DNA of 63,770 nucleotides from Octopus bimaculoides (Eukaryota). The stretch covers positions 43,877,782 to 43,941,551 of the forward strand of contig NC_068991.1 of assembly GCF_001194135.2 (NCBI RefSeq). The letters are read 5' to 3'. The translations under genes were made by a program, and so were the position numbers. Each line of letters opens with the position of its first letter. Position 1 is the stretch's first letter. Positions 1 through 63,770 of this stretch are shown here, one piece after another. A model generated the notes under the pieces. That model did no database searches and was not told the DNA's origin. It saw nothing but the letters and a program-made list of their open reading frames with translations.

Positions 1-21
1 TATATATATATATATATATAT
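1..21. repeat. (TA)n microsatellite
   Basis: Direct reading. Confidence 0.95.
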
Positions 22-112
22 GAAAGGGAGAAAGAGGATAATTTTATAAAAGTGCCCGGAGATAGTAACTTTGAGTTGGCGTATTTTCTAGCTCTGAAGG
101 AGAAGCCGAATC

Positions 113-281
113 CAGGACCGTCTTAGCTGCATTATAAGCCCCAGGGCAAAATCAACGCACTGGATCCTACAATATTTATTTATTAACTGAAAGCCTCAAC
201 ATACATAGATCAGAATTAGGCTCTTAGACCGATGAGGCCTCGGACAACTGTACAGTATGCCCATGCCTTAAGACGGCTCTG
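113..281. mobile_element. hAT-type MITE, 169 bp
   Basis: Imperfect 13-bp TIRs CAGGACCGTCTTA (113-125) / TAAGACGGCTCTG (269-281). Flanking 8-mers GCCGAATC / GCGTAATC match at 6/8, consistent with a decayed 8-bp TSD. Confidence 0.6.
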
Positions 282-991
282 GCGTAATCTTTACGACGCA
301 CATAAGCAACCTTTACTAGTCGAGGGTCTTATAGGATATTGCTCATCATAAATCGTGTCACTAAAAAAAATTAAACAACCTCATGTGTAGTACATAGTTC
401 ACTGTGACACAAAATTTTTGTAAAATGTTACGATTTATGTTACGTGATATTAGGCATACTGTGCCAAAAGTCATACGAAATGTAAGCAGCCCAAGTGTCG
501 CGGGTTGCTCATACCTGCTTTAGGACATTATTTTGACTATTCTATAAGTGTAATCAAGAAAATGGGCATTCTTTCGTTTTTCTTGATGTTGTTATTTACT
601 TAGCCATCCGTTCTGATTGACAAAAGCTACATGAAAGTTCAGTTAAATGTTTATTTGCAACTCATAAATCTCAAATTTAATATATAATATATGTATATAC
701 TTCTAACTACTTAAAACCACACTGCACAATTTAACACACAGATAAAGTGTGTGAGGTGCAATATGACCACCTTTTGTCTCTAGATCTAAGTATGTGGCCA
801 CAATAAATGCAGGTAAAGCGACTTGGTCAGAATGCTCCAAGTTCTTTTCTTTTGAGTGGTTTGCATCCCAGCAAAGACTAATTTTGCAGTTATTTTGGTG
901 TTTTTTTCTAATGTTTGTCATGACCGGATCGTGTTTTAGTAGTTGTTATTATCGTTTACCTCAAAGCCCAATCCCAGTTTAGCAGATCTAG

Positions 992-1781
992 GTACTTTTT
1001 GGTTATCTCACCCCCATTAAAAAGTTGGGTTTATCTCCTCTAACTAAAAAAAAAATTGTTTAACCCTCAATAAAACACAAAAAATGAAAAAAATTAATAA
1101 ACATGAAAAGTGAAAAGATTCAGCATCTTATTGAATGTAATAATATTTTTATGACAGATCATTCAAAACTGAGACATGAAAACTGAAAAAATTAAACATC
1201 TTACTGTATCTTTTACTCTTTTACTTATTTCAGTCATTTGACTGCGGCCATGCTGGAGCACCGCCTTTAGTCGAGCAAATCGATCCCAGGACTTATTCTT
1301 TGTAAGCCTAGTACTTATTCTATCGGTCTCTTTTGCCAAACCGCTAAGTTACGGGTACGTAAACACACCAGCATCGGTTGTCAAGCGATGTTGGGGGAAC
1401 AAACACATATACACACTCATATATAAATATATACATATATACGACAGGCTTCTTTCAGTTTCCGTCTACCAAATCCACTCACAAGGCTATAGTAGAAGAC
1501 ACTTGCCCAAGGTCCCACTGCGTGGGACTGAACCCGGAACCATGTGATTGGTAAGCAAGCTACTTACCACATAGCCACTGCTGCACTAATAACATTTTTA
1601 TAACAAATCATACTGTGCCTATTGAGGAGGCCAAACGTCAACAATGTGTTGAAGTATTGAATCAAAACGATCTGACTTTTTAACTCCAATCTCTTGTCAC
1701 ATTAACTCGATTTTTTAGTGGGGAGTTAACCCAATTTTTTAATGGCAATTTTTTAATGGGGGTGAGATAACCAAAAAGTAC
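992..1781. mobile_element. TIR non-autonomous DNA element (probably TA-flanked) with a nested SINE
   Basis: Perfect 32-bp inverted repeat GTACTTTTTGGTTATCTCACCCCCATTAAAAA (992-1023 vs 1750-1781), extending imperfectly inward to about 55 bp. Confidence 0.7.
1209..1586 (-). mobile_element. SINE family A (tRNA-derived head, CCTTGGGCAAG CORE-like block, internal (TA)n, AAAAGAGT tail)
   Basis: Minus strand reads TGGCTATGTGGTAAG (A box) ... GGTTCAGTCCC (B box) ... CCTTGGGCAAGTG. Highly similar copies at 26.2, 37.0, 38.0, 39.2 and 49.5 kb. Confidence 0.9.
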
Positions 1782-2471
1782 TCAAATCTATGATCAAAAA
1801 TGCTTCTCATCCATGATGGACCCATGTTTTTTTTTAGGCATAGTATACTTAGGGCGACATTATTTAATATGCCCTTCCTTTTCTTAAGATAGTGTGTGAT
1901 TTGACAAAAATTAAGCTGCTCTTAATTTTTGACAGATTGACCACACGGAAGCCCCCTTGTTGGCTCGCGATAATACGGTGCTGTTCTGGAGTGTAGTAGA
2001 TGTGTCTGTGTTTGGGAGTGATTGAATATGTAGTAAAAAGGATTAGAAAGTTGAAACTTGTTATATTGAATTGTGTTCCTTGCATATCGTGTTATATTTT
2101 CATTTAAAGTATTTTTATTTCATTGTATAGATGGTGTGTGCATATGTAGCATTGATGAGGCAAAATGTAATATTATGTGTTCATTGTTATTCTTTGCGGA
2201 ATATAATTTAATGTGAAATTTGATGAGGAGTTTTATTTTAAATAATTTTAAAAAAGTGAAGTTTGTATTATAGAACCGAGAGTGGTCTCGGAGAGGTTAG
2301 TAGCAAAAGGGTTAATGATGGTAGTGGTGTTTATTTTTACATATTGTAATAAAAGAAATCTGTGTTTTATGTGTAAGAAATGTTTATTACAAGTAACCCA
2401 CAGACTAGGGGATCACACACGTAACAAAACACAGCAAAGTGCATAATATATGATTTTTATTATTACATATA

Positions 2472-3269
2472 TAAAGGTAGTGGGGCAGAATGAGTAAGAT
2501 TCACTGCATTTTTAATTTTGAGAAAAAAAAATTTTTTACAAATGTTCACTTCCTTACAAAAACTAAGCAAAAGACCTTCTCTAAATGCATTAAAAACACT
2601 ATAACATATTCAGAAGACTATTTCAGAAAATTATCTCTGTTCACTTTGAGAATATAAAGACAAATTTAGCTGGAGCAAAATGAGTAATACAAGATAAGAT
2701 TAATTTGCCTCTTCAATTCTCCAGAATTACATTTGATAAAAACTCATACAAATTAGTATCCATCCTTAGACATCAGAAAGATCAGAAATGCCACCAAAAA
2801 TTTAAATATTTAGATCAAATGAAAGCGGATCATAGAAAAATGGCGCATGATATGAAATTAATGAAACTCAACCAAATCTAAAAACTTACCATAAAATATA
2901 TGCTATAGCTTTTTCACTATCTGTTGAAGTGACTCTCTTCCCGATATATTTATGCACCATGCAGTTGAAGAGAAGAAATTACTGAAATTAGTCATTACTC
3001 GTTTTTCCCCAATTTAGACATCATTTTTTGAAAATTGAAAATTACAAAATTAGACATTAATATGGGGAAAAATTGACTTGAAATTCAACAGAGAGAAAAA
3101 TATTTATTGTTAAACACCAAAACTTATCCATATAGTTTATTAACAACCTCAATTACAATCGGGTCAAATTTCAAACGATGATACAATACTTGCAATGTAA
3201 TAGTTTCAAACAGGTGGTGGGGAAAAATAACGAGAAATCAGAAATTACTCATTTTGCTCACCGCCCCTA
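2472..3269. mobile_element. Degenerate TIR element, about 800 bp
   Basis: GGTAGTGGGGCAGAATGAGTAA (2476-2497) vs reverse complement of TTACTCATTTTGCTCACCGCCCC (3245-3267). Third motif copy GAGCAAAATGAGTAA near 2675; inner inverted pair near 3000 and 3225. Confidence 0.45.
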
Positions 3270-3637
3270 ATGCAAAGCATCTTGCCGATTGTGATAGCCA
3301 GCAAAATTTGTATTTTGGAAGAGAGGTAATTCAAGTATAATATTTCAGAATAACCTCCCTTAACTTGAATTTTTTTTTTACATGCGTTAAATCATTGATA
3401 CTGTACAGTTCTATATTTAAGAGATGAGGACTTATGTACATTATTTAAATTTGACGGATATTTGTCCTCACCTTGTTTGTTGTTAACACAACGTTTTGGC
3501 TGATATACCCTCCAGCCTTCATCAGGTGTCTTTGGGAAATTTCGAACCTGGGTTCTCATTCCTAAGATATTTTTCTATGTTGTTGTTATTCCACTGCCTG
3601 GAATCGAACTTGGAATCTTGGGGTTAGTAGCCCGCGC

Positions 3638-3792
3638 GGATCTTTGGGGTTTGACGAGCAACATTTTTTTCCCGCGCGGATCTTTGGGTTTGACGGGCAA
3701 CATTTTTTTTGTATGACATATTCTACCAGTGTCCCAAGTTTGAAAGTGTTTCGTTAAGAAAACAAATGTTGCCCGTCAAACCCCAAAGATCC
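3638..3792. mobile_element. Merlin-like MITE nested in the left arm
   Basis: 29-bp TIRs GGATCTTTGGGGTTTGACG(A/G)GCAACATTT, 28/29 match. Perfect 8-bp TSD GCCCGCGC (3630-3637, 3793-3800). GG termini plus 8-bp TSD fit Merlin. Confidence 0.75.
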
Positions 3793-3979
3793 GCCCGCGC
3801 TCTTAACCACTACGTCGTATGCCCGTGGGCCCACGGCGTAGTGGGCTACTAACCACAAGATTCCAAGTTCGATTCCAGGCAGTGACCTGAATAAAAATGA
3901 TAATAATAATAATAACAACAACAACAACAACATAGAAAAATATCTTAGGGATGAGAACCCAGGTTCGAAATTTCCCCAA

Positions 3980-4025
3980 GACACCTGATGAAGGCTGGAG
4001 GGTATATCAGCCAAAACGTTGTGTT
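3980..4025 (+). ncRNA. Minimal type I hammerhead ribozyme motif, G12A (probably inactive)
   Basis: GACAC-CTGATGA-A-GGCTG(loop)CAGCC-AAAA-CGT-T-GTGTT. Stem I 5 bp, stem II 5 bp, palindromic ACGT stem III. The GAAA motif is mutated to AAAA here but intact in the 35.8-kb copies. Confidence 0.65.
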
Positions 4026-4737
4026 AACAACAAACAAGGTGACGACAAATATCCGTCAAATCTAAATAATTGATACTGTATACAATTTTAATCTTATACC
4101 AGTGTCATGTAATGGTAGACAAGTCCTCCGATTTTACTATCCTACTGACTGAATTTCAGCATATAGTATTCCCTTTATCAGCTATGAAAACTGTACTATT
4201 CGTACAAGTTTATTTTATGCATAAGATAATATTTTTCTGAGGTTTAGTTGTGTGACAATTTTGATATCTAATGTCTGGTTGATCTGATATCACGAACATT
4301 TTTAATTTTCGTGTTTTTTTGTTTTGTTTTTTTTACTTGAAATTAACATATAAAGCGCGATAGGTCACGATCATGACCGTCAGGCACAGATCGACAGGCC
4401 ATCGTGGTCCAGATAGATGCATTCAATTTATGGGCGTTTGTTGGGGTCTAATGTCACTCAAATGCTCAGATATCCTTCAGAATGCAAGAGGACTAATAGT
4501 TCAACTAATGACTTTTCAGATAATGTAAAACTTGCTACCCTTATATACTAAGTAGGTATTTTAACTTTTTTGTTTTATGTGTGCATGGGAGTTTCATTTT
4601 CATACAATGTACTCAACAATCCATGCTATGTAAGTGCAAGTCCCAGCGCTTTATGGGTTAAAACTGTTCACCGATCCATTGTTATAAACAAAAGGTTTTA
4701 ACGGGACTGAGGGGAGGAGTCTCATTAAAATTTGTGA

Positions 4738-4964
4738 TTCTTATTTCTTTATTGCCCACAAAGGGCTAAACATAGAGGGGACAAACAAGGGATTAAGTCG
4801 ATTACATCGACCCCAGTGCGTAACTGGTACTTAATTTATCGACTCCGAAAGGATGAAAGGCAGAGTCGACCTCAGCGGAATTTGAACTCAGAACGTAGCG
4901 ACAAACGAAATACCGCAAAGCATTTTGCCCGGCGTGCTAACGTATCTGCCAGCTCACCGCCTTA
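4738..4964 (-). mobile_element. SINE family B (tRNA-like head TAAGGCGGTGAGCTGGCAG; central CTTTCATCCTTTCGGGGTCGATAAA domain), young CpG-rich copy
   Basis: Repeats more than 20 times in the window. The central block resembles the MetaSINE domain as I recall it (unverified). Confidence 0.85.
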
Positions 4965-4996
4965 AAATTTGCAATTCTGTCAGGTCTAACATCATC

Positions 4997-5312
4997 NNNN
5001 NNNNNNNNNNNNNNNNNNNNNNNNNNNNNNNNNNNNNNNNNNNNNNNNNNNNNNNNNNNNNNNNNNNNNNNNNNNNNNNNNNNNNNNNNNNNNNNNNNNN
5101 NNNNNNNNNNNNNNNNNNNNNNNNNNNNNNNNNNNNNNNNNNNNNNNNNNNNNNNNNNNNNNNNNNNNNNNNNNNNNNNNNNNNNNNNNNNNNNNNNNNN
5201 NNNNNNNNNNNNNNNNNNNNNNNNNNNNNNNNNNNNNNNNNNNNNNNNNNNNNNNNNNNNNNNNNNNNNNNNNNNNNNNNNNNNNNNNNNNNNNNNNNNN
5301 NNNNNNNNNNNN
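4997..5312. other. Assembly gap (N). Other gaps: 14284-14847, 31400-31413, 36491-36967, 38340-38349, 40316-40400, 43774-43987, 53653-53662
   Basis: Direct reading. Confidence 0.99.
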
Positions 5313-5317
5313 ATATA

Positions 5318-5520
5318 TTTGCGTGCGTGTGTGTTTCTGTCTGGGTCCCCCACTATCGCTTGACAACCGGTGGTGGTGTGTTTACGTCTCCGTAACTTAA
5401 CGGTTCAGCAAATGAAATCCGATAGAATAAGTATCAGGCTTTTTAAAAAAATGAGAAAACAAGTACAATACGATTCATTTGACTCAAAAATTCTCCAAGA
5501 CGGAGAAACAAGTAAAAGAT
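5318..5520 (+). mobile_element. SINE A 3' half
   Basis: CGCTTGACAACCGG...TTTACGTCTCCGTAACTTA matches the family. Confidence 0.75.
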
Positions 5521-5539
5521 AAATGGTAAAAAAGGTATT

Positions 5540-5935
5540 TAATCTATCTCTCTCTCTCTCTCTCTTTCTTTCACTCTCTCTGTCTCTCATTTGTTCCTTT
5601 ATTTCTCAGTTTCTTTTGTGCACTTCCTTTCTCATCATTTTCAATGTCTTCTTCATATTTTTCTTCTTTGTCAGTCACATTTTATTTATCTCGTTTTTTT
5701 CTTCCTATTTTCCTTTTACTCTTTTTCTCTCCCCCTCTTTCTCACTTGCTTTTGTCTTTCATTTTTTTCATTCTCAGTTTTTCACATTCATCTCTCTGTC
5801 TTTTCTCTCTCACTTTTTCAACACCATACCTCCTACTCTCACTCTCCTGTTTTTCTTTTCTCTCCTTTTTTCTCCTCTTTCTCACCTTGTTCCATCCTCT
5901 CTCTCTCTTTACATCATTCTCACCATTCCAGTAAG
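5540..5935. repeat. Polypyrimidine (CT/T-rich) low-complexity tract
   Basis: Direct reading; explains the spurious F/S/L-rich ORFs. Confidence 0.9.
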
Positions 5936-6620
5936 TGATTAATCCAACTTACTAAGTGTACATTGTTTATGCCTGTCCTATAAATAGCATTTTAAAAATA
6001 GGTTCAGTACAATCGTGAATCTGTTATCATTAAGACCATGCTAGAATGAGCATAAAGAAGCCTTTTTTTCTACAAAACTAATATTGCTGTGAAGGACTTT
6101 CAGCTTAGATGCAATGGATAACTTTTAGAAATCCCTAATCTGGTAATGCAAGTGGGGTGGGGGTGGGAGTATTGCTGGTTCAAGATAAATTCTATAGGAA
6201 TGGAAGTGCTGTCATCAAGGTCTGTCTGAGATTCACATTGAGTAGTGAAGTTGTGTGTATGGGAAGTGCTGTCCTCTAGTAAACTTGTTTAAAGATGCTG
6301 AAAGTAGCAAGCACAGTCTGAATATATGGGCCTACTTTCACCATATATCTGTAGGCCAACGATTAATAACCAGGTGATGGTATTTACTCTAGGTATTCAA
6401 AGTAATTTTGAATATGTAGGGTACATAGATTGGCTTCTTCTCTGGGTACCTTATTACTCATATGTATGCTGTACATATCATCATTTACTTCCACTCATCC
6501 AATTTCTGTGAAAGATGCTCCCAAAATTCCTCAAAAGTTGGAGAGAATAATGAATCCATTACTGCCAATCCATTCACAACTGGATGTGCACACTGGTCTA
6601 TGAGTAAAATGCAAATAGCA

Positions 6621-7007
6621 GTGCTCTTTTGGCGTGTGATCTACAAGGGATCTACAAGTTTCTTTTTATTTTATTTTTCAATTTCTAAATACCCTTGCAT
6701 TTTTACTAAAAACCAGCACTAAATTCACATCATTTCTTAAGAAAAAGAAACGGGCCACTTTGCCGTGTGATCTACAATTTAAAGGGAGATTACTTTGGGT
6801 TACTCTTTAGTTTATTTTGTGTTAGTGCTACTTTCCATGTGATCTACATGAGCAAATTTACTTTGGTGGGTGATCTATGCACTTATTTTAATTATTATAT
6901 GGTTTTCTTATTAAAATAGTAAGAATTTTTTAAAAAATACATTTACAATGCTGTACAAAATAACCTTAAGTTATCTCCCTTGTAGATCACACACCAAAGG
7001 AGCACCC
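6621..7007. mobile_element. MITE with 30-bp TIRs and 8-9-bp TSD
   Basis: GTGCTCTTTTGGCGTGTGATCTACAAGGGA (6621-6650) vs inverse at 6976-7005, 28/30 match. Flanks AAATAGCA / AAATGGCA. Confidence 0.75.
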
Positions 7008-7189
7008 AAATGGCAATCCCATGTGTCTCTGGAGCAAAATTCTCTTCTGAGCATGGAATGAAGATGCACAAGGTGAAAAAGGGCTCTATGAAAACTTTCA
7101 TGAATGAGTAGCAGCACACTACAAGCAGATAGATCAGAAAATCAATGCTGGAAGTCATACTATAATGCCAAGGACATCTATATTACTAA

Positions 7190-7870
7190 ATGCCAGAAGC
7201 TCAACCTGCCACTTGGGAGAGACAGTATGAAGTGAAAATTCACAAGCAGAATGAGCTGGAAGAAGGAACATTCTTTAACACAACAAGCCACATTTGGTGA
7301 TATTGTTTATGCAACCTTGCATAAACACATGTAGAGTAAAATTGCCAAAGGCGAAAGTACTTTCTCATAAATCCAGCTGTTGGTGAGAAATGGATAACAA
7401 TCAGAGGAAGAAATGAGACCTCAAGAAAAAGATGAAAACCACATCAGATTTTGAGATTTTAAGGCTGGAGAAGCTCTGGAAAAAACCCGAAAGCTAGATA
7501 CAGTGCTGTCATCGAAGCAGGCATACTGAGAAGGAGGCAAAGTAAAAATTAAAAGACTCCAGTTTGCTTCTTCAGGGACCCTTTACAATTTGTCAAGAAA
7601 CTATTTGATCAGCTACTGTCTGGGAGACAATGGTTTGTGAAATTCGGGAACAACATCTTTGACCTACTTCTTCACACTGTCCTCAGTTTTAAAAACCAAG
7701 CACATTGTTCTTCATAGGTAACTTTCCTTTCTCTGATTTTTGAATAAGAAAGATTCCAGAAAAGCTGCACCCTTGTTGGTTATGAAAGTTTGCCAAGCAG
7801 ATTTTTTTTCTTGGACAGTTAAATTAATATTCAAAATCTACATGTTGTTAGCAATGCTGGCAAATGAAAA
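7190..7870 (+). mobile_element. HERO-like (RLE clade) non-LTR retrotransposon relic, pre-RT region
   Basis: Frame-broken peptides ATFGDIVYA (7287-7313), KARYSAV...RRRQSK and FFRDPLQFVKKLF (7568-7606) resemble HERO ORF motifs as I recall them. Confidence 0.6.
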
Positions 7871-8369
7871 ACTCTTATCCTTTTCCTTGTTTTATTCATC
7901 TGACTCTGTGTGTGCGTGTGATCATGTTTTTGTGTGCACTGATTGTATAGCTGTGTGCACTGATTGTATAGCTGTTTGTCTTAACACTGAATATTAAAGT
8001 TTGTTTTTTTTTCCAAAAAAGTCGGTTTTTTTCTTGTAAAAGAAATGTTTATATTGTGCTGTATTATAAAATTTGTTTATTTTTTCTTCTGATTACTGTC
8101 TGTAAAAGTGTGTCTTCATTTGAATTTCTAATAGCATATCTAATTACAACAGTGCTACCATCACTCTGGTAAGCATCCCTTCCCACTCCTCCATATGATG
8201 AAGGCATCTTGAGTTTCTAATAACAATGTTTACAAAATATGAAATATGAAGACCTTCTAAGAAACCTTGTCGACCCCATTCACACTTACTATGTTACAAA
8301 TTTTCTTTATAACAACAGTAGTAGTAGTAGTAATTATTTTATTGTTATTATTATTATTATAGACTAATG

Positions 8370-8570
8370 AATCATTAGAACATCAGACAAAATGACTTGT
8401 GATATTCCTTTGGTTCTTTACTTTCTGAATTCAAATCTTGCTGGGGGTCAATTTTACCTTTCATTCCCCTGGGGTCAGTGAAATAAAGTAGCAGTCAAGT
8501 ACTGGGTTTGATAGTATCAACTAACTCCCTCACCTCGAAACTGCTAATTTAGACCATGCACCTAAATTAC
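8370..8570 (+). mobile_element. SINE B, old degenerate copy
   Basis: GAATTCAAATC...TTTCATTCCCCTGGGGTCAG...AAATAAAGTA motif order is preserved. Confidence 0.7.
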
Positions 8571-9539
8571 AAACAATTATAATTGTTGTTGTTGTTGTTG
8601 TTGCCAAGGTTATGGTATGGTAAAGTAATTTAGTTTCTGCTGGTTTTCACTGAAAAATACATTAACATGTAAACTTTGCCTTGTAGGACTTGATAAAATA
8701 AACATTAGCAGAGTTAATTTAATCAATTCTGAAACTTTCCCTCATAAAATAAGAAAGAAAATTAAAAAGTACTTTAAGCCTGATGAATTAAGAAATCATT
8801 ATATTCATAAAAATCAAAAGGAATGCTGTTTCTTTATCTTTCTCAAGTTATTTGTATGATTTATTTATCTCTCAAGCAAGAAAGAAGGGGAAAAAAATAT
8901 AAGGTGAAAGATGGACCTATTCACCTAACATTATTCTATGTTTAGATCTCTATGGTTACAATGCTTTTAATTCACTCAGCTCTTGTATATAACCGAATTC
9001 CTCACTTTTCAGCTCTGCCATTCCTTCTTCCCACCCACTAACCATCATTAAAGAAGATTCTTTTTGCATATGATGATACATGTAACTATTTTATTTCCAG
9101 AGCACTTTTTTTTTTCTTTCTTTACCTTTAATAACTACTTATCTCTTGCAAAGTTTGAAATGGTATATCAAGTAGATTTACCATTTCAAGTGGAATAGTG
9201 TATTCAAGTAGTATATACCATTAACCTATTTTCAGCTTATCTATCTTTGAGAATTGCTCTTCCACTATTCTATAGCAATTAAACACTTCATCCACCACTG
9301 CCCTTCACAGCCATTGTTGCTAAATCTAGCATATTTCCCTCCTTGCAAATAAATGTTATCTTTGACATACACACACAGAGCATAAAAATAATGGTTAGAC
9401 TATGCATTTTATTTTCCTGTGTATAACATGAAAGAGAGGAGTCACACATAAAGACTAATATATACATGTGTCTTATATCAATTCCATACAATAGTTTCTT
9501 GGTGGTGTCCAAACGACATGGGCATTTTTAGAGGACTTG

Positions 9540-9900
9540 TACAGTTGTTGAGGAAGCAAAAGATTTTGTAGTTGGTACTTAGCATTTGAAACTCAGCCCT
9601 GTAATAGATGATGGCCACAATATATCTGGTGATCTTAGCCAATATTTAAGCCAATCATATTTCAAGTGCATTTGTATGGTCATGTGATTCAAATGGAAAT
9701 TTCCACACAGTTTTCTGCCAAAACATGATCATAAAAGAGGACCCATGGGACAAACAGTGCAGAGGAGAGGCTCAAGAGAAGCCAGAGGTCTTGAGAGAAT
9801 GCAGAGGCTTTGTAGAGGATTCCTGGTCAGCCATGCTGCTTGACCTTGGGTTAAAAAGAATCACTTCACCTGCTACACGCACAGAACATTCTCATCTCTC
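9540..9900 (+). mobile_element. HERO-like RLE endonuclease C-terminal relic
   Basis: ORF 9725-9925 contains DPWDK..EAQEK and ECRGFV..S....L.DLGL, resembling the RLE motifs VPWE...EA.ERK and GCRGF...S....L..LG. Confidence 0.5.
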
Positions 9901-10054
9901 ACTTCTCGCCAGCACAAACATATAATGATCTCACCTTGCTAAACACACTTCTGGTATTCAGCAATAGAGCTTTCAGAAATACATCCTTTGTCATGTCAAT
10001 ATGGAAGTAAATGTGATTCATTAAAACTGAATATTGTGGTTGGTTTTATCTTTT

Positions 10055-10390
10055 ATCTTTTACCTGTTTCAGTTATTTGACTGCAGCCATGCTGGGGCAC
10101 TACCTTGAAGAATTTTCAGTCAACTGTATTGACCCCAGTACTTATCTTTTTAAAGTCTGGTACTTATTCTATCAGTGTCTTTTGCTGAACTGCTGAGTTA
10201 TGGAGATGTAAACACACCAGCATCAGCAGTGGTGGTGGAGGTCAAACACACACACACACACACACACTTCCTGTCCGCCAAATCCACTAAAAAAAGGCTT
10301 AGGTCAGTGCTATAGCAGAAGACATGCAGAGTTTGAGAGGTGAGATATGGTAGATGTAACATGAGGAAGGAGGCAACTGAGTGGGGTAGA
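10055..10390 (-). mobile_element. SINE A, degenerate
   Basis: TTTCAGTTATTTGACTGCAGCCATGCTGG...GGTACTTATTCTATC family tail. Confidence 0.75.
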
Positions 10391-11188
10391 AGTAAAGACC
10401 ATTGGAGTATCAATAGGAATGCCAGAGAGAGAGAGAGAGAGAGATGAAATAGTATGTCTGTGAGTTAGTGGTTGTTATGTGCTAGTGAGTGAATCTACCA
10501 ATAAGCCAGATGGGTTTCTTTTGGATACCATTTAGTATGTTAGTGTGTGTGTGTAGCAGCACTATTGTTCCAGATATGTAGACAGAATGCCAACTTGAGT
10601 GCATGCCTACTATAGAGATAGGAAAGTCATGATTATAATTTATTCCTTTGCTCAGTTACAACAATCCTCACACAAAACTAACTGGGACACTCAATGATAA
10701 GCCTTTAACAATTTTTTTTTTTGTATTTTATTAATATAAAACATAGGCAAAACATTGTAAGCTTTTTATGTAATAACACATTACTTTCATTATGAAAATA
10801 TTCTATGTATCCTGTGTACATGTGTATGTGACTTGTGCATGTAAAAGTCTTGCTAAGTATAATTATTTATATTTCATTTATTTGTTCAGTGATTCTTGTG
10901 ATTGAATCAATATATTGCATGAGAATACTTGAGGGTACTGAAGAAATAAAGGTCAAGAGGAGATTTAGCAGGATTTTTCTTCTTTTTTAATGGTTTCACA
11001 CATAGAAGTGGAAATGTCTATGACCTTTGCAGTATTCTTCCCAACCACCTCAAACCAATCAGTTTGAACAGTTGATGTTCACTTTGAACATCTGTAAGGA
11101 CATCTACAGAAAAAACACAGGTGAAGATGGAATTCTAGAAGGTTGATATTTTGAGGGATAAGGATTAAGTATAGAGCTTAGTGTAGAG

Positions 11189-11444
11189 TAGTGGTTCTCA
11201 ATCAGGATCTATATGGCCCTTGGAGGTCCATAAAAGATCTCATTGTTTAAATTTCTGTCCAATAAATTGGTTATAATTATACAATACACAAAATATTTTC
11301 AGAATTTTTTTTAATACAATTTCTGAAAATATTTAATTATAAAAATATATGAAGATTTTTTTTTTAAAACATTGAATGGCTATGAGGGTCCACCCGAGTA
11401 AAATAGGGATCAAAGGGTAAAAAAGAAATGATTGAGAACTGCTG
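11189..11444. mobile_element. hAT (Charlie-type) MITE
   Basis: TIRs TAGTGGTTCTCAA / TTGAGAACTGCTG; 8-bp TSD GTGTAGAG / GTGCAGAG (7/8). Confidence 0.8.
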
Positions 11445-11531
11445 GTGCAGAGTTTAGAGTCAAAACAAAGTGAGACACAAGGATATCAGGTGAGCTTGAG
11501 TGGAGCAGGTATCCAACTAACTACTTTCATA

Positions 11532-12185
<654 letters not shown>

Positions 12186-12424
12186 ATGCATATGCACACA
12201 TGATATACATAACTGTGAGCTCCCCACTTCAAACTGATGAAGAATAGCCTCCTCTTTGAATAACATGAATATACATTTTATTAATATATTATACATATAT
12301 TGAGTACTTTTTTCTCCCTTTTGTAAATTCAGTCTTATATATCTATATATATCACTGTTCATCGACATCACTTAAATGTTCACTTTTCCCTGATTGCATG
12401 GGTCAAATGTAATTTGTTGAGGTG

Positions 12425-12845
12425 AAGTTTCTACAGCTGGATGCCTTTCCTGTCATCAACCCTCACCTGATTCTAAGTAAGGTAATATTTCCCCATGTAA
12501 AAAAAAAGACACCCCCCCTTTTGGTCATGAATGACCATGGGATTGCACCTAGAAAGTTCCCCTCTGAGGCACAAGTCCAGGCAAGGTTGTTTATGGAAGA
12601 CCAGCAGTTGCCCATACATACCAGCCTTCCCTCTCCATGCCACCAATGTTATCCAAGGGAAGAGCAAAGGCAGATAGAACTTGGCACCAGTGATGTTGCA
12701 ACTCATTTCTACAGCTGAGTGAACTAGAGCAACATGAAATAAAGTGTCTTGCCCAAGAAAACAACACACAGCCCAGTCCAGGAATCAAACTCACTACTTC
12801 ATGATTGTGAGCCCAATGCTCTAACCACTGAGCCTTCCCATGACC
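12425..12845 (-). mobile_element. SINE family C (tRNA head, TTGGGCAAGACAC...CACTCAGCTGTA central block, RTE-like tail)
   Basis: Minus strand reads GGCTCAGTGGTTAGAGC...GAGTTTGATTCC. The 3' part shares the AGGCATCCAGCTGTAGAAAC motif with RTE 3' ends in this window. Confidence 0.65.
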
Positions 12846-14041
12846 AGACATATTTTCGCAGAGGATTAGAAACAAAGGACACTGCTTGCATAACAATGTC
12901 ATACGTTTGCAACTATCGTGATATCAAAGCAAAGAGAAAGTAATGCACACACACACACACCTATATACATACATATGTGTATATATGACAGGCTTCTTTC
13001 ATCTGCTTCAATACTGGATTCACGTACATGGCTTTGGGCAACCTGGGAGTAGAATAGTGGGACTGAACCCCAAACCATGTGATTGGGAAGCACAGCCACA
13101 CCTGTACCTAAATCATTCATAAATGCACCTTCACAGTGTATGTGAGTAATATAAAATTAGAGAGGTGATTCCTTAATATCAGCCTATCTCAAAGAAAATA
13201 GATAAATTTCAGTGTGAAGCTATGAAAGGACAGGTAACAGTCAGACAGCTGACCTGGGGCTAAACAGCAACAACATTGCTAATTACTGACATACACAGAC
13301 ACACACACATACATGTACACAAATACACACCATACACACACACACACACACACACATGCCCAGGTCTAATTGCATAGTAGTCAGCTAGTGACTATTTTTT
13401 ATGTTATGTTGACAATTTGTGTCATTACATGTTCACACACACACACACACATGTTTCAGTTTGTGTGTATGGGTATGTATGCACAAGTATGCATGTATGT
13501 ATGTGCCATACGTGTGAGTGTTTTGTGTACACGTGTCTATGTATGTTATATAGCTGTATGTGAACTGTATGTCTTCAAATGAAGTGTGCGTATTGTAAGA
13601 TTACATATGTGTATAGTTTTACATCAGACAAAGCCACACACAGACCTTATATCCCCTACACACACATGCACACACTTTAGCTATTGAATGACTATGATTT
13701 TTTTATTGTTAATTACCAAGTTCCAACAATGACTAGTCACTGCTTATTCTGACAAACTCTCTCTCTCTCTCATTTCTCTCCCTTTCACTCACACACTTTT
13801 TAGATCAGGTTAATAAAAGATGAAGGACAGATCTCATTCAGCCAATCACTTGATGTGCTGTTTACACTAAATAAGTCCTGTCTAGTGAGATTGGAGAATG
13901 GTCAGTGGTTGGGTGGGTGAATGGGGTAAAACTTATTTACTGCTAGATGGGTTTGAAATTTCATTCTTTCACTCACCCACCCTGCCTCTCTATCTTTCAT
14001 CATGCAATCATGTGTGAATGTGTTTATATAAATTTAGTTTG

Positions 14042-14073
<32 letters not shown>

Positions 14074-14889
14074 GTTTTTGAGCAACACACTTCAATTTAT
14101 GTTCCTCTGTGATCATTTCAACATTTGATACTTGTGCACCTGTACAGGCAATGTTGATGTGATGGAGGTAATGTGCCTATGTACAACACAAACATTTGAT
14201 CACTATAAACAAATCATCCATGTAGTTGTTCAGCAAGAAATTCTGGAACTCTCATCAGCCATCTAATGATGAGAGAGTCTATANNNNNNNNNNNNNNNNN
14301 NNNNNNNNNNNNNNNNNNNNNNNNNNNNNNNNNNNNNNNNNNNNNNNNNNNNNNNNNNNNNNNNNNNNNNNNNNNNNNNNNNNNNNNNNNNNNNNNNNNN
14401 NNNNNNNNNNNNNNNNNNNNNNNNNNNNNNNNNNNNNNNNNNNNNNNNNNNNNNNNNNNNNNNNNNNNNNNNNNNNNNNNNNNNNNNNNNNNNNNNNNNN
14501 NNNNNNNNNNNNNNNNNNNNNNNNNNNNNNNNNNNNNNNNNNNNNNNNNNNNNNNNNNNNNNNNNNNNNNNNNNNNNNNNNNNNNNNNNNNNNNNNNNNN
14601 NNNNNNNNNNNNNNNNNNNNNNNNNNNNNNNNNNNNNNNNNNNNNNNNNNNNNNNNNNNNNNNNNNNNNNNNNNNNNNNNNNNNNNNNNNNNNNNNNNNN
14701 NNNNNNNNNNNNNNNNNNNNNNNNNNNNNNNNNNNNNNNNNNNNNNNNNNNNNNNNNNNNNNNNNNNNNNNNNNNNNNNNNNNNNNNNNNNNNNNNNNNN
14801 NNNNNNNNNNNNNNNNNNNNNNNNNNNNNNNNNNNNNNNNNNNNNNNGTTTAATACATTCATTTTAGATATTTTATATATGGGAATAAT

Positions 14890-15245
14890 TGAAATGTATT
14901 TAATTTTTTATCTTTTACTTGAAGGGGTTAGTTGAATAAATTGACCCCCGTACTTATTCTTTTCTTTTTTTTTAAATTCTGGTACTTATTCTATCTGTCT
15001 CTTTTGCTGAACTACTAAGTTATGTTAATGTAAACAAACCAATACCAGTTGTCAAGCTGGTGGGGGATAAACACAAACACAAAGGCACACACACACACGC
15101 AATGAGCTTCCACACTGTTTCTATCTTCCAATTTCACTCAAAAGGCATTGGTTGGCATATGCCCAAGATGCTACACATAGGGATTGAACCTGAAACTACA
15201 TGGTTACAAAACAAGCTTCTTAACCACACAGCCATGACTGCGCCT
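14890..15245 (-). mobile_element. SINE A, degenerate (further partial copies at 12950-13110 and 15600-15790)
   Basis: Family head and tail motifs. Confidence 0.75.
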
Positions 15246-15789
15246 ATAATAAAGAAAACTGTTAAATAGATTTAAGGTTGCTTTAAAAATAAATGATTTG
15301 TGTATGGAATTAAAGTGAATTAGTTCAAGGTTCAAAGTCAAAATAAAATAATTGAAGTACACACTAACTAACCTTTAATATGTTCTAATTTTCATTTTTA
15401 CCAGACAGAAAACATATTGCTCCTAAAGTTAATTTTCATCAATAGTAACCGCTCTTTAAAAACTATTGATAGCCATGTCCTATCATGAAAAACATAAAAA
15501 TGTACTGTAGTATTTCATAAATTCAAAGCATGGATTCAATTAATATTTGGCTATCTTTAATCCTTTTGAAATTCATTTTAGTTGAACTTAATCTTTTTGT
15601 TCTTCCTTGTTTCAGTCATTCAACTGCAGCCATGTTGGGCACCACCTTGAAAGTTTAGTTGAACAAATTGATCCCGCTACTAATTATTTTTCTTTAAGTC
15701 TGGTACTTATTCTATTGGTCTCTCTTTTGTTGAACTACCAAGGTATGAGGACATAAACACACCAGCAGCAGTTGTCAAGGAGTGAAACC

Positions 15790-16400
15790 ATATCTAAGGA
15801 GTGAAACCAACCAAGTGTTGATAGCTTTAATCTTATTCCGTCCATTTAATTTCGACTCAAGGATCAGTCTCACTCTGCGCAAATACTCCACCTAAAATTT
15901 TTCTGTCATTTCTTTCTCCATCAATTTATCCATTTCCAAAATCCCCAAGTACTTATAGCCCATCTCTTCTATCTACTTCATAACCTCCCCCAACGGTATC
16001 GTTAGCCCATCCATACATTTGATTTTGCTTCTCTTCAAGACTAACACACTACACTTTCTCAGTCCAAACTCCATTCTGATATCAACACTGAAGGTACACA
16101 CTGTATCAACAAGGAAACTGACTTGGGCTTCATCTTTACCATAAAGTTTGAGGTCATCCATGAATAACAAATGGTTGACTTTTTGTTGGTGGCTTTTGAA
16201 TACATACTCAACATTTGTTTTTCTCAGAATCAGTCTTAGTGGTATCATGCACAGTACAAAGATCAGTGGGGACAGGCAGTCCCCTTGGAAGATGCCCCCC
16301 CCCCCAGCCTAATTTCTACTGTCCCTAAACTTCTTCCGTATGCTATCAGGTCCGTCCTCCAATTCGCCAGTCTTTGGGAATAGTAGGAGGAAGAGATGTT
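15790..16400 (-). mobile_element. R4/Dong-like non-LTR RT fragment
   Basis: GIFQGDCLSPLIFVLCMIPL, NHLLFMDDLKLY, MEFGLRKC, YKYLGILE, KLNGRNKIKAINTW (ORF 15973-16248 and flanks). Confidence 0.85.
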
Positions 16401-16882
16401 TACCCTGTTGGATTTTTTAATTTCTGAATTTCTTTTTCTTTTTCTCTTGGAATTTTTCCTTTCTTTTTAAAAGTTTTGCTGTGGTTTACTGTTTTTGTAG
16501 TTGTGCAGTATGTATATATTGGCAGGTGCTTACTTAATTTTTTTTTCATGCATTTAATTGTGTTATTACAATAAAAGACATATTTACATATTCTGTTAGT
16601 CAGGGAAGAAGGGAAGACAAAATGTTCACACAAAATTGGAGATATTAAACTTTCTAAATTTTATTTTGAGGTGTTCATTTGTAAGTCCAAAGCTGTAAGT
16701 CGAACTTATTTTGAGGGAAATTCAAAATACAGAAAGCTGTAGATAGTCCAGTCTTTTAGAGTTATCTTTTCAGTTGTCCTGGTTGTATTAGTGTTTCTGT
16801 GTCTTCAGCTGCTGACAGGTCAGAGCAGCGAAGAACATGTCCAGCCACTGTCACGATCATCATCATCTGCTATTGAAAGGAG

Positions 16883-16921
<39 letters not shown>

Positions 16922-17140
16922 GTAAAGACTATTTGCCAACATAATGTGGCTGTCCTGGAAGGGACGATTGTTACTGTTTCTAGCTGGCTATACGACACAA
17001 TATCTATGTCCTTATATCATATTATATTATGTTCTATATTGTGTCATATAACCAGCTGGAAACGATATTTCCTGGGGCTAAACAACAGTAACAACTGTCC
17101 CTTTGAGGACAGCCACATTATGTTGGCAAATAATCTTTAC
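16922..17140. mobile_element. Fold-back fragment related to the 3' end of the 48.8-kb element, abutting (TA)n 16884-16919
   Basis: Arms 16922-17003 and 17036-17140 are inverted. Right arm shares TACTGTTG-TTTAGCCCCAGG...CCAGCTGG.TAT..GACACA with 48830-48882. Confidence 0.7.
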
Positions 17141-17169
17141 TTTCAAGAACTGTTACTGAGTATCTCTCA

Positions 17170-17655
17170 TTGAGAGAAGTGAAATCGAAATCGAATTCAA
17201 TGACAGCAACACCTGACTGTCATCCATGCTAGTGGAGTGCTAAGAGCACCATCCAGGGGTGATCATTGCCAGGGCTACTGACTGGCTCCTGTGCCGCTAG
17301 CACGTAAAAAGCACCATTCGAGCATGATCATTACCAGTGTCGCCTTACTGGCACTTGTGCTGGTGGCACATGAAAGACAACATTCGAGCGAGGTTGTTGC
17401 CAGTGCCGCTGGACTGGCTCCTGTGCAGGTGGTACATAAACAACACTATTTGAGCGTGGCCTTGCCAGTACCACCTGACTGGCACGTAAAAGCACCCACT
17501 ACACTCTCGGAGTGGTTGGTGTTAGGAAGCTGTAGAAACTCTGCCAGATCAGATTGGAGCCTGGTGCAGCCATCTGGCTCGCCAATCCTCAGTCAAACTG
17601 TCTAGCCCATGCCAACATGGAAAGCAGATGTTAAACAATGATGATGATGATGATA
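17170..17655 (+). mobile_element. RTE 3' UTR fragment with about 64-bp subrepeats and (GAT)n tail
   Basis: Homologous to 19540-20003 and 36040-36485. Confidence 0.85.
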
Positions 17656-17657
17656 TA

Positions 17658-20003
17658 TTCCTATGGGACGACTTGTTGAGAGCTACTGACCAGATCTGTG
17701 GATGGTGCAAAGACCCCTCTCGACCCAAGGTAATGTGGTGGTGCAACAATGTAGTTGACAGGGCCATTAGGGAAAAGAAACAGGCATGGACGGACTAGAA
17801 GAACAGTGGTAGCAGGGAATTGTACCAGATTGCCAGAGGGGAAGCTAGGAGACAGGTTTACTTAGTCAGAGGAGAAGCAGATAAGAAAAAATTCGCCAAT
17901 GTTCTGCATCGTGAGGACCAGACACTGGAAGTGTTTTGTGTCACAAGACAGTGTGTGAGAGACAATCATGATGTCATAGGAGAGATATGTGTCCACATGG
18001 ATGCTGGCTCACTTGCATTTAATGAGGCTGTAATGAGAGAGACTTGGAGACGCCACTATGAAAAGTTGCTAAATGAAGAGAATGAATGAGAGAAAGAGAG
18101 TCTGCCGAATGTCGACCCAACAGAAGGACCAGCTATCTAAATTGACAGTACCCATCAGGAATCACCGTAGAGATGCTTAAAATATCTGGCGGTGTCAGAT
18201 ATAGCCTAGTCACCCATATAGTCAGTCAGGTGATACATGAAGGAGTCATACCCAATGACTGATGTAGCAGCACCATAGTCAATTGCTACAAAGGTAAAGG
18301 TAATGCATTAGATACGAATAATTACAGAGGTATCAAGTTGTTGGATCAGATAATGAAAGTCACTGAGAGGGTCATAGCCCAACTAATTAGGGAGAGAGTC
18401 AGTTTAGATGAGATGCAGTTTGGGTTTGTGCCAGGGAAAAGCACCACTGATGCTATATTTCTGGTAAGACAGCTGCAGGAGAAATACCTAGCCAAAGATA
18501 AACCTCTGTACCTGGCTTTTGTTGACATGGAGAAAGCCTTTGACAGGGTCCCCCGATCCCTTATCTGGTGGTCATTGTGGAAACAGGAATGCTGTCAGTA
18601 AAGTGGGGGCTGGCAACGAGTACAATGAAGAATTCCAGGTAGGTGTAGGAGTCCTCAGCCCCCTCTTATTCATCATAGTCCTCCAGGCAATAACACAGGA
18701 ATTCAAGACAGGATGCTCCTGGGAGCTCCTCTATGCTGATGACCTTGCTCTAATAGCTGAGTCACGATCAGAACTAGAGGAGAAGTTTCAGGTGTGGAAG
18801 CAAGGACTAGAATCAAAGGGCCTTAGAGTCAATCTAGCAAAAACAAAAGTCTTAGTAAGTAAGAAAGCATACAAATCACAAATCCCATCAGGTAGATAGT
18901 CCTGCTCGATAGAAAAAGCGTAGGTAGAAACTCCATAAGATGTACCCAGTGTAGGCTATGGACACATAAGAGGTGCAGCAATATCAAAGGAAGGCTAACT
19001 GAGAAGATAGTTTTTGCGTGTGGCAAATGCTCAGGGGCAATAAACACTGAAAATGTACAGAAAACAGCTTCCGTCACATGCCAGGGAGAAAAACTAGAAG
19101 TAGTTGATAGCTTCTGTTACCTAGGTGACCAAGTCAGTAGCGGGGGTGGATGCTCTGAGAGTGTAGCTGCTAGAATAAGAATAGCCTGGGCAAAGTTCAA
19201 AGAGCTCCTACTTCTGCTGGTGACAAAGGGCCTCTCGCTCAGAGTAAAAGGTAGACTGTATGACGCATGTGTGCGAATAGCCATGCTACATGGCAATGAA
19301 ACATGAGCCATGACTGTAGAGGGAACTTGTGGAAGAGGTGGACCCAGGAAGACCTGGGATGAGGTGGTGAAGCATGACCTTCAAACATTGGGCCTCACAG
19401 AGGCGATGACAAGTGTCCGAGACCTTTGGAGATATGCTGTGCTTCAGAAGACCTGGCAAGCCAAGTGAGACTGTAACTTTGGCCTATGCTAGTGCAGCAT
19501 AACAGGCCCATTTAAGAATACCCTTCAATCATCGGGCAATAAACTGAACTTGCGAAGACCTGTTGAGTCAAGTGAAGTCATTGTCGTGGCTGATGACAGT
19601 ATCACCCATGCCGGTGGCATGTAAAAAGCAGCATTTGAGTGTGATCGTTGCTAGTATCACCTGACTGGTCCTGTGCTGGTGGCATGTAAAAAGCATCATT
19701 TCAGTGTGATCATTGCTAGTGCCGCCTGACTGGCTCCTATGCTGGTAGCATGTAAAAAAGCACTATTCGAGCATGGTCAATACCAGTGCCGGCTGACTGG
19801 TCCCGTGCCGGTGGCATGTGAAAAGCACCCACTACATTCTCGGAGTGGTTGGCATTAGGAAGGGCATCTAGCTGTAGAAACTTTGCCAGATCAGAATGGA
19901 GCCTGGTGCAGCCTTCTGGCTTGCCAGCCCTCAGTCAAACTGTCCGTCCCATGCCAGCATGGAATGCGGACATTAAACAACGACAACGATGATGATGATG
20001 ATG
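17658..20003 (+). mobile_element. 5'-truncated RTE-clade LINE, RT disrupted by stops and frameshifts, (GAT)n tail
   Basis: QFGFVPGKSTTDAIF, YLAFVDMEKAFDRV, LSPLLF, ELLYADDLAL, VNLAKTK; 3' UTR and tail at 19470-20003. Confidence 0.95.
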
Positions 20004-20004
20004 C

Positions 20005-20070
20005 ATACATACATACATACATACATACATACATACATACATACATACATACATACATACATACATACAT
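20005..20070. repeat. (ACAT)n microsatellite fused to the RTE tail
   Basis: Direct reading. Confidence 0.95.
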
Positions 20071-20999
20071 TCTACTAAACAAATTACCTTTCTACTAAAT
20101 CATTTTATGTTCAGTCATGCTTGAAACATCTCAGCCTCCTCTTTTTCCATTTTAAACTGAGTGTCAACCTAAGACATACATTGTGTATGTCCTTTTGTTA
20201 TTTGTGTTTTTATTTTTCATTTGCTTGATATATATATATATAAAATAGCAACCTTAAATCTATTTAACATTTTTCTTTATTTGATTTATTTCATTTCAGT
20301 TATTTTTTTTTATATGGGAATATATTATATTTGAAATGAATGTATTAAACTCCAACAACAATCAAGTTATTGTGAAAACAATTACCATGAATTATTTTAG
20401 AATTTTATGGCATCCTAAATGTCTTATCTGTTAATTGAAATATCTTTTCTCCAAGCAAAACACTGAGTTACTGCCCCTGTTATACACAGATTCTGTCATT
20501 CACTTTAATATAAGGATAAGAAACTTTGTCTTTATTTTCTTAGCAATTTTTTTTTTTTTTACCCTACCAGTTATAAATTTTAGAAAAACTGTTCTAAATT
20601 ACTATAACATATACACGATTTTACAGTCACAACATTTAAACTGTTGAAATCTCATTTTAGCAGTAATGCATCTTTTTATTGATATTTAACAGTATTTTTT
20701 ACAAACGCAATCTTTTATTTGCAAATATAAATACTCTGTTATTTATAATCCATTAGAATAATATTTTTACATCCATTTATATTAAATTTCTCCCTTCTCC
20801 AAATTTACATACTTTTCATTGCACATCTAATGTATTTTAGCATATCCATTATCTTCTCCCTCACATTGTATTTTTTAACAAACTAGTTGCAGCTTCATTA
20901 TTTTTCGGATATTGTAATTCTACCTTCCCTACCATTCTCTTCCATGTTTGATTACACACACACACACACATCATGATAATGATGGCAGCCCATTTGTCT

Positions 21000-21540
21000 C
21001 CAAAGATCATGAAGAAGAATGACACGCCTTCAAGTCGTTATGTAACCTGATCAATGATGCTGCAGGACTTTCTTCCTCATAGTGCTTAATAGTTTTAAAG
21101 TGAGAGTCAGTTCGTGTAATCTGATTCCGCTCTTTAGACTTGGAGATCTGACCACAGTGGCTCAGCAGGCTAAGATAGCTGCAACGACCAGAAAGCAGTA
21201 GATTTTACATTGGAGTGGCCTTCTCCTAGGTGAATTGACTTACAGGGATGGAGAGCTCCATCTACCCTGGAGTTGCCAAAAGGATGTCAAAAGGGGCACT
21301 GCACCACCTGAGGGACCCCATTCCTTGCTTTACAATGGAAGTTGACTATCCAAGTATTTTCCTTTCCCAAGGCATTCACAAGGCTGTGAGGGTTTGTGCT
21401 TGGAGTTTCTTCCATAACATGCTAAATAACCCATAAATAGGACTTTCACAAGTGCTACTACACTGGGTCAGAATAGACCTGAGAATAATAGTGACTACAA
21501 GGTGGTTCCACACTCCTCAAAATGTTGGACTTCTTGAAAC
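21000..21540 (-). mobile_element. Old RTE-like 5' UTR relic (tentative)
   Basis: Minus strand contains CTAGGAGAAGG.CACTCC, recalled from RTE 5' UTRs; no ORF. Confidence 0.35.
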
Positions 21541-21721
21541 AAGGACCCACTACTGGATGCAGGTATGTCTGTGTATTGAATATTATATATATATATATAT
21601 ATATAGGTATGTCTAGATGTATGTATGTATATAATGTATGTATATATGTATATATGTGTGTGTATATATGTGTGCGTGTATATGTATGTGTGTATATATA
21701 TATATATGTATGTAAATATAT

Positions 21722-23769
21722 GTGTCCATAGCTTACACTGGGTACATCTTATGGAGTTTCTACCTACACCTTTTCTAAAGATCGAGCAGGGCCATCTACC
21801 TGAAGGGGTTTGTGTTTTGTCTACCTTCCTACTTATTAGGACTTTGGTTTTAGCTAGGTTGACTCTAAGGCCCTTCGATTCTAGTCCTTGCTTCCACACC
21901 TGAAACTTCTCCTCTAGTTCTGATAATGACTCAGCAATTAGGGCAAGGTCATCAGCATAGAGGAGCTCCCAGGGGCATACCGTCTTGAATTCCTGTGTTA
22001 TTGCCTGGAGAACTATGATAAATAGTAGGGGGCTGAGGACTGAACCTTGGTGGACCCCTACCTCTACCCGGAATTCTTCACTGTACTCGTTGCCAACTCT
22101 CACCTTACTGACAGCATCCCTGTACATGGCTTGCACAGCTCTCACTAACCACTCATCTATCCCTAGTTTCCTCATTGACCTACAGATAAGGGAGTGGGGG
22201 GCCCTGTCAAAGGCTTTTTCCATGTCAACAAAAGCCAGGTACAGAGGTTTTTCTTTGGCTAGGTATTTCTCCTGCAGCTGTCTTACCAGAAATATAGCAT
22301 CAGTTGTGCTTTTCCCTGGAACGAACCCAAACTGCATCTCATCTAAACTGACTCTCTCCTTAATTTGTTGAGCTATGACCCTCTCAGTGACCTTCATTAC
22401 CTGGTCCAACAACTTGATACTTCTGTAATTGTTTGTGTCTAAAGCGTCACCTTTACCTTTGTAGTTGTTGACTATTGTGCTGCTACACCAGTCATTGGGT
22501 ATGACTCTTTCGTGTATTACCTGATTAACTATATGGGTGACTAGGCTATAGCCGACACTGCCAGATATTTTAAGCATCTCTGCAGTGATTCCTGATGGGC
22601 CGGAGGCTTTCCCTGTCTTCATACTCTTGATCGCTTTATCTACCAAGGTACTTACAATTAGGATAGCTGATCTCTCTGTTGGGTCGACATGCGGCAGCCT
22701 CTCTTCCCCCCATTCTCTTTATTAAGCAGCCTTTCATAGTGGCGTCTCCAAACCTCTCTCTTTGCAACCTTGTTTAGTGCAAGTGAGCCACCATCCAAGC
22801 GGACACATTTCTCACCTACGACATCACAATTCTCTTTCACACACTGTCTTGCACCACGAAATACTTCAAGTCTTTGGTCCTCACGGCGCAGAACATTGGC
22901 AAATTTTTTCTTATCTGCTTCCCCTCTGGCTAAGTAAACCTGTCTCCTAGCTTCCCTTCTGGCAGTCTGATACAATTCCCTGCTACCTCCGTTCTTCCAG
23001 TCCTTCCAAGCCTGCTTCTTTTGTCTAATAGCCCTGTCTACCACATTGTTCCTCCACCACGTTACTTTGGGTCAAGAGTGGACTTTGCACCAGCCACAGA
23101 TCTGGTCGATGGCTCTCAGCAGGTTGTTCCGTAGAAACCTTCAATTGTCTTCCACGTTGTGTGATGCTATATCCCCTTCTATTTCATCAAATGGTTTGAG
23201 TAAGACATTTCTAAATCTCTGTCCATTTGCAGGATCTTTAAACTTCCAAACCCTTCTCCTCCAAGCTGGTCTACTTCTGGGCAACCATTTAGCCTTGATC
23301 CCAAAGTCGCTAACTACTAATCTGTGTTGAGGGGTACATTCTTCACCTGGGAAGGTTTTGGAATTTATAAGCTGTCCTCTTTCCCTATTTCTGGCGAGGA
23401 TGTAGTCAATTTGGCTAGTGTGTCTGCCGGAATGGTAGGTGACTAGGTGACAGGCAGGTTTCCTGAAGTTGGTATTGCAAACCATAAGATCGTTTGCATC
23501 ACAGAACTCCAGCAGTCTGGTTCCCTCTTCATTTCAGGAACGAAGCCATAACCTCCATGTACGCCATAGAAGTCCCCTGCATGTTGTCCAACATGACCAT
23601 TGAAATCACCAGCCACAAAGAGAAGGTCCCGTCATTCGTCAATGAGGTAGTTTGCAACAGGGTGCCATAGAAATTGTCTTTCTGCCCATCTGGTAGCCCT
23701 GGTTGAGGGGCATAGGCCGAGATGACGGTAGCTAACCTATGGTGAAGTACTAGTCTAATTTTAAGTACT
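21722..23769 (-). mobile_element. RTE-clade LINE fragment (partial APE endonuclease + RT), truncated at both ends
   Basis: VISAYAPQ, DFNGHVG-like, QIDYIL, KASGPSG, RT motifs GVHQGSVLSPLLF and LYADDL in ORF 21495-22646. The last about 75 aa of that ORF are read-through into a microsatellite. Confidence 0.95.
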
Positions 23770-24803
23770 GATGAGATGGATGCAAATTCAAGTGCTGGTC
23801 CTGATGGTTTCCCAGCAATCCTTCTCAAATCGTGTAAGCATGCCCTGGCAAAACCCCTCCAGATTCTCTTCCAGAGCTTTCTTGCAAATTGCAGGCTGCC
23901 AAGCAAACTGAAGGAGGGAATAATATGCCCAATCCATAAAGGGAGAAGCAGAGCAGATGCCAAAACCTATAGGCCTATCTCTCTGATTTCACTCATCAGC
24001 AAAGTCATGGAATGGATAGTCAGAAGGAAACTAATTGCATTCCTTGAAGAAAACAATTTCCTCAGTGATACCCAGCCTGGCTTTCGACCAGGTACGAGCT
24101 GCCTGACTTAGCTCTTACAGCACTATGACTGGGTGTTAAGGCAGTTACTCAACAACTCAAATGTGGACGTAATATACCTTGACTTTGCAAAAGCTTTAGA
24201 TAAAGTGGATTATGGTATATGTCACAAACTGCATGATCTTGGCATAACTGGAAAACTTGGTGAGTGGTTACAGGCAGTAGTGGCCAATGGAGCAACTCAA
24301 TGAAAACACAAATGATGAACGGTGTTCCACAGGGCACTGTCTTGGGACCACTGCTTTTTATAGTGGCCCTCTCAGATATGCCCTCAACTACCTGGATAGC
24401 CACCCTTGCTAGCTATGCAGACGATAGGAAAGTCTTCCAGAAAATACAGAACCCCAGATAGGCTGAAGATAATAATATACAGTTTAATGCTGAAAAATTC
24501 CAAGCCCTGCGCTACCAGCATCCAAAACTGAATATAAAACTTACAGGGTACACTGGTTCACAGGGGATTACAATCCCAGAGCCTAAATCAGTAATTGAAC
24601 TAGGTATCTACATGAGTGATGATACCCTTTCCAAGTGCACATTACAAGGATAGTGACAAAGTGCAGATGACTGGCTGGATGGATCCTGAGAACTTTCAGA
24701 ACCAGAGAGAAGGAAACCATGATGGTCCTCTGGACAACATTTATCCTCAGCCGCCTTGATTACTGCTCCCAGCTATGGTCACCCAACAGTGCAAAATTAA
24801 CTC
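23770..24803 (+). mobile_element. CR1/L2-group LINE RT fragment
   Basis: SAGPDG, YRPISL, QPGFRPG.SC, DVIYLDFAKA.DKV, GVPQGTVLGPLLF, SYADD; C-terminal part matches the 50-kb copy. Confidence 0.9.
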
Positions 24804-25025
24804 GGATAGCTGGTCCCTCTGTTGGGTCAACATTCAGCAGACTCTCTTTCTCCTATTCATTCTCTTTATCAAGCAACATTTCATAGTGGTGTCTCCAAAC
24901 CTCTCTCTTTGCTGCCACGCTTAGTGCAAGTGAACCATCATCCATGCGGACACATTTCTCTCCTATGACATCACAATTCTCTCTCACACACTGTCTTGCA
25001 ACACGAAATACCTCAAGTCTTTGGT
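24804..25025 (-). mobile_element. RTE internal fragment
   Basis: Homologous, with visible divergence, to 22660-22880. Confidence 0.9.
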
Positions 25026-25026
25026 C

Positions 25027-25268
25027 CCGCGTGTGTATATGTTTGTGTGTCTGTCTTTGCCCCCCCCCCCAACATTCTTTGACAAGCGATGCTGGTGTGT
25101 TTACATCCCCGAACTTAGTGGTTCGGCAAAAGGACCGATAGAATAAGTACTAGGCTTGCAATGAATAAGTCCTGGGGGTCGATTTGCTCAACTAAAGGCG
25201 GTGCTCCAGCATGGCCACAGTCAAATGACTGAAACAAGTAAAAGAATAAAAGAAAATAAAAGAATAAA
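25027..25268 (+). mobile_element. SINE A 3' half
   Basis: Family tail with AAAAGAAT repeats. Confidence 0.85.
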
Positions 25269-25269
25269 A

Positions 25270-26117
25270 GGACCGTTGCCATAGTAACAAAACTAAAGCA
25301 TGCAGAATGAAACTGTTTAGTACAGATTGATCTTGACCTCTGCCGTGCATGTGCACTAAGTTTTAATGTTCTAGCTCTCTTCCACTGTTTATAGCAGGGC
25401 TTCAAAATAACATGTGTAATGTGTGATCATCATATTCACCATGACAAAGAAAGTTGCCATGGTGATACCTGCTCAGAGGCCTATGCAAAGTTGCAGAAAG
25501 TGTATGAAGAGGCGTGTATGTGCTGCACACAAGTGTATGAGTGGTTCAGACGTTTCCAAGATGGCCAAAAAAATGTCAATAGTGACAAACGTTCTGGGAG
25601 ACCTGCAACCAGCAGAACTGAGAAAAACATCACAGATGTGCATGCAGCCATGAGGGAAAATTGCTGAATCACTATCCGTAAGTTATCAGAGGATGTATAG
25701 AGTAGTTGCAGTTCAGTTCAGTCCATTATCATTGAGATACGTGTCTGCCAAGTTTGTGCCACAACTGCTTTCAGCTGATCAAAAGGATATTTGGGTTTCA
25801 GTTGTACAAAATCTCCTTCATGGTGTTAAGAATGATCAAAACTTTTTGAAAACTTTGTGTAGGCTTCTGAGCAGGTATCGCCAAGCTTTTGGCAAAATTT
25901 GGTGCAGATTCTCTGCTCAACTTTCTCTGTAATGGTCAATGTGATGAACACACACTACAGACGTTACTTCCAAGCACTGCTGTAAACAGCGGAAGTGAGT
26001 TAGAATGTTAAAACTTAGCACAGCAAAGTTCAAGGTCAATCTGTGCTAAGCAGCTTCACACTGTGTGCTTTAGCTTCATTATTATAGAAGCAATCCGGAT
26101 ACTTATTGATCAACGTG
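25270..26117. mobile_element. Two convergent 5' halves of one mariner family (+ 25270-25855; - 25851-26117)
   Basis: Plus strand: GDTCSEAYAKLQKVY...VYEWFRRF...RSGRP...VSAKFVP. Minus strand: TITEKVEQRICTKFCQKLGDTCSEAY. TIR-like end and TA at 26095-26119. Confidence 0.85.
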
Positions 26118-26123
26118 TATGTG

Positions 26124-26162
<39 letters not shown>

Positions 26163-26201
26163 ATGTTTTGCGTTCTTGTCCCATTTTGTATATATATATA
26201 T

Positions 26202-26362
26202 TGGCTGTGTGGTAAGTAGCTTGCTTACCAACCACATGGTTCCGGGTTCAGTCCCACTGCATGGCACCTTGGGCAAGTGTTTTCTACTATAGCCTCGGGC
26301 CAACCAAAGCCTTGTGAGTGGATTTGGTAGATGGAAACTGAAAGAAGCCTGTCGTATATATG

Positions 26363-26403
<41 letters not shown>

Positions 26404-26622
26404 ATGTTTGTATGTCTGTGTTTGTCCCCCAACATCGCTTGACAACTGATGCTGGTGTATTTACGTCCCCGTAACTTAGCGGTTCGGCAAAAGAGCCTGC
26501 TAGAATAAGTACTAGGCTTACAAAGAATAAGTCCTGGGGTCGATTTGCTCGACTAAAGGCGGTGCTCCAGCATGGCTGCAGTCAAATGACTGAAACAAAT
26601 AAAAGAGTAAAAGAGTAAAGAG
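26202..26622 (+). mobile_element. SINE A, full length; tail-to-tail with a minus-strand 3' half at 26640-26860
   Basis: Complete head, internal (TA)n(TG)n and tail. Confidence 0.9.
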
Positions 26623-27927
26623 TATATATATATATATATATATCTTTTAGCTTTTACCTTTTCAGTCATTGGATTGTGGCCATGTTGGGGCACTGCCTTG
26701 AAAGGTTTAGTCAAACAAATTAACCCCTGTACTTACATATTTTTTTAATCTGGTACTTATTCTATCAGCTTGTTTTGCCAAATCGCTTAGTCATGGGGAT
26801 GTAAACAAACCAACACTGGTTGTCAAGCAGTGGGAAGACAAACACAAAGACACACACATACATGTATGTGTGTGTGTGTGTGTGTATACATATACATATA
26901 CACACACATGCACGCACACAAGCATATCGCTGCAATGCTGCAGGCTATTGATGCTGGAGCTTATCTGGGTTTTTTAGAAGTGTTTAGGTGACTGAGAGTA
27001 AAAGATTCAGCACTGAATTTTCTTGTTTATTTTGCGACAACAACTTCACTCTTGAATTATCTCATTTGTCTTCAGAAATGTTTATATTTTATCTTTCATG
27101 TGATAAGTATTCTGTGTAAGTGCTGTTTTAATTTGTTTCTTCTTTTTTCTTCCTTCTCCATAAAATTTCTGATGATTGTTAAATAGCAATTTGATAACAA
27201 TGTTAGAAATAGCAAACAAAAAAGAAAAGGAAAAGGAAAATCCTTTACTTGCAGGAATGTTGCAGAAATCCAAAATATTTTTTTTTTATTTATTTGATTT
27301 CTTGAAATCATTTCTATTTTTATCCTGCTAAGCTGGTAGGGTGAGGTATGATTTCAAGACACATCATTCTCTCAGTACTGATAAATTTTTCCATTTTTAC
27401 CAATAACTGGACTGTTTACCTTTTTGCAAAAGAACTAAATTTGTTGTTGGTACTGTTATTGCTGTTGCGCTTCTTATTCTTAACTGCCCACGTTGTCATC
27501 CTTCCATTCCCACTTCTGCATCTTGTCTTACATTTTTCTTCCCTCCCATTCTTCTTCTTTTGGCAGGGGTCACTTTAATTAACTACCTCTCATCTACAAC
27601 TTAGTGGCTTTGTGCCAAAGTTAGAAATAATAATTGTTTTTAGTTTACTCCAGCAGTAGAACCAGTAGTTCAAGTTATAGTTCCAGTAATATGACTACAA
27701 ATAGTAATTTGTCAGATGAAAGTACCCTATAGAATTTAGTGTTAATCCTCTAATTTCCAAATTCAAATCCTAATATAGCAGGCTTCTCCTTTTATTCCTC
27801 TGAAGTCAATAAAATAAATACTCACAACAAACATTTGTTAATTCAACAGACTATCTTCTATCTATTCCTCTATAAGATTGATATTGTGCTTTGTGAAAAG
27901 ATATAATTATTAATATTGGCATAATTG

Positions 27928-28152
27928 TAAGGTGGCGAACTGGCAGAATTGTTAGCATACCGGGTATAATGCTTAGCAGCATTTCGTTTGTCTTTATGTT
28001 CTGAGTTCAAATTCCACCAAGGTCGTCTTTGCCTTGCCTTTCATTCTTTAGGGGTTGATAAAATAAGTACCAGTTGAGCACTGGGGTTGATATAATTGAT
28101 TTATACCCTCCCCTGAAATTGCTGGCCTTATGCCAAAATTTGAAACCAATAT
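27928..28152 (+). mobile_element. SINE B, full length
   Basis: Head TAAGGTGGCGAACTGGCAGAA to tail TTTGAAACCAATATT. Confidence 0.85.
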
Positions 28153-28749
28153 TGGAGTAGTTGTGGGATGACCAAGTCTACAAAGCTATTCAACTAAATG
28201 CATACAAAGGTCTACCTTCATTTTGCACTACCTTCAGGCTGCATTCCACTTATAACATAGTGCATCTAAGACTACAATATCTAATGTCGCCTTTTTAAAG
28301 TGACAGGTGTAAATTGGGCATGATTTGGTTGCTACCACTAACAGCAACCATGAAGAGAGTATCCAGGATTGATACAATGTGTCCTAATCATATATTGGAT
28401 CAGTGCAATCTATTATATCCTTCCCACTTCAAATTTCAACTTTGTGACTTTATAAGAAACCATTAGTATTATTAGTAAAGATGCTTTCAGATACTGCATG
28501 ATTCCCAGATCTCCTTCTGCTCAACTCCCAAATAAAATGTTTCTGTAAGTAGCACTTTGCCTGAAATTTGCTATCTGTTTCATTTCCGACTCCACACAGT
28601 AACAGTTATTGATGACCTAACCAGATTGACAACAATCTCACCAGATGCAATTGTATCTTTAGTGAAGCTGATGACATCGTCCTGGATGGAGATCAATGGT
28701 GAAAGAGGATTAGATAGGGTTGAATGCACATCTTTTATACTGTAGACTA

Positions 28750-29165
28750 CATCATCATCATCATTTAATGTTCGTTTTCCCTGCTGACATGGTTTGGACA
28801 GTTTGATAGGAGCTGGCCAGCTGAAGAGGGCCCTATGTCTGTTTTGGCATGGTTTCTACAGCTGAATGCCCTTTCTGACACCAACCACTTTACAGAGTAT
28901 ACCAGGTGCTTTTATGCAGCACCAGCATAGATGTTTTTATGTATCACCAGCATAGGTACTTTTACTTGGTACCAGCACCCTTGAGCCAGCAAGATTAGGA
29001 CCACTCAGTTGAAGGGGGATGTAGGGGATGTGCCTGTATGCAAGGACAACTATGATTTTACTTTGCTTGATGTGTCTTCTCAAGCACAGCAAACCACAAG
29101 AAGTCTCAGTCCTTTGTCATTTGCTCTGTGAGGCCCAAAGTATAAAGATCCTTTCTTGGACAACA
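28750..29165 (-). mobile_element. RTE 3' end relic with (GAT)n tail
   Basis: Reverse complement matches 19385-19470 and the RTE tail. Confidence 0.7.
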
Positions 29166-29189
29166 ACACCAACACCATCAACAACAACA

Positions 29190-29740
29190 ACTACACTCAT
29201 GACCTTGGGTGAGACAGCAAGCTACATATTTTTTCTGGGAGTTGATCTTCTGGTCTTGGCATAAATTCTTCTTCTTGGAGAAGAATCACAATCGGTATTT
29301 CAACTTGTTGATCAGCTTCTTTGTGTGCTTGACTCATTTTTCCTGCATTGCCTTGACCAAAAATTGTCCCTTCCTCAAGTAACAAATGCCCTCATGCATC
29401 ACCAGCCTGATGAGTTTTTCCTCTACATTTTTCTTCGATTCAATGGTATCAACTTGCTGGGATCATTGTTGATGACCTGGATTTCAGTGATGAATTTTGG
29501 CATTCTGGTGGCATCATGTTGTCAATCATGAGTTTTCCTCTCTGCTATCACCTCGTAGTCAAATCCTGAATCTTCCAGCTCCCTTCTGACCTTTTCCACC
29601 ATACTTCTGCCAACGTTGAGAAAGTCTGAAATCTCTTTGTTTGTCTTTCCAATGCAGATTTCAAAGAAGATTCTATGCCTCTTCCACAAATTGGGAGGTT
29701 CAAAATTTTCCAGAGTCAATTATTCTGCCAAAAAATAAAG
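29190..29740 (-). mobile_element. Tc1/mariner transposase relic (DD37D/maT-like)
   Basis: HTH: KRHRI...NKEISDFLNVGRSMVEKVRREL; downstream RKGQF, KKLINKLK, KNLCQDQKINSQ motifs. Confidence 0.7.
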
Positions 29741-29994
29741 CAAAAATGGTTATTGTTTTTAAGAAGAAAAAGATAGACAACAAAAGTAGACCACATCACT
29801 ATCATCTTTTTTTTCTCCCTCTCTCTTTCTATCATATGCTATGTATGCTTCCATTCTTTTATTGTATACTGTGTACACTATTTTCTTTTTTTTATCATTC
29901 CATTGTATGTAAATCCCCAAACTTTATGCCTGTCTTTTTATATTGTTCCCCTCATCCTTTACTCTGGTGGCAAATAAAAGCAATATTATTGTTA

Positions 29995-31470
29995 TTGTTG
30001 TTGACCTCTACTGAGGTCGACTTTGCTTTTCATCCTTTCAGGTTCAGTTGGGGTTGATGTAATCAACTACTCCACGCTCCCAAAATTTCAGGCCTTGTGC
30101 CTTTAGTAGAAAGGATTATTAAGGTGGTGAGCTGGCATAATCGTTAGCATGCTGGGCTAAATGCTTAGCAGTATTTTGTCTGCCACTATGTTCTGAGTTC
30201 AAATTCTGCTGAGGTCAACTTTGCATTTCATCCTTTTGGGGTCGATAAATTAAGTACCAATGAAGCACTGGGGTCAATGTAATTGACTAATACCCTCCCC
30301 CCAAATTTCAGGCCTTGTGCCTATAATAGAAAGGATTATTGTTATTACTGAAATCATCATTATGAAAGCAGTGAGCTGGCAGAATCATTAGCACATTGGA
30401 CAAAATGCTTAGCAGCATTTCTCCTAGCTCTTTATGCTCTTAGTTCAAATCCTACCAATGTTCACTTTGCTTTCATCGTTTTGGGGATGATAAAATAAGT
30501 ACCAGTTGAACATTGTCTTATCCTCTCTCCTAAAAAATTGCTGTTCTTGCACCAAGTTAGAAAGAGTTGTTATCATCATTATGAAATTAGAAGTAATATT
30601 GTTATAATGGATAAGGCGATGAGCTGGTGGAATCATTAGCACACTGGGTGAAATGCTGCTAAGCATTTCATCCTTCTTCACATTCTGAAGACAACTTTGC
30701 CTTTCATTTTTTCAGGGTTTATAAAATAAGTACTATGTGAGTGATGGGGTCAATGTAACTGACTTATCCCTGCCCTCAAAATTACTGATCTTGTGCCAAA
30801 ATTTGAAATCACTATCATTATGATGTATTGATAGAATCATTAGAGTATTGTACAAAATACCTTGTGATATATAGTTATGGCTCTTCATGTTCTGAGTTCA
30901 CATCCTGTCAAAGCCAACATTGCTTTTCATCTTCCTAGGTTTGATAAAATAAAGTACCAGTCAAGTACTGGGGCTGATATCTTGACTGACCTTCTCTCAA
31001 AGTTACTGACCTTATACTAAATCAGAAACCGGTCAAAGGTAGTGAACTTGTAGAGTGTCAAAAAATGCATTTCAGTATTCATTCCTTACATTCTGTGTTC
31101 AAATCCTGCTGAGGTCATCTGGGGTTGATTAAAATAAAGTACTTGTCAGATACTGGAGTTAATGGTATTAACTGCTTGCCCTCCCCTCAAGATTGCTGGC
31201 CTTGTACCTAAATTAAAAAAAAAAAAGTTATTATTTTTATCAAGACTGCAAGCTGACAGAATCATTAGAGCATTAAGAAAAGATGTTTTGTATTTTTCTT
31301 AATGCTCTTTGCTTTCTGAGTTTTGATTCCCCTAGGATCAGTTTTGCTTTTCATCCCTACAGTGTTGATAAAATAGTGTACCAGTCAAGTATTGGGCCCN
31401 NNNNNNNNNNNNNATGGTATCCCCTCCCCTCAAAACTGCTGGCTTTGTACCTAAATTAGAAACCATTGAT
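29995..31470 (+). repeat. Head-to-tail array of 7 SINE B copies
   Basis: Starts near 30005 (tail only), 30120, 30365, 30612, 30825, 31040 and 31243; (ATT/ATC)-rich linkers. Confidence 0.85.
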
Positions 31471-33239
31471 GTTATAATAATTAGAATGTGATAATAATGA
31501 CAAGGCTGATAAATAGCTATACAACATCTAGTTCAATGCAATTCATGGGAAAATTGTGACCTCACTGAAAGCCTGGAAAAAGCAATTTTTCCTTTACACT
31601 TCCTGTATATATTTTTAATGTTCTATTATATTTCCCACATTTTTATTTGTGGTCTTTGTCTACTATAAATGGATTTCTTGTGTTTTCTACTTTAAAAATT
31701 TGGTATCACTTTGATGTATTTGCTAGTTTTCTTTTTGAAAATAATGTAAGAAAGAAACTATAAATTCTCTGGTAGTACCATTGTTGTTCTTATTTAGCCC
31801 TTGGTCAATCCTGATCAAGGCCTTTGATCAAAGGCATTCCAGCCATGACCATTCAATCTTTTTAAGGTTTTGTAGGACTGTATTATCAAAAGTATTAAGA
31901 TGGTAGGGTGAAATCTGAGGGAGATTTAGCTGCCATTTCTCACAGATCAAGTGGCCACATATGGGATCTGTTTGTATTTACTTTGCTTTTCATCTACATT
32001 GTGCTAAAATGTTATTTTTTTATGGAAGTTTTGTATTAGGCATTGATTTTTTGTATAAGATTTTAATCTTAGCACTGTTAACCTTAACTTCATCCATGAC
32101 CGTTTTGTCATTTTTAAACACAGCCTCTCTCTTACCATCATCATCTCTGTTACCATTGGATTACATTATCAGTGTCTAATTAAGGTAACTCAACTCTATG
32201 CCATTCTGTTACATAAGAACTACCTTCTAAATCCTTTACTACTTGATGCTTACTATTTTTATGCTGACCACTTTTGGTATAATATTTACTTCACTTGTGA
32301 AACGGCTGAATGACTGATAGCATCTTTCTAGGAATGCCTCCCTACATCCCTTACACAATCAAATCCCACAACCATAAAATCTCTCATTTGTTTACTCATA
32401 GGTGTACAGTCAAAGAATACAACCTACAACATATCTGCCATGATTAGAAACCCTTTGGTTGGTTTCAGTTTTGAGTTCTCAGCTTCTTAACTAGCACTTG
32501 TGTTTTTCTTTATCTACTTCAGATTTGCTCAGTCAAATATCTCAGCATGGCAATTTTGTTGTGCTGTTTTTACTTCAGTTATTGGTGTTTTAAAAATATT
32601 TTCCAATATTTCTCTATCATCTCACAAATGGCTGTTATTTCAGTTTCAGTTTTTAAGCTGTCAGCTTAATTGTTGATGGAAAATAGATTTTTTTTAGCTT
32701 TGTTTACATTTTATAAGTTATTTATACTAATTTGCATTTATTCTTAAATAGATATTTTTGTAATGCTACAGTGAATGGTTAATGACAGAGAGGTGGGAGG
32801 TCTTTCTCACCTCTCTGTGTTCAGCTAAATATATTTCTATGTCAGCTTTTTAAGAGATATATTTTAAATTCTGATATTCATTTCTTTGTTTACCTATCTA
32901 ATCTTGCAAATTCATTTCACTTCCAGTTAATATTATCACTGTAATTATTATTAGAACAAATAAGGTATTGAATCCTATTATACCCATTTCCTTATTTTTT
33001 AACGTTAATTTCAATTCTAAATATTTATCCAATACATCTATAATATTTGTTTCCAATTTTAACACAAGGCCAGTAATTTTAAGGGAGCAAGTAAGTCAAT
33101 TACATTGGCCTTGGTACTCAACTGATACTTATTTTATCAATCCTGAAAGGATGAAAGGTGAAGTTGACCATGATGGAATTCATGTATTGGTTATCATACT
33201 AGAGCATGTATGTCTGTAAAAAATGTCATCTTGTTTTTA

Positions 33240-34830
33240 GGTTAAATGAATCCAGTGCCAGAAAGAAGAAGAGTAGATAGATGTAGGTATCCTTAGAATG
33301 TTTGTTTTCTAATAGAATTGGTTTTGTTTTTGTAATTCCTTCTTTTGTTTGGGTCTATACCCTTACTCCAGCATGTTTGATGTACCTACTTATTATTGGT
33401 ACTGCTTTATACCTAATGATTCCAAAATCCATAGATGGAGAATTTTATGATAATCAATCTGCATCATACCCGGGCCCATTTTCACCAGTTATAACTTTGT
33501 TACTTCACATGAACCTCTGGAGCACTCTTTCTGTTCTTCAGACAAAGGCTGAGTGGTGATGGGAAATTAATGCCAGTTGAGTACTTTACCTTAGTATATT
33601 CTAGACTAGTTAGTTAACATTCTTTTTTTTTTTTTTTCTATTTAAGTTTCTGAAGAGTTGTTAAGATTTTTTTTCATTGCGAACCATTTAGATGTTTTTG
33701 GTTCTTTTCGTAAATTGTTGGCTATCTTTGCAAGTACTTTGTGGGTTGGTATTTGTTTGATATTTTGGCAAGAATTTTGGTACTTTGGCAATCTGTCTGC
33801 TGTCTATACTAATTCCCCAAAGTGTTATACTTCTTGTATTTGGCACTGTTTGGGGTTTTTTTTATTTTCAATTTTACTTGATTCTTGGTAAAATAATTTT
33901 GGTTGGGTGATGAACTGTTTGCTTTGTTCAAAAAATGTTCAAAAAAGCATTACTGGTATTCATAACAATGAAGTCTATGTGATTTTGTCAATCACTTTGA
34001 CTTGATTTCAGATAATATTTTGTGGGGAAATGTTTTATATTTCTGCAATATTTTTCATTTACGCGTTTTTGTTATCAATCTCAATAGCCATTTTTTAGTC
34101 TTCTCTGTGTAGTTTTCCACATTATTTTGTTAGGTTTTAGATCTTCCTCTATGAGAAGATAACCACTTTCCTTTGTGATTACCATTGCTGTTGCATAGAT
34201 TAGTTGATTTATCCTGCTGATATTGATTTTCACATTTGTTTCAAATGTATCTATGATGGCTCAGTTTGATTTTTTTTTTTTTATTGTTACTGTTATTTTT
34301 TCATTAAGTTTTATATTTGGCCGGGTCTTTCATTAGTCCAGAAAAAGATTTATTGATTTAATTTTTTTAACTATTTCCATCTGTAGATTATTGTCATATT
34401 AAAAATTTCTAACTTTAGATCTTTCTACCCTTAAATCTTTGTTTTTTTATATTCATTGGTGTTCATATTTTTATTAGTGTAGTTCTGATTCAGCTTTTGT
34501 CGGTCAATATTCTGTAGCTGTGCTGGAGTTTGTTTTTGTAGGGTTTTGTTGTTTCTTTTATTTGTTTCATTTTTGTCTATCTCTCTGATTTATGTTTTCA
34601 ATGCTTTATTTTTGTGGTTTGTATTTTTGCGGTTTTGTATTTTCATTGTGTATTCTTTCTTCTAAGCGTTTATTTCTGTGTCTGAAATATTTTCAATTTT
34701 TAGTATCTTCTTAAATTAGCTAGTCAGTTGGAATCCAGATTTACAGTTAGATGAGAGCTCTTTGTATGTTGTTGGTTTCCATTTTTGCAAATATTTCATG
34801 TATGTATTCCATCCTTCATAGGGTCTCTCT
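33240..34830 (-). mobile_element. Highly decayed R4/Dong-like LINE
   Basis: INQLIYATAMVIT (about 34176-34214) and EEQKECSRGS (33511-33539), plus IDY...LWILESL, appear in R4-type order. Confidence 0.55.
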
Positions 34831-35084
34831 TTCACTTTGCTAGCTGTAAAGCAATCCCAATAGTACTGGTGCCATGAAAAATACCCAATACAGTTTGTAA
34901 TTGGTTAGTTATCATACCCAATACAGTTTGTAATTGGTTAGTTATCAATTTAAACAGTAACAGCACAGGGTTTGAGAGGGCTCTTTAGTTTTGCATATGG
35001 TAAAGCAGCCTCTATAGTGCTGGTGCTGCAAAAAGTACACCTAACATTGCGTAAAATGGTTGAAGTTGGGAAGAGCATCCAGCC

Positions 35085-36023
35085 ATATGTGTACTCGGCC
35101 AGTGGTCAGAAATAAGGTAAAGGATGACTTATCCGAGAAAATAACATTCTTCCATTGCTCTAGGGACAAATTCTGTAAGCTTTTACTCCACTCTAATCAC
35201 TTTGCAATGTTTGTTTTTGAAAGGAGTGGTTTTTTGATTGCAGTCCTCCCATGAAATCCGGTTTTGTGCAACTCCTGAGAAACAGTTTTTGTGGAAAATG
35301 GGTTCTCGGGGTGGTCATTAAGCTCTGCAGTAATTTTGGGAGCTGTACTTTTGTGATCCTTTCTAACAATTCGCATAAGAATCTGACGGTCCCTATCTGA
35401 AAGTTTTGGTTTTCTACTGGAGTTTTGTTTTGACGAGGAGGTCTTTCCCTCTTTCTCAAAGGCTGTCATTACTTTCAAGACAGTACTTCTTGATACACCA
35501 AACATTTCAGCTGTTTTCATTATGCTAGTGCCTGTTATACGAGTACCAACAATTTGACCTCTTTGAAAGTCTGACAGATCTGTCATTTTAATGAATTTTA
35601 ATTACCTTTTTCTGATGATATCTGAAAAGAAACAGCAATTTTAGCAAAACATATTAAGCAACACTAGTAATAAAAAACACAAAAATAAACAAGCTATTGA
35701 CAGTTTTATAGATAATACAGTTCTATATTTAAGAGATGAGGAATTATGTACATTATTTACATTTGATGGATATTTGTACTCATCTTGTTTGTTGTTAGCA
35801 CGTTTCAGCTGATATACCCTCCAGCCGTCATCAGGTGTTTTGGGGAAATTTTGAACCTGATGAAGGCTAGAGGGTATATCAGCCGAAATGTTGTGTTAAC
35901 AACAAACAAGACGAGGACAAATATCCATCAAATGTAAATAATGCAAATAATGTAAGTTTTATAGATATTTCAAAATTATGATGCTATAATTCTAGGTGTT
36001 TCTATTATTTTGTCCAACCCCTG
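35085..36023 (-). mobile_element. Tc1-like element, left part, interrupted by the hammerhead element
   Basis: ORF 35197-35586 (paired-like HTH, ...GFHGRTAIKKPLLS) then WKNVIFSDKS. TIR TA|CAGGGGTTGGACAAAATAATAGAAACACC at 35995-36025. Confidence 0.9.
35715..35954. mobile_element. Second fold-back copy of the hammerhead-bearing element (no tRNA head)
   Basis: Same terminus CAGTTCTATATTTAAGAGATGAGG as 3406. Inversion at ACCTG microhomology near 35855. Perfect 13-bp TSD AGTTTTATAGATA (35702-35714, 35955-35967). Confidence 0.9.
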
Positions 36024-36029
36024 TATGTA

Positions 36030-36485
36030 ACTAAACTCCGCTTGCGAAGACCTGTTGAGGCAAGTGAAATCGAACTAATTTTGACGGCTGGCACCCATGC
36101 CAACATCATCTCCTTCATTGGACACAGAAACTTGGCTTGCGAAAACCTGTTGAGGCAAGCGAAAGCGAAAGCGAAATCGTGATGGCATTCAAGCAAGATC
36201 GTTGCCAGTGCCGCTGGACTGGCTCCCATGCAGGTGGTACGTAAAAGACACCATTTCAAGCGTGGCCGTTGCCAGTACCGCCTGACTGGCCTTCGTGCCG
36301 GTGGCATGTAAAGGCACCCACTACACTCTCGGAGTGGTTGGCATTAGGAAGGGCATCCAGCTGTGGAAACTCTGCCAAATCAGATTGGAGCCTGGTGTAG
36401 CCACCTGGTTCACCAGTCCTCAGTCAAATCGTTCAACCCATGCTAGCATGGAGAGCGGACGTCAAATGATGATGATGATGATGAT
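36030..36485 (+). mobile_element. RTE 3' UTR fragment with (GAT)n tail
   Basis: Homologous to 19540-20003. Confidence 0.85.
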
Positions 36486-36967
36486 ATATANNNNNNNNNN
36501 NNNNNNNNNNNNNNNNNNNNNNNNNNNNNNNNNNNNNNNNNNNNNNNNNNNNNNNNNNNNNNNNNNNNNNNNNNNNNNNNNNNNNNNNNNNNNNNNNNNN
36601 NNNNNNNNNNNNNNNNNNNNNNNNNNNNNNNNNNNNNNNNNNNNNNNNNNNNNNNNNNNNNNNNNNNNNNNNNNNNNNNNNNNNNNNNNNNNNNNNNNNN
36701 NNNNNNNNNNNNNNNNNNNNNNNNNNNNNNNNNNNNNNNNNNNNNNNNNNNNNNNNNNNNNNNNNNNNNNNNNNNNNNNNNNNNNNNNNNNNNNNNNNNN
36801 NNNNNNNNNNNNNNNNNNNNNNNNNNNNNNNNNNNNNNNNNNNNNNNNNNNNNNNNNNNNNNNNNNNNNNNNNNNNNNNNNNNNNNNNNNNNNNNNNNNN
36901 NNNNNNNNNNNNNNNNNNNNNNNNNNNNNNNNNNNNNNNNNNNNNNNNNNNNNNNNNNNNNNNNNNN

Positions 36968-37565
36968 CCCACTGCGTGGCATCTTGGGCAAATGTCTTCT
37001 ACTATAGCCTCGGGCCGACCAAAGCCTTGTGAGTGGATTTGGTAGACGGAAACTGAAAGAAGACCGTCGCATATATGTATATATATGTGTGTGTGTGTTT
37101 GTGTCTCTGTTTGTCCCCCTAGCATTGCTTGACAAACAATGCTGGTGTGTTTATGTCCCCGTCACTTAGCGGTTCGGCAAAAAGAGACCGATAGAATAAG
37201 TACTAGGCTTACAAAGAATAAGTCCTGGGGTCGATTTGCTCGACTAAAGGCGGTGCTCCAGCATGGCCGCAGTCAAATGACTGAAACAAGTAAAAGAATA
37301 AAAGAATAGGTAGGTAGATAGATATACATATGTTAGTGTGTGTGAGAGTCTTTATGTTTGTGTTATCTTCCACTACCACTTGACAACTGTTGTTGATTTG
37401 TTTATGTCCCCATAACTTAGCGATTTCATCAAAAAGAGACCAATAGAATAAGTATACCAGACTTAAAAAAGTAAGTATTGGAGTCAATTTGTTCAACTAA
37501 ACCCTTCAAGGTGGTGCCCCAGCCTGGCCACAGCCCAATAATTGAAACAAGTAAAAGGTAAAAGT
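36968..37565 (+). mobile_element. SINE A young copy (36968-37310) followed by an older 3' half (37315-37565)
   Basis: Family motifs. Confidence 0.85.
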
Positions 37566-38000
37566 ACTGGGTTTGTATCTGTCAACTACCCCACCTCCCA
37601 AATTTCTTATGTTAGAAATCATAATTTTCAACATCATCATCATCATCATCTTCAAGAATAAATCAAAGCATATGTCATTGCCAAAATAATGTGAGTAGTA
37701 GAAACTAGTACTCACTAATTGCAGATCCTTATTTACTCCATAACTTCACATGAAATGAACTAAATGACCTTGTTAGAGACTTCAAACTACCAAAGTGTAA
37801 AACATTCTTCAGACTTCAGAAGTGAAATGTTTAGCTTCTTCTACTCTTTGAATTGAAGAATATTTTCTTTATATATGAAAGAGGAAGTCATAAAGTTTTG
37901 TTTGTTTATTTGTTTTTTCTGTTTAGTCTATAGATAAAATAAGATCAAGTTTTAAATATTGTGGTCAAACAAGACAAATTTATTTATTTATTTTATTATC

Positions 38001-38145
38001 GTGGTAAGTAGCTTGCTTACCAACCACATGGTACCGGGTTCAGTCCCACTGCGTGGCATCTTGGGCAAGTGTCTTCTACTATAGCCTTGGGCCGACCAAA
38101 GCCTTGTGAGTGGATTTGGTAGATGGAAACTGAAAGAAGCCTGTC

Positions 38146-38183
<38 letters not shown>

Positions 38184-38418
38184 GTATGTGTGTGTATATG
38201 TTTGTGTGTCTGTGTTTGTCCCCCCAACATCGCTTGACAACCAATGCTGGTGTGTTTACGCCCCCGTAACTTAGCGGTTCGGCAAAAGAGACTGATAGAA
38301 TAAGTACTAGGCTTACAAAGAATAAGTCCTGGGGTCGATNNNNNNNNNNTACTATAGCCTTGGGCCGACCAAAGCCTTGTGAGTGGATTTGGTAGATGGA
38401 AACTGAAAGAAGCCTGTC

Positions 38419-38456
<38 letters not shown>

Positions 38457-38684
38457 GTATGTGTGTGTATATGTTTGTGTGTCTGTGTTTGTCCCCCCAA
38501 CATCGCTTGACAACCAATGCTGGTGTGTTTACGCCCCCGTAACTTAGCGGTTCGGCAAAAGAGACTGATAGAATAAGTACTAGGCTTACAAAGAATAAGT
38601 CCTGGGGTCGATTTGCTCAACTAAAGGTGGTGCTCCAGCATGGCCACAGTCAAATGACTGAAACAAGTAAAAGAGTAAAAGAGT
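38001..38684 (+). mobile_element. SINE A copy, apparently duplicated by an assembly overlap across a 10-N gap
   Basis: 38077-38339 appears identical to 38350-38612, including microsatellite length. Confidence 0.85.
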
Positions 38685-39234
38685 GTTTGCTTATTTTGAT
38701 TAATAAATTAAACAGGTTTTTAAAAATGAGAACATTGAACAGATTAGGATTTGTTCAATCTCCTTGTGGCATCTGGAGTTGGAGGTGTGGAGCACTTTTC
38801 AACCAATCTTCAATCACCAGTCACCAGTTAATAAAAGACACAGAAGTGCTGATATGAACATTATGGAAAAAATTTCTCTCATAACACCCATTCTGTATAC
38901 ATATGCATGGCTATAGATGCAGGCATAGCTATGCGGTTGAGATGTTTACAGCTCTGCCACATGGTTTTGTGTTTAGTCTCACTGCACATCTTCTACTATA
39001 GCCCTAGGCCAACAAAAGCCTTGTAAGTGATAGACGGAAACTAAAAGATCATTTGTCTATCTATGTGTATATATATGGAAAAGGTTCGATAAATTTTTTT
39101 TTTTCATCTGGTAAATAGTAGCAATATGATAAAAAGGAGGAAAATGCAAGATTTTATGTTCGACAATACATACACACACACACACAAACAAATATACACA
39201 CACACACACACACTTACCCACATAAATAAAATAT

Positions 39235-39455
39235 TCTTATTTTCTTTCTTTTATTGTTTTATTTGTTTCAGTCATTTGACTGCGGCCATACTGGAGCACA
39301 GCCTTTAGTTGAGCAAATCGACCCCAGGACTTATTTTTTGTGAGCCTAGTACTTATTCTATTGGTCTCTCTTGCCAAACCACTAAGTGACGGGGACGTAA
39401 ATACACCAGCATCGATTTTCAAGCGATGTTGGTGGGACAACACAGACACACAAAC

Positions 39456-39505
<50 letters not shown>

Positions 39506-39663
39506 GACAGGCTTCTTTTAGTTTCCGTCTACCAAATCCACTCACAAGGCATTGGTCGGCCCGAGGCTATAGTAGAAGACACTTGCCCAAGGTGCCACGC
39601 AGTGGGACTGAACCTGGAACCATGTGGTTGGTAAGCAAGCTACTTACCACACAGCCACTCCTA
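39235..39663 (-). mobile_element. SINE A, full length (another at 39940-40310, minus strand)
   Basis: Family motifs. Confidence 0.9.
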
Positions 39664-39664
39664 C

Positions 39665-39806
39665 ATAATTGACTAACAAGTGAGTGCTAATGTTACAATT
39701 TCTTGCTATCATAAGAAGTTTCCCTTCCATGTTAGCAGAAGGAAGGATATAACTTCTTATGATAGCTTGAAACTGTAACATTATCAATAACTTCTTAGTC
39801 ATAATT
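39665..39806. repeat. Long inverted repeat (hairpin), arms about 60 bp
   Basis: TAATGTTAC..TTTC..GCTATCATAAGAAGTT is mirrored at 39750-39783; imperfect outward extension. Confidence 0.8.
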
Positions 39807-40410
39807 AGCACAAGCAAAACCAGTTGATTATGGAAATATATTATTTCATAAAAATATATGTAAATATTTTGTCCAACATAAAATTTATGTGCATTTCTCT
39901 TCTTTTTATATTTTTCAGTGTATATCTTGTATCTTTGATCTGTTTCAGTTCATTAGACTGTGGCCATGCTGAGGCATCACCTTGAAGAACTTTTAGTCAA
40001 ATAAATTGATGCCAGTACTTTGCTTTTCTTTTTAAACCCTGGTACTTATTCTATTGTTCTTCGTTTTCTGAAGCGCTAAGTTACGGGGATGTAAACAAAC
40101 CAGCACTAGTTGTCAAGTGGTGGTGGGGGACAAATGCAAACACACACATGATGGGTTTCTTTTAGTTTCCATCTACCAAATCCACTCACAAGGCTTTGGT
40201 CAGCTCTAGGCTATAGTGGAAGACACTTGCCCAAAGTGCCACACAGTGGTACTGAACCTTAAACCATGTGGTTGGAAAGCAAGCTTCTTACCATACAGCC
40301 ATGCCTGTATCTATANNNNNNNNNNNNNNNNNNNNNNNNNNNNNNNNNNNNNNNNNNNNNNNNNNNNNNNNNNNNNNNNNNNNNNNNNNNNNNNNNNNNN
40401 TGTATGTATG

Positions 40411-40451
<41 letters not shown>

Positions 40452-40655
40452 CAGAATGGGACAAGAACGCAAAACATCCAGACAGTTAGGTGATACAAGA
40501 AAGGGACAAAACATCCAGATAGACGATACAAAGAAAACACAGACAGGTCATTCGGAGTTTTCTTTCCGCAGTCGAGGTCCAGATTATCCTTGCAATTTTG
40601 AATATTCTCGATATTGCTCCATATGGCCAGCCCCAAGGATAAACTAAGCTAAAAG

Positions 40656-41530
40656 CAGGGTGGGTGAAAAGTAAGTGGGCATTAAAAATTGGTAGTAAAA
40701 TCTATATTCCTTTTACAAATTTATTGAAAGAAATGATACATGTTCTTTATTACATGGGAAAATGAAAGTAAATCTTCATATTTCAATGTAAGTATCGGTG
40801 GCCTCAACCAGTCTCCTCAAATGGCCAGGGATGGAACAAACAACCTTCTGAAGGACATTGTCTAGGATATCATTGAGAACCTCCTGAATCCATGTCTCTA
40901 AGTCCTCCAGTGTGCAAGGTTTTGTCTTGTACACCTCCTCTTTTGTGTAAATCCACAGATAAAGATCACATGGAGTGAGATCTGGAGTGCTGGACTTCTG
41001 CAGTCACAGTCTTCAGGTTTTAGTTCCTGCATGTAATGGGATTTCCACGGATGAAGATTCAGTCCTTTAGGCAACACCATAGGTATTGTGTGTCTTGTTA
41101 GTCCACTTTCATGAGCTGCTTGACGTGTTGATTTTTGCGGGCTGCGATTAAACATTTCCTGCACTGTTGCCATGTTCTCTGCTGATTGGGATGTGGTTGA
41201 ACGGCCACTTCTTGCATCGTTAATAGAGTCTGTAGTCATCAGCTTTGCATGACAACTTTTTATTGTCTCTGGATGTTGTGTTGCATGCTTACCTTTCCAT
41301 GCATGCCACCATCTCTGAACCAAAACAATGGAATTCCACACTTCATAGTGTGCTGCTATCTTAGCTCGCTCCTGAACAGTCAAGTAATTAGCCATCTGGA
41401 AAATAAGAAATAAGACAATAAAATAAGAAATCCCCATTAGTGTTATCTGTTAAAAAATGATTTCGTTATGACTTCAATGATACTAAAAATTCTATAAGCA
41501 ATTTTTAATCCTTAGTTACTTTCCACTCAC

Positions 41531-41533
<3 letters not shown>
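40656..41533 (-). mobile_element. Internally deleted Tc1/mariner-superfamily element (DUF4817-like HTH)
   Basis: TIRs CAGGGTGGGTGAAAAGTAA / inverse CAGGTGAGTGGAAAGTAA. ORF 40898-41437 with RSGRS and SPQKSTRQ; shifted-frame PDLTPCD. Confidence 0.85.
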
Positions 41534-41570
<37 letters not shown>

Positions 41571-41571
41571 C

Positions 41572-41613
<42 letters not shown>

Positions 41614-42149
41614 TGTGTGTGTCTATATGTTTGTTTTTTATTTCCATGTGCTATTGCTTGTACAACAGATCATTAGGCAATGCTCTTGTCAGTTTCCTCT
41701 TTCAACAAATTGAGTTACTTTGTGCCTTGTTGTGGTGGAATAAATGATCCTTCACTTGAAAAACAGTGAAGAGTTTGCATCAGGAAGGGCATATGGTTGT
41801 AGAACAATGCTTCAAATAATATATTTGTCTATGCAAGCATAAAAAAATGAATGCAAAATGAATGAACACACACACACAGCAACATCATCATCATCATCAT
41901 AATTTTATGTCTGTTTTATCATGCTGGACAAGTCTCACACCATCTCACAACTTGTTGCAGTCCTTTGTCATCTAGCATACACAACTACAGAGCAAAATAG
42001 GCCAACTTTATTGTTGTGTATGTCATTTTACTTTGGCATGATTTTTAGGAGTTGGATGCCCTTCTGAAAGTAAAGGAGGTCTATTACTTGTGTAGGAATT
42101 ATTAAAATCAAGGAATGACACAATTTAATCAAATCATGTTAAGACTGTT

Positions 42150-43250
42150 CTGTTTAATGATGATTCCTACTGGGAAAAAATGTAAGGTCATCCATGAGGA
42201 GCTACGATAGGGCCAAGTCACTGACTTCATTGAGTACTTATCTTGGATACCATAAAAAAAAATATACATGCTCTCGTAGTTCAAGCCTGTTCAAGGATGA
42301 TGACAGTGTCAAGCTACATGAATGGCTATGCTATGGATAAGTTCAGTAAGAATCTTAAAAACATCTTCAAAGAATTCAGCCTAATCATAACTGTTACTAC
42401 CAACTCCACCAACTTAACAAAGGTTAACTTCCTTGATGTAATCTTAGATCTTAAGACAGGCAATTACTACCCTTGCAGAAAACCCAGTGAGGAAATTGTT
42501 GATACTCGCGCATACTTCATCTGTAATTTGAAATTTAGTCATTGGTTTCAGAAGAAGAATCTCCAAGAAAGAGAGAGAGATAGAGAGATTGAAAAGGATT
42601 GCACCTTATTATAACAAGGTGCTTGTGAGGTGTGGCTTTACTGATAAGTTAGTAGATATGAAGGATCTCCCACTCCCAAACTCAAGGAGAATTAGAAAGA
42701 GAAAGGTAATCCAGTTTAATCCTCTATTCAATCTAGAAGCTTCTAATATAGCTAGAGGCTTCCTAATTCTAATTAGACATTTCCCAAGAACTTATAGATA
42801 TCATAAACTTTAATTCCCATAACATCAAGATTAACTACTCATGTTTAAATTATATCATTTCCAATATTGCTTGCTACAAGAGAAGCAAACTTACATTCAC
42901 ACAATCTTCACCCTACATTCCAGTCTGTAACTGTTAGCATCTTACCAACTGCCCATTGGATCCTGCTTCTCAAAGGGTATCATCTATAGAGTTATCATTA
43001 TATTATGTAGTTGCATCCTGAGACACTACATTGGCATGATGGCCAATAACTTTAAGGGAAAATCCATGCAACACATGCACTCTTTCAGATGTACCGCTTC
43101 ATCTGGAAAATGAGATCATGAAAATAACTTTCCCAACTTTGCATGGGCATCCTTAAAAGGGTACCCTACCTTATCTGGAATTCATAATTGCTAACCCTGC
43201 CTCCATGAGAAATTGCACATTTTCCACCACTCTGTAGTACCCATCACTAG
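42150..43250 (+). mobile_element. Penelope-like element relic (RT C-terminal half + GIY-YIG endonuclease)
   Basis: SMRSYDRA (MGSYDGAE-like, 42191), KVNFLDV.LDL.TG.Y.P.RKP, RKRKVIQFNP, RHFP...HKL, NIKINYSC, CNC...CPL, HYIG (43027). Confidence 0.8.
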
Positions 43251-43734
43251 GAAAACTGACCTATCCTAATGCTGCAACCAAACATGTCCTGTTAATGAAT
43301 TTCAAACCATTAGTCACTGATAACCCAGATATATTACCACAGAACTAGCAAGCCCATGCACAATGGTAGTGTATAATCCTTAATGTATGTGGAGATTACA
43401 GCCCACTATCATACCCAGTAGACATAATGATCACTTATATGTAACTTGACACCATCCAAATTGGTTAACTCCCCACACGGTAACTAAATGGGTTGAAGTG
43501 CCACACCCTGCAGAAGAAGGGCTGACACCAACATCTTGTCTTCTTTACCACATAAGGTATTTGATGAAAGAACTGATTATGCTAAGATGGGTAAAACAAT
43601 CGCATGACCTGAAATGCCCACTGAAGGCCTAAATACTTTCACCTAGAAGCCATATTAAATTTCTTTTAAATGCTCTTCACTCTGATTCTGAACATCTAAG
43701 TTGATGTGTTCTAAACCCATGTAATCTTTAAGTA

Positions 43735-43773
<39 letters not shown>

Positions 43774-44509
43774 NNNNNNNNNNNNNNNNNNNNNNNNNNN
43801 NNNNNNNNNNNNNNNNNNNNNNNNNNNNNNNNNNNNNNNNNNNNNNNNNNNNNNNNNNNNNNNNNNNNNNNNNNNNNNNNNNNNNNNNNNNNNNNNNNNN
43901 NNNNNNNNNNNNNNNNNNNNNNNNNNNNNNNNNNNNNNNNNNNNNNNNNNNNNNNNNNNNNNNNNNNNNNNNNNNNNNNNNNNNNNNATGAGGTAATGAA
44001 GAGCTTTTCCTTCTAAACCAGAAACATGTTTATGATTAACTATGGCTAGTTTAGTTCATTATTTTTTCTTCTTGTTTTGCCTATGTGAGTTGCGGGTAAC
44101 TGCTATCTGTTGCTGATCCCTTAATTTTGTTTATAAATGTATAAGAACTTTTAAATAAGTTCCACACCGATAATGGTGCTTACATACCGAAGGGCTTGGT
44201 AAAAATTATTAATTGTTGATTTATTAATAAATTGATAATCCTTTACCCTTTTAATTGTAATATATATATATATATATATATCCATGCTTGAAACTCAGAG
44301 TACCAAGGAGTCTGAATCAAACTGTTTTAATCTCTGTGTGTGTGTGTGTATTAGTTGAACTATATACAACACTTGTTAGATATATAGAGATCTAAAGTAG
44401 ATTTACAGGTGTATATTGAACATATTTTTCAAGTTTATTTCACTACTGAAACTAAGGTTCTTGGAAAAAATTTCATTGTCAGAAGTTCTCGTACCTATTT
44501 AAGAAACAT

Positions 44510-45340
44510 TTTTGTTTACTGATTTTCTCTCTTTCATTTTCCTTTCCTTATTTGCATTCCTCTTTATTTCCTTGTGTTTCCTTTCTGTTTATCCTTCCTT
44601 GTATCATTTTTCTCCCCATCCTTTTACTTTCAATTTCTTAAATGTTTATCTTCATTTCTCTCTTTTCCTTTCTCTTTTTCATTCTATTTCCTTCATTTTT
44701 TTTTTTATGTCCCCATTTAAAAAAGATTTTATCTTTCTTCCGCCTTTCTCCTTCTTTCTCTCTATTTTTCTTTTCTCTTTCGTTCTTTTTTTCTTCTATT
44801 TCTAATTCATTAATCTTCAAATTCTGACTGTATTCTGAATGGTAAAGAATTTTCCCTCTGATAAGTCATTTTTGCTCTAATCTCTTTTTTACATTGCTAT
44901 TTTGTTTTTGGTTTGTGTATTTTTTACTTTATTTTTGTTGTTGTTATGGCTATTTTCTTGTTTGAGTTGTATCACTTTTCATTAGGTTCTCTGTTTGCAT
45001 CATTCTCTACTAAAAAGTAAAGCAACAGCAGCAGCAACTGCAAGAACAACAAGTTATCTTGGAAAATTGAGGGAGAAGAAAATACTATATGATATCTGTC
45101 AGAAAATACTATCTGATAGCAGACTGGTAGAAAGAAGAGGGGAAGGAAAACAGAAAAACAGACAGTATAAGGAAGAAAGGCTGAAGTAAGGAAAATGGAA
45201 ATACAAAAAGAAATATTGGGAGTAGGGTATAACAGAAGAGAATGATAGAGAGAAATTGGAAATAAGGAGAAAGTAAGGCAAAGATTAGATGAATAATTAA
45301 GAGAGTGAGAGCATAAAAGAAAGAGATTGAACCAGAAATA
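44510..45340. repeat. Pyrimidine-rich tract (44510-44815) and purine-rich tract (45130-45340); (TTAA)n at about 45366-45392
   Basis: Direct reading. Confidence 0.85.
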
Positions 45341-46074
45341 GATGGAGCTTATGTATGTGTGTTTTTTAATTAATTAATTAATTAATTAATTACAAATGGA
45401 ATGTGAGGCTAATCATTCCTACATTGTTGTTTCACTATGGCCAATTTACAATTCCATCTGCAACTACCACACACCTTAGTTATGAGCAAACTCAAAAACT
45501 ATGCTTTAGATATTGGAGAGTTAAAAGCTCTAAGTATAAGTATGTTCTTTTAATTATATTTAACCAAATTTTCTCATTATAGTTCGAGTCAGTCTGTGGA
45601 GTTATTTGCTGTAAGCTGTACTTTAGAAAACTTTTACATATTTCTACTGTGCTTGCAGACCAAATTTGCTGCTCGTTTTTGAATTTTTTTTTTTCTTTGC
45701 CCAGAAACTTCAGTCTCTTCCATTTATTCTGTACACATATGGTAATATAACTAGCTGTATCAATAAATGGAATTGTGACACTATAACCATGATGTAAAAA
45801 TCTGCAGGTTTTGAAACAATTGTCCTTAAATGTTCATATTTTCACTGATTTTGGATTATTTGTTCTATTTTCAGTCTTGGATGAACTATATTGAGAGTTT
45901 TATGAGGAATATTCCTTATTCCAGTATTCTATATTTCATTATCTTTTATGTTAGTGTGAATAAATTCTAAACCAGTGATATTTTTAAGCTCATATGAAGG
46001 TGGTCCTTCCTGTAAATATCATTGTATATTGATAGCTGTCAGTAAACTACTACTTTCCTATAAAATATCATCTA

Positions 46075-46435
46075 TAAGCACAGGTATGGCTATGTAGTAA
46101 GAAGTTTGCTTCCCAATCACATGGTTCTAGCATCATTCCCACTGTGTGGCACCTTGGACAAGTGTCTTCTACTCTAGCTGCAGGCCAGCCAAGCCATGTG
46201 AGTGTATGTATGTGTATGTATGGTGTTTATGTTTGTCCCTCATTACAGCCTGAGAACTGGAGTTAGCTTGTTTACATCCCAGTAACTTACAGTTCAGCAA
46301 AAGAGACCATTAGAATAAATATCAAGCTTTAAAATAAAAAAAGCCTGAAGGGGGTTTGTTAAACTAAACCCTTCAAGGCAAGTGCTCCAGCATTGCCACA
46401 GTCCAATGACTGAAGCATGTAAAAGATAAATGATA
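46075..46435 (+). mobile_element. SINE A, degenerate full length
   Basis: Head GGTATGGCTATGTAGTAAG to tail AAAAGAT. Confidence 0.8.
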
Positions 46436-47121
46436 AAGATATAACATCATATTTCATAAGAAAGTAGTTCTTCATTGACAGTTTTGCTTTGACATGTTAT
46501 GTCTTCTCACACAAGCATGATGTTAAAATTTCTGTCCTTACTTGGGTATTTAGTAGTCTCATATACAGCACTCCTGCCTTTCCTATCACCAATCATATTA
46601 TTTGATCGTATCTAATAACTTTTCCAAATCTCTCCTGTGTGTTCATACTGTTTTTACATTTGCATGAATATAAAAGGATGTCTCCAAGTTAAAAAAAGAG
46701 AGTAGCGAGCATCTAGATGTTTTGTATCTGCAGTTTATCTATCTATATATTTTTCATTCATTAGTGAAAATAGATCTCAATATTAACAACAATAATCAAG
46801 TTTGGAAAAGGGTTAAAAAATTGACATAAATCAACTAGGTAGTTCTGTAAATATGGGGAATTTTACATGAAATGTTGAAATTTGCAACTGTTTGTGGCAA
46901 TAGAGGCCAGTTGGCAAAGTGGTTTGGGTGTTCAGCTATCTGCTTATAGCTCATAAGTTCAAATCAGCTGCTGGCATTTTGTTGTTTTCAGGTAGAACAG
47001 TTTATTGTACTTTACTTCAGTTTTCCTGGAATAAACTAATAATCTTATCTCCAGTCCTAAGCATCTCTTTGAACCTGTGCACAAAGAAAAAAATCATTAA
47101 TAGGATCTTAATGTGTTATAG

Positions 47122-47227
47122 AACATTGCTGCCGTACTTAGCAGTAGGATTAGTAGAGCACTTTTTATCCCAATGGCATGGACAACATTCAGTTCACCTG
47201 ATCAATAGCAGTTTTGGATTTATTCAG
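47122..47227 (+). other. Candidate 106-bp internal exon (unassigned)
   Basis: AG at 47120-47121; donor CAG|GTTAGT; one open frame TLLPYLAVGLVEHFLSQWHGQHSVHLINSSFGFIQ; not a recognised repeat. No homolog recognised. Confidence 0.25.
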
Positions 47228-48536
47228 GTTAGTTACACATTGGTGACAGATGGTACTACTTGACAACAATATCAAGAGTTCAAACGCTATTGTAGTTATT
47301 GTACTGCATTTACTGGTGAAGTATATTATGATCCTATTTTCCTTGCTTTAATGAACTGAAGAAAAATCGTTAACTCTGCCACTGTGAAGTGAAGTGGTAA
47401 ATGCATGGAAAGGGTGAAAGGATATCAGTTCAACTGCATAAATATTTTCCTGTACAAGTCATGTGATTGTTTTTTTTTTTCGTTTTTTTTCATCAAGATT
47501 ATTGGGACTTACACCACTAAGTAGTTGAGAGGCATATTATGACCTGCCATAGTAACATCACTGCACAGCAGGCTGTGCCATAAAATTGAAATAAGCATTA
47601 AAAGACTCTAGAGCTCTTGTCAGTTATACGATGTTGTACATGAATCAACAACGGAACTGCTATGTAGAAGCTTGAGCTGTTAGAATTAGCAGCTACTTTT
47701 TTCTTTCTCAAACCATACCTTACTGTCTTGAAAATGGAAGAAGAGACAGTGCATTCTTAGACATACAAAACAGGAAATGGCCATGATTGGAATGCTTTTG
47801 TCTGATTGACCTGTGGGCTAAAAACACAATTACAGTATAACATTTTATATATCATACTTAAAGTAGATATATCATTAAGTATGATATATAGATTGCTATT
47901 TTAAACACATTCTGCTTCCATTACTAATAATGAACAATTACAATAGCTGAACTGTAAACTGTTGGTAGGAAGAGCACTGCTCTCAACAGTTTACAGAAGT
48001 TTTTCATAACATTTTAGTGCTGAACTCAAATCTTTGAAAGTTAGGTACCTTTCAAAGAATACAGTGATTAACTTCCATCCCAAAATATAAACTAAAGTGT
48101 TATGTCAATTAATAACAGTAAAAATTGTTTTGGCATTTAAATTTAATTATTTTAGCATTTAAATGTGTCTGGTTATCAAAATTCTGAATGCACAAAGTTA
48201 ATGAGAAAAGACCAATACTTCAAACCAGAGTAAAATGCCGGATATGATTGTGAAAATTAAATAATTAAAAAGGAATGTAATAATACATTACGAAGGATAT
48301 ATCATACACACTTATTCATTAGTTATTAATATATCAATGGCCAAACAATCAAATTCAAAATTTGAATGTGTAGATAGAGGTTAAAATGTTATTCTTGCCG
48401 GTCGGGATACATGTTAGTGCCAAAGTATGATTTTGTATCAATTTGTATTTATAGGAATGTTCTCCTAATGGGAGGAGTGGCACCATTATATTGTTTTATA
48501 TCCATTATTTGATGGTACGGTATATGATAGGAGATA

Positions 48537-48538
48537 TA

Positions 48539-48613
<75 letters not shown>

Positions 48614-48660
48614 GTGTATATATATATATTTATATATAAGTATATATGTATATACATATA

Positions 48661-48717
<57 letters not shown>

Positions 48718-48781
48718 GTATATATATAAAAATATATATATATATGTATATATATATATTTATATATATGTATATATATAT
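48537..48781. repeat. Long degenerate (TA)n/(TG)n microsatellite
   Basis: Direct reading. Confidence 0.95.
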
Positions 48782-49308
48782 GTGAAGTATATTTGCCACT
48801 TAAATGTGGCTAGACCCTAAGGGTGAATGCTACTGTTGCTTTTAGCCCCAGGAGAACATCTCCTCCAGTTGGCTATTGACACACTTTCTGTGCCCTGTCG
48901 GTATTTGCAAAGGGAAGTCATCCTTCCCATCGTCGATCTGACGTGATACGCACGGACTCGAGTTTCTGGGTATTTACCCTTCGTCAGCGTATGACAATCA
49001 CCGATCTTTGATGCGAAGGGCTCCCAATGCAAATACATATATACTTTTCCCAGTGACGAAAATTCACTGATCTCGAAAAAGTGTAAACAAGCAATGTTAA
49101 ATCTCTGAACGAGGTATAAACAGTAACTGCACGACGTGAAGTATATTTGCCACTTAAATGTGGCTAGACCCTAAGGGTGAATGCTACTATTGCTTTTAGC
49201 CCCAGGCGAACATCTCCTCCAGCTGGTTATTGACACACTTTCTGTGCCCTGTCGGTATTTGCAAAGGGAAGTCACCCTTCCCATCGTCAATAGCCAGCTG
49301 GAGGAGAT
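48782..49308 (-). mobile_element. Retrozyme-like element: 354-bp unit present 1.43 times, plus a short 5' inverted piece
   Basis: 153-bp direct repeats 48782-48934 and 49136-49288; inverted 23-mer at 49286-49308; no ORF. Confidence 0.8.
48951..48991 (-). ncRNA. Minimal type I hammerhead ribozyme motif with intact core
   Basis: Minus strand: TACG-CTGACGA-A-GGGT(AAAT)ACCC-A-GAA-ACTCGAGT-C-CGTG. Palindromic 8-nt stem III; predicted GUC cleavage between 48955 and 48954. Confidence 0.75.
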
Positions 49309-49457
49309 TGTCACATATTATATTACAGAGAAATTCCTTTATTTACACAATATTGAAGTCTCTTTCATTCTTTTGTTGTCTTATCATTACTATTAATATA
49401 TATGTATATATACATATGTATTCGTATGTGTATATAAGTATATTTATATATATATAT

Positions 49458-49817
49458 CTCTTTTACTCTTTTACTTGTTTCAGTCATTTGATCGTGGCCA
49501 TGCTGGAGCACCGCCTTTAGTCAAGCAAATCGACCCCAGGACTTATTTTCTGTAAGCCTAGTACTTATTCTATCAGTCTCTTTTGCCGAACCGCTAAGTT
49601 ACGGGGATGTAAACACACCAGCATCGGTTGTCAAGCAATGTTGGGGGGACAAACACAGACACACAAACACACACATATATATACATATACATATATATGG
49701 CAAGCTTCTTTTCAGTTTCCATCTACCAAATCCACTCACAAGGTGCCATACAGTGGGACTGAACCTGAAACCATGTGGTTGTTAAGCAAGCTACTTACCA
49801 CACAGCCACTCCTGCGC

Positions 49818-49820
<3 letters not shown>
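49458..49820 (-). mobile_element. SINE A with internal deletion
   Basis: Family motifs. Confidence 0.9.
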
Positions 49821-49852
<32 letters not shown>

Positions 49853-49904
49853 TTTTATTCTTTTACTCATTTCAGCCTTGCGGCTGTGGTCTTGCTGGAG
49901 CACA

Positions 49905-50825
49905 ACCATGTCTCTCTGACTTCCTGAGTCTGGGTGTTTCACATCACTACTCCTGTATGTGCCTTTGTCCCAGCTGTTGGTCCATCCGGTGGAAAGGAGG
50001 ATGTCTAGTTCCATTTTGAAGACATCTACTCCCACCTTATGCAAATTTCTTAATTTTTGTGGCAGAACATTGAAGAGCTGTGGGCCTTTGAACCATAGAC
50101 TATTGCAGTACCTGGTCCTGAATTTAGATGGAGTGGATGGTACCTTTGGTACAATACAATGGCGGCCAGTTCTGGCATTTGTATAACACTCAATACCAAA
50201 GTTAGGTACTAGCCCTTCTAGGGTTTTCTATATGAACATTATTGCATATCTCTCATGCCTTCGCTCCAGGGAGTAAAGCTGTAGTTTTATTAGCCTATCT
50301 CTATAGCTCATCCACTGCACAGTTTCAATCTTTTTAGTGTAGTGGTGTTGGACTGCTTCAAGCTCCGCTGTTAGTTTGGCACTATGCGGTGACCATAACT
50401 GGGAGCAGTAGTTCAGGCAGCTGAGAACAAAGGTTCTCCACAGGGTCATCACAGTTTCTTGGTCTCTTGTCTTGAAGGACCTCAGTATCCATCCTGCCAG
50501 TTGTCTGCACTTTGCTGCCATCTTGCTTATATGCATATGAAATGATGCATCATTGCACATACTGATCCCCAAGTCTTTCACTGCCTGTGACTATGGGATT
50601 GTAGTGCCTTGGGGTCCTGTAAATGTAGATTGTACTGTATTTGTGAGTTGATAGTGCAGTACTTGAAATTTTCCAGCATTAAGCTGCATGTTATTTATTT
50701 CAGCCCACTTGTATATTGAGTTTAGGTCCCGTTGTAAGTTTGTGACATCATCTTAGTTTTTTTTATTGCCTGTGATAATTTTGTATCATTGGCATAGCTA
50801 GTGACAGTGGCTGTCTGATTGACAA
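49905..50825 (-). mobile_element. CR1/L2-group LINE 3' fragment (same family as 23770-24803)
   Basis: SYANDTK, KDLGI, CSQLWSPH, YSLERR (ORF 50228-50581). Confidence 0.9.
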
Positions 50826-51211
50826 ATAGTTTAGAAGCCTGCTACAGCGCACTGAAAAACACAGTGAGTATTAGTCATCCAAATATTTGGTAACTTATTG
50901 ATGTAATTAAATGTGAGGGAAGGTTTGCCAGTACCAAATTGCAGAAGTTTATGCAAGGAGAAGAACCAAGCCAATAGTAAAAATACAGAGATATGAACCT
51001 GCGTATAAAAAATGTCATGGTAAAATATGATCGAAGCCAAAAAATTCTTTTTCTGAAAGCAATTGCACACAATCTTAAATTTTAAGAAAAAATAAATATG
51101 TAATACAGCAAACCTTAAAAATAAACGTTTTTTTTTTTTATTCAGATATTCGTTCTTCCATTTTTCCTATGATCTCAACGAATTGACCTGGGTACAAATT
51201 GATTGGACACC

Positions 51212-51239
<28 letters not shown>

Positions 51240-51265
<26 letters not shown>

Positions 51266-51505
51266 ATATATATATTATATATATGTATGTATATGTTTGT
51301 GTGTCTGTGTCTGTCCACCTCCCACCATTGCTTGACAACCGATGTTGGTGTGTTTAAGTTCCCATTACTTAGCAGTTCAGCAAGAGAGATCGATAGAACA
51401 AGTACTAGGCTTACAAAGAATAAGTTCTGGGGTCAATTTGTTTGACTAAAGGCAGTGCTCCAGCATAGCCACAGTCAAATGACTGAAACAAGTAAAAGAA
51501 TAAAA
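51240..51505 (+). mobile_element. SINE A 3' half (head-only piece at 52735-52890)
   Basis: Family motifs. Confidence 0.8.
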
Positions 51506-51509
51506 AAAT

Positions 51510-51800
51510 CAAACTGATTGAGTAAACTAGAAAACATTCCCTCAAGAGCTACAAATTTTATCAGCTGTTCAACAAGAACAACATAAAAATGAGTTATCGT
51601 TGTATGAAAAGCATGAAATATGTCAAATGCAAAATGGAAGGAGCAGATAATCAATAGCCAAAACATAACTTTGCCTACTAAAAAGAAAATGCTTTGAGGG
51701 AAGCACAGTACTCCATACCAGTAACTCCTCCAATAACAATACATCAATGGGCAAAATATCAACATAAAACTCTTCAGAATGTTGCCTGCACCAGCTTATT
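51510..51800 (+). mobile_element. Second Penelope-like fragment (RT-to-GIY-YIG linker)
   Basis: KHSLKSYKFYQLFNKNNIKMSYRCMK parallels the HFP...HKLFN..NIK..YSC motif of the 42.8-kb relic. Confidence 0.65.
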
Positions 51801-51982
51801 TTATCACTGATAGATGGAGTATGACACAGGACTGTCAAAAAATATATTTTGAAATCGAGCAATAATGGATAAATTAACATTACAAAATATAAGATAAAGC
51901 CCCAGCATTTAGAAACGATTCCAAATATTTTGACTAATTTCAGAGTAAGTTTACATATTATTCACCACTTTACTCTAATATT

Positions 51983-52410
51983 GGCACAAGGCAATAATTT
52001 TGTGGTGGGACAAGTCAATTACATCGACTCCAGTGTTCAACTGGTACTTATTTTATCGACCCCAAGAGGATGAAAGGTAAAGTCAACCCTGGGGGCATTT
52101 GAACTCAGAATATAGTTGGGAAAAATGCTGCTAAGCATTTTGTCTGATGCACTATCAATTCTGTCAACTTGTTGCATTGCTACTCTATTCTAATACTGGT
52201 TTCAAATTTTAGCACAAGACCAGCAGTTTTGGGGAAGGGCTAAGTTGATTATATCAACCCCAGCACTCAACTGGTGCTTGTTTTATTGACCCATGAAAGG
52301 GATGAAAGACAAAGTTGGCCCTGTCGGAATTTTAGAATGTAAAGATGGCTGAAATGCTGCTGAACATTTTGCCCAACGTTCTAACAATTCTGCCAGCTCA
52401 CCACCTTGCC
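51983..52410 (-). mobile_element. Two tandem SINE B copies
   Basis: 51983-52180 and 52195-52410; TTACTCTAATATT flanks both sides. Confidence 0.85.
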
Positions 52411-53119
52411 TTACTCTAATATTAAACAAAAGAAACAAACTTATTTTTTAACATGCTGACACATGTCCAAATTCTTTCTCATGAACTTCAAAACAGATCT
52501 TTCTGATACATTATGGGAAACAATCAATGTCAAAGTGCAGCAAAAGCAATGTAAGCTATTATTAATAATTTCTTCTCAAACCAGTGGTGATGTAAAGTTG
52601 ACCAAAACGCCTGTTAGATTAAATCATGCTTTGGATAATAATCTGATCCTGCTTGCATTACATATGAATAAAATATATAGATATACATAGATATGTAATT
52701 CATACATAAATATTTATTTATATGTGGGTGTGAGGTGCAGGCATGGCTGTGTGGTAAGAAGTTTGCTTTCCAACCAGATGATTTCAGGCTCAGTCCCATT
52801 TTATGACACCTTAGGCAAGTGTCATCTACTGCAGACCCAGGCCAACCCATGCCTTATGAGTGGATTTGGCAGACGGAAACTCACAGAAGCTTGGAAGATA
52901 TCTTGACCATTGCTTTTTGAGCAATTAGTCCCTGTCAGCATGTATGTATACAATTATGTGCTTTGACTGCAGCATTAGAGTGTTTAGCTCTTATTTCTAG
53001 CTATGTAGGTGTTTCTAACACCCGCAGTCATATTTAATGACGGTTATAGTTTTCCTTTATGGTATACATTGCTTACTGCTACTTACATTAATTATGTGTG
53101 TGTGCATGTGTACGTGTGT

Positions 53120-53375
53120 GTGTTACAGGTGAGGATTGGTGACAGGAAGCGCATCCAGCTGTGGAAAATTCACTTCAACGAATTCCATAGATGCTTTCAG
53201 CTTCCACTCTGTAAAGTGGTTGGTATTAGGAAGGACGACATCCAGCTGTAAAAACTATGTCAAAATTAACAGTGGAGCTTGGTGCAGTCCTCTCGCTTAC
53301 TACCTCCTGTCAAACTGTTCGATCCATGCTAGCATGGAAGATGGATGTTAAATGATGATGATGATGATGATGATA
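53120..53375 (+). mobile_element. RTE-type 3' tails with (GAT)n
   Basis: GGAAG..CATCCAGCTGT motif twice; CATGCTAGCATGGAAG...(GAT)n. Confidence 0.75.
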
Positions 53376-53376
53376 T

Positions 53377-53410
<34 letters not shown>

Positions 53411-53662
53411 GAAACGCCTAGTTTAGAATAGAGACAGCTGATGAAGGAAAAGTTCCATAAGTGACTTGTCTGTTTTCCTTTGTGTTCATTCTGTTGTCTG
53501 TAAAAAAAGTCCATTTTTAGTGCTTTGTTTATGTTCCCATTCCTTTATTGTCCACGTTTTTTGACGTCCTGTACCCGGATATGCATCTATATATACATGT
53601 AGATGTAGGTATGTACATATATGTATGTATACATGCATATGCTCATATATCANNNNNNNNNN

Positions 53663-53712
<50 letters not shown>

Positions 53713-53821
53713 ACCTAGATATATATAGACATATATCAAAACATATGTAGATATATATATATATATATATAACATGTATATATATAAACGTGTGTGTGTG
53801 TGTATATTTATATATATATAT

Positions 53822-53867
<46 letters not shown>

Positions 53868-54334
53868 TATATATATGTGTGTGTGTATACATAGTCAAAC
53901 ATTCATACACAGCACACATATCAACATGATGTTTTGTTGTGTATTTTGAAATCGTCTTATCTACTGTTAAAAGGAAATGTTTTAGATAAATCTAAAAGAT
54001 ACAATGAAATTGTTATTTCCTTCTGTTTTGATTGTTTCACCAAGTGATTTTTGGAATGTTATACCAATGCTACAAAATGTTCCCATGAATTGATAAGATA
54101 CTTATCCTCTTTCTGTCTTCAATATCTGAGTTTTGTTATTGTTTTCGTTGATAGTTTTCAAGAACAATGGTAGAGTATTTTATTGTAGTTAGTCTTTGCT
54201 TCAACTCTTTACCTCTCATCGATCTGAGGATGAAATACTGCATCAGAAATTATTGTTACCCATTGCTTGAATGTTAATTTTTCTTCCTTGTCGTCAGTAT
54301 CACGGTCATCATCGCTGCCGCCACCACCATCGTC

Positions 54335-54340
54335 GTTATT

Positions 54341-54404
<64 letters not shown>

Positions 54405-54405
54405 A
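54335..54405. repeat. (CAT)n/(CAC)n microsatellite
   Basis: Direct reading. Confidence 0.95.
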
Positions 54406-55279
54406 TAACTACATCCCCATTATCTGACAATTGTTTTACTATACCAGTATGGATTAAATAATTTTGCTATGCAGAATGTATGTATGCTATGTTCTTATCT
54501 TAACTCTAAGGCTTAGTTAATATTCACTTGTCAATCTTTACTATTTTCCAAGTCTTTGTGTCATGACTACTACATGTATGTTCCATCAAGCAAATCATAC
54601 CATCATTCCATTTCACATGCACAGTCTATCCACATTGCATGAGGTTACAACATTTACATGGTGGCATATGACATTTCTCCTGAAATAGATTAAAGCAATA
54701 TTATAACACATAAATGCTTCACCTCCTGTATACCCAGTACCACAATATATTAAATCCCAAACTAGTGCTACATGACTAGAAGCTCTACCAACGTTGCCAA
54801 GGGGAAATGTTTGTTGTTTAAATATTACAACTCAAATATGATGATAAATTAATTTCTCTACTTTTGTTATAAAGCTTCATGCATTTAGTGTATTTAGTGC
54901 TTACGTGTCACTGACATATATCATCATACTTTCCTGCAGCTTCATCATAATATTTCTTTACCTCATAGCATTACCCGTATTACATAGATTAAAAATTTAT
55001 GGACTGTTTCTAGCCAGCCATGCAATCAGTTAATGGTCTTTGGTGAAATGGTAGTGTGAACTCTTAACAATTCTAGCACATCTGGTACATTAAACTCTTT
55101 TGATTCCTCAGTAACCATACTAATGGTGGTTATATTGCTTTTGCTTGTCTAGATAGTTTATATTAACTATACAGTGTAACTACCTATCTATTTGGCTTCA
55201 TGAATTGCAAAGTGTAGAAAACTCAATGTAGTAAATAATTAGCTTTGGATAAATGATATATATATGTTCATGTATTTGT

Positions 55280-55539
55280 TATATTTGGTCTTCACTTCAG
55301 GTTTATTATTATTATTTTAGTTCCTTTGTCAAAGCTCTTTTGTCACACATCCTGTGACCTCTTTGGTGACTCACTATCCAATGTGGTATACCACAGAAAG
55401 ACAAAATGGAATAAACAGGACAAGAGGAGACATGTGGGATAGAGAGTCACTGAAGAGCTCACAGGATGTATGATGAAAGAGCTTTGACAAAGAAACTAAA
55501 ATAATAATAATAATAAAGCTGAAGTAAAGACCAAATATA
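55280..55539. mobile_element. Fold-back element with about 100-bp arms carrying a hammerhead-like motif
   Basis: Arms 55280-55379 and 55437-55539 are inverted. Right arm: GTCA-CTGAAGA-stem II-GAAA-GAGC-T-T-TGAC (55446-55488). Confidence 0.75.
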
Positions 55540-55712
55540 TAGTGCGTTGTTCAGCAGGTACTTATTTTATCAATCTAGAAAGGGTGAAATGCAATGTTAA
55601 CCTTGGCAGAATTTGAGCTCAGAATGAAGAGACAAATGAATGAAATGCTGCTAAGCATTTTTCCTGTTGTGCTAATGCTTCTGCCAGCTTACCACCTTCA
55701 TATTGCTAACTA

Positions 55713-56571
55713 TGAGGTGGTATCAAAAGGTTCCCAGACTATTTATGTTTAATAAAAAAATAACTTATTTACCTAAGTTTTGATGTCATCTTCAAAACAT
55801 TCGTTTTGTGCAGTAATACACTGATCCCAGCATCCCTGTCACTTTTGGAATCTGGCCTGGAAGTTGTTTTCCATAAGTGAGGACCTGTGATTCACTCTGA
55901 ATCTCGACAACAGTGTTAAAATGGCACCTTTTGAGCTGTATTTTCATCTTGGAGAAGAGATGGAAATTCACAAGTGCTAAATCTGGTGAATAAGGTGAGT
56001 ACAGAAGTGATACTATGTTGTTTTTGGCAAGAAACTCATGAGTGAAGAGAGCTTGGTAACAGAGTGCATTGTCATCATGAAGAATCCAATTCTTCATGCT
56101 CCACAGATCTAGTCACTTCCACCAAATGTCCTCCCTCAAACACTTCAAAACATTGCAGTAGAACTCTCAATTAATGGTTTGGCTCTGGGGGACAAATTCT
56201 TAATGCACAATACCATATTTCTGGGGGTGATGCTCATGGCAGGTCTTCCAAGGACATTCTTCTGCTTTTGAAGTGCCCATGCTACTCAAAACATTGTGTA
56301 CGCCTTGTCACAGTAAGTTTGCTGAAGTATGCTCAATGTCTCTGTAGCTAACTTCCCAAGTTTAATGCAAAATTTCATGTTAGCTCTTTATTCCTGTCCA
56401 TGACAAAATCACAGACTACACATAAACAAAAGTTTCACAACTTGTGAAGTAAACACAATGATGTCGCTCAGCACACTGCCTCATGAAGGTCACTCACTGC
56501 ATGCACAACCATGCACTGCCATCTGTTGGCGCACTACAGAACTAGTACAGGAACTTTTTGATACCACCTCA
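55713..56571 (-). mobile_element. Internally deleted mariner, 859 bp
   Basis: TIRs TGAGGTGGTATCAAAA(G/A)GTTCC with TA on both sides. ORF 55792-56097: LHDDNA...YSPYSPDLA. Confidence 0.92.
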
Positions 56572-56822
56572 TATTAAACTCACTCCTCACTACCTACCAA
56601 GGTTAATTATAATTTTCATTCATTAATCAAAATTTTAGGTTGTCTCCTTTGCCTTTCTTAACCAGAATTTGTCATTAGTTAATGACTGTTGTCATCACTT
56701 AATGTAATTTTAATTCAAATTGCTTGGCTTACTTACACTATATCTGCTGTTGCCTACCTCTCTATTGTATTTTCAAGCAGTAGGCACCCCTAGACATATT
56801 TCCTCAGTCATTCTGTACATAA

Positions 56823-56856
<34 letters not shown>

Positions 56857-57129
56857 TAAGTCACAGTATAGTTCCAAGAATACTTAACCTGATATCAAAT
56901 TTAGATAATAACTATGATCAGATAATGATGATGATAATGTTGACAATCACTTGAATTATACTCTTAAATACCTTCTTTACATAGTCAAGAAAAAGCAAGA
57001 GTTCAAGTTGAGTCTTTTAGCTGTAAGTTGATGTACAATTATGTTTGCTGGCATTGCAATGTTTTTTTTATTGTTTTGTTTTTTTTACCAGGTCTATTAT
57101 GCTATAGTATGTATTCCCTCTTCATGTTG

Positions 57130-57350
57130 AATATTGGTTTCAAATTTTGGCACAAGACCAGCAGTCTTGAGGAAGGGGCTAAGTTGGTTACATCGACCCC
57201 AGTGCTAAACTGGTACTTATTTTATCAACCCTCAAAGGATGAAAAGCAAAGTCAACCTTGACAGAATTTGAACTGAGAATGTACAGACAGATGAAATGCC
57301 ACTAAGCATTTTGCCCTGCATACTAACAATTCTGCCAGCTCACTACATCA
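57130..57350 (-). mobile_element. SINE B (others: 33050-33190 -, 55555-55700 -, 60385-60570 -, 62935-63210 +)
   Basis: Family motifs. Confidence 0.85.
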
Positions 57351-57352
57351 AG

Positions 57353-57459
57353 AAAAATATGGAATGCTTCATGAATTTACATGTTATTCTTGCACAGGGG
57401 CGATGCTAATGTCCTCTGTATCATTCTAATTCTAGTATATGTACAGCCAAAGCTAGTAC
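57353..57459 (-). pseudogene. U6: Full-length U6 snRNA pseudogene
   Basis: Ungapped alignment to the human U6 sequence as I recall it: 88/106 identical. ACAGAGA box mutated to ACAGAGG; many CpG transitions; ends in TTTTT. Confidence 0.93.
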
Positions 57460-57569
57460 TTTCATATTATCACACAAAACAATACTATCACACAAAATAT
57501 TATCACACAGAATATCGTCACACAAAACAAACTGTTAACATCATTCTGTCTTTCCTTCACTATTATTAC

Positions 57570-57722
57570 TGGCAGACTTTAGATCATGTAGGTGTATTTT
57601 TACCCACTCCAATGTTTACACACGGCCAGTCATATGTCGCTCTGAGTAGAGCAATGGACTCCAGTAATTTGAAAATTAGTGTCGACCAAACAGAAAATGT
57701 CATCTCCAAAGACATTTTGTAA
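57570..57722 (+). mobile_element. Helitron/PIF1-family helicase C-terminal tip
   Basis: QTLDHVGVFLPTPMFTHGQSYVALSR matches the PIF1 motif GQTL..VG..L..PVF.HGQLYVALSR. Confidence 0.8.
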
Positions 57723-58079
57723 TCATATTGGTATTATTGAAAGGAATGTGATTCATAATTTAAATAAGGAAATTTGTGAACTTTGAATGTATAAGAGTAT
57801 AAACAAACATAAAATAGTGTAAACAACTAAAATAAAAGTATATCTAAATAACATTTCTTCTTAATACTCTTTATGTAGTGGTCGAAGGAAGCTCTGACTT
57901 TCATTAAGAGTGGTCCACATAACCATTCGTGATACAGAGGCTGGGAGCCTATTTCAGTTCAGGAGTGAATCGTCATCGCATGTCACTTAGTCGCAAACAC
58001 ATGTCAATAGATATGACCAACTATAATGTGATTTCTCTAAGACATCACCCAGTGTGATTCCCCAAGAGACTTAGCAGTG

Positions 58080-58720
58080 GCTTATAACTGTCACTAACTA
58101 AAAGTGTGGCCTATCAAAAAGATTCTGAACTTTTCACTGGTCCATGTCAACACCAGTACCTCTTTTTTGATATGACCATATCTCTGCCCAACTGATGTAA
58201 GAGATCTGGAAGCATAATTGACAGGCCTCCATTCCTCATTCTGTTTCTGTTGAAAATAAACACTCCCAGTCTGAAACTGGATGTATCTGCTGACACTTAA
58301 CATCTCCAAACTATTCATGATTTGGGTTTGGTTGGCTCTCCAGAGCCAGTGATTTTTCATATGCAGCAAGTCTCTTAGGAGTTTCACCTTTTCTGCTAAC
58401 TTAACTTTCCTGATATATCATTCCCAGGAAGCTACATGGCTAACTTACATTGGGGGGCTCCTGCATATCTCTTTCTTATTGTTGTGGTTTTACTTGAGTC
58501 TGACTTTACTTGTTTATTTGAAATGATGTGACCCAGGAAATTAACCTCCCACTTATATTCCCCTAAGTTTAGAATTATTCCTGCATTCTCAATTTCTTCA
58601 GCATCACATGAAGTCAAGAGCCAAGTTCCTTCTGTGTACACCATCATATAACTACATCATCTACATTTCAAAGAATGTCCTCTAAACTCTCTGCAGCCTC
58701 TGCAACAATTCTATTTGTTG
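58080..58720 (-). mobile_element. Ty3/Gypsy pol relic (RT end + RNase H)
   Basis: VNFLGHII; WRPVNYASRSLT..QRY..IKKE.L...W..EKF. Confidence 0.85.
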
Positions 58721-60894
58721 CTTCTTTATATTAAAGCATACTTTTCCACATACCACATTCTTCAATAAAAAATACAAGAAATCTATCTTTAATTGTGCCA
58801 TACTATAGTTATTCAAAGTCAACTTTGGATAGATTCAACCTTTTAGAATAATGTTTCATGTCCACCACCCCATCCCACAAACACACACACACATATAGAC
58901 TTACACCACAATATCTACATACTATTTTTAATTAATTTAAATTTGACTTGTATTTCATGATGAGATAAAACATAGTGTAAGTTAAGTGCTGGGGGATCAG
59001 TTTAATTCTCCCAAAACTTGTAGCTTTATACAGTGTTAGAAATCAATATTTATTTAGTTGTATTGCTTTATCTCCTATATTGAAATCCTATCAGTTTAAT
59101 TTGCCTTTCATCTCCCCATGATCAATATAAAAAAAAATACTAGTCATGTGCTGGTGTCATTTCAATCAACTATATGTCTCACCTTTATAAGTTTATGGCC
59201 GTGTGCCACTGTGAAAAACAAATCGTTATTCCACTTATTTTCTATTTTCTATTTTCACCTTGATAAGTTTACAAATTTGGAACAAATGAAATGACTGCAA
59301 ACAATGGCTGATTCTTTCATATGACCTTATATCTCTTTTGGCTTCATTAGTTAAACTTTCTCAGTGCTTTATTGTCTTTATAAGTTGAGTACTAGATAAT
59401 CGGTCTAGCATGAAAGCCTTGGCTATTGTTCTCAGAAAGATGCATTGTAACACTTTTGATGTGTTGTGAAGAAGCTGAGAATTTCAGATTAAACCACCTG
59501 CTTCTAAACTATACAAAGATCCTTACTTGCTGAGTTAATTTTGACATTAAAATCAATATCTCAATTATTATTGGTTTACAGTTCTCAAAATAGCTTAAAG
59601 CTATTTATCTCACCTTAATGACATAGTTTTCAGCTGAAAAACAAGAGTGATTCCATCAAAAGAGCCAAAGAAAAGAAAATCAAATACCATTATTTTGAGC
59701 CATCATCTGTCATTAGAGAGAGAGAATGTGTGTGTGGAAGGGATGTTGTGTTCATTCAAAGATGTTACACACTACCACGATATCATACATTATTTATTAT
59801 TAACAAACTACATTGTTTAGTTAACTAGCAGCTGCATTCATGTACCTTTCAACATAGGTGCAATCACATTCATGTGAAATGGAAGAAAATCTATATTCAT
59901 TTTTATGTATGTTTATGTACATAAAGCACACACACATTTGTAACTTGGAATATTAAGATTTATCTTTGCAGAAATTTAATTAAGACTTTCTTTTTGTGAT
60001 TAGTTTTTCATTTCTTGTCGTATATTTAAGTTTTATAAATGTAATAATATCTTGAAATAGTGTAAATTTATTGATGCAAGCAAGGGATGAGTATGGAGAG
60101 AGGCAAACAAATGTGAGGTTTAAACTGAAAAAGAAATATGTGAATAAGCATTGAAATACCACCACTATCGTCACTATCACTGTTTTCATCAACATCAGCT
60201 CAAACAAGACAGTCTCCCTCAAATCATCATTATCATTTTAATGCCTACTTTTCCATGTTTGCATGAATCAGACAAAAGTATGTTGGAGCAGAGTTTTCTA
60301 TGGATGGATGTCCTTTCTATTGCCAACCATTATTTGTTTCTAAGTGGAGTAATAATTCTTTCTACTATAGGTACAAAACCTGAAATTTTGTGGGAGAGGA
60401 TTAGTCAATAATATCAACCCCAGTACTCAACTGGTATTTATTTCAACCCTGAAAGGATGAAAGACAAAATCAACGCTTGGCAGAGTTTGAACTCAGAACA
60501 TAAAGACTGATGAAATGCCGCTAAGCATTTTGTCAGGCATGCTCAACAATTTTGCCAGCTCGCTACCTTTCAGTGGAATTATAATCACGATGTGCCTATG
60601 TGGAGAACTGGAAACAAACAAAAACAGGGAAACAACAACTGGAAGCAAACATGAACAAGTTTTTTGTCTATAAAGATCATGCAACATGTCAAGACATGCC
60701 AAGAAACCTGGACATGCTTTTAGAGTGGACTGCAAGCAAATGGCACTATTACCAAAGCTGTTGTTTACAAACAGCAAGTGAACATATGTAGACAAAGGAA
60801 ATGGAAACTCTCTCTCTCTCTCTCTCTCTCTCTTTTCTCTCTCTCACTCTCTCTCTCTTATATAATGATATTTTTTCAATAGAAATATTACCCT

Positions 60895-61320
60895 AGTAGG
60901 CATGTTCTTCCAGCAATTTCCAGTTTGTACCCTTCTTCTCGTGTATAGCCCCCTCCAGCAAAATTTCCTTCAGTTCTTCAGGATAATTAGTAGTATCTTC
61001 TGTACCACCATCCATTTTAGTGTTTAGCAGCAATTTAATGTACCACTTAAATCTTTTGAAGTAGCCTTTACTAAAAATAAAAGGTTTTGCATCAAAAGTT
61101 GTAGCTCACACCTTAAAAACTGTCATACATGTTTATCTGTCACCATGTTTATCTGCACACTACTTCCAGTTCAACCATCAATTTACACATTAAGAAGCCA
61201 TTCCATTTTTAAGTGTCACATCAGATTCCTGAATAAACAATGTCTGGGTATTTAATGGAGTGGCCTCAAGAGCATTTGACCGTAATTTTATTTTTATTGT
61301 TATATATTGTTCTCTGTGGT
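60895..61320 (-). mobile_element. Tigger/pogo-like transposase relic
   Basis: KMEWLLNV, FSKGYFKRFK, NYPEELKEILLEGGY (frameshifted), WKLL resemble Tigger FKASRGWF.RFK...YPEDLAKII.EGGY. Confidence 0.65.
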
Positions 61321-61537
61321 GAGAAATTCTGTTGCTAGTTCTAATCACATACAAGCTTCCTCATTGGCCTACTTAGTAGGTATGAAAGGCTAAGTCAACT
61401 TCCCAGCTGGTTTTGAACTTCAATATTACAGCCAGTCCATCATCTATCTTTCTAATGATCAAACAATCATAACATCTATTTTACAAATTATCACTGAGGC
61501 ATGTATAAATATATCTAGCAGATACCACTATATAATG

Positions 61538-61750
61538 ATTTCAAATTTTGGCACAAAGCCAGCAAGTTTAGGGGAGAGAGTAAGTCGATTACATCAACCA
61601 CAGTGCTCAACTGGCACTTATTTTTTCAACCTTGAAGGGATGAAAGACAAAGTTGATCTCAGTGAAATTTGAACTCAGAACATGAAGACAGACGAAATGC
61701 TGCTAAGCATTTTGCCTGGCATACTAACGATTCTGCCAGCTCACTGCCTT
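61538..61750 (-). mobile_element. SINE B with a perfect 17-bp TSD
   Basis: GATACCACTATATAATG at 61521-61537 and 61751-61767. Confidence 0.92.
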
Positions 61751-63770
61751 GATACCACTATATAATGCCAGCCAAAGAGTTATGATTATGACTTTAGATA
61801 AATAACCCAGTATCTTAACAACTGTACCAATGCACTGTTTGGAAACTCTTCACCTCTAAGACCGTTTTGATGATATATTTACTGTTAATATTTATTTATT
61901 ATATTGGTTCTAGCTCTATTTGTGAAGTAATGTATTTAGATTGAACAATTGCTTCTAAATATGTGAATAAGATAATATTTTTTTAATGTTTACAAATGCA
62001 ACTATATTTCAATATAAACTCATCTATTTTGTGCTGAAATTATATTTTATTATTTAACAGTTTGCAAACCTGTACCTGAGTGAAACTTGTTCTTGTTATT
62101 TATCTAGAATAAATTTGGCAACAATCTACAAAGTTTCAGTTGGTCACTATAGTAGTGATGATGGCAGTTGTCTGACCCTGGAACCCTAATGGCAGAGGCC
62201 ACTAATTTGTAACTAATACCAACCTTTTAAAGACAGTAATTATATTTAGTCTTAAACTACATATTTAATTATATTATCTTGAAATTTTACATTTCTTATG
62301 ACAGAATGAGTAAATATCTCAGCATAATCAATAAATATCCATAAAATTTGTATATAGATGTTACTAACTCACCTCTGACCCCTCTCTTCAAGATCTCTGC
62401 CAAACATTTTAGATTTTGTTCAACACCAGCTTAAACCATTGAACCATTGTTTAGGCATCCTCATTCAGCTCTGGTGAAGCAAACTGTAGCTTGAGAACTA
62501 TAGCATTAAGACTGTCTGTTAAATGTATGACTATGATAGTCATTCACTAATATTGATTTTTCCTTACTGCATAAATATTTCTGGTTATTTTTATTTATAC
62601 TCCTTGCATTAAATATGTTAACACTAACTTAACCACAGTATCAGTAATGAAGTGACTGTTAACATACCAAATGTGGTGAGCATGTTAACTCTAATTCATT
62701 GAAACTAAGCCTGTATTAGGCAGAGATAAATATTGTTGAATAATGATTAACTAAAGCAAACAAAAGCAAGGACCAGAATTGAAAATCAAAGAGAAAGCAA
62801 TTTTTAAAAAAATGCTAACACATTAGAATTCCAATTAATTAAAATTTGAAATAGGTAATGCAGTGGTTGGTCGATTAGTCTGATCTTTATCAGGCACTTC
62901 CAGACATGATTCAGTCTTCTTATTAGACCCCATAATAAAGGTAAGCAAGGTAGCAGAATTGTTAAAGCATTAGAAAAATACTTTGCAGCCATGTCTTTCA
63001 GCTCTTTACATTCTGAGATCAAAGCCTGCTGAGATCAACTTTGTTTTTCATCCTTTTGGGGGTCAATGAAATAAAGCACTACTTCAGTAGTGTGGTCGAA
63101 AAAATAAAGTATCTGTACCAGTTATGGTATTAACTAACATGGTTCAATGGTATTAACTACCATTCTTTCCTCAAAATTGTTAATTATGTGCCTAAATTAG
63201 AAACATTATCAAACTTCCCTGTGAAATGTAGTTTATGTGACTTAAACTACATGCTTTTGTTTCTTAACACAAAAAAAGACAGTGGATTGGTAGAATTGTT
63301 TTAGCATCAAACAAAATGCTTTTTGTTGTTTATGGCCCTTTACATTCCAAGCTTAAATACCTCACTAAGTCAGAGCCATCGCATGACTTTTAGAGGCCCC
63401 CTGCAACTTTTTGTTTCAAGGCCCCATCTCTTCAATCAAAATTCATAATCTATGCGCCTTTATTATCTGCAAAAATCAAACAGTCCCTTACAGCTTGTTG
63501 CATTTTAGAATCATCACAGCAGAGTCTGCTGCCATGATTCTAAAATATGACACGTAAGAAAACTAACGGTATATCTTTTTTCTACTCCTCCGTACATAGA
63601 TACATACACTCACACAAACTTCTGTGTGTGCATATTCACATGCGCACACCTTGTGTTTGGTACAGAAAGAATTTTGCCTCCAGTTTTTATTGCCTTAGGA
63701 GGTCAAAGGCCACTGTTCTAGGTACAAAGTGACCAGCTTTTCAACAACATCAAATATATATATATATATA

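What the first reader, a model, noticed from the sequence alone, without database searches (positions are those of the whole stretch)
48782..49308. Candidate retrozyme: 354-bp non-coding unit in partial tandem with an intact-core hammerhead ribozyme
Seen: two 153-bp direct repeats exactly 354 bp apart (1.43 units) and no ORF. The minus strand carries CTGACGA, stem II GGGT/ACCC, GAAA, a perfect palindrome ACTCGAGT as stem III, then a GUC site and a stem I partner. The 3' end abuts a long (TA)n tract. A 23-nt inverted piece joined through GTC microhomology caps the 5' end at 49308, exactly one unit length from the predicted cleavage site (48954+354). Known: minimal type I hammerheads with palindromic stem III occur in Penelope pseudo-LTRs and in metazoan non-LTR retrozymes, are proposed to cleave as dimers, and yield circular RNAs. 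Inference: this is a reverse-transcribed copy of a circular or multimeric ribozyme RNA. Caveats: the pair closing stem II is an A-A mismatch, and stem I has only 3-4 bp. I cannot tell whether this family is already catalogued.
Basis: partly seen in the sequence, partly recalled or inferred. Interest (0 to 1): 0.85.

Follow-up and report, generated by a model that had tools for sequence, protein, structure and literature searches.

The report
Dead copy of hammerhead-ribozyme retroelement
This is most likely a defunct, reverse-transcribed 1.4-unit copy of a roughly 354-base non-coding animal mobile element carrying one minimal hammerhead ribozyme, which is a known kind of element (retrozyme or Penelope-associated) and not a new one.

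Summary
A direct repeat of 156 nt (96% identical, 354 bp apart) lies next to a 231-bp (TA)n tract. The minus strand carries a complete hammerhead core with three helices. A 23-nt inverted piece caps the far end.

The motif is unlikely to be chance. It had 0 hits in 300 dinucleotide shuffles under a strict descriptor. It scores only 19.1 bits against Rfam Hammerhead_1, whose threshold is 34.

The ribozyme is the minimal Penelope-like-element (PLE) style:
- an extra A after A9
- a 4-bp helix II
- a palindromic ACUCGAGU helix III
- a 4-bp proximal helix I that continues into a long imperfect helix

An additional A sits between C11.1 and G12. The 354-nt RNA is unusually self-paired (z -4.2).

The locus has only one ribozyme copy, so it cannot release a unit on its own. 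A second, diverged locus (16930-17140) shares only the structured 3' module. That locus is an inverted pair and ends at the same terminus against (AT)n, which points to retroposition from a fixed 3' start site.

No further family copies could be retrieved, so conservation of the core across the family, circular RNA and cleavage are all untested.

Verdict: a plausible new member of a known kind, of moderate interest.

The parts
48551..48781 (.). (TA)n tract, with some TG, abutting the 3' terminus of the element. It is either the AT-rich target or a 3' tail.
   Evidence: TRF period 2, 115.5 copies, 86% matches; sequence.
48782..48883 (-). Module A, copy 1. This is the 3'-terminal ~100 nt of the element: three hairpins followed by a single-stranded tail AAAUAUACUUCAC.
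   Evidence: Direct repeat. Fold shows three hairpins. Homologous to 16930-17140.
48884..48937 (-). Module B, copy 1 (about 54 nt, contains the GGGAAG/CUUCCC hairpin).
   Evidence: Part of the 156-nt direct repeat.
48938..49135 (-). Module C (198 nt), present once. It carries the hammerhead and the 5' strand of the long helix I.
   Evidence: No second copy in the window by blastn or nhmmer.
48951..48991 (-). Minimal type I hammerhead motif. Helix I is UACG/CGUG. The core is CUGACGA, then A, then helix II GGGU/ACCC with loop AAAU, then A, then GAAA. Helix III is AC/GU with loop UCGA (palindrome ACUCGAGU), followed by GUC. Cleavage is predicted between 48955 and 48954.
   Evidence: Rfam RF00163 scores 19.1 bits, E 0.013 on a 91-nt stretch.
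48905..49035 (-). Extended imperfect helix I. The sequence downstream of the cleavage site pairs with the sequence upstream of the core (GUGAU/AUCAC, GAUC/GAUC, CCUUC/GAAGG and others). This closes the ends of the unit RNA.
   Evidence: Constrained and free folds.
49136..49237 (-). Module A, copy 2. It is internal: its terminus CUUCAC is joined directly to the start of C.
49238..49291 (-). Module B, copy 2. This is the 5'-most direct-orientation part of the insertion.
49286..49308 (+). 23-nt inverted copy of the inner end of module A, forming the 5' cap of the insertion. It carries the inferred ancestral base at both sites where A1 and A2 have each mutated.
16930..17140 (-). Related locus of a diverged subfamily. 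It is an inverted pair of the A module (arms about 100-110 nt, about 90% alike, about 32-45 nt between them), with the same terminus abutting (AT)n at 16884-16919. It has no C module and no hammerhead.

Best explanation
The minus strand is the sense strand. The locus reads 5'-a'(23 nt, inverted)-B-A-C-B-A-(AT)n-3'. It is a dead, retroposed copy of about 1.44 units of a roughly 354-nt non-coding RNA element (C-B-A) that carries one minimal type I hammerhead ribozyme. It belongs to the ribozyme-bearing non-autonomous retroelements of animals, meaning non-LTR retrozymes and derivatives of Penelope-like-element pseudo-LTRs.

Proposed working of the family; the steps are inferred unless marked as shown:
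1. Master copies in tandem are transcribed into multimeric RNA.
2. Two ribozyme copies pair through the palindromic ACUCGAGU to form a double hammerhead. The palindrome and a favourable predicted dimer are shown.
3. The double hammerhead cleaves after GUC.
4. The 354-nt product folds into a compact, branched rod whose two ends are held together by the long helix I. The fold and its z-score are shown. This would favour ligation into a circle.
5. A reverse transcriptase supplied in trans, most plausibly from a Penelope-like element, starts at a fixed site just 3' of the hairpins of module A. The same terminus at two loci is shown.
6. It starts on a multimeric or circular template at a nick in AT-rich DNA and copies more than one unit.
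7. The end of the cDNA snaps back for 23 nt before joining. The inverted piece with ancestral bases is shown.

This genomic copy has a single ribozyme and an extra A next to G12. It is therefore not expected to release a unit-length RNA by itself.
For: - Repeat, spacing, TA tract and inverted piece are confirmed.
- All invariant hammerhead core positions are present with a GUC site. It is the only hit in the window, with 0/300 and 0/100 shuffles.
- The Rfam Hammerhead_1 match has E 0.013 for 91 nt times 4227 families. By my arithmetic that is about 0.002 for this one family over the whole window.
- The motif has the three features listed for Penelope-type minimal hammerheads in PMC4209133: an extra nucleotide between A9 and G10.1, a G10.1-C11.1 pair, and palindromic 15.2-16.2 plus loop 3.
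- A mismatch at the base of helix II occurs in the active axolotl retrozyme ribozyme HHR_Amex2 (PMC7229834).
- Two motif copies co-fold at -38.9 versus 2 x -13.7 kcal/mol, with an 8-bp intermolecular helix III.
- The unit RNA cut at GUC has MFE -114.2 and z -4.16, with its ends paired.
- GC is 44% and the unit is 354 nt, within the 150-450 bp range and under 50% GC given for metazoan retrozymes. Mussel repeats are 350-390 bp (PMC7229834).
- There is no coding signal.
- The second locus has the same 3' terminus against (AT)n and is arranged as an inverted pair.
- The three hairpins of A are kept despite 26% divergence.
- Partial tandems, inverted 5'-truncated copies, AT-rich or (TA)n targets and internal initiation at a stem-loop are Penelope-type hallmarks (PMC8557442, PMC11167929).
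- a' carries the ancestral state at both sites that differ in A1 and A2, so all three copies date from one event.
Against: - The Rfam score of 19.1 bits is well below the gathering score of 34. The model's own alignment uses a different helix I register that consumes C3.
- An extra A lies between C11.1 and G12. Equivalently, there is an A-A mismatch at 10.1/11.1, where PMC4209133 reports a highly conserved G-C directly flanking the core.
- Proximal helix I has only 4 bp, including a G-U.
- The free-energy minimum of the monomer is an inactive fold, 9.4 kcal/mol better than the ribozyme-constrained fold.
- There is only one ribozyme at the locus.
- The ribozyme-bearing module C has no second copy anywhere I could search. 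The only relative lacks it.
- No Penelope-type ORF is in the window. The reverse-transcriptase fragments present are LINE-type.
- SINE and LINE copies next door also end in (AT)n, so the (AT)n does not single out a Penelope-type partner.
- No target-site duplication could be read in the low-complexity flanks.
Confidence: 0.6

Rival explanations
1. This is an ordinary short non-autonomous retroposon or foldback-type repeat with a local partial duplication. The hammerhead-like string is either a decayed relic or a fortuitous match with no ribozyme function in the family.
For: - The match is below the Rfam threshold.
- There is an extra A beside G12 and a weak helix I.
- The inactive fold is preferred.
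- The only other family locus lacks the motif and is an inverted repeat.
- At about 0.002 expected per 64-kb window, a gigabase-sized genome would hold dozens of chance matches of this quality (my arithmetic).
Against: - 0 of 300 shuffles give a comparable motif in this window.
- It sits in exactly the expected context: a non-coding tandem unit of retrozyme size.
- It has the unprompted Penelope-type details, namely the extra nucleotide after A9, the palindromic helix III and a GUC site.
- A long complementary extension of helix I closes the unit.
Confidence: 0.17
2. This is a fragment of an autonomous Penelope-like element, such as a solo pseudo-LTR or a heavily 5'-truncated insertion, and not a separate short non-autonomous element.
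For: Minimal hammerheads lie in Penelope pseudo-LTRs and are mostly found as single motifs from truncated copies (PMC4209133). Partial tandem, inverted 5' piece and AT-rich target all fit (PMC8557442, PMC11167929).
Against: 5'-truncated Penelope insertions keep the 3' end of the ORF (GIY-YIG endonuclease). Here the 117-codon open frame and the other frames have no homologue and no Pfam domain. The A|C junction joins a defined 3' terminus directly to the start of C, giving a complete 354-nt unit.
Confidence: 0.1
3. This is a DNA-level event. It is either a remnant of a 354-bp satellite array shortened by unequal exchange, or a replication-slippage duplication, with the 23-nt inversion produced by fold-back repair. 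No reverse transcription was involved in making this copy.
For: Hammerhead-bearing satellites exist (newt satellite 2, cited in PMC7229834). Tandem repeats can arise without RNA. The flanks are microsatellite-rich and prone to rearrangement.
Against: Two diverged loci end at the same nucleotide-level terminus, each followed by (AT)n on one side only. This is retroposon polarity, like the neighbouring SINE and LINE copies.
Confidence: 0.1

Closest known systems
Metazoan non-LTR retrozymes (Cervera & de la Pena 2020, PMC7229834), for example the 350-390-bp repeats of the mussel Mytilus galloprovincialis and the 330/350-bp axolotl repeats
   Same: - Non-coding unit of 354 bp with GC under 50%.
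- Tandem arrangement.
- Type I hammerhead with a short palindromic helix III, expected to act as a dimer.
- Highly self-paired unit RNA.
- The axolotl HHR_Amex2 also has a mismatch at the base of helix II.
   Different: - Only 1.44 units and one ribozyme here.
- The ribozyme lacks a recognisable canonical helix I/loop 1 architecture. It looks like the minimal variants that the same paper assigns to Penelope-like elements.
- Circular RNA is not shown.
- The element has a fixed, structured 3' terminus shared with a ribozyme-less relative.
Minimal hammerheads of Penelope-like element pseudo-LTRs (Cervera & de la Pena 2014, PMC4209133)
   Same: - Extra nucleotide between A9 and 10.1.
- G10.1-C11.1 pair.
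- Short helix I (4-5 bp).
- Palindromic 15.2-16.2 and loop 3.
- Mostly found as single dispersed motifs.
- Low or dimer-dependent activity.
   Different: - Helix II is 4 bp, against 6-8 bp in many Penelope families.
- There is an additional A between C11.1 and G12.
- No reverse transcriptase/GIY-YIG ORF is associated.
Penelope-type insertion architecture and non-autonomous Penelope derivatives (Craig et al. 2021, PMC8557442; Frangieh et al. 2024, PMC11167929; Li et al. 2026, bioRxiv 10.64898/2026.07.22.740005)
   Same: - Partial head-to-tail tandem.
- Inverted piece at the 5' end, and a full inverted pair at 16930-17140.
- Insertion next to (TA)n or AT-rich DNA.
- A defined start point beside a stem-loop that is internal to the tandem RNA.
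- A short non-coding element that would depend on a partner's 3' end.
   Different: - The partner element is not identified.
- The 23-nt inverted piece is internal sequence, not a terminus-outward truncated copy.
- No 30-40-bp 'tail' was recognised.
Hammerhead-bearing SINE-like and satellite repeats: Schistosoma Sm-alpha and newt satellite 2 (as cited in PMC4209133 and PMC7229834)
   Same: Repeats of about 330 bp with a type I hammerhead, dispersed or tandem, and dimer-dependent cleavage in newts.
   Different: Those carry canonical ribozymes with loop 1-loop 2 contacts. No sequence similarity was tested or expected.

Membership tests
Hammerhead ribozyme, type I (Rfam RF00163) | Invariant core C3 U4 G5 A6 N7 G8 A9 ... 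G12 A13 A14 ... A15.1-U16.1, with H17 not G | tested here: met
   CUGACGA ... GAAA ... GUC read directly. 0/100 shuffles match the core-plus-palindrome pattern.
Hammerhead ribozyme, type I (Rfam RF00163) | Three helices around the core, with helix I open-ended | tested here: met
   Helix I has 4 bp (one G-U) plus a long imperfect extension. Helix II has 4 bp. Helix III has 2 bp plus a palindromic tetraloop.
Hammerhead ribozyme, type I (Rfam RF00163) | The 10.1-11.1 pair directly adjoins A9 and G12 | tested here: not met
   An A lies on each side of GGGU/ACCC. The 5' A has precedent in Penelope-type motifs (PMC4209133). I found no precedent for the 3' A.
Hammerhead ribozyme, type I (Rfam RF00163) | Score at or above the Rfam gathering threshold (34 bits) | tested here: not met
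   19.1 bits, found only when a 91-nt stretch was searched. Absent.
Hammerhead ribozyme, type I (Rfam RF00163) | Site-specific self-cleavage after H17 | not testable with these tools
   Needs in vitro transcription of monomer and dimer.
Metazoan non-LTR retrozyme | Short (150-450 bp), low-GC, non-coding repeat in tandem | tested here: met
   354-bp unit, 1.44 units, GC 44%, no homologues and no Pfam hits.
Metazoan non-LTR retrozyme | A ribozyme in each unit, so that two cleavages release a unit-length RNA | tested here: not met
   Module C and its ribozyme occur once at the locus. This speaks to this copy, not to the family.
Metazoan non-LTR retrozyme | Canonical type I ribozyme with helix I/loop 1-loop 2 interaction | tested here: inconclusive
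   The proximal helix I has 4 bp and is followed by a 5x3 internal loop. No conserved loop nucleotides could be assessed. Mussel retrozyme ribozymes also lack them (PMC7229834).
Metazoan non-LTR retrozyme | Highly self-paired unit RNA | tested here: met
   MFE -114.2 kcal/mol, z -4.16 against dinucleotide shuffles.
Metazoan non-LTR retrozyme | Multi-copy family expressed as circular RNA | not testable with these tools
   The source genome and transcriptome are not available. Protein-based and pattern-based searches of the collections found nothing.
Penelope-like element (autonomous) | ORF with a telomerase-like reverse transcriptase and a GIY-YIG endonuclease | tested here: not met
   No domain in any frame of the unit. 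The nearby ORF 50228-50581 has no significant Pfam match and looks like a LINE reverse-transcriptase C-terminal region only by my reading of its sequence. The window's reverse-transcriptase ORFs are LINE-type with a PHD finger.
Penelope-mobilised non-autonomous element / pseudo-LTR derivative | Minimal hammerhead with an extra nucleotide after A9 and a palindromic helix III | tested here: met
   compared with the feature list in PMC4209133.
Penelope-mobilised non-autonomous element / pseudo-LTR derivative | Partial tandem plus an inverted 5' copy, with an AT-rich or microsatellite target | tested here: met
   1.44-unit tandem, 23-nt inverted cap, (TA)n at the 3' end. The relative at 16930-17140 is an inverted pair next to (AT)n. 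Hallmarks as described in PMC8557442.
Penelope-mobilised non-autonomous element / pseudo-LTR derivative | Sequence similarity of the 3' end (or pseudo-LTR) to an autonomous Penelope-like element of the same genome | not testable with these tools
   There is no Penelope-like element in the window and the source genome is not available.

The most novel reading that the evidence does not exclude
This is an uncatalogued retrozyme family of a marine invertebrate whose hammerhead tolerates an unpaired A on both sides of helix II. Its retroposition always starts at a structured three-hairpin 3' module that it shares with ribozyme-less relatives. That would be a natural example tying retrozyme propagation to the internal-initiation mechanism recently shown for Penelope-like reverse transcriptase.
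Probability: 0.2. Interest if true: 0.55.

Novelty: new member of a known kind. Interest (0 to 1): 0.35.

Why it matters
If the family consensus keeps the ribozyme, this adds one more lineage to the already large set of animal genomes with hammerhead-bearing non-autonomous retroelements.

The locus would also be a tidy specimen. It shows in 527 bp a partial tandem, an inverted 5' cap made in the same event, a fixed 3' start site beside conserved hairpins, and an AT-microsatellite target. Together these bear on the open question of whether animal retrozymes are copied from circles or by Penelope-type internal initiation on multimeric RNA.

As a single decayed copy it has no expected function at this site.

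Tried and rejected
- **Other ribozymes or RNA families.** I searched both strands of 48700-49400 with Rfam at E up to 10 and found only low-complexity noise. The whole window at gathering scores gave only a U6.
- **More family copies through predicted proteins.** I used the 117-codon open frame of the unit as a protein query against 5.8 billion predicted proteins. Nothing scored. Exact look-ups of the 73-aa unit ORF and of the 383-aa reverse-transcriptase ORF also found nothing.
- **DNA pattern scans.**
  - An A-module pattern in the metagenome contigs gave 16 loci. All match only the pattern itself and are chance hits.
  - The ribozyme pattern and the A-terminus pattern in the viral contigs gave 0.
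- **Identifying the host.** Homologues of the reverse-transcriptase ORF come from marine invertebrates (Hydractinia, Mercenaria), with the best at 79% identity and none at 90% or more. The source genome is therefore not in that collection. My impression that the SINEs look cephalopod rests on memory only.
- **DNA transposon or MITE reading.** Neither locus has a target-site duplication of TA, TWA or 8 bp, and (AT)n lies on one side only. Rejected as the main explanation.
- **Twin-priming origin of the inverted piece.** This would need sequence from upstream of the direct segment. The piece instead duplicates sequence 51 nt away inside the direct segment. A snap-back is simpler, but I cannot decide between them.
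- **tRNA-like head.** ARAGORN found none in the window.
- **A second relaxed-descriptor hit at 54221-54310.** It has stems of 3, 3 and 2-3 bp, disappears under the strict descriptor, and is chance level.

Full report
**1. What is in the sequence**

The window is metazoan DNA rich in transposable elements. It holds a spliceosomal U6, LINE reverse-transcriptase fragments, a Tc1-type HTH ORF, SINE-like repeats and many (TA)n tracts.

At the reported coordinates, a direct repeat of 156 nt (48782-48937 and 49136-49291) is 96% identical with a spacing of 354 bp. The six differences include five transitions. A (TA)n tract of 231 bp (48551-48781) abuts the low-coordinate end. At the other end, 49286-49308 is the reverse complement of unit positions 77-99.

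Read on the minus strand, the locus is 5'-a'(23 nt, inverted)-B(54)-A(102)-C(198)-B-A-(AT)n-3'. The 354-nt unit is C-B-A. Module C occurs only once.

**2. The hammerhead**

The minus strand at 48991..48951 reads UACG-CUGACGA-A-GGGU(AAAU)ACCC-A-GAAA-C(UCGA)G-UC^CGUG. Every invariant core position is present, the cleavage triplet is GUC, and helix III plus its loop form the palindrome ACUCGAGU.

Three tests bear on chance:
- A strict descriptor (helix I at least 4 bp, helix II at least 4 bp, helix III at least 2 bp) finds only this site in both strands of the window. It finds none in 300 dinucleotide-preserving shuffles.
- The core-plus-palindrome pattern is absent from 100 shuffles.
- Rfam Hammerhead_1 matches at 19.1 bits with E 0.013 for a 91-nt search against 4227 families. 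By my arithmetic this rescales to about 0.002 for that one family over the whole window.

The score is far below the gathering threshold of 34 bits. The match is not reported in the whole-window search or the 701-nt search. The motif is therefore not a chance feature of this window, but a hit of this quality would recur by chance in a gigabase genome. Context has to carry part of the argument.

**3. What type of hammerhead it is**

Cervera and de la Pena (PMC4209133) list features that emerged unprompted in the minimal hammerheads of Penelope-like elements:
- a G10.1-C11.1 pair
- palindromic 15.2-16.2 and loop 3
- a short helix I of 4-5 bp

All are present here if the A after CUGACGA is read as that extra nucleotide.

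What has no precedent in what I read is the second A, between C11.1 and G12. A U-U mismatch at that place exists in the axolotl retrozyme ribozyme HHR_Amex2, which still cleaves, and cleaves better as a dimer (PMC7229834).

The same paper states that non-LTR retrozymes carry canonical type I ribozymes, while the minimal variants belong to Penelope-like elements and Terminons. On ribozyme type, this locus leans towards the Penelope side.

**4. Folding**

- The 57-nt motif alone prefers an inactive fold in which C3 is paired (AUACGC/GCGUAU, -13.7 kcal/mol).
- Two copies co-fold at -38.9 kcal/mol with the 8-bp intermolecular ACUCGAGU helix expected of a double hammerhead.
- In a 131-nt context, the ribozyme-constrained fold (-37.0) is 9.4 kcal/mol worse than the free minimum (-46.4).
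- In both folds, the sequence downstream of the cleavage site pairs at length with the sequence upstream of the core. Helix I therefore continues through an internal loop into a long imperfect helix.
- The 354-nt RNA defined by cleavage at GUC folds at -114.2 kcal/mol, z -4.16 against dinucleotide shuffles, with its two ends held together (circular fold -108.3).

Such compact, self-paired RNAs are what PMC7229834 describes for retrozyme circles. None of this shows that a circle exists.

**5. A second family locus changes the picture**

The first ~100 nt of the unit (module A) match 16930-17140 at 74% identity. That locus, on the same strand, is an inverted pair of A modules. Its arms are about 90% alike, with a short AT-rich spacer. 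Both termini point outward, and the 3' one (...GGCAAAUAGUCUUUAC) is followed at once by (AT)n. It has no module C and no hammerhead.

Two things follow.

First, the element has a fixed 3' terminus (...GGCAAAUA-NN-CUU-N-AC) that meets (AT)n on one side only at both loci. (TA)n covers only 1.3% of the window. This is retroposon polarity, as for the SINE and LINE copies immediately upstream on the same strand, which also end in (AT)n. In the tandem, that terminus is joined directly to the start of C, so it is internal to a multimeric or circular template.

Second, module A folds into three hairpins followed by a single-stranded tail. The diverged copy keeps hairpins at the same places with different sequence: GGAGA/UCUCC versus GGAAA/UUUCC, ACCC/GGGU versus GUCC/GGAC, and GCCAC/GUGGC versus GCCA/UGGC. 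With only two lineages this is suggestive, not a test.

**6. How the copy was probably made**

The literature describes the following for Penelope-like elements:
- partial head-to-tail tandems, an inverted 5'-truncated copy at the 5' end, and a bias for microsatellites, including (TA)n in Naiads (PMC8557442)
- a purified Poseidon enzyme that nicks AT-rich DNA, extends both strands, and starts reverse transcription at a stem-loop internal to a multi-copy RNA (PMC11167929)
- vertebrate retrozymes that are phylogenetically nested with Penelope pseudo-LTRs (bioRxiv 10.64898/2026.07.22.740005)

The present locus (1.44 units, inverted cap, AT target, fixed start beside hairpins) and the inverted pair at 16930-17140 fit that description.

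The 23-nt cap differs from A1 and from A2 by one base each, at different sites. At both sites it carries the base shared with the other copy. All three copies therefore descend from one template and one event.

The cap duplicates sequence only 51 nt away and overlaps the direct copy by GTC(A/G)AT. A snap-back of the cDNA end is the simplest reading, though I cannot exclude other template switches.

However, the last 17-20 nt are not the sequence that follows the cleavage site, so it gives no evidence that the template began at the cleaved 5' end.

**7. What could not be done**

The decisive test is the family consensus in the source genome. It was out of reach:
- The open frame of the unit found no predicted protein anywhere.
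- Exact look-ups failed.
- Pattern scans of the metagenome and viral collections gave only chance matches or nothing.
- The best homologue of a LINE ORF in the window is only 79% identical, so the source genome is not represented.

The partner reverse transcriptase is unknown. No Penelope-type ORF lies in the window, and the neighbouring SINE shares its 3' tail with a LINE, not with this element.

**8. Verdict**

This is most likely a decayed, retroposed partial dimer of a hammerhead-bearing non-autonomous element. Its ribozyme and insertion architecture point to Penelope-type mobilisation at least as much as to a circular-RNA route.

The kind is well known. Thousands of such motifs occur in invertebrate genomes (PMC4209133, PMC7229834), and 235 Rfam Hammerhead_1 loci were reported in a squid genome (PMC6962438). 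Novelty is limited to a possible new family and a helix II flanked by two unpaired As. Interest is moderate.

Noticed in passing
window 16930-17140 (minus strand), with (AT)n at 16884-16919: An inverted pair of the element's 3' module A. The arms are about 100-110 nt and about 90% alike, the 3' arm has a ~23-nt deletion, both termini point outward, and (AT)n lies on the 3' side only. There is no hammerhead. It looks like a Penelope-type head-to-head insertion of two heavily 5'-truncated copies of a diverged subfamily.
   Followed up: partly
window 48782-48883 versus 17036-17140: The three hairpins of module A are kept at equivalent positions despite 26% divergence, with changes on both sides of the stems (for example GGAGA/UCUCC versus GGAAA/UUUCC). 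This suggests a selected RNA structure next to the fixed 3' terminus.
   Followed up: partly
window 49170..48820 (minus strand): A stop-free frame of 117 codons in a unit of 118 codons (354 = 3 x 118), so a circular unit would carry exactly one stop in that frame. It has no homologue and no Pfam domain. By rough Poisson arithmetic, about 15% of such units would show this in one of six frames.
   Followed up: yes
window 57353-57459 (minus strand): A U6 spliceosomal RNA match at 81.1 bits covering the full model, with several substitutions in normally conserved stretches. It could be a gene or a retro-pseudogene.
   Followed up: no
window 49461-49511 and 49853-49903 (minus strand): A SINE-like repeat and a LINE fragment share a 51-nt 3' tail (GTGCTCCAGCA...GTAAAAGA.TAAAA) followed by (AT)n. 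This is a classical SINE/LINE partnership. The SINE sits directly after the LINE's (AT)n tail.
   Followed up: partly
window 18519-24111: Several LINE reverse-transcriptase fragments lie on both strands. The longest ORF is 21495-22646 (RVT_1, E 3e-33). Homologues carry a PHD finger and come from marine invertebrates, with the best identity at 79%.
   Followed up: partly
window 35197-35586 (minus strand): An ORF with a Tc3-type transposase HTH domain (PF01498, E 2e-13), a remnant of a Tc1/mariner element.
   Followed up: no
window 4997-5312, 14284-14847, 36491-36967, 43774-43987 and smaller runs: Assembly gaps totalling 1690 N, often next to microsatellites or SINE copies. Repeat structure near them cannot be trusted.
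   Followed up: no
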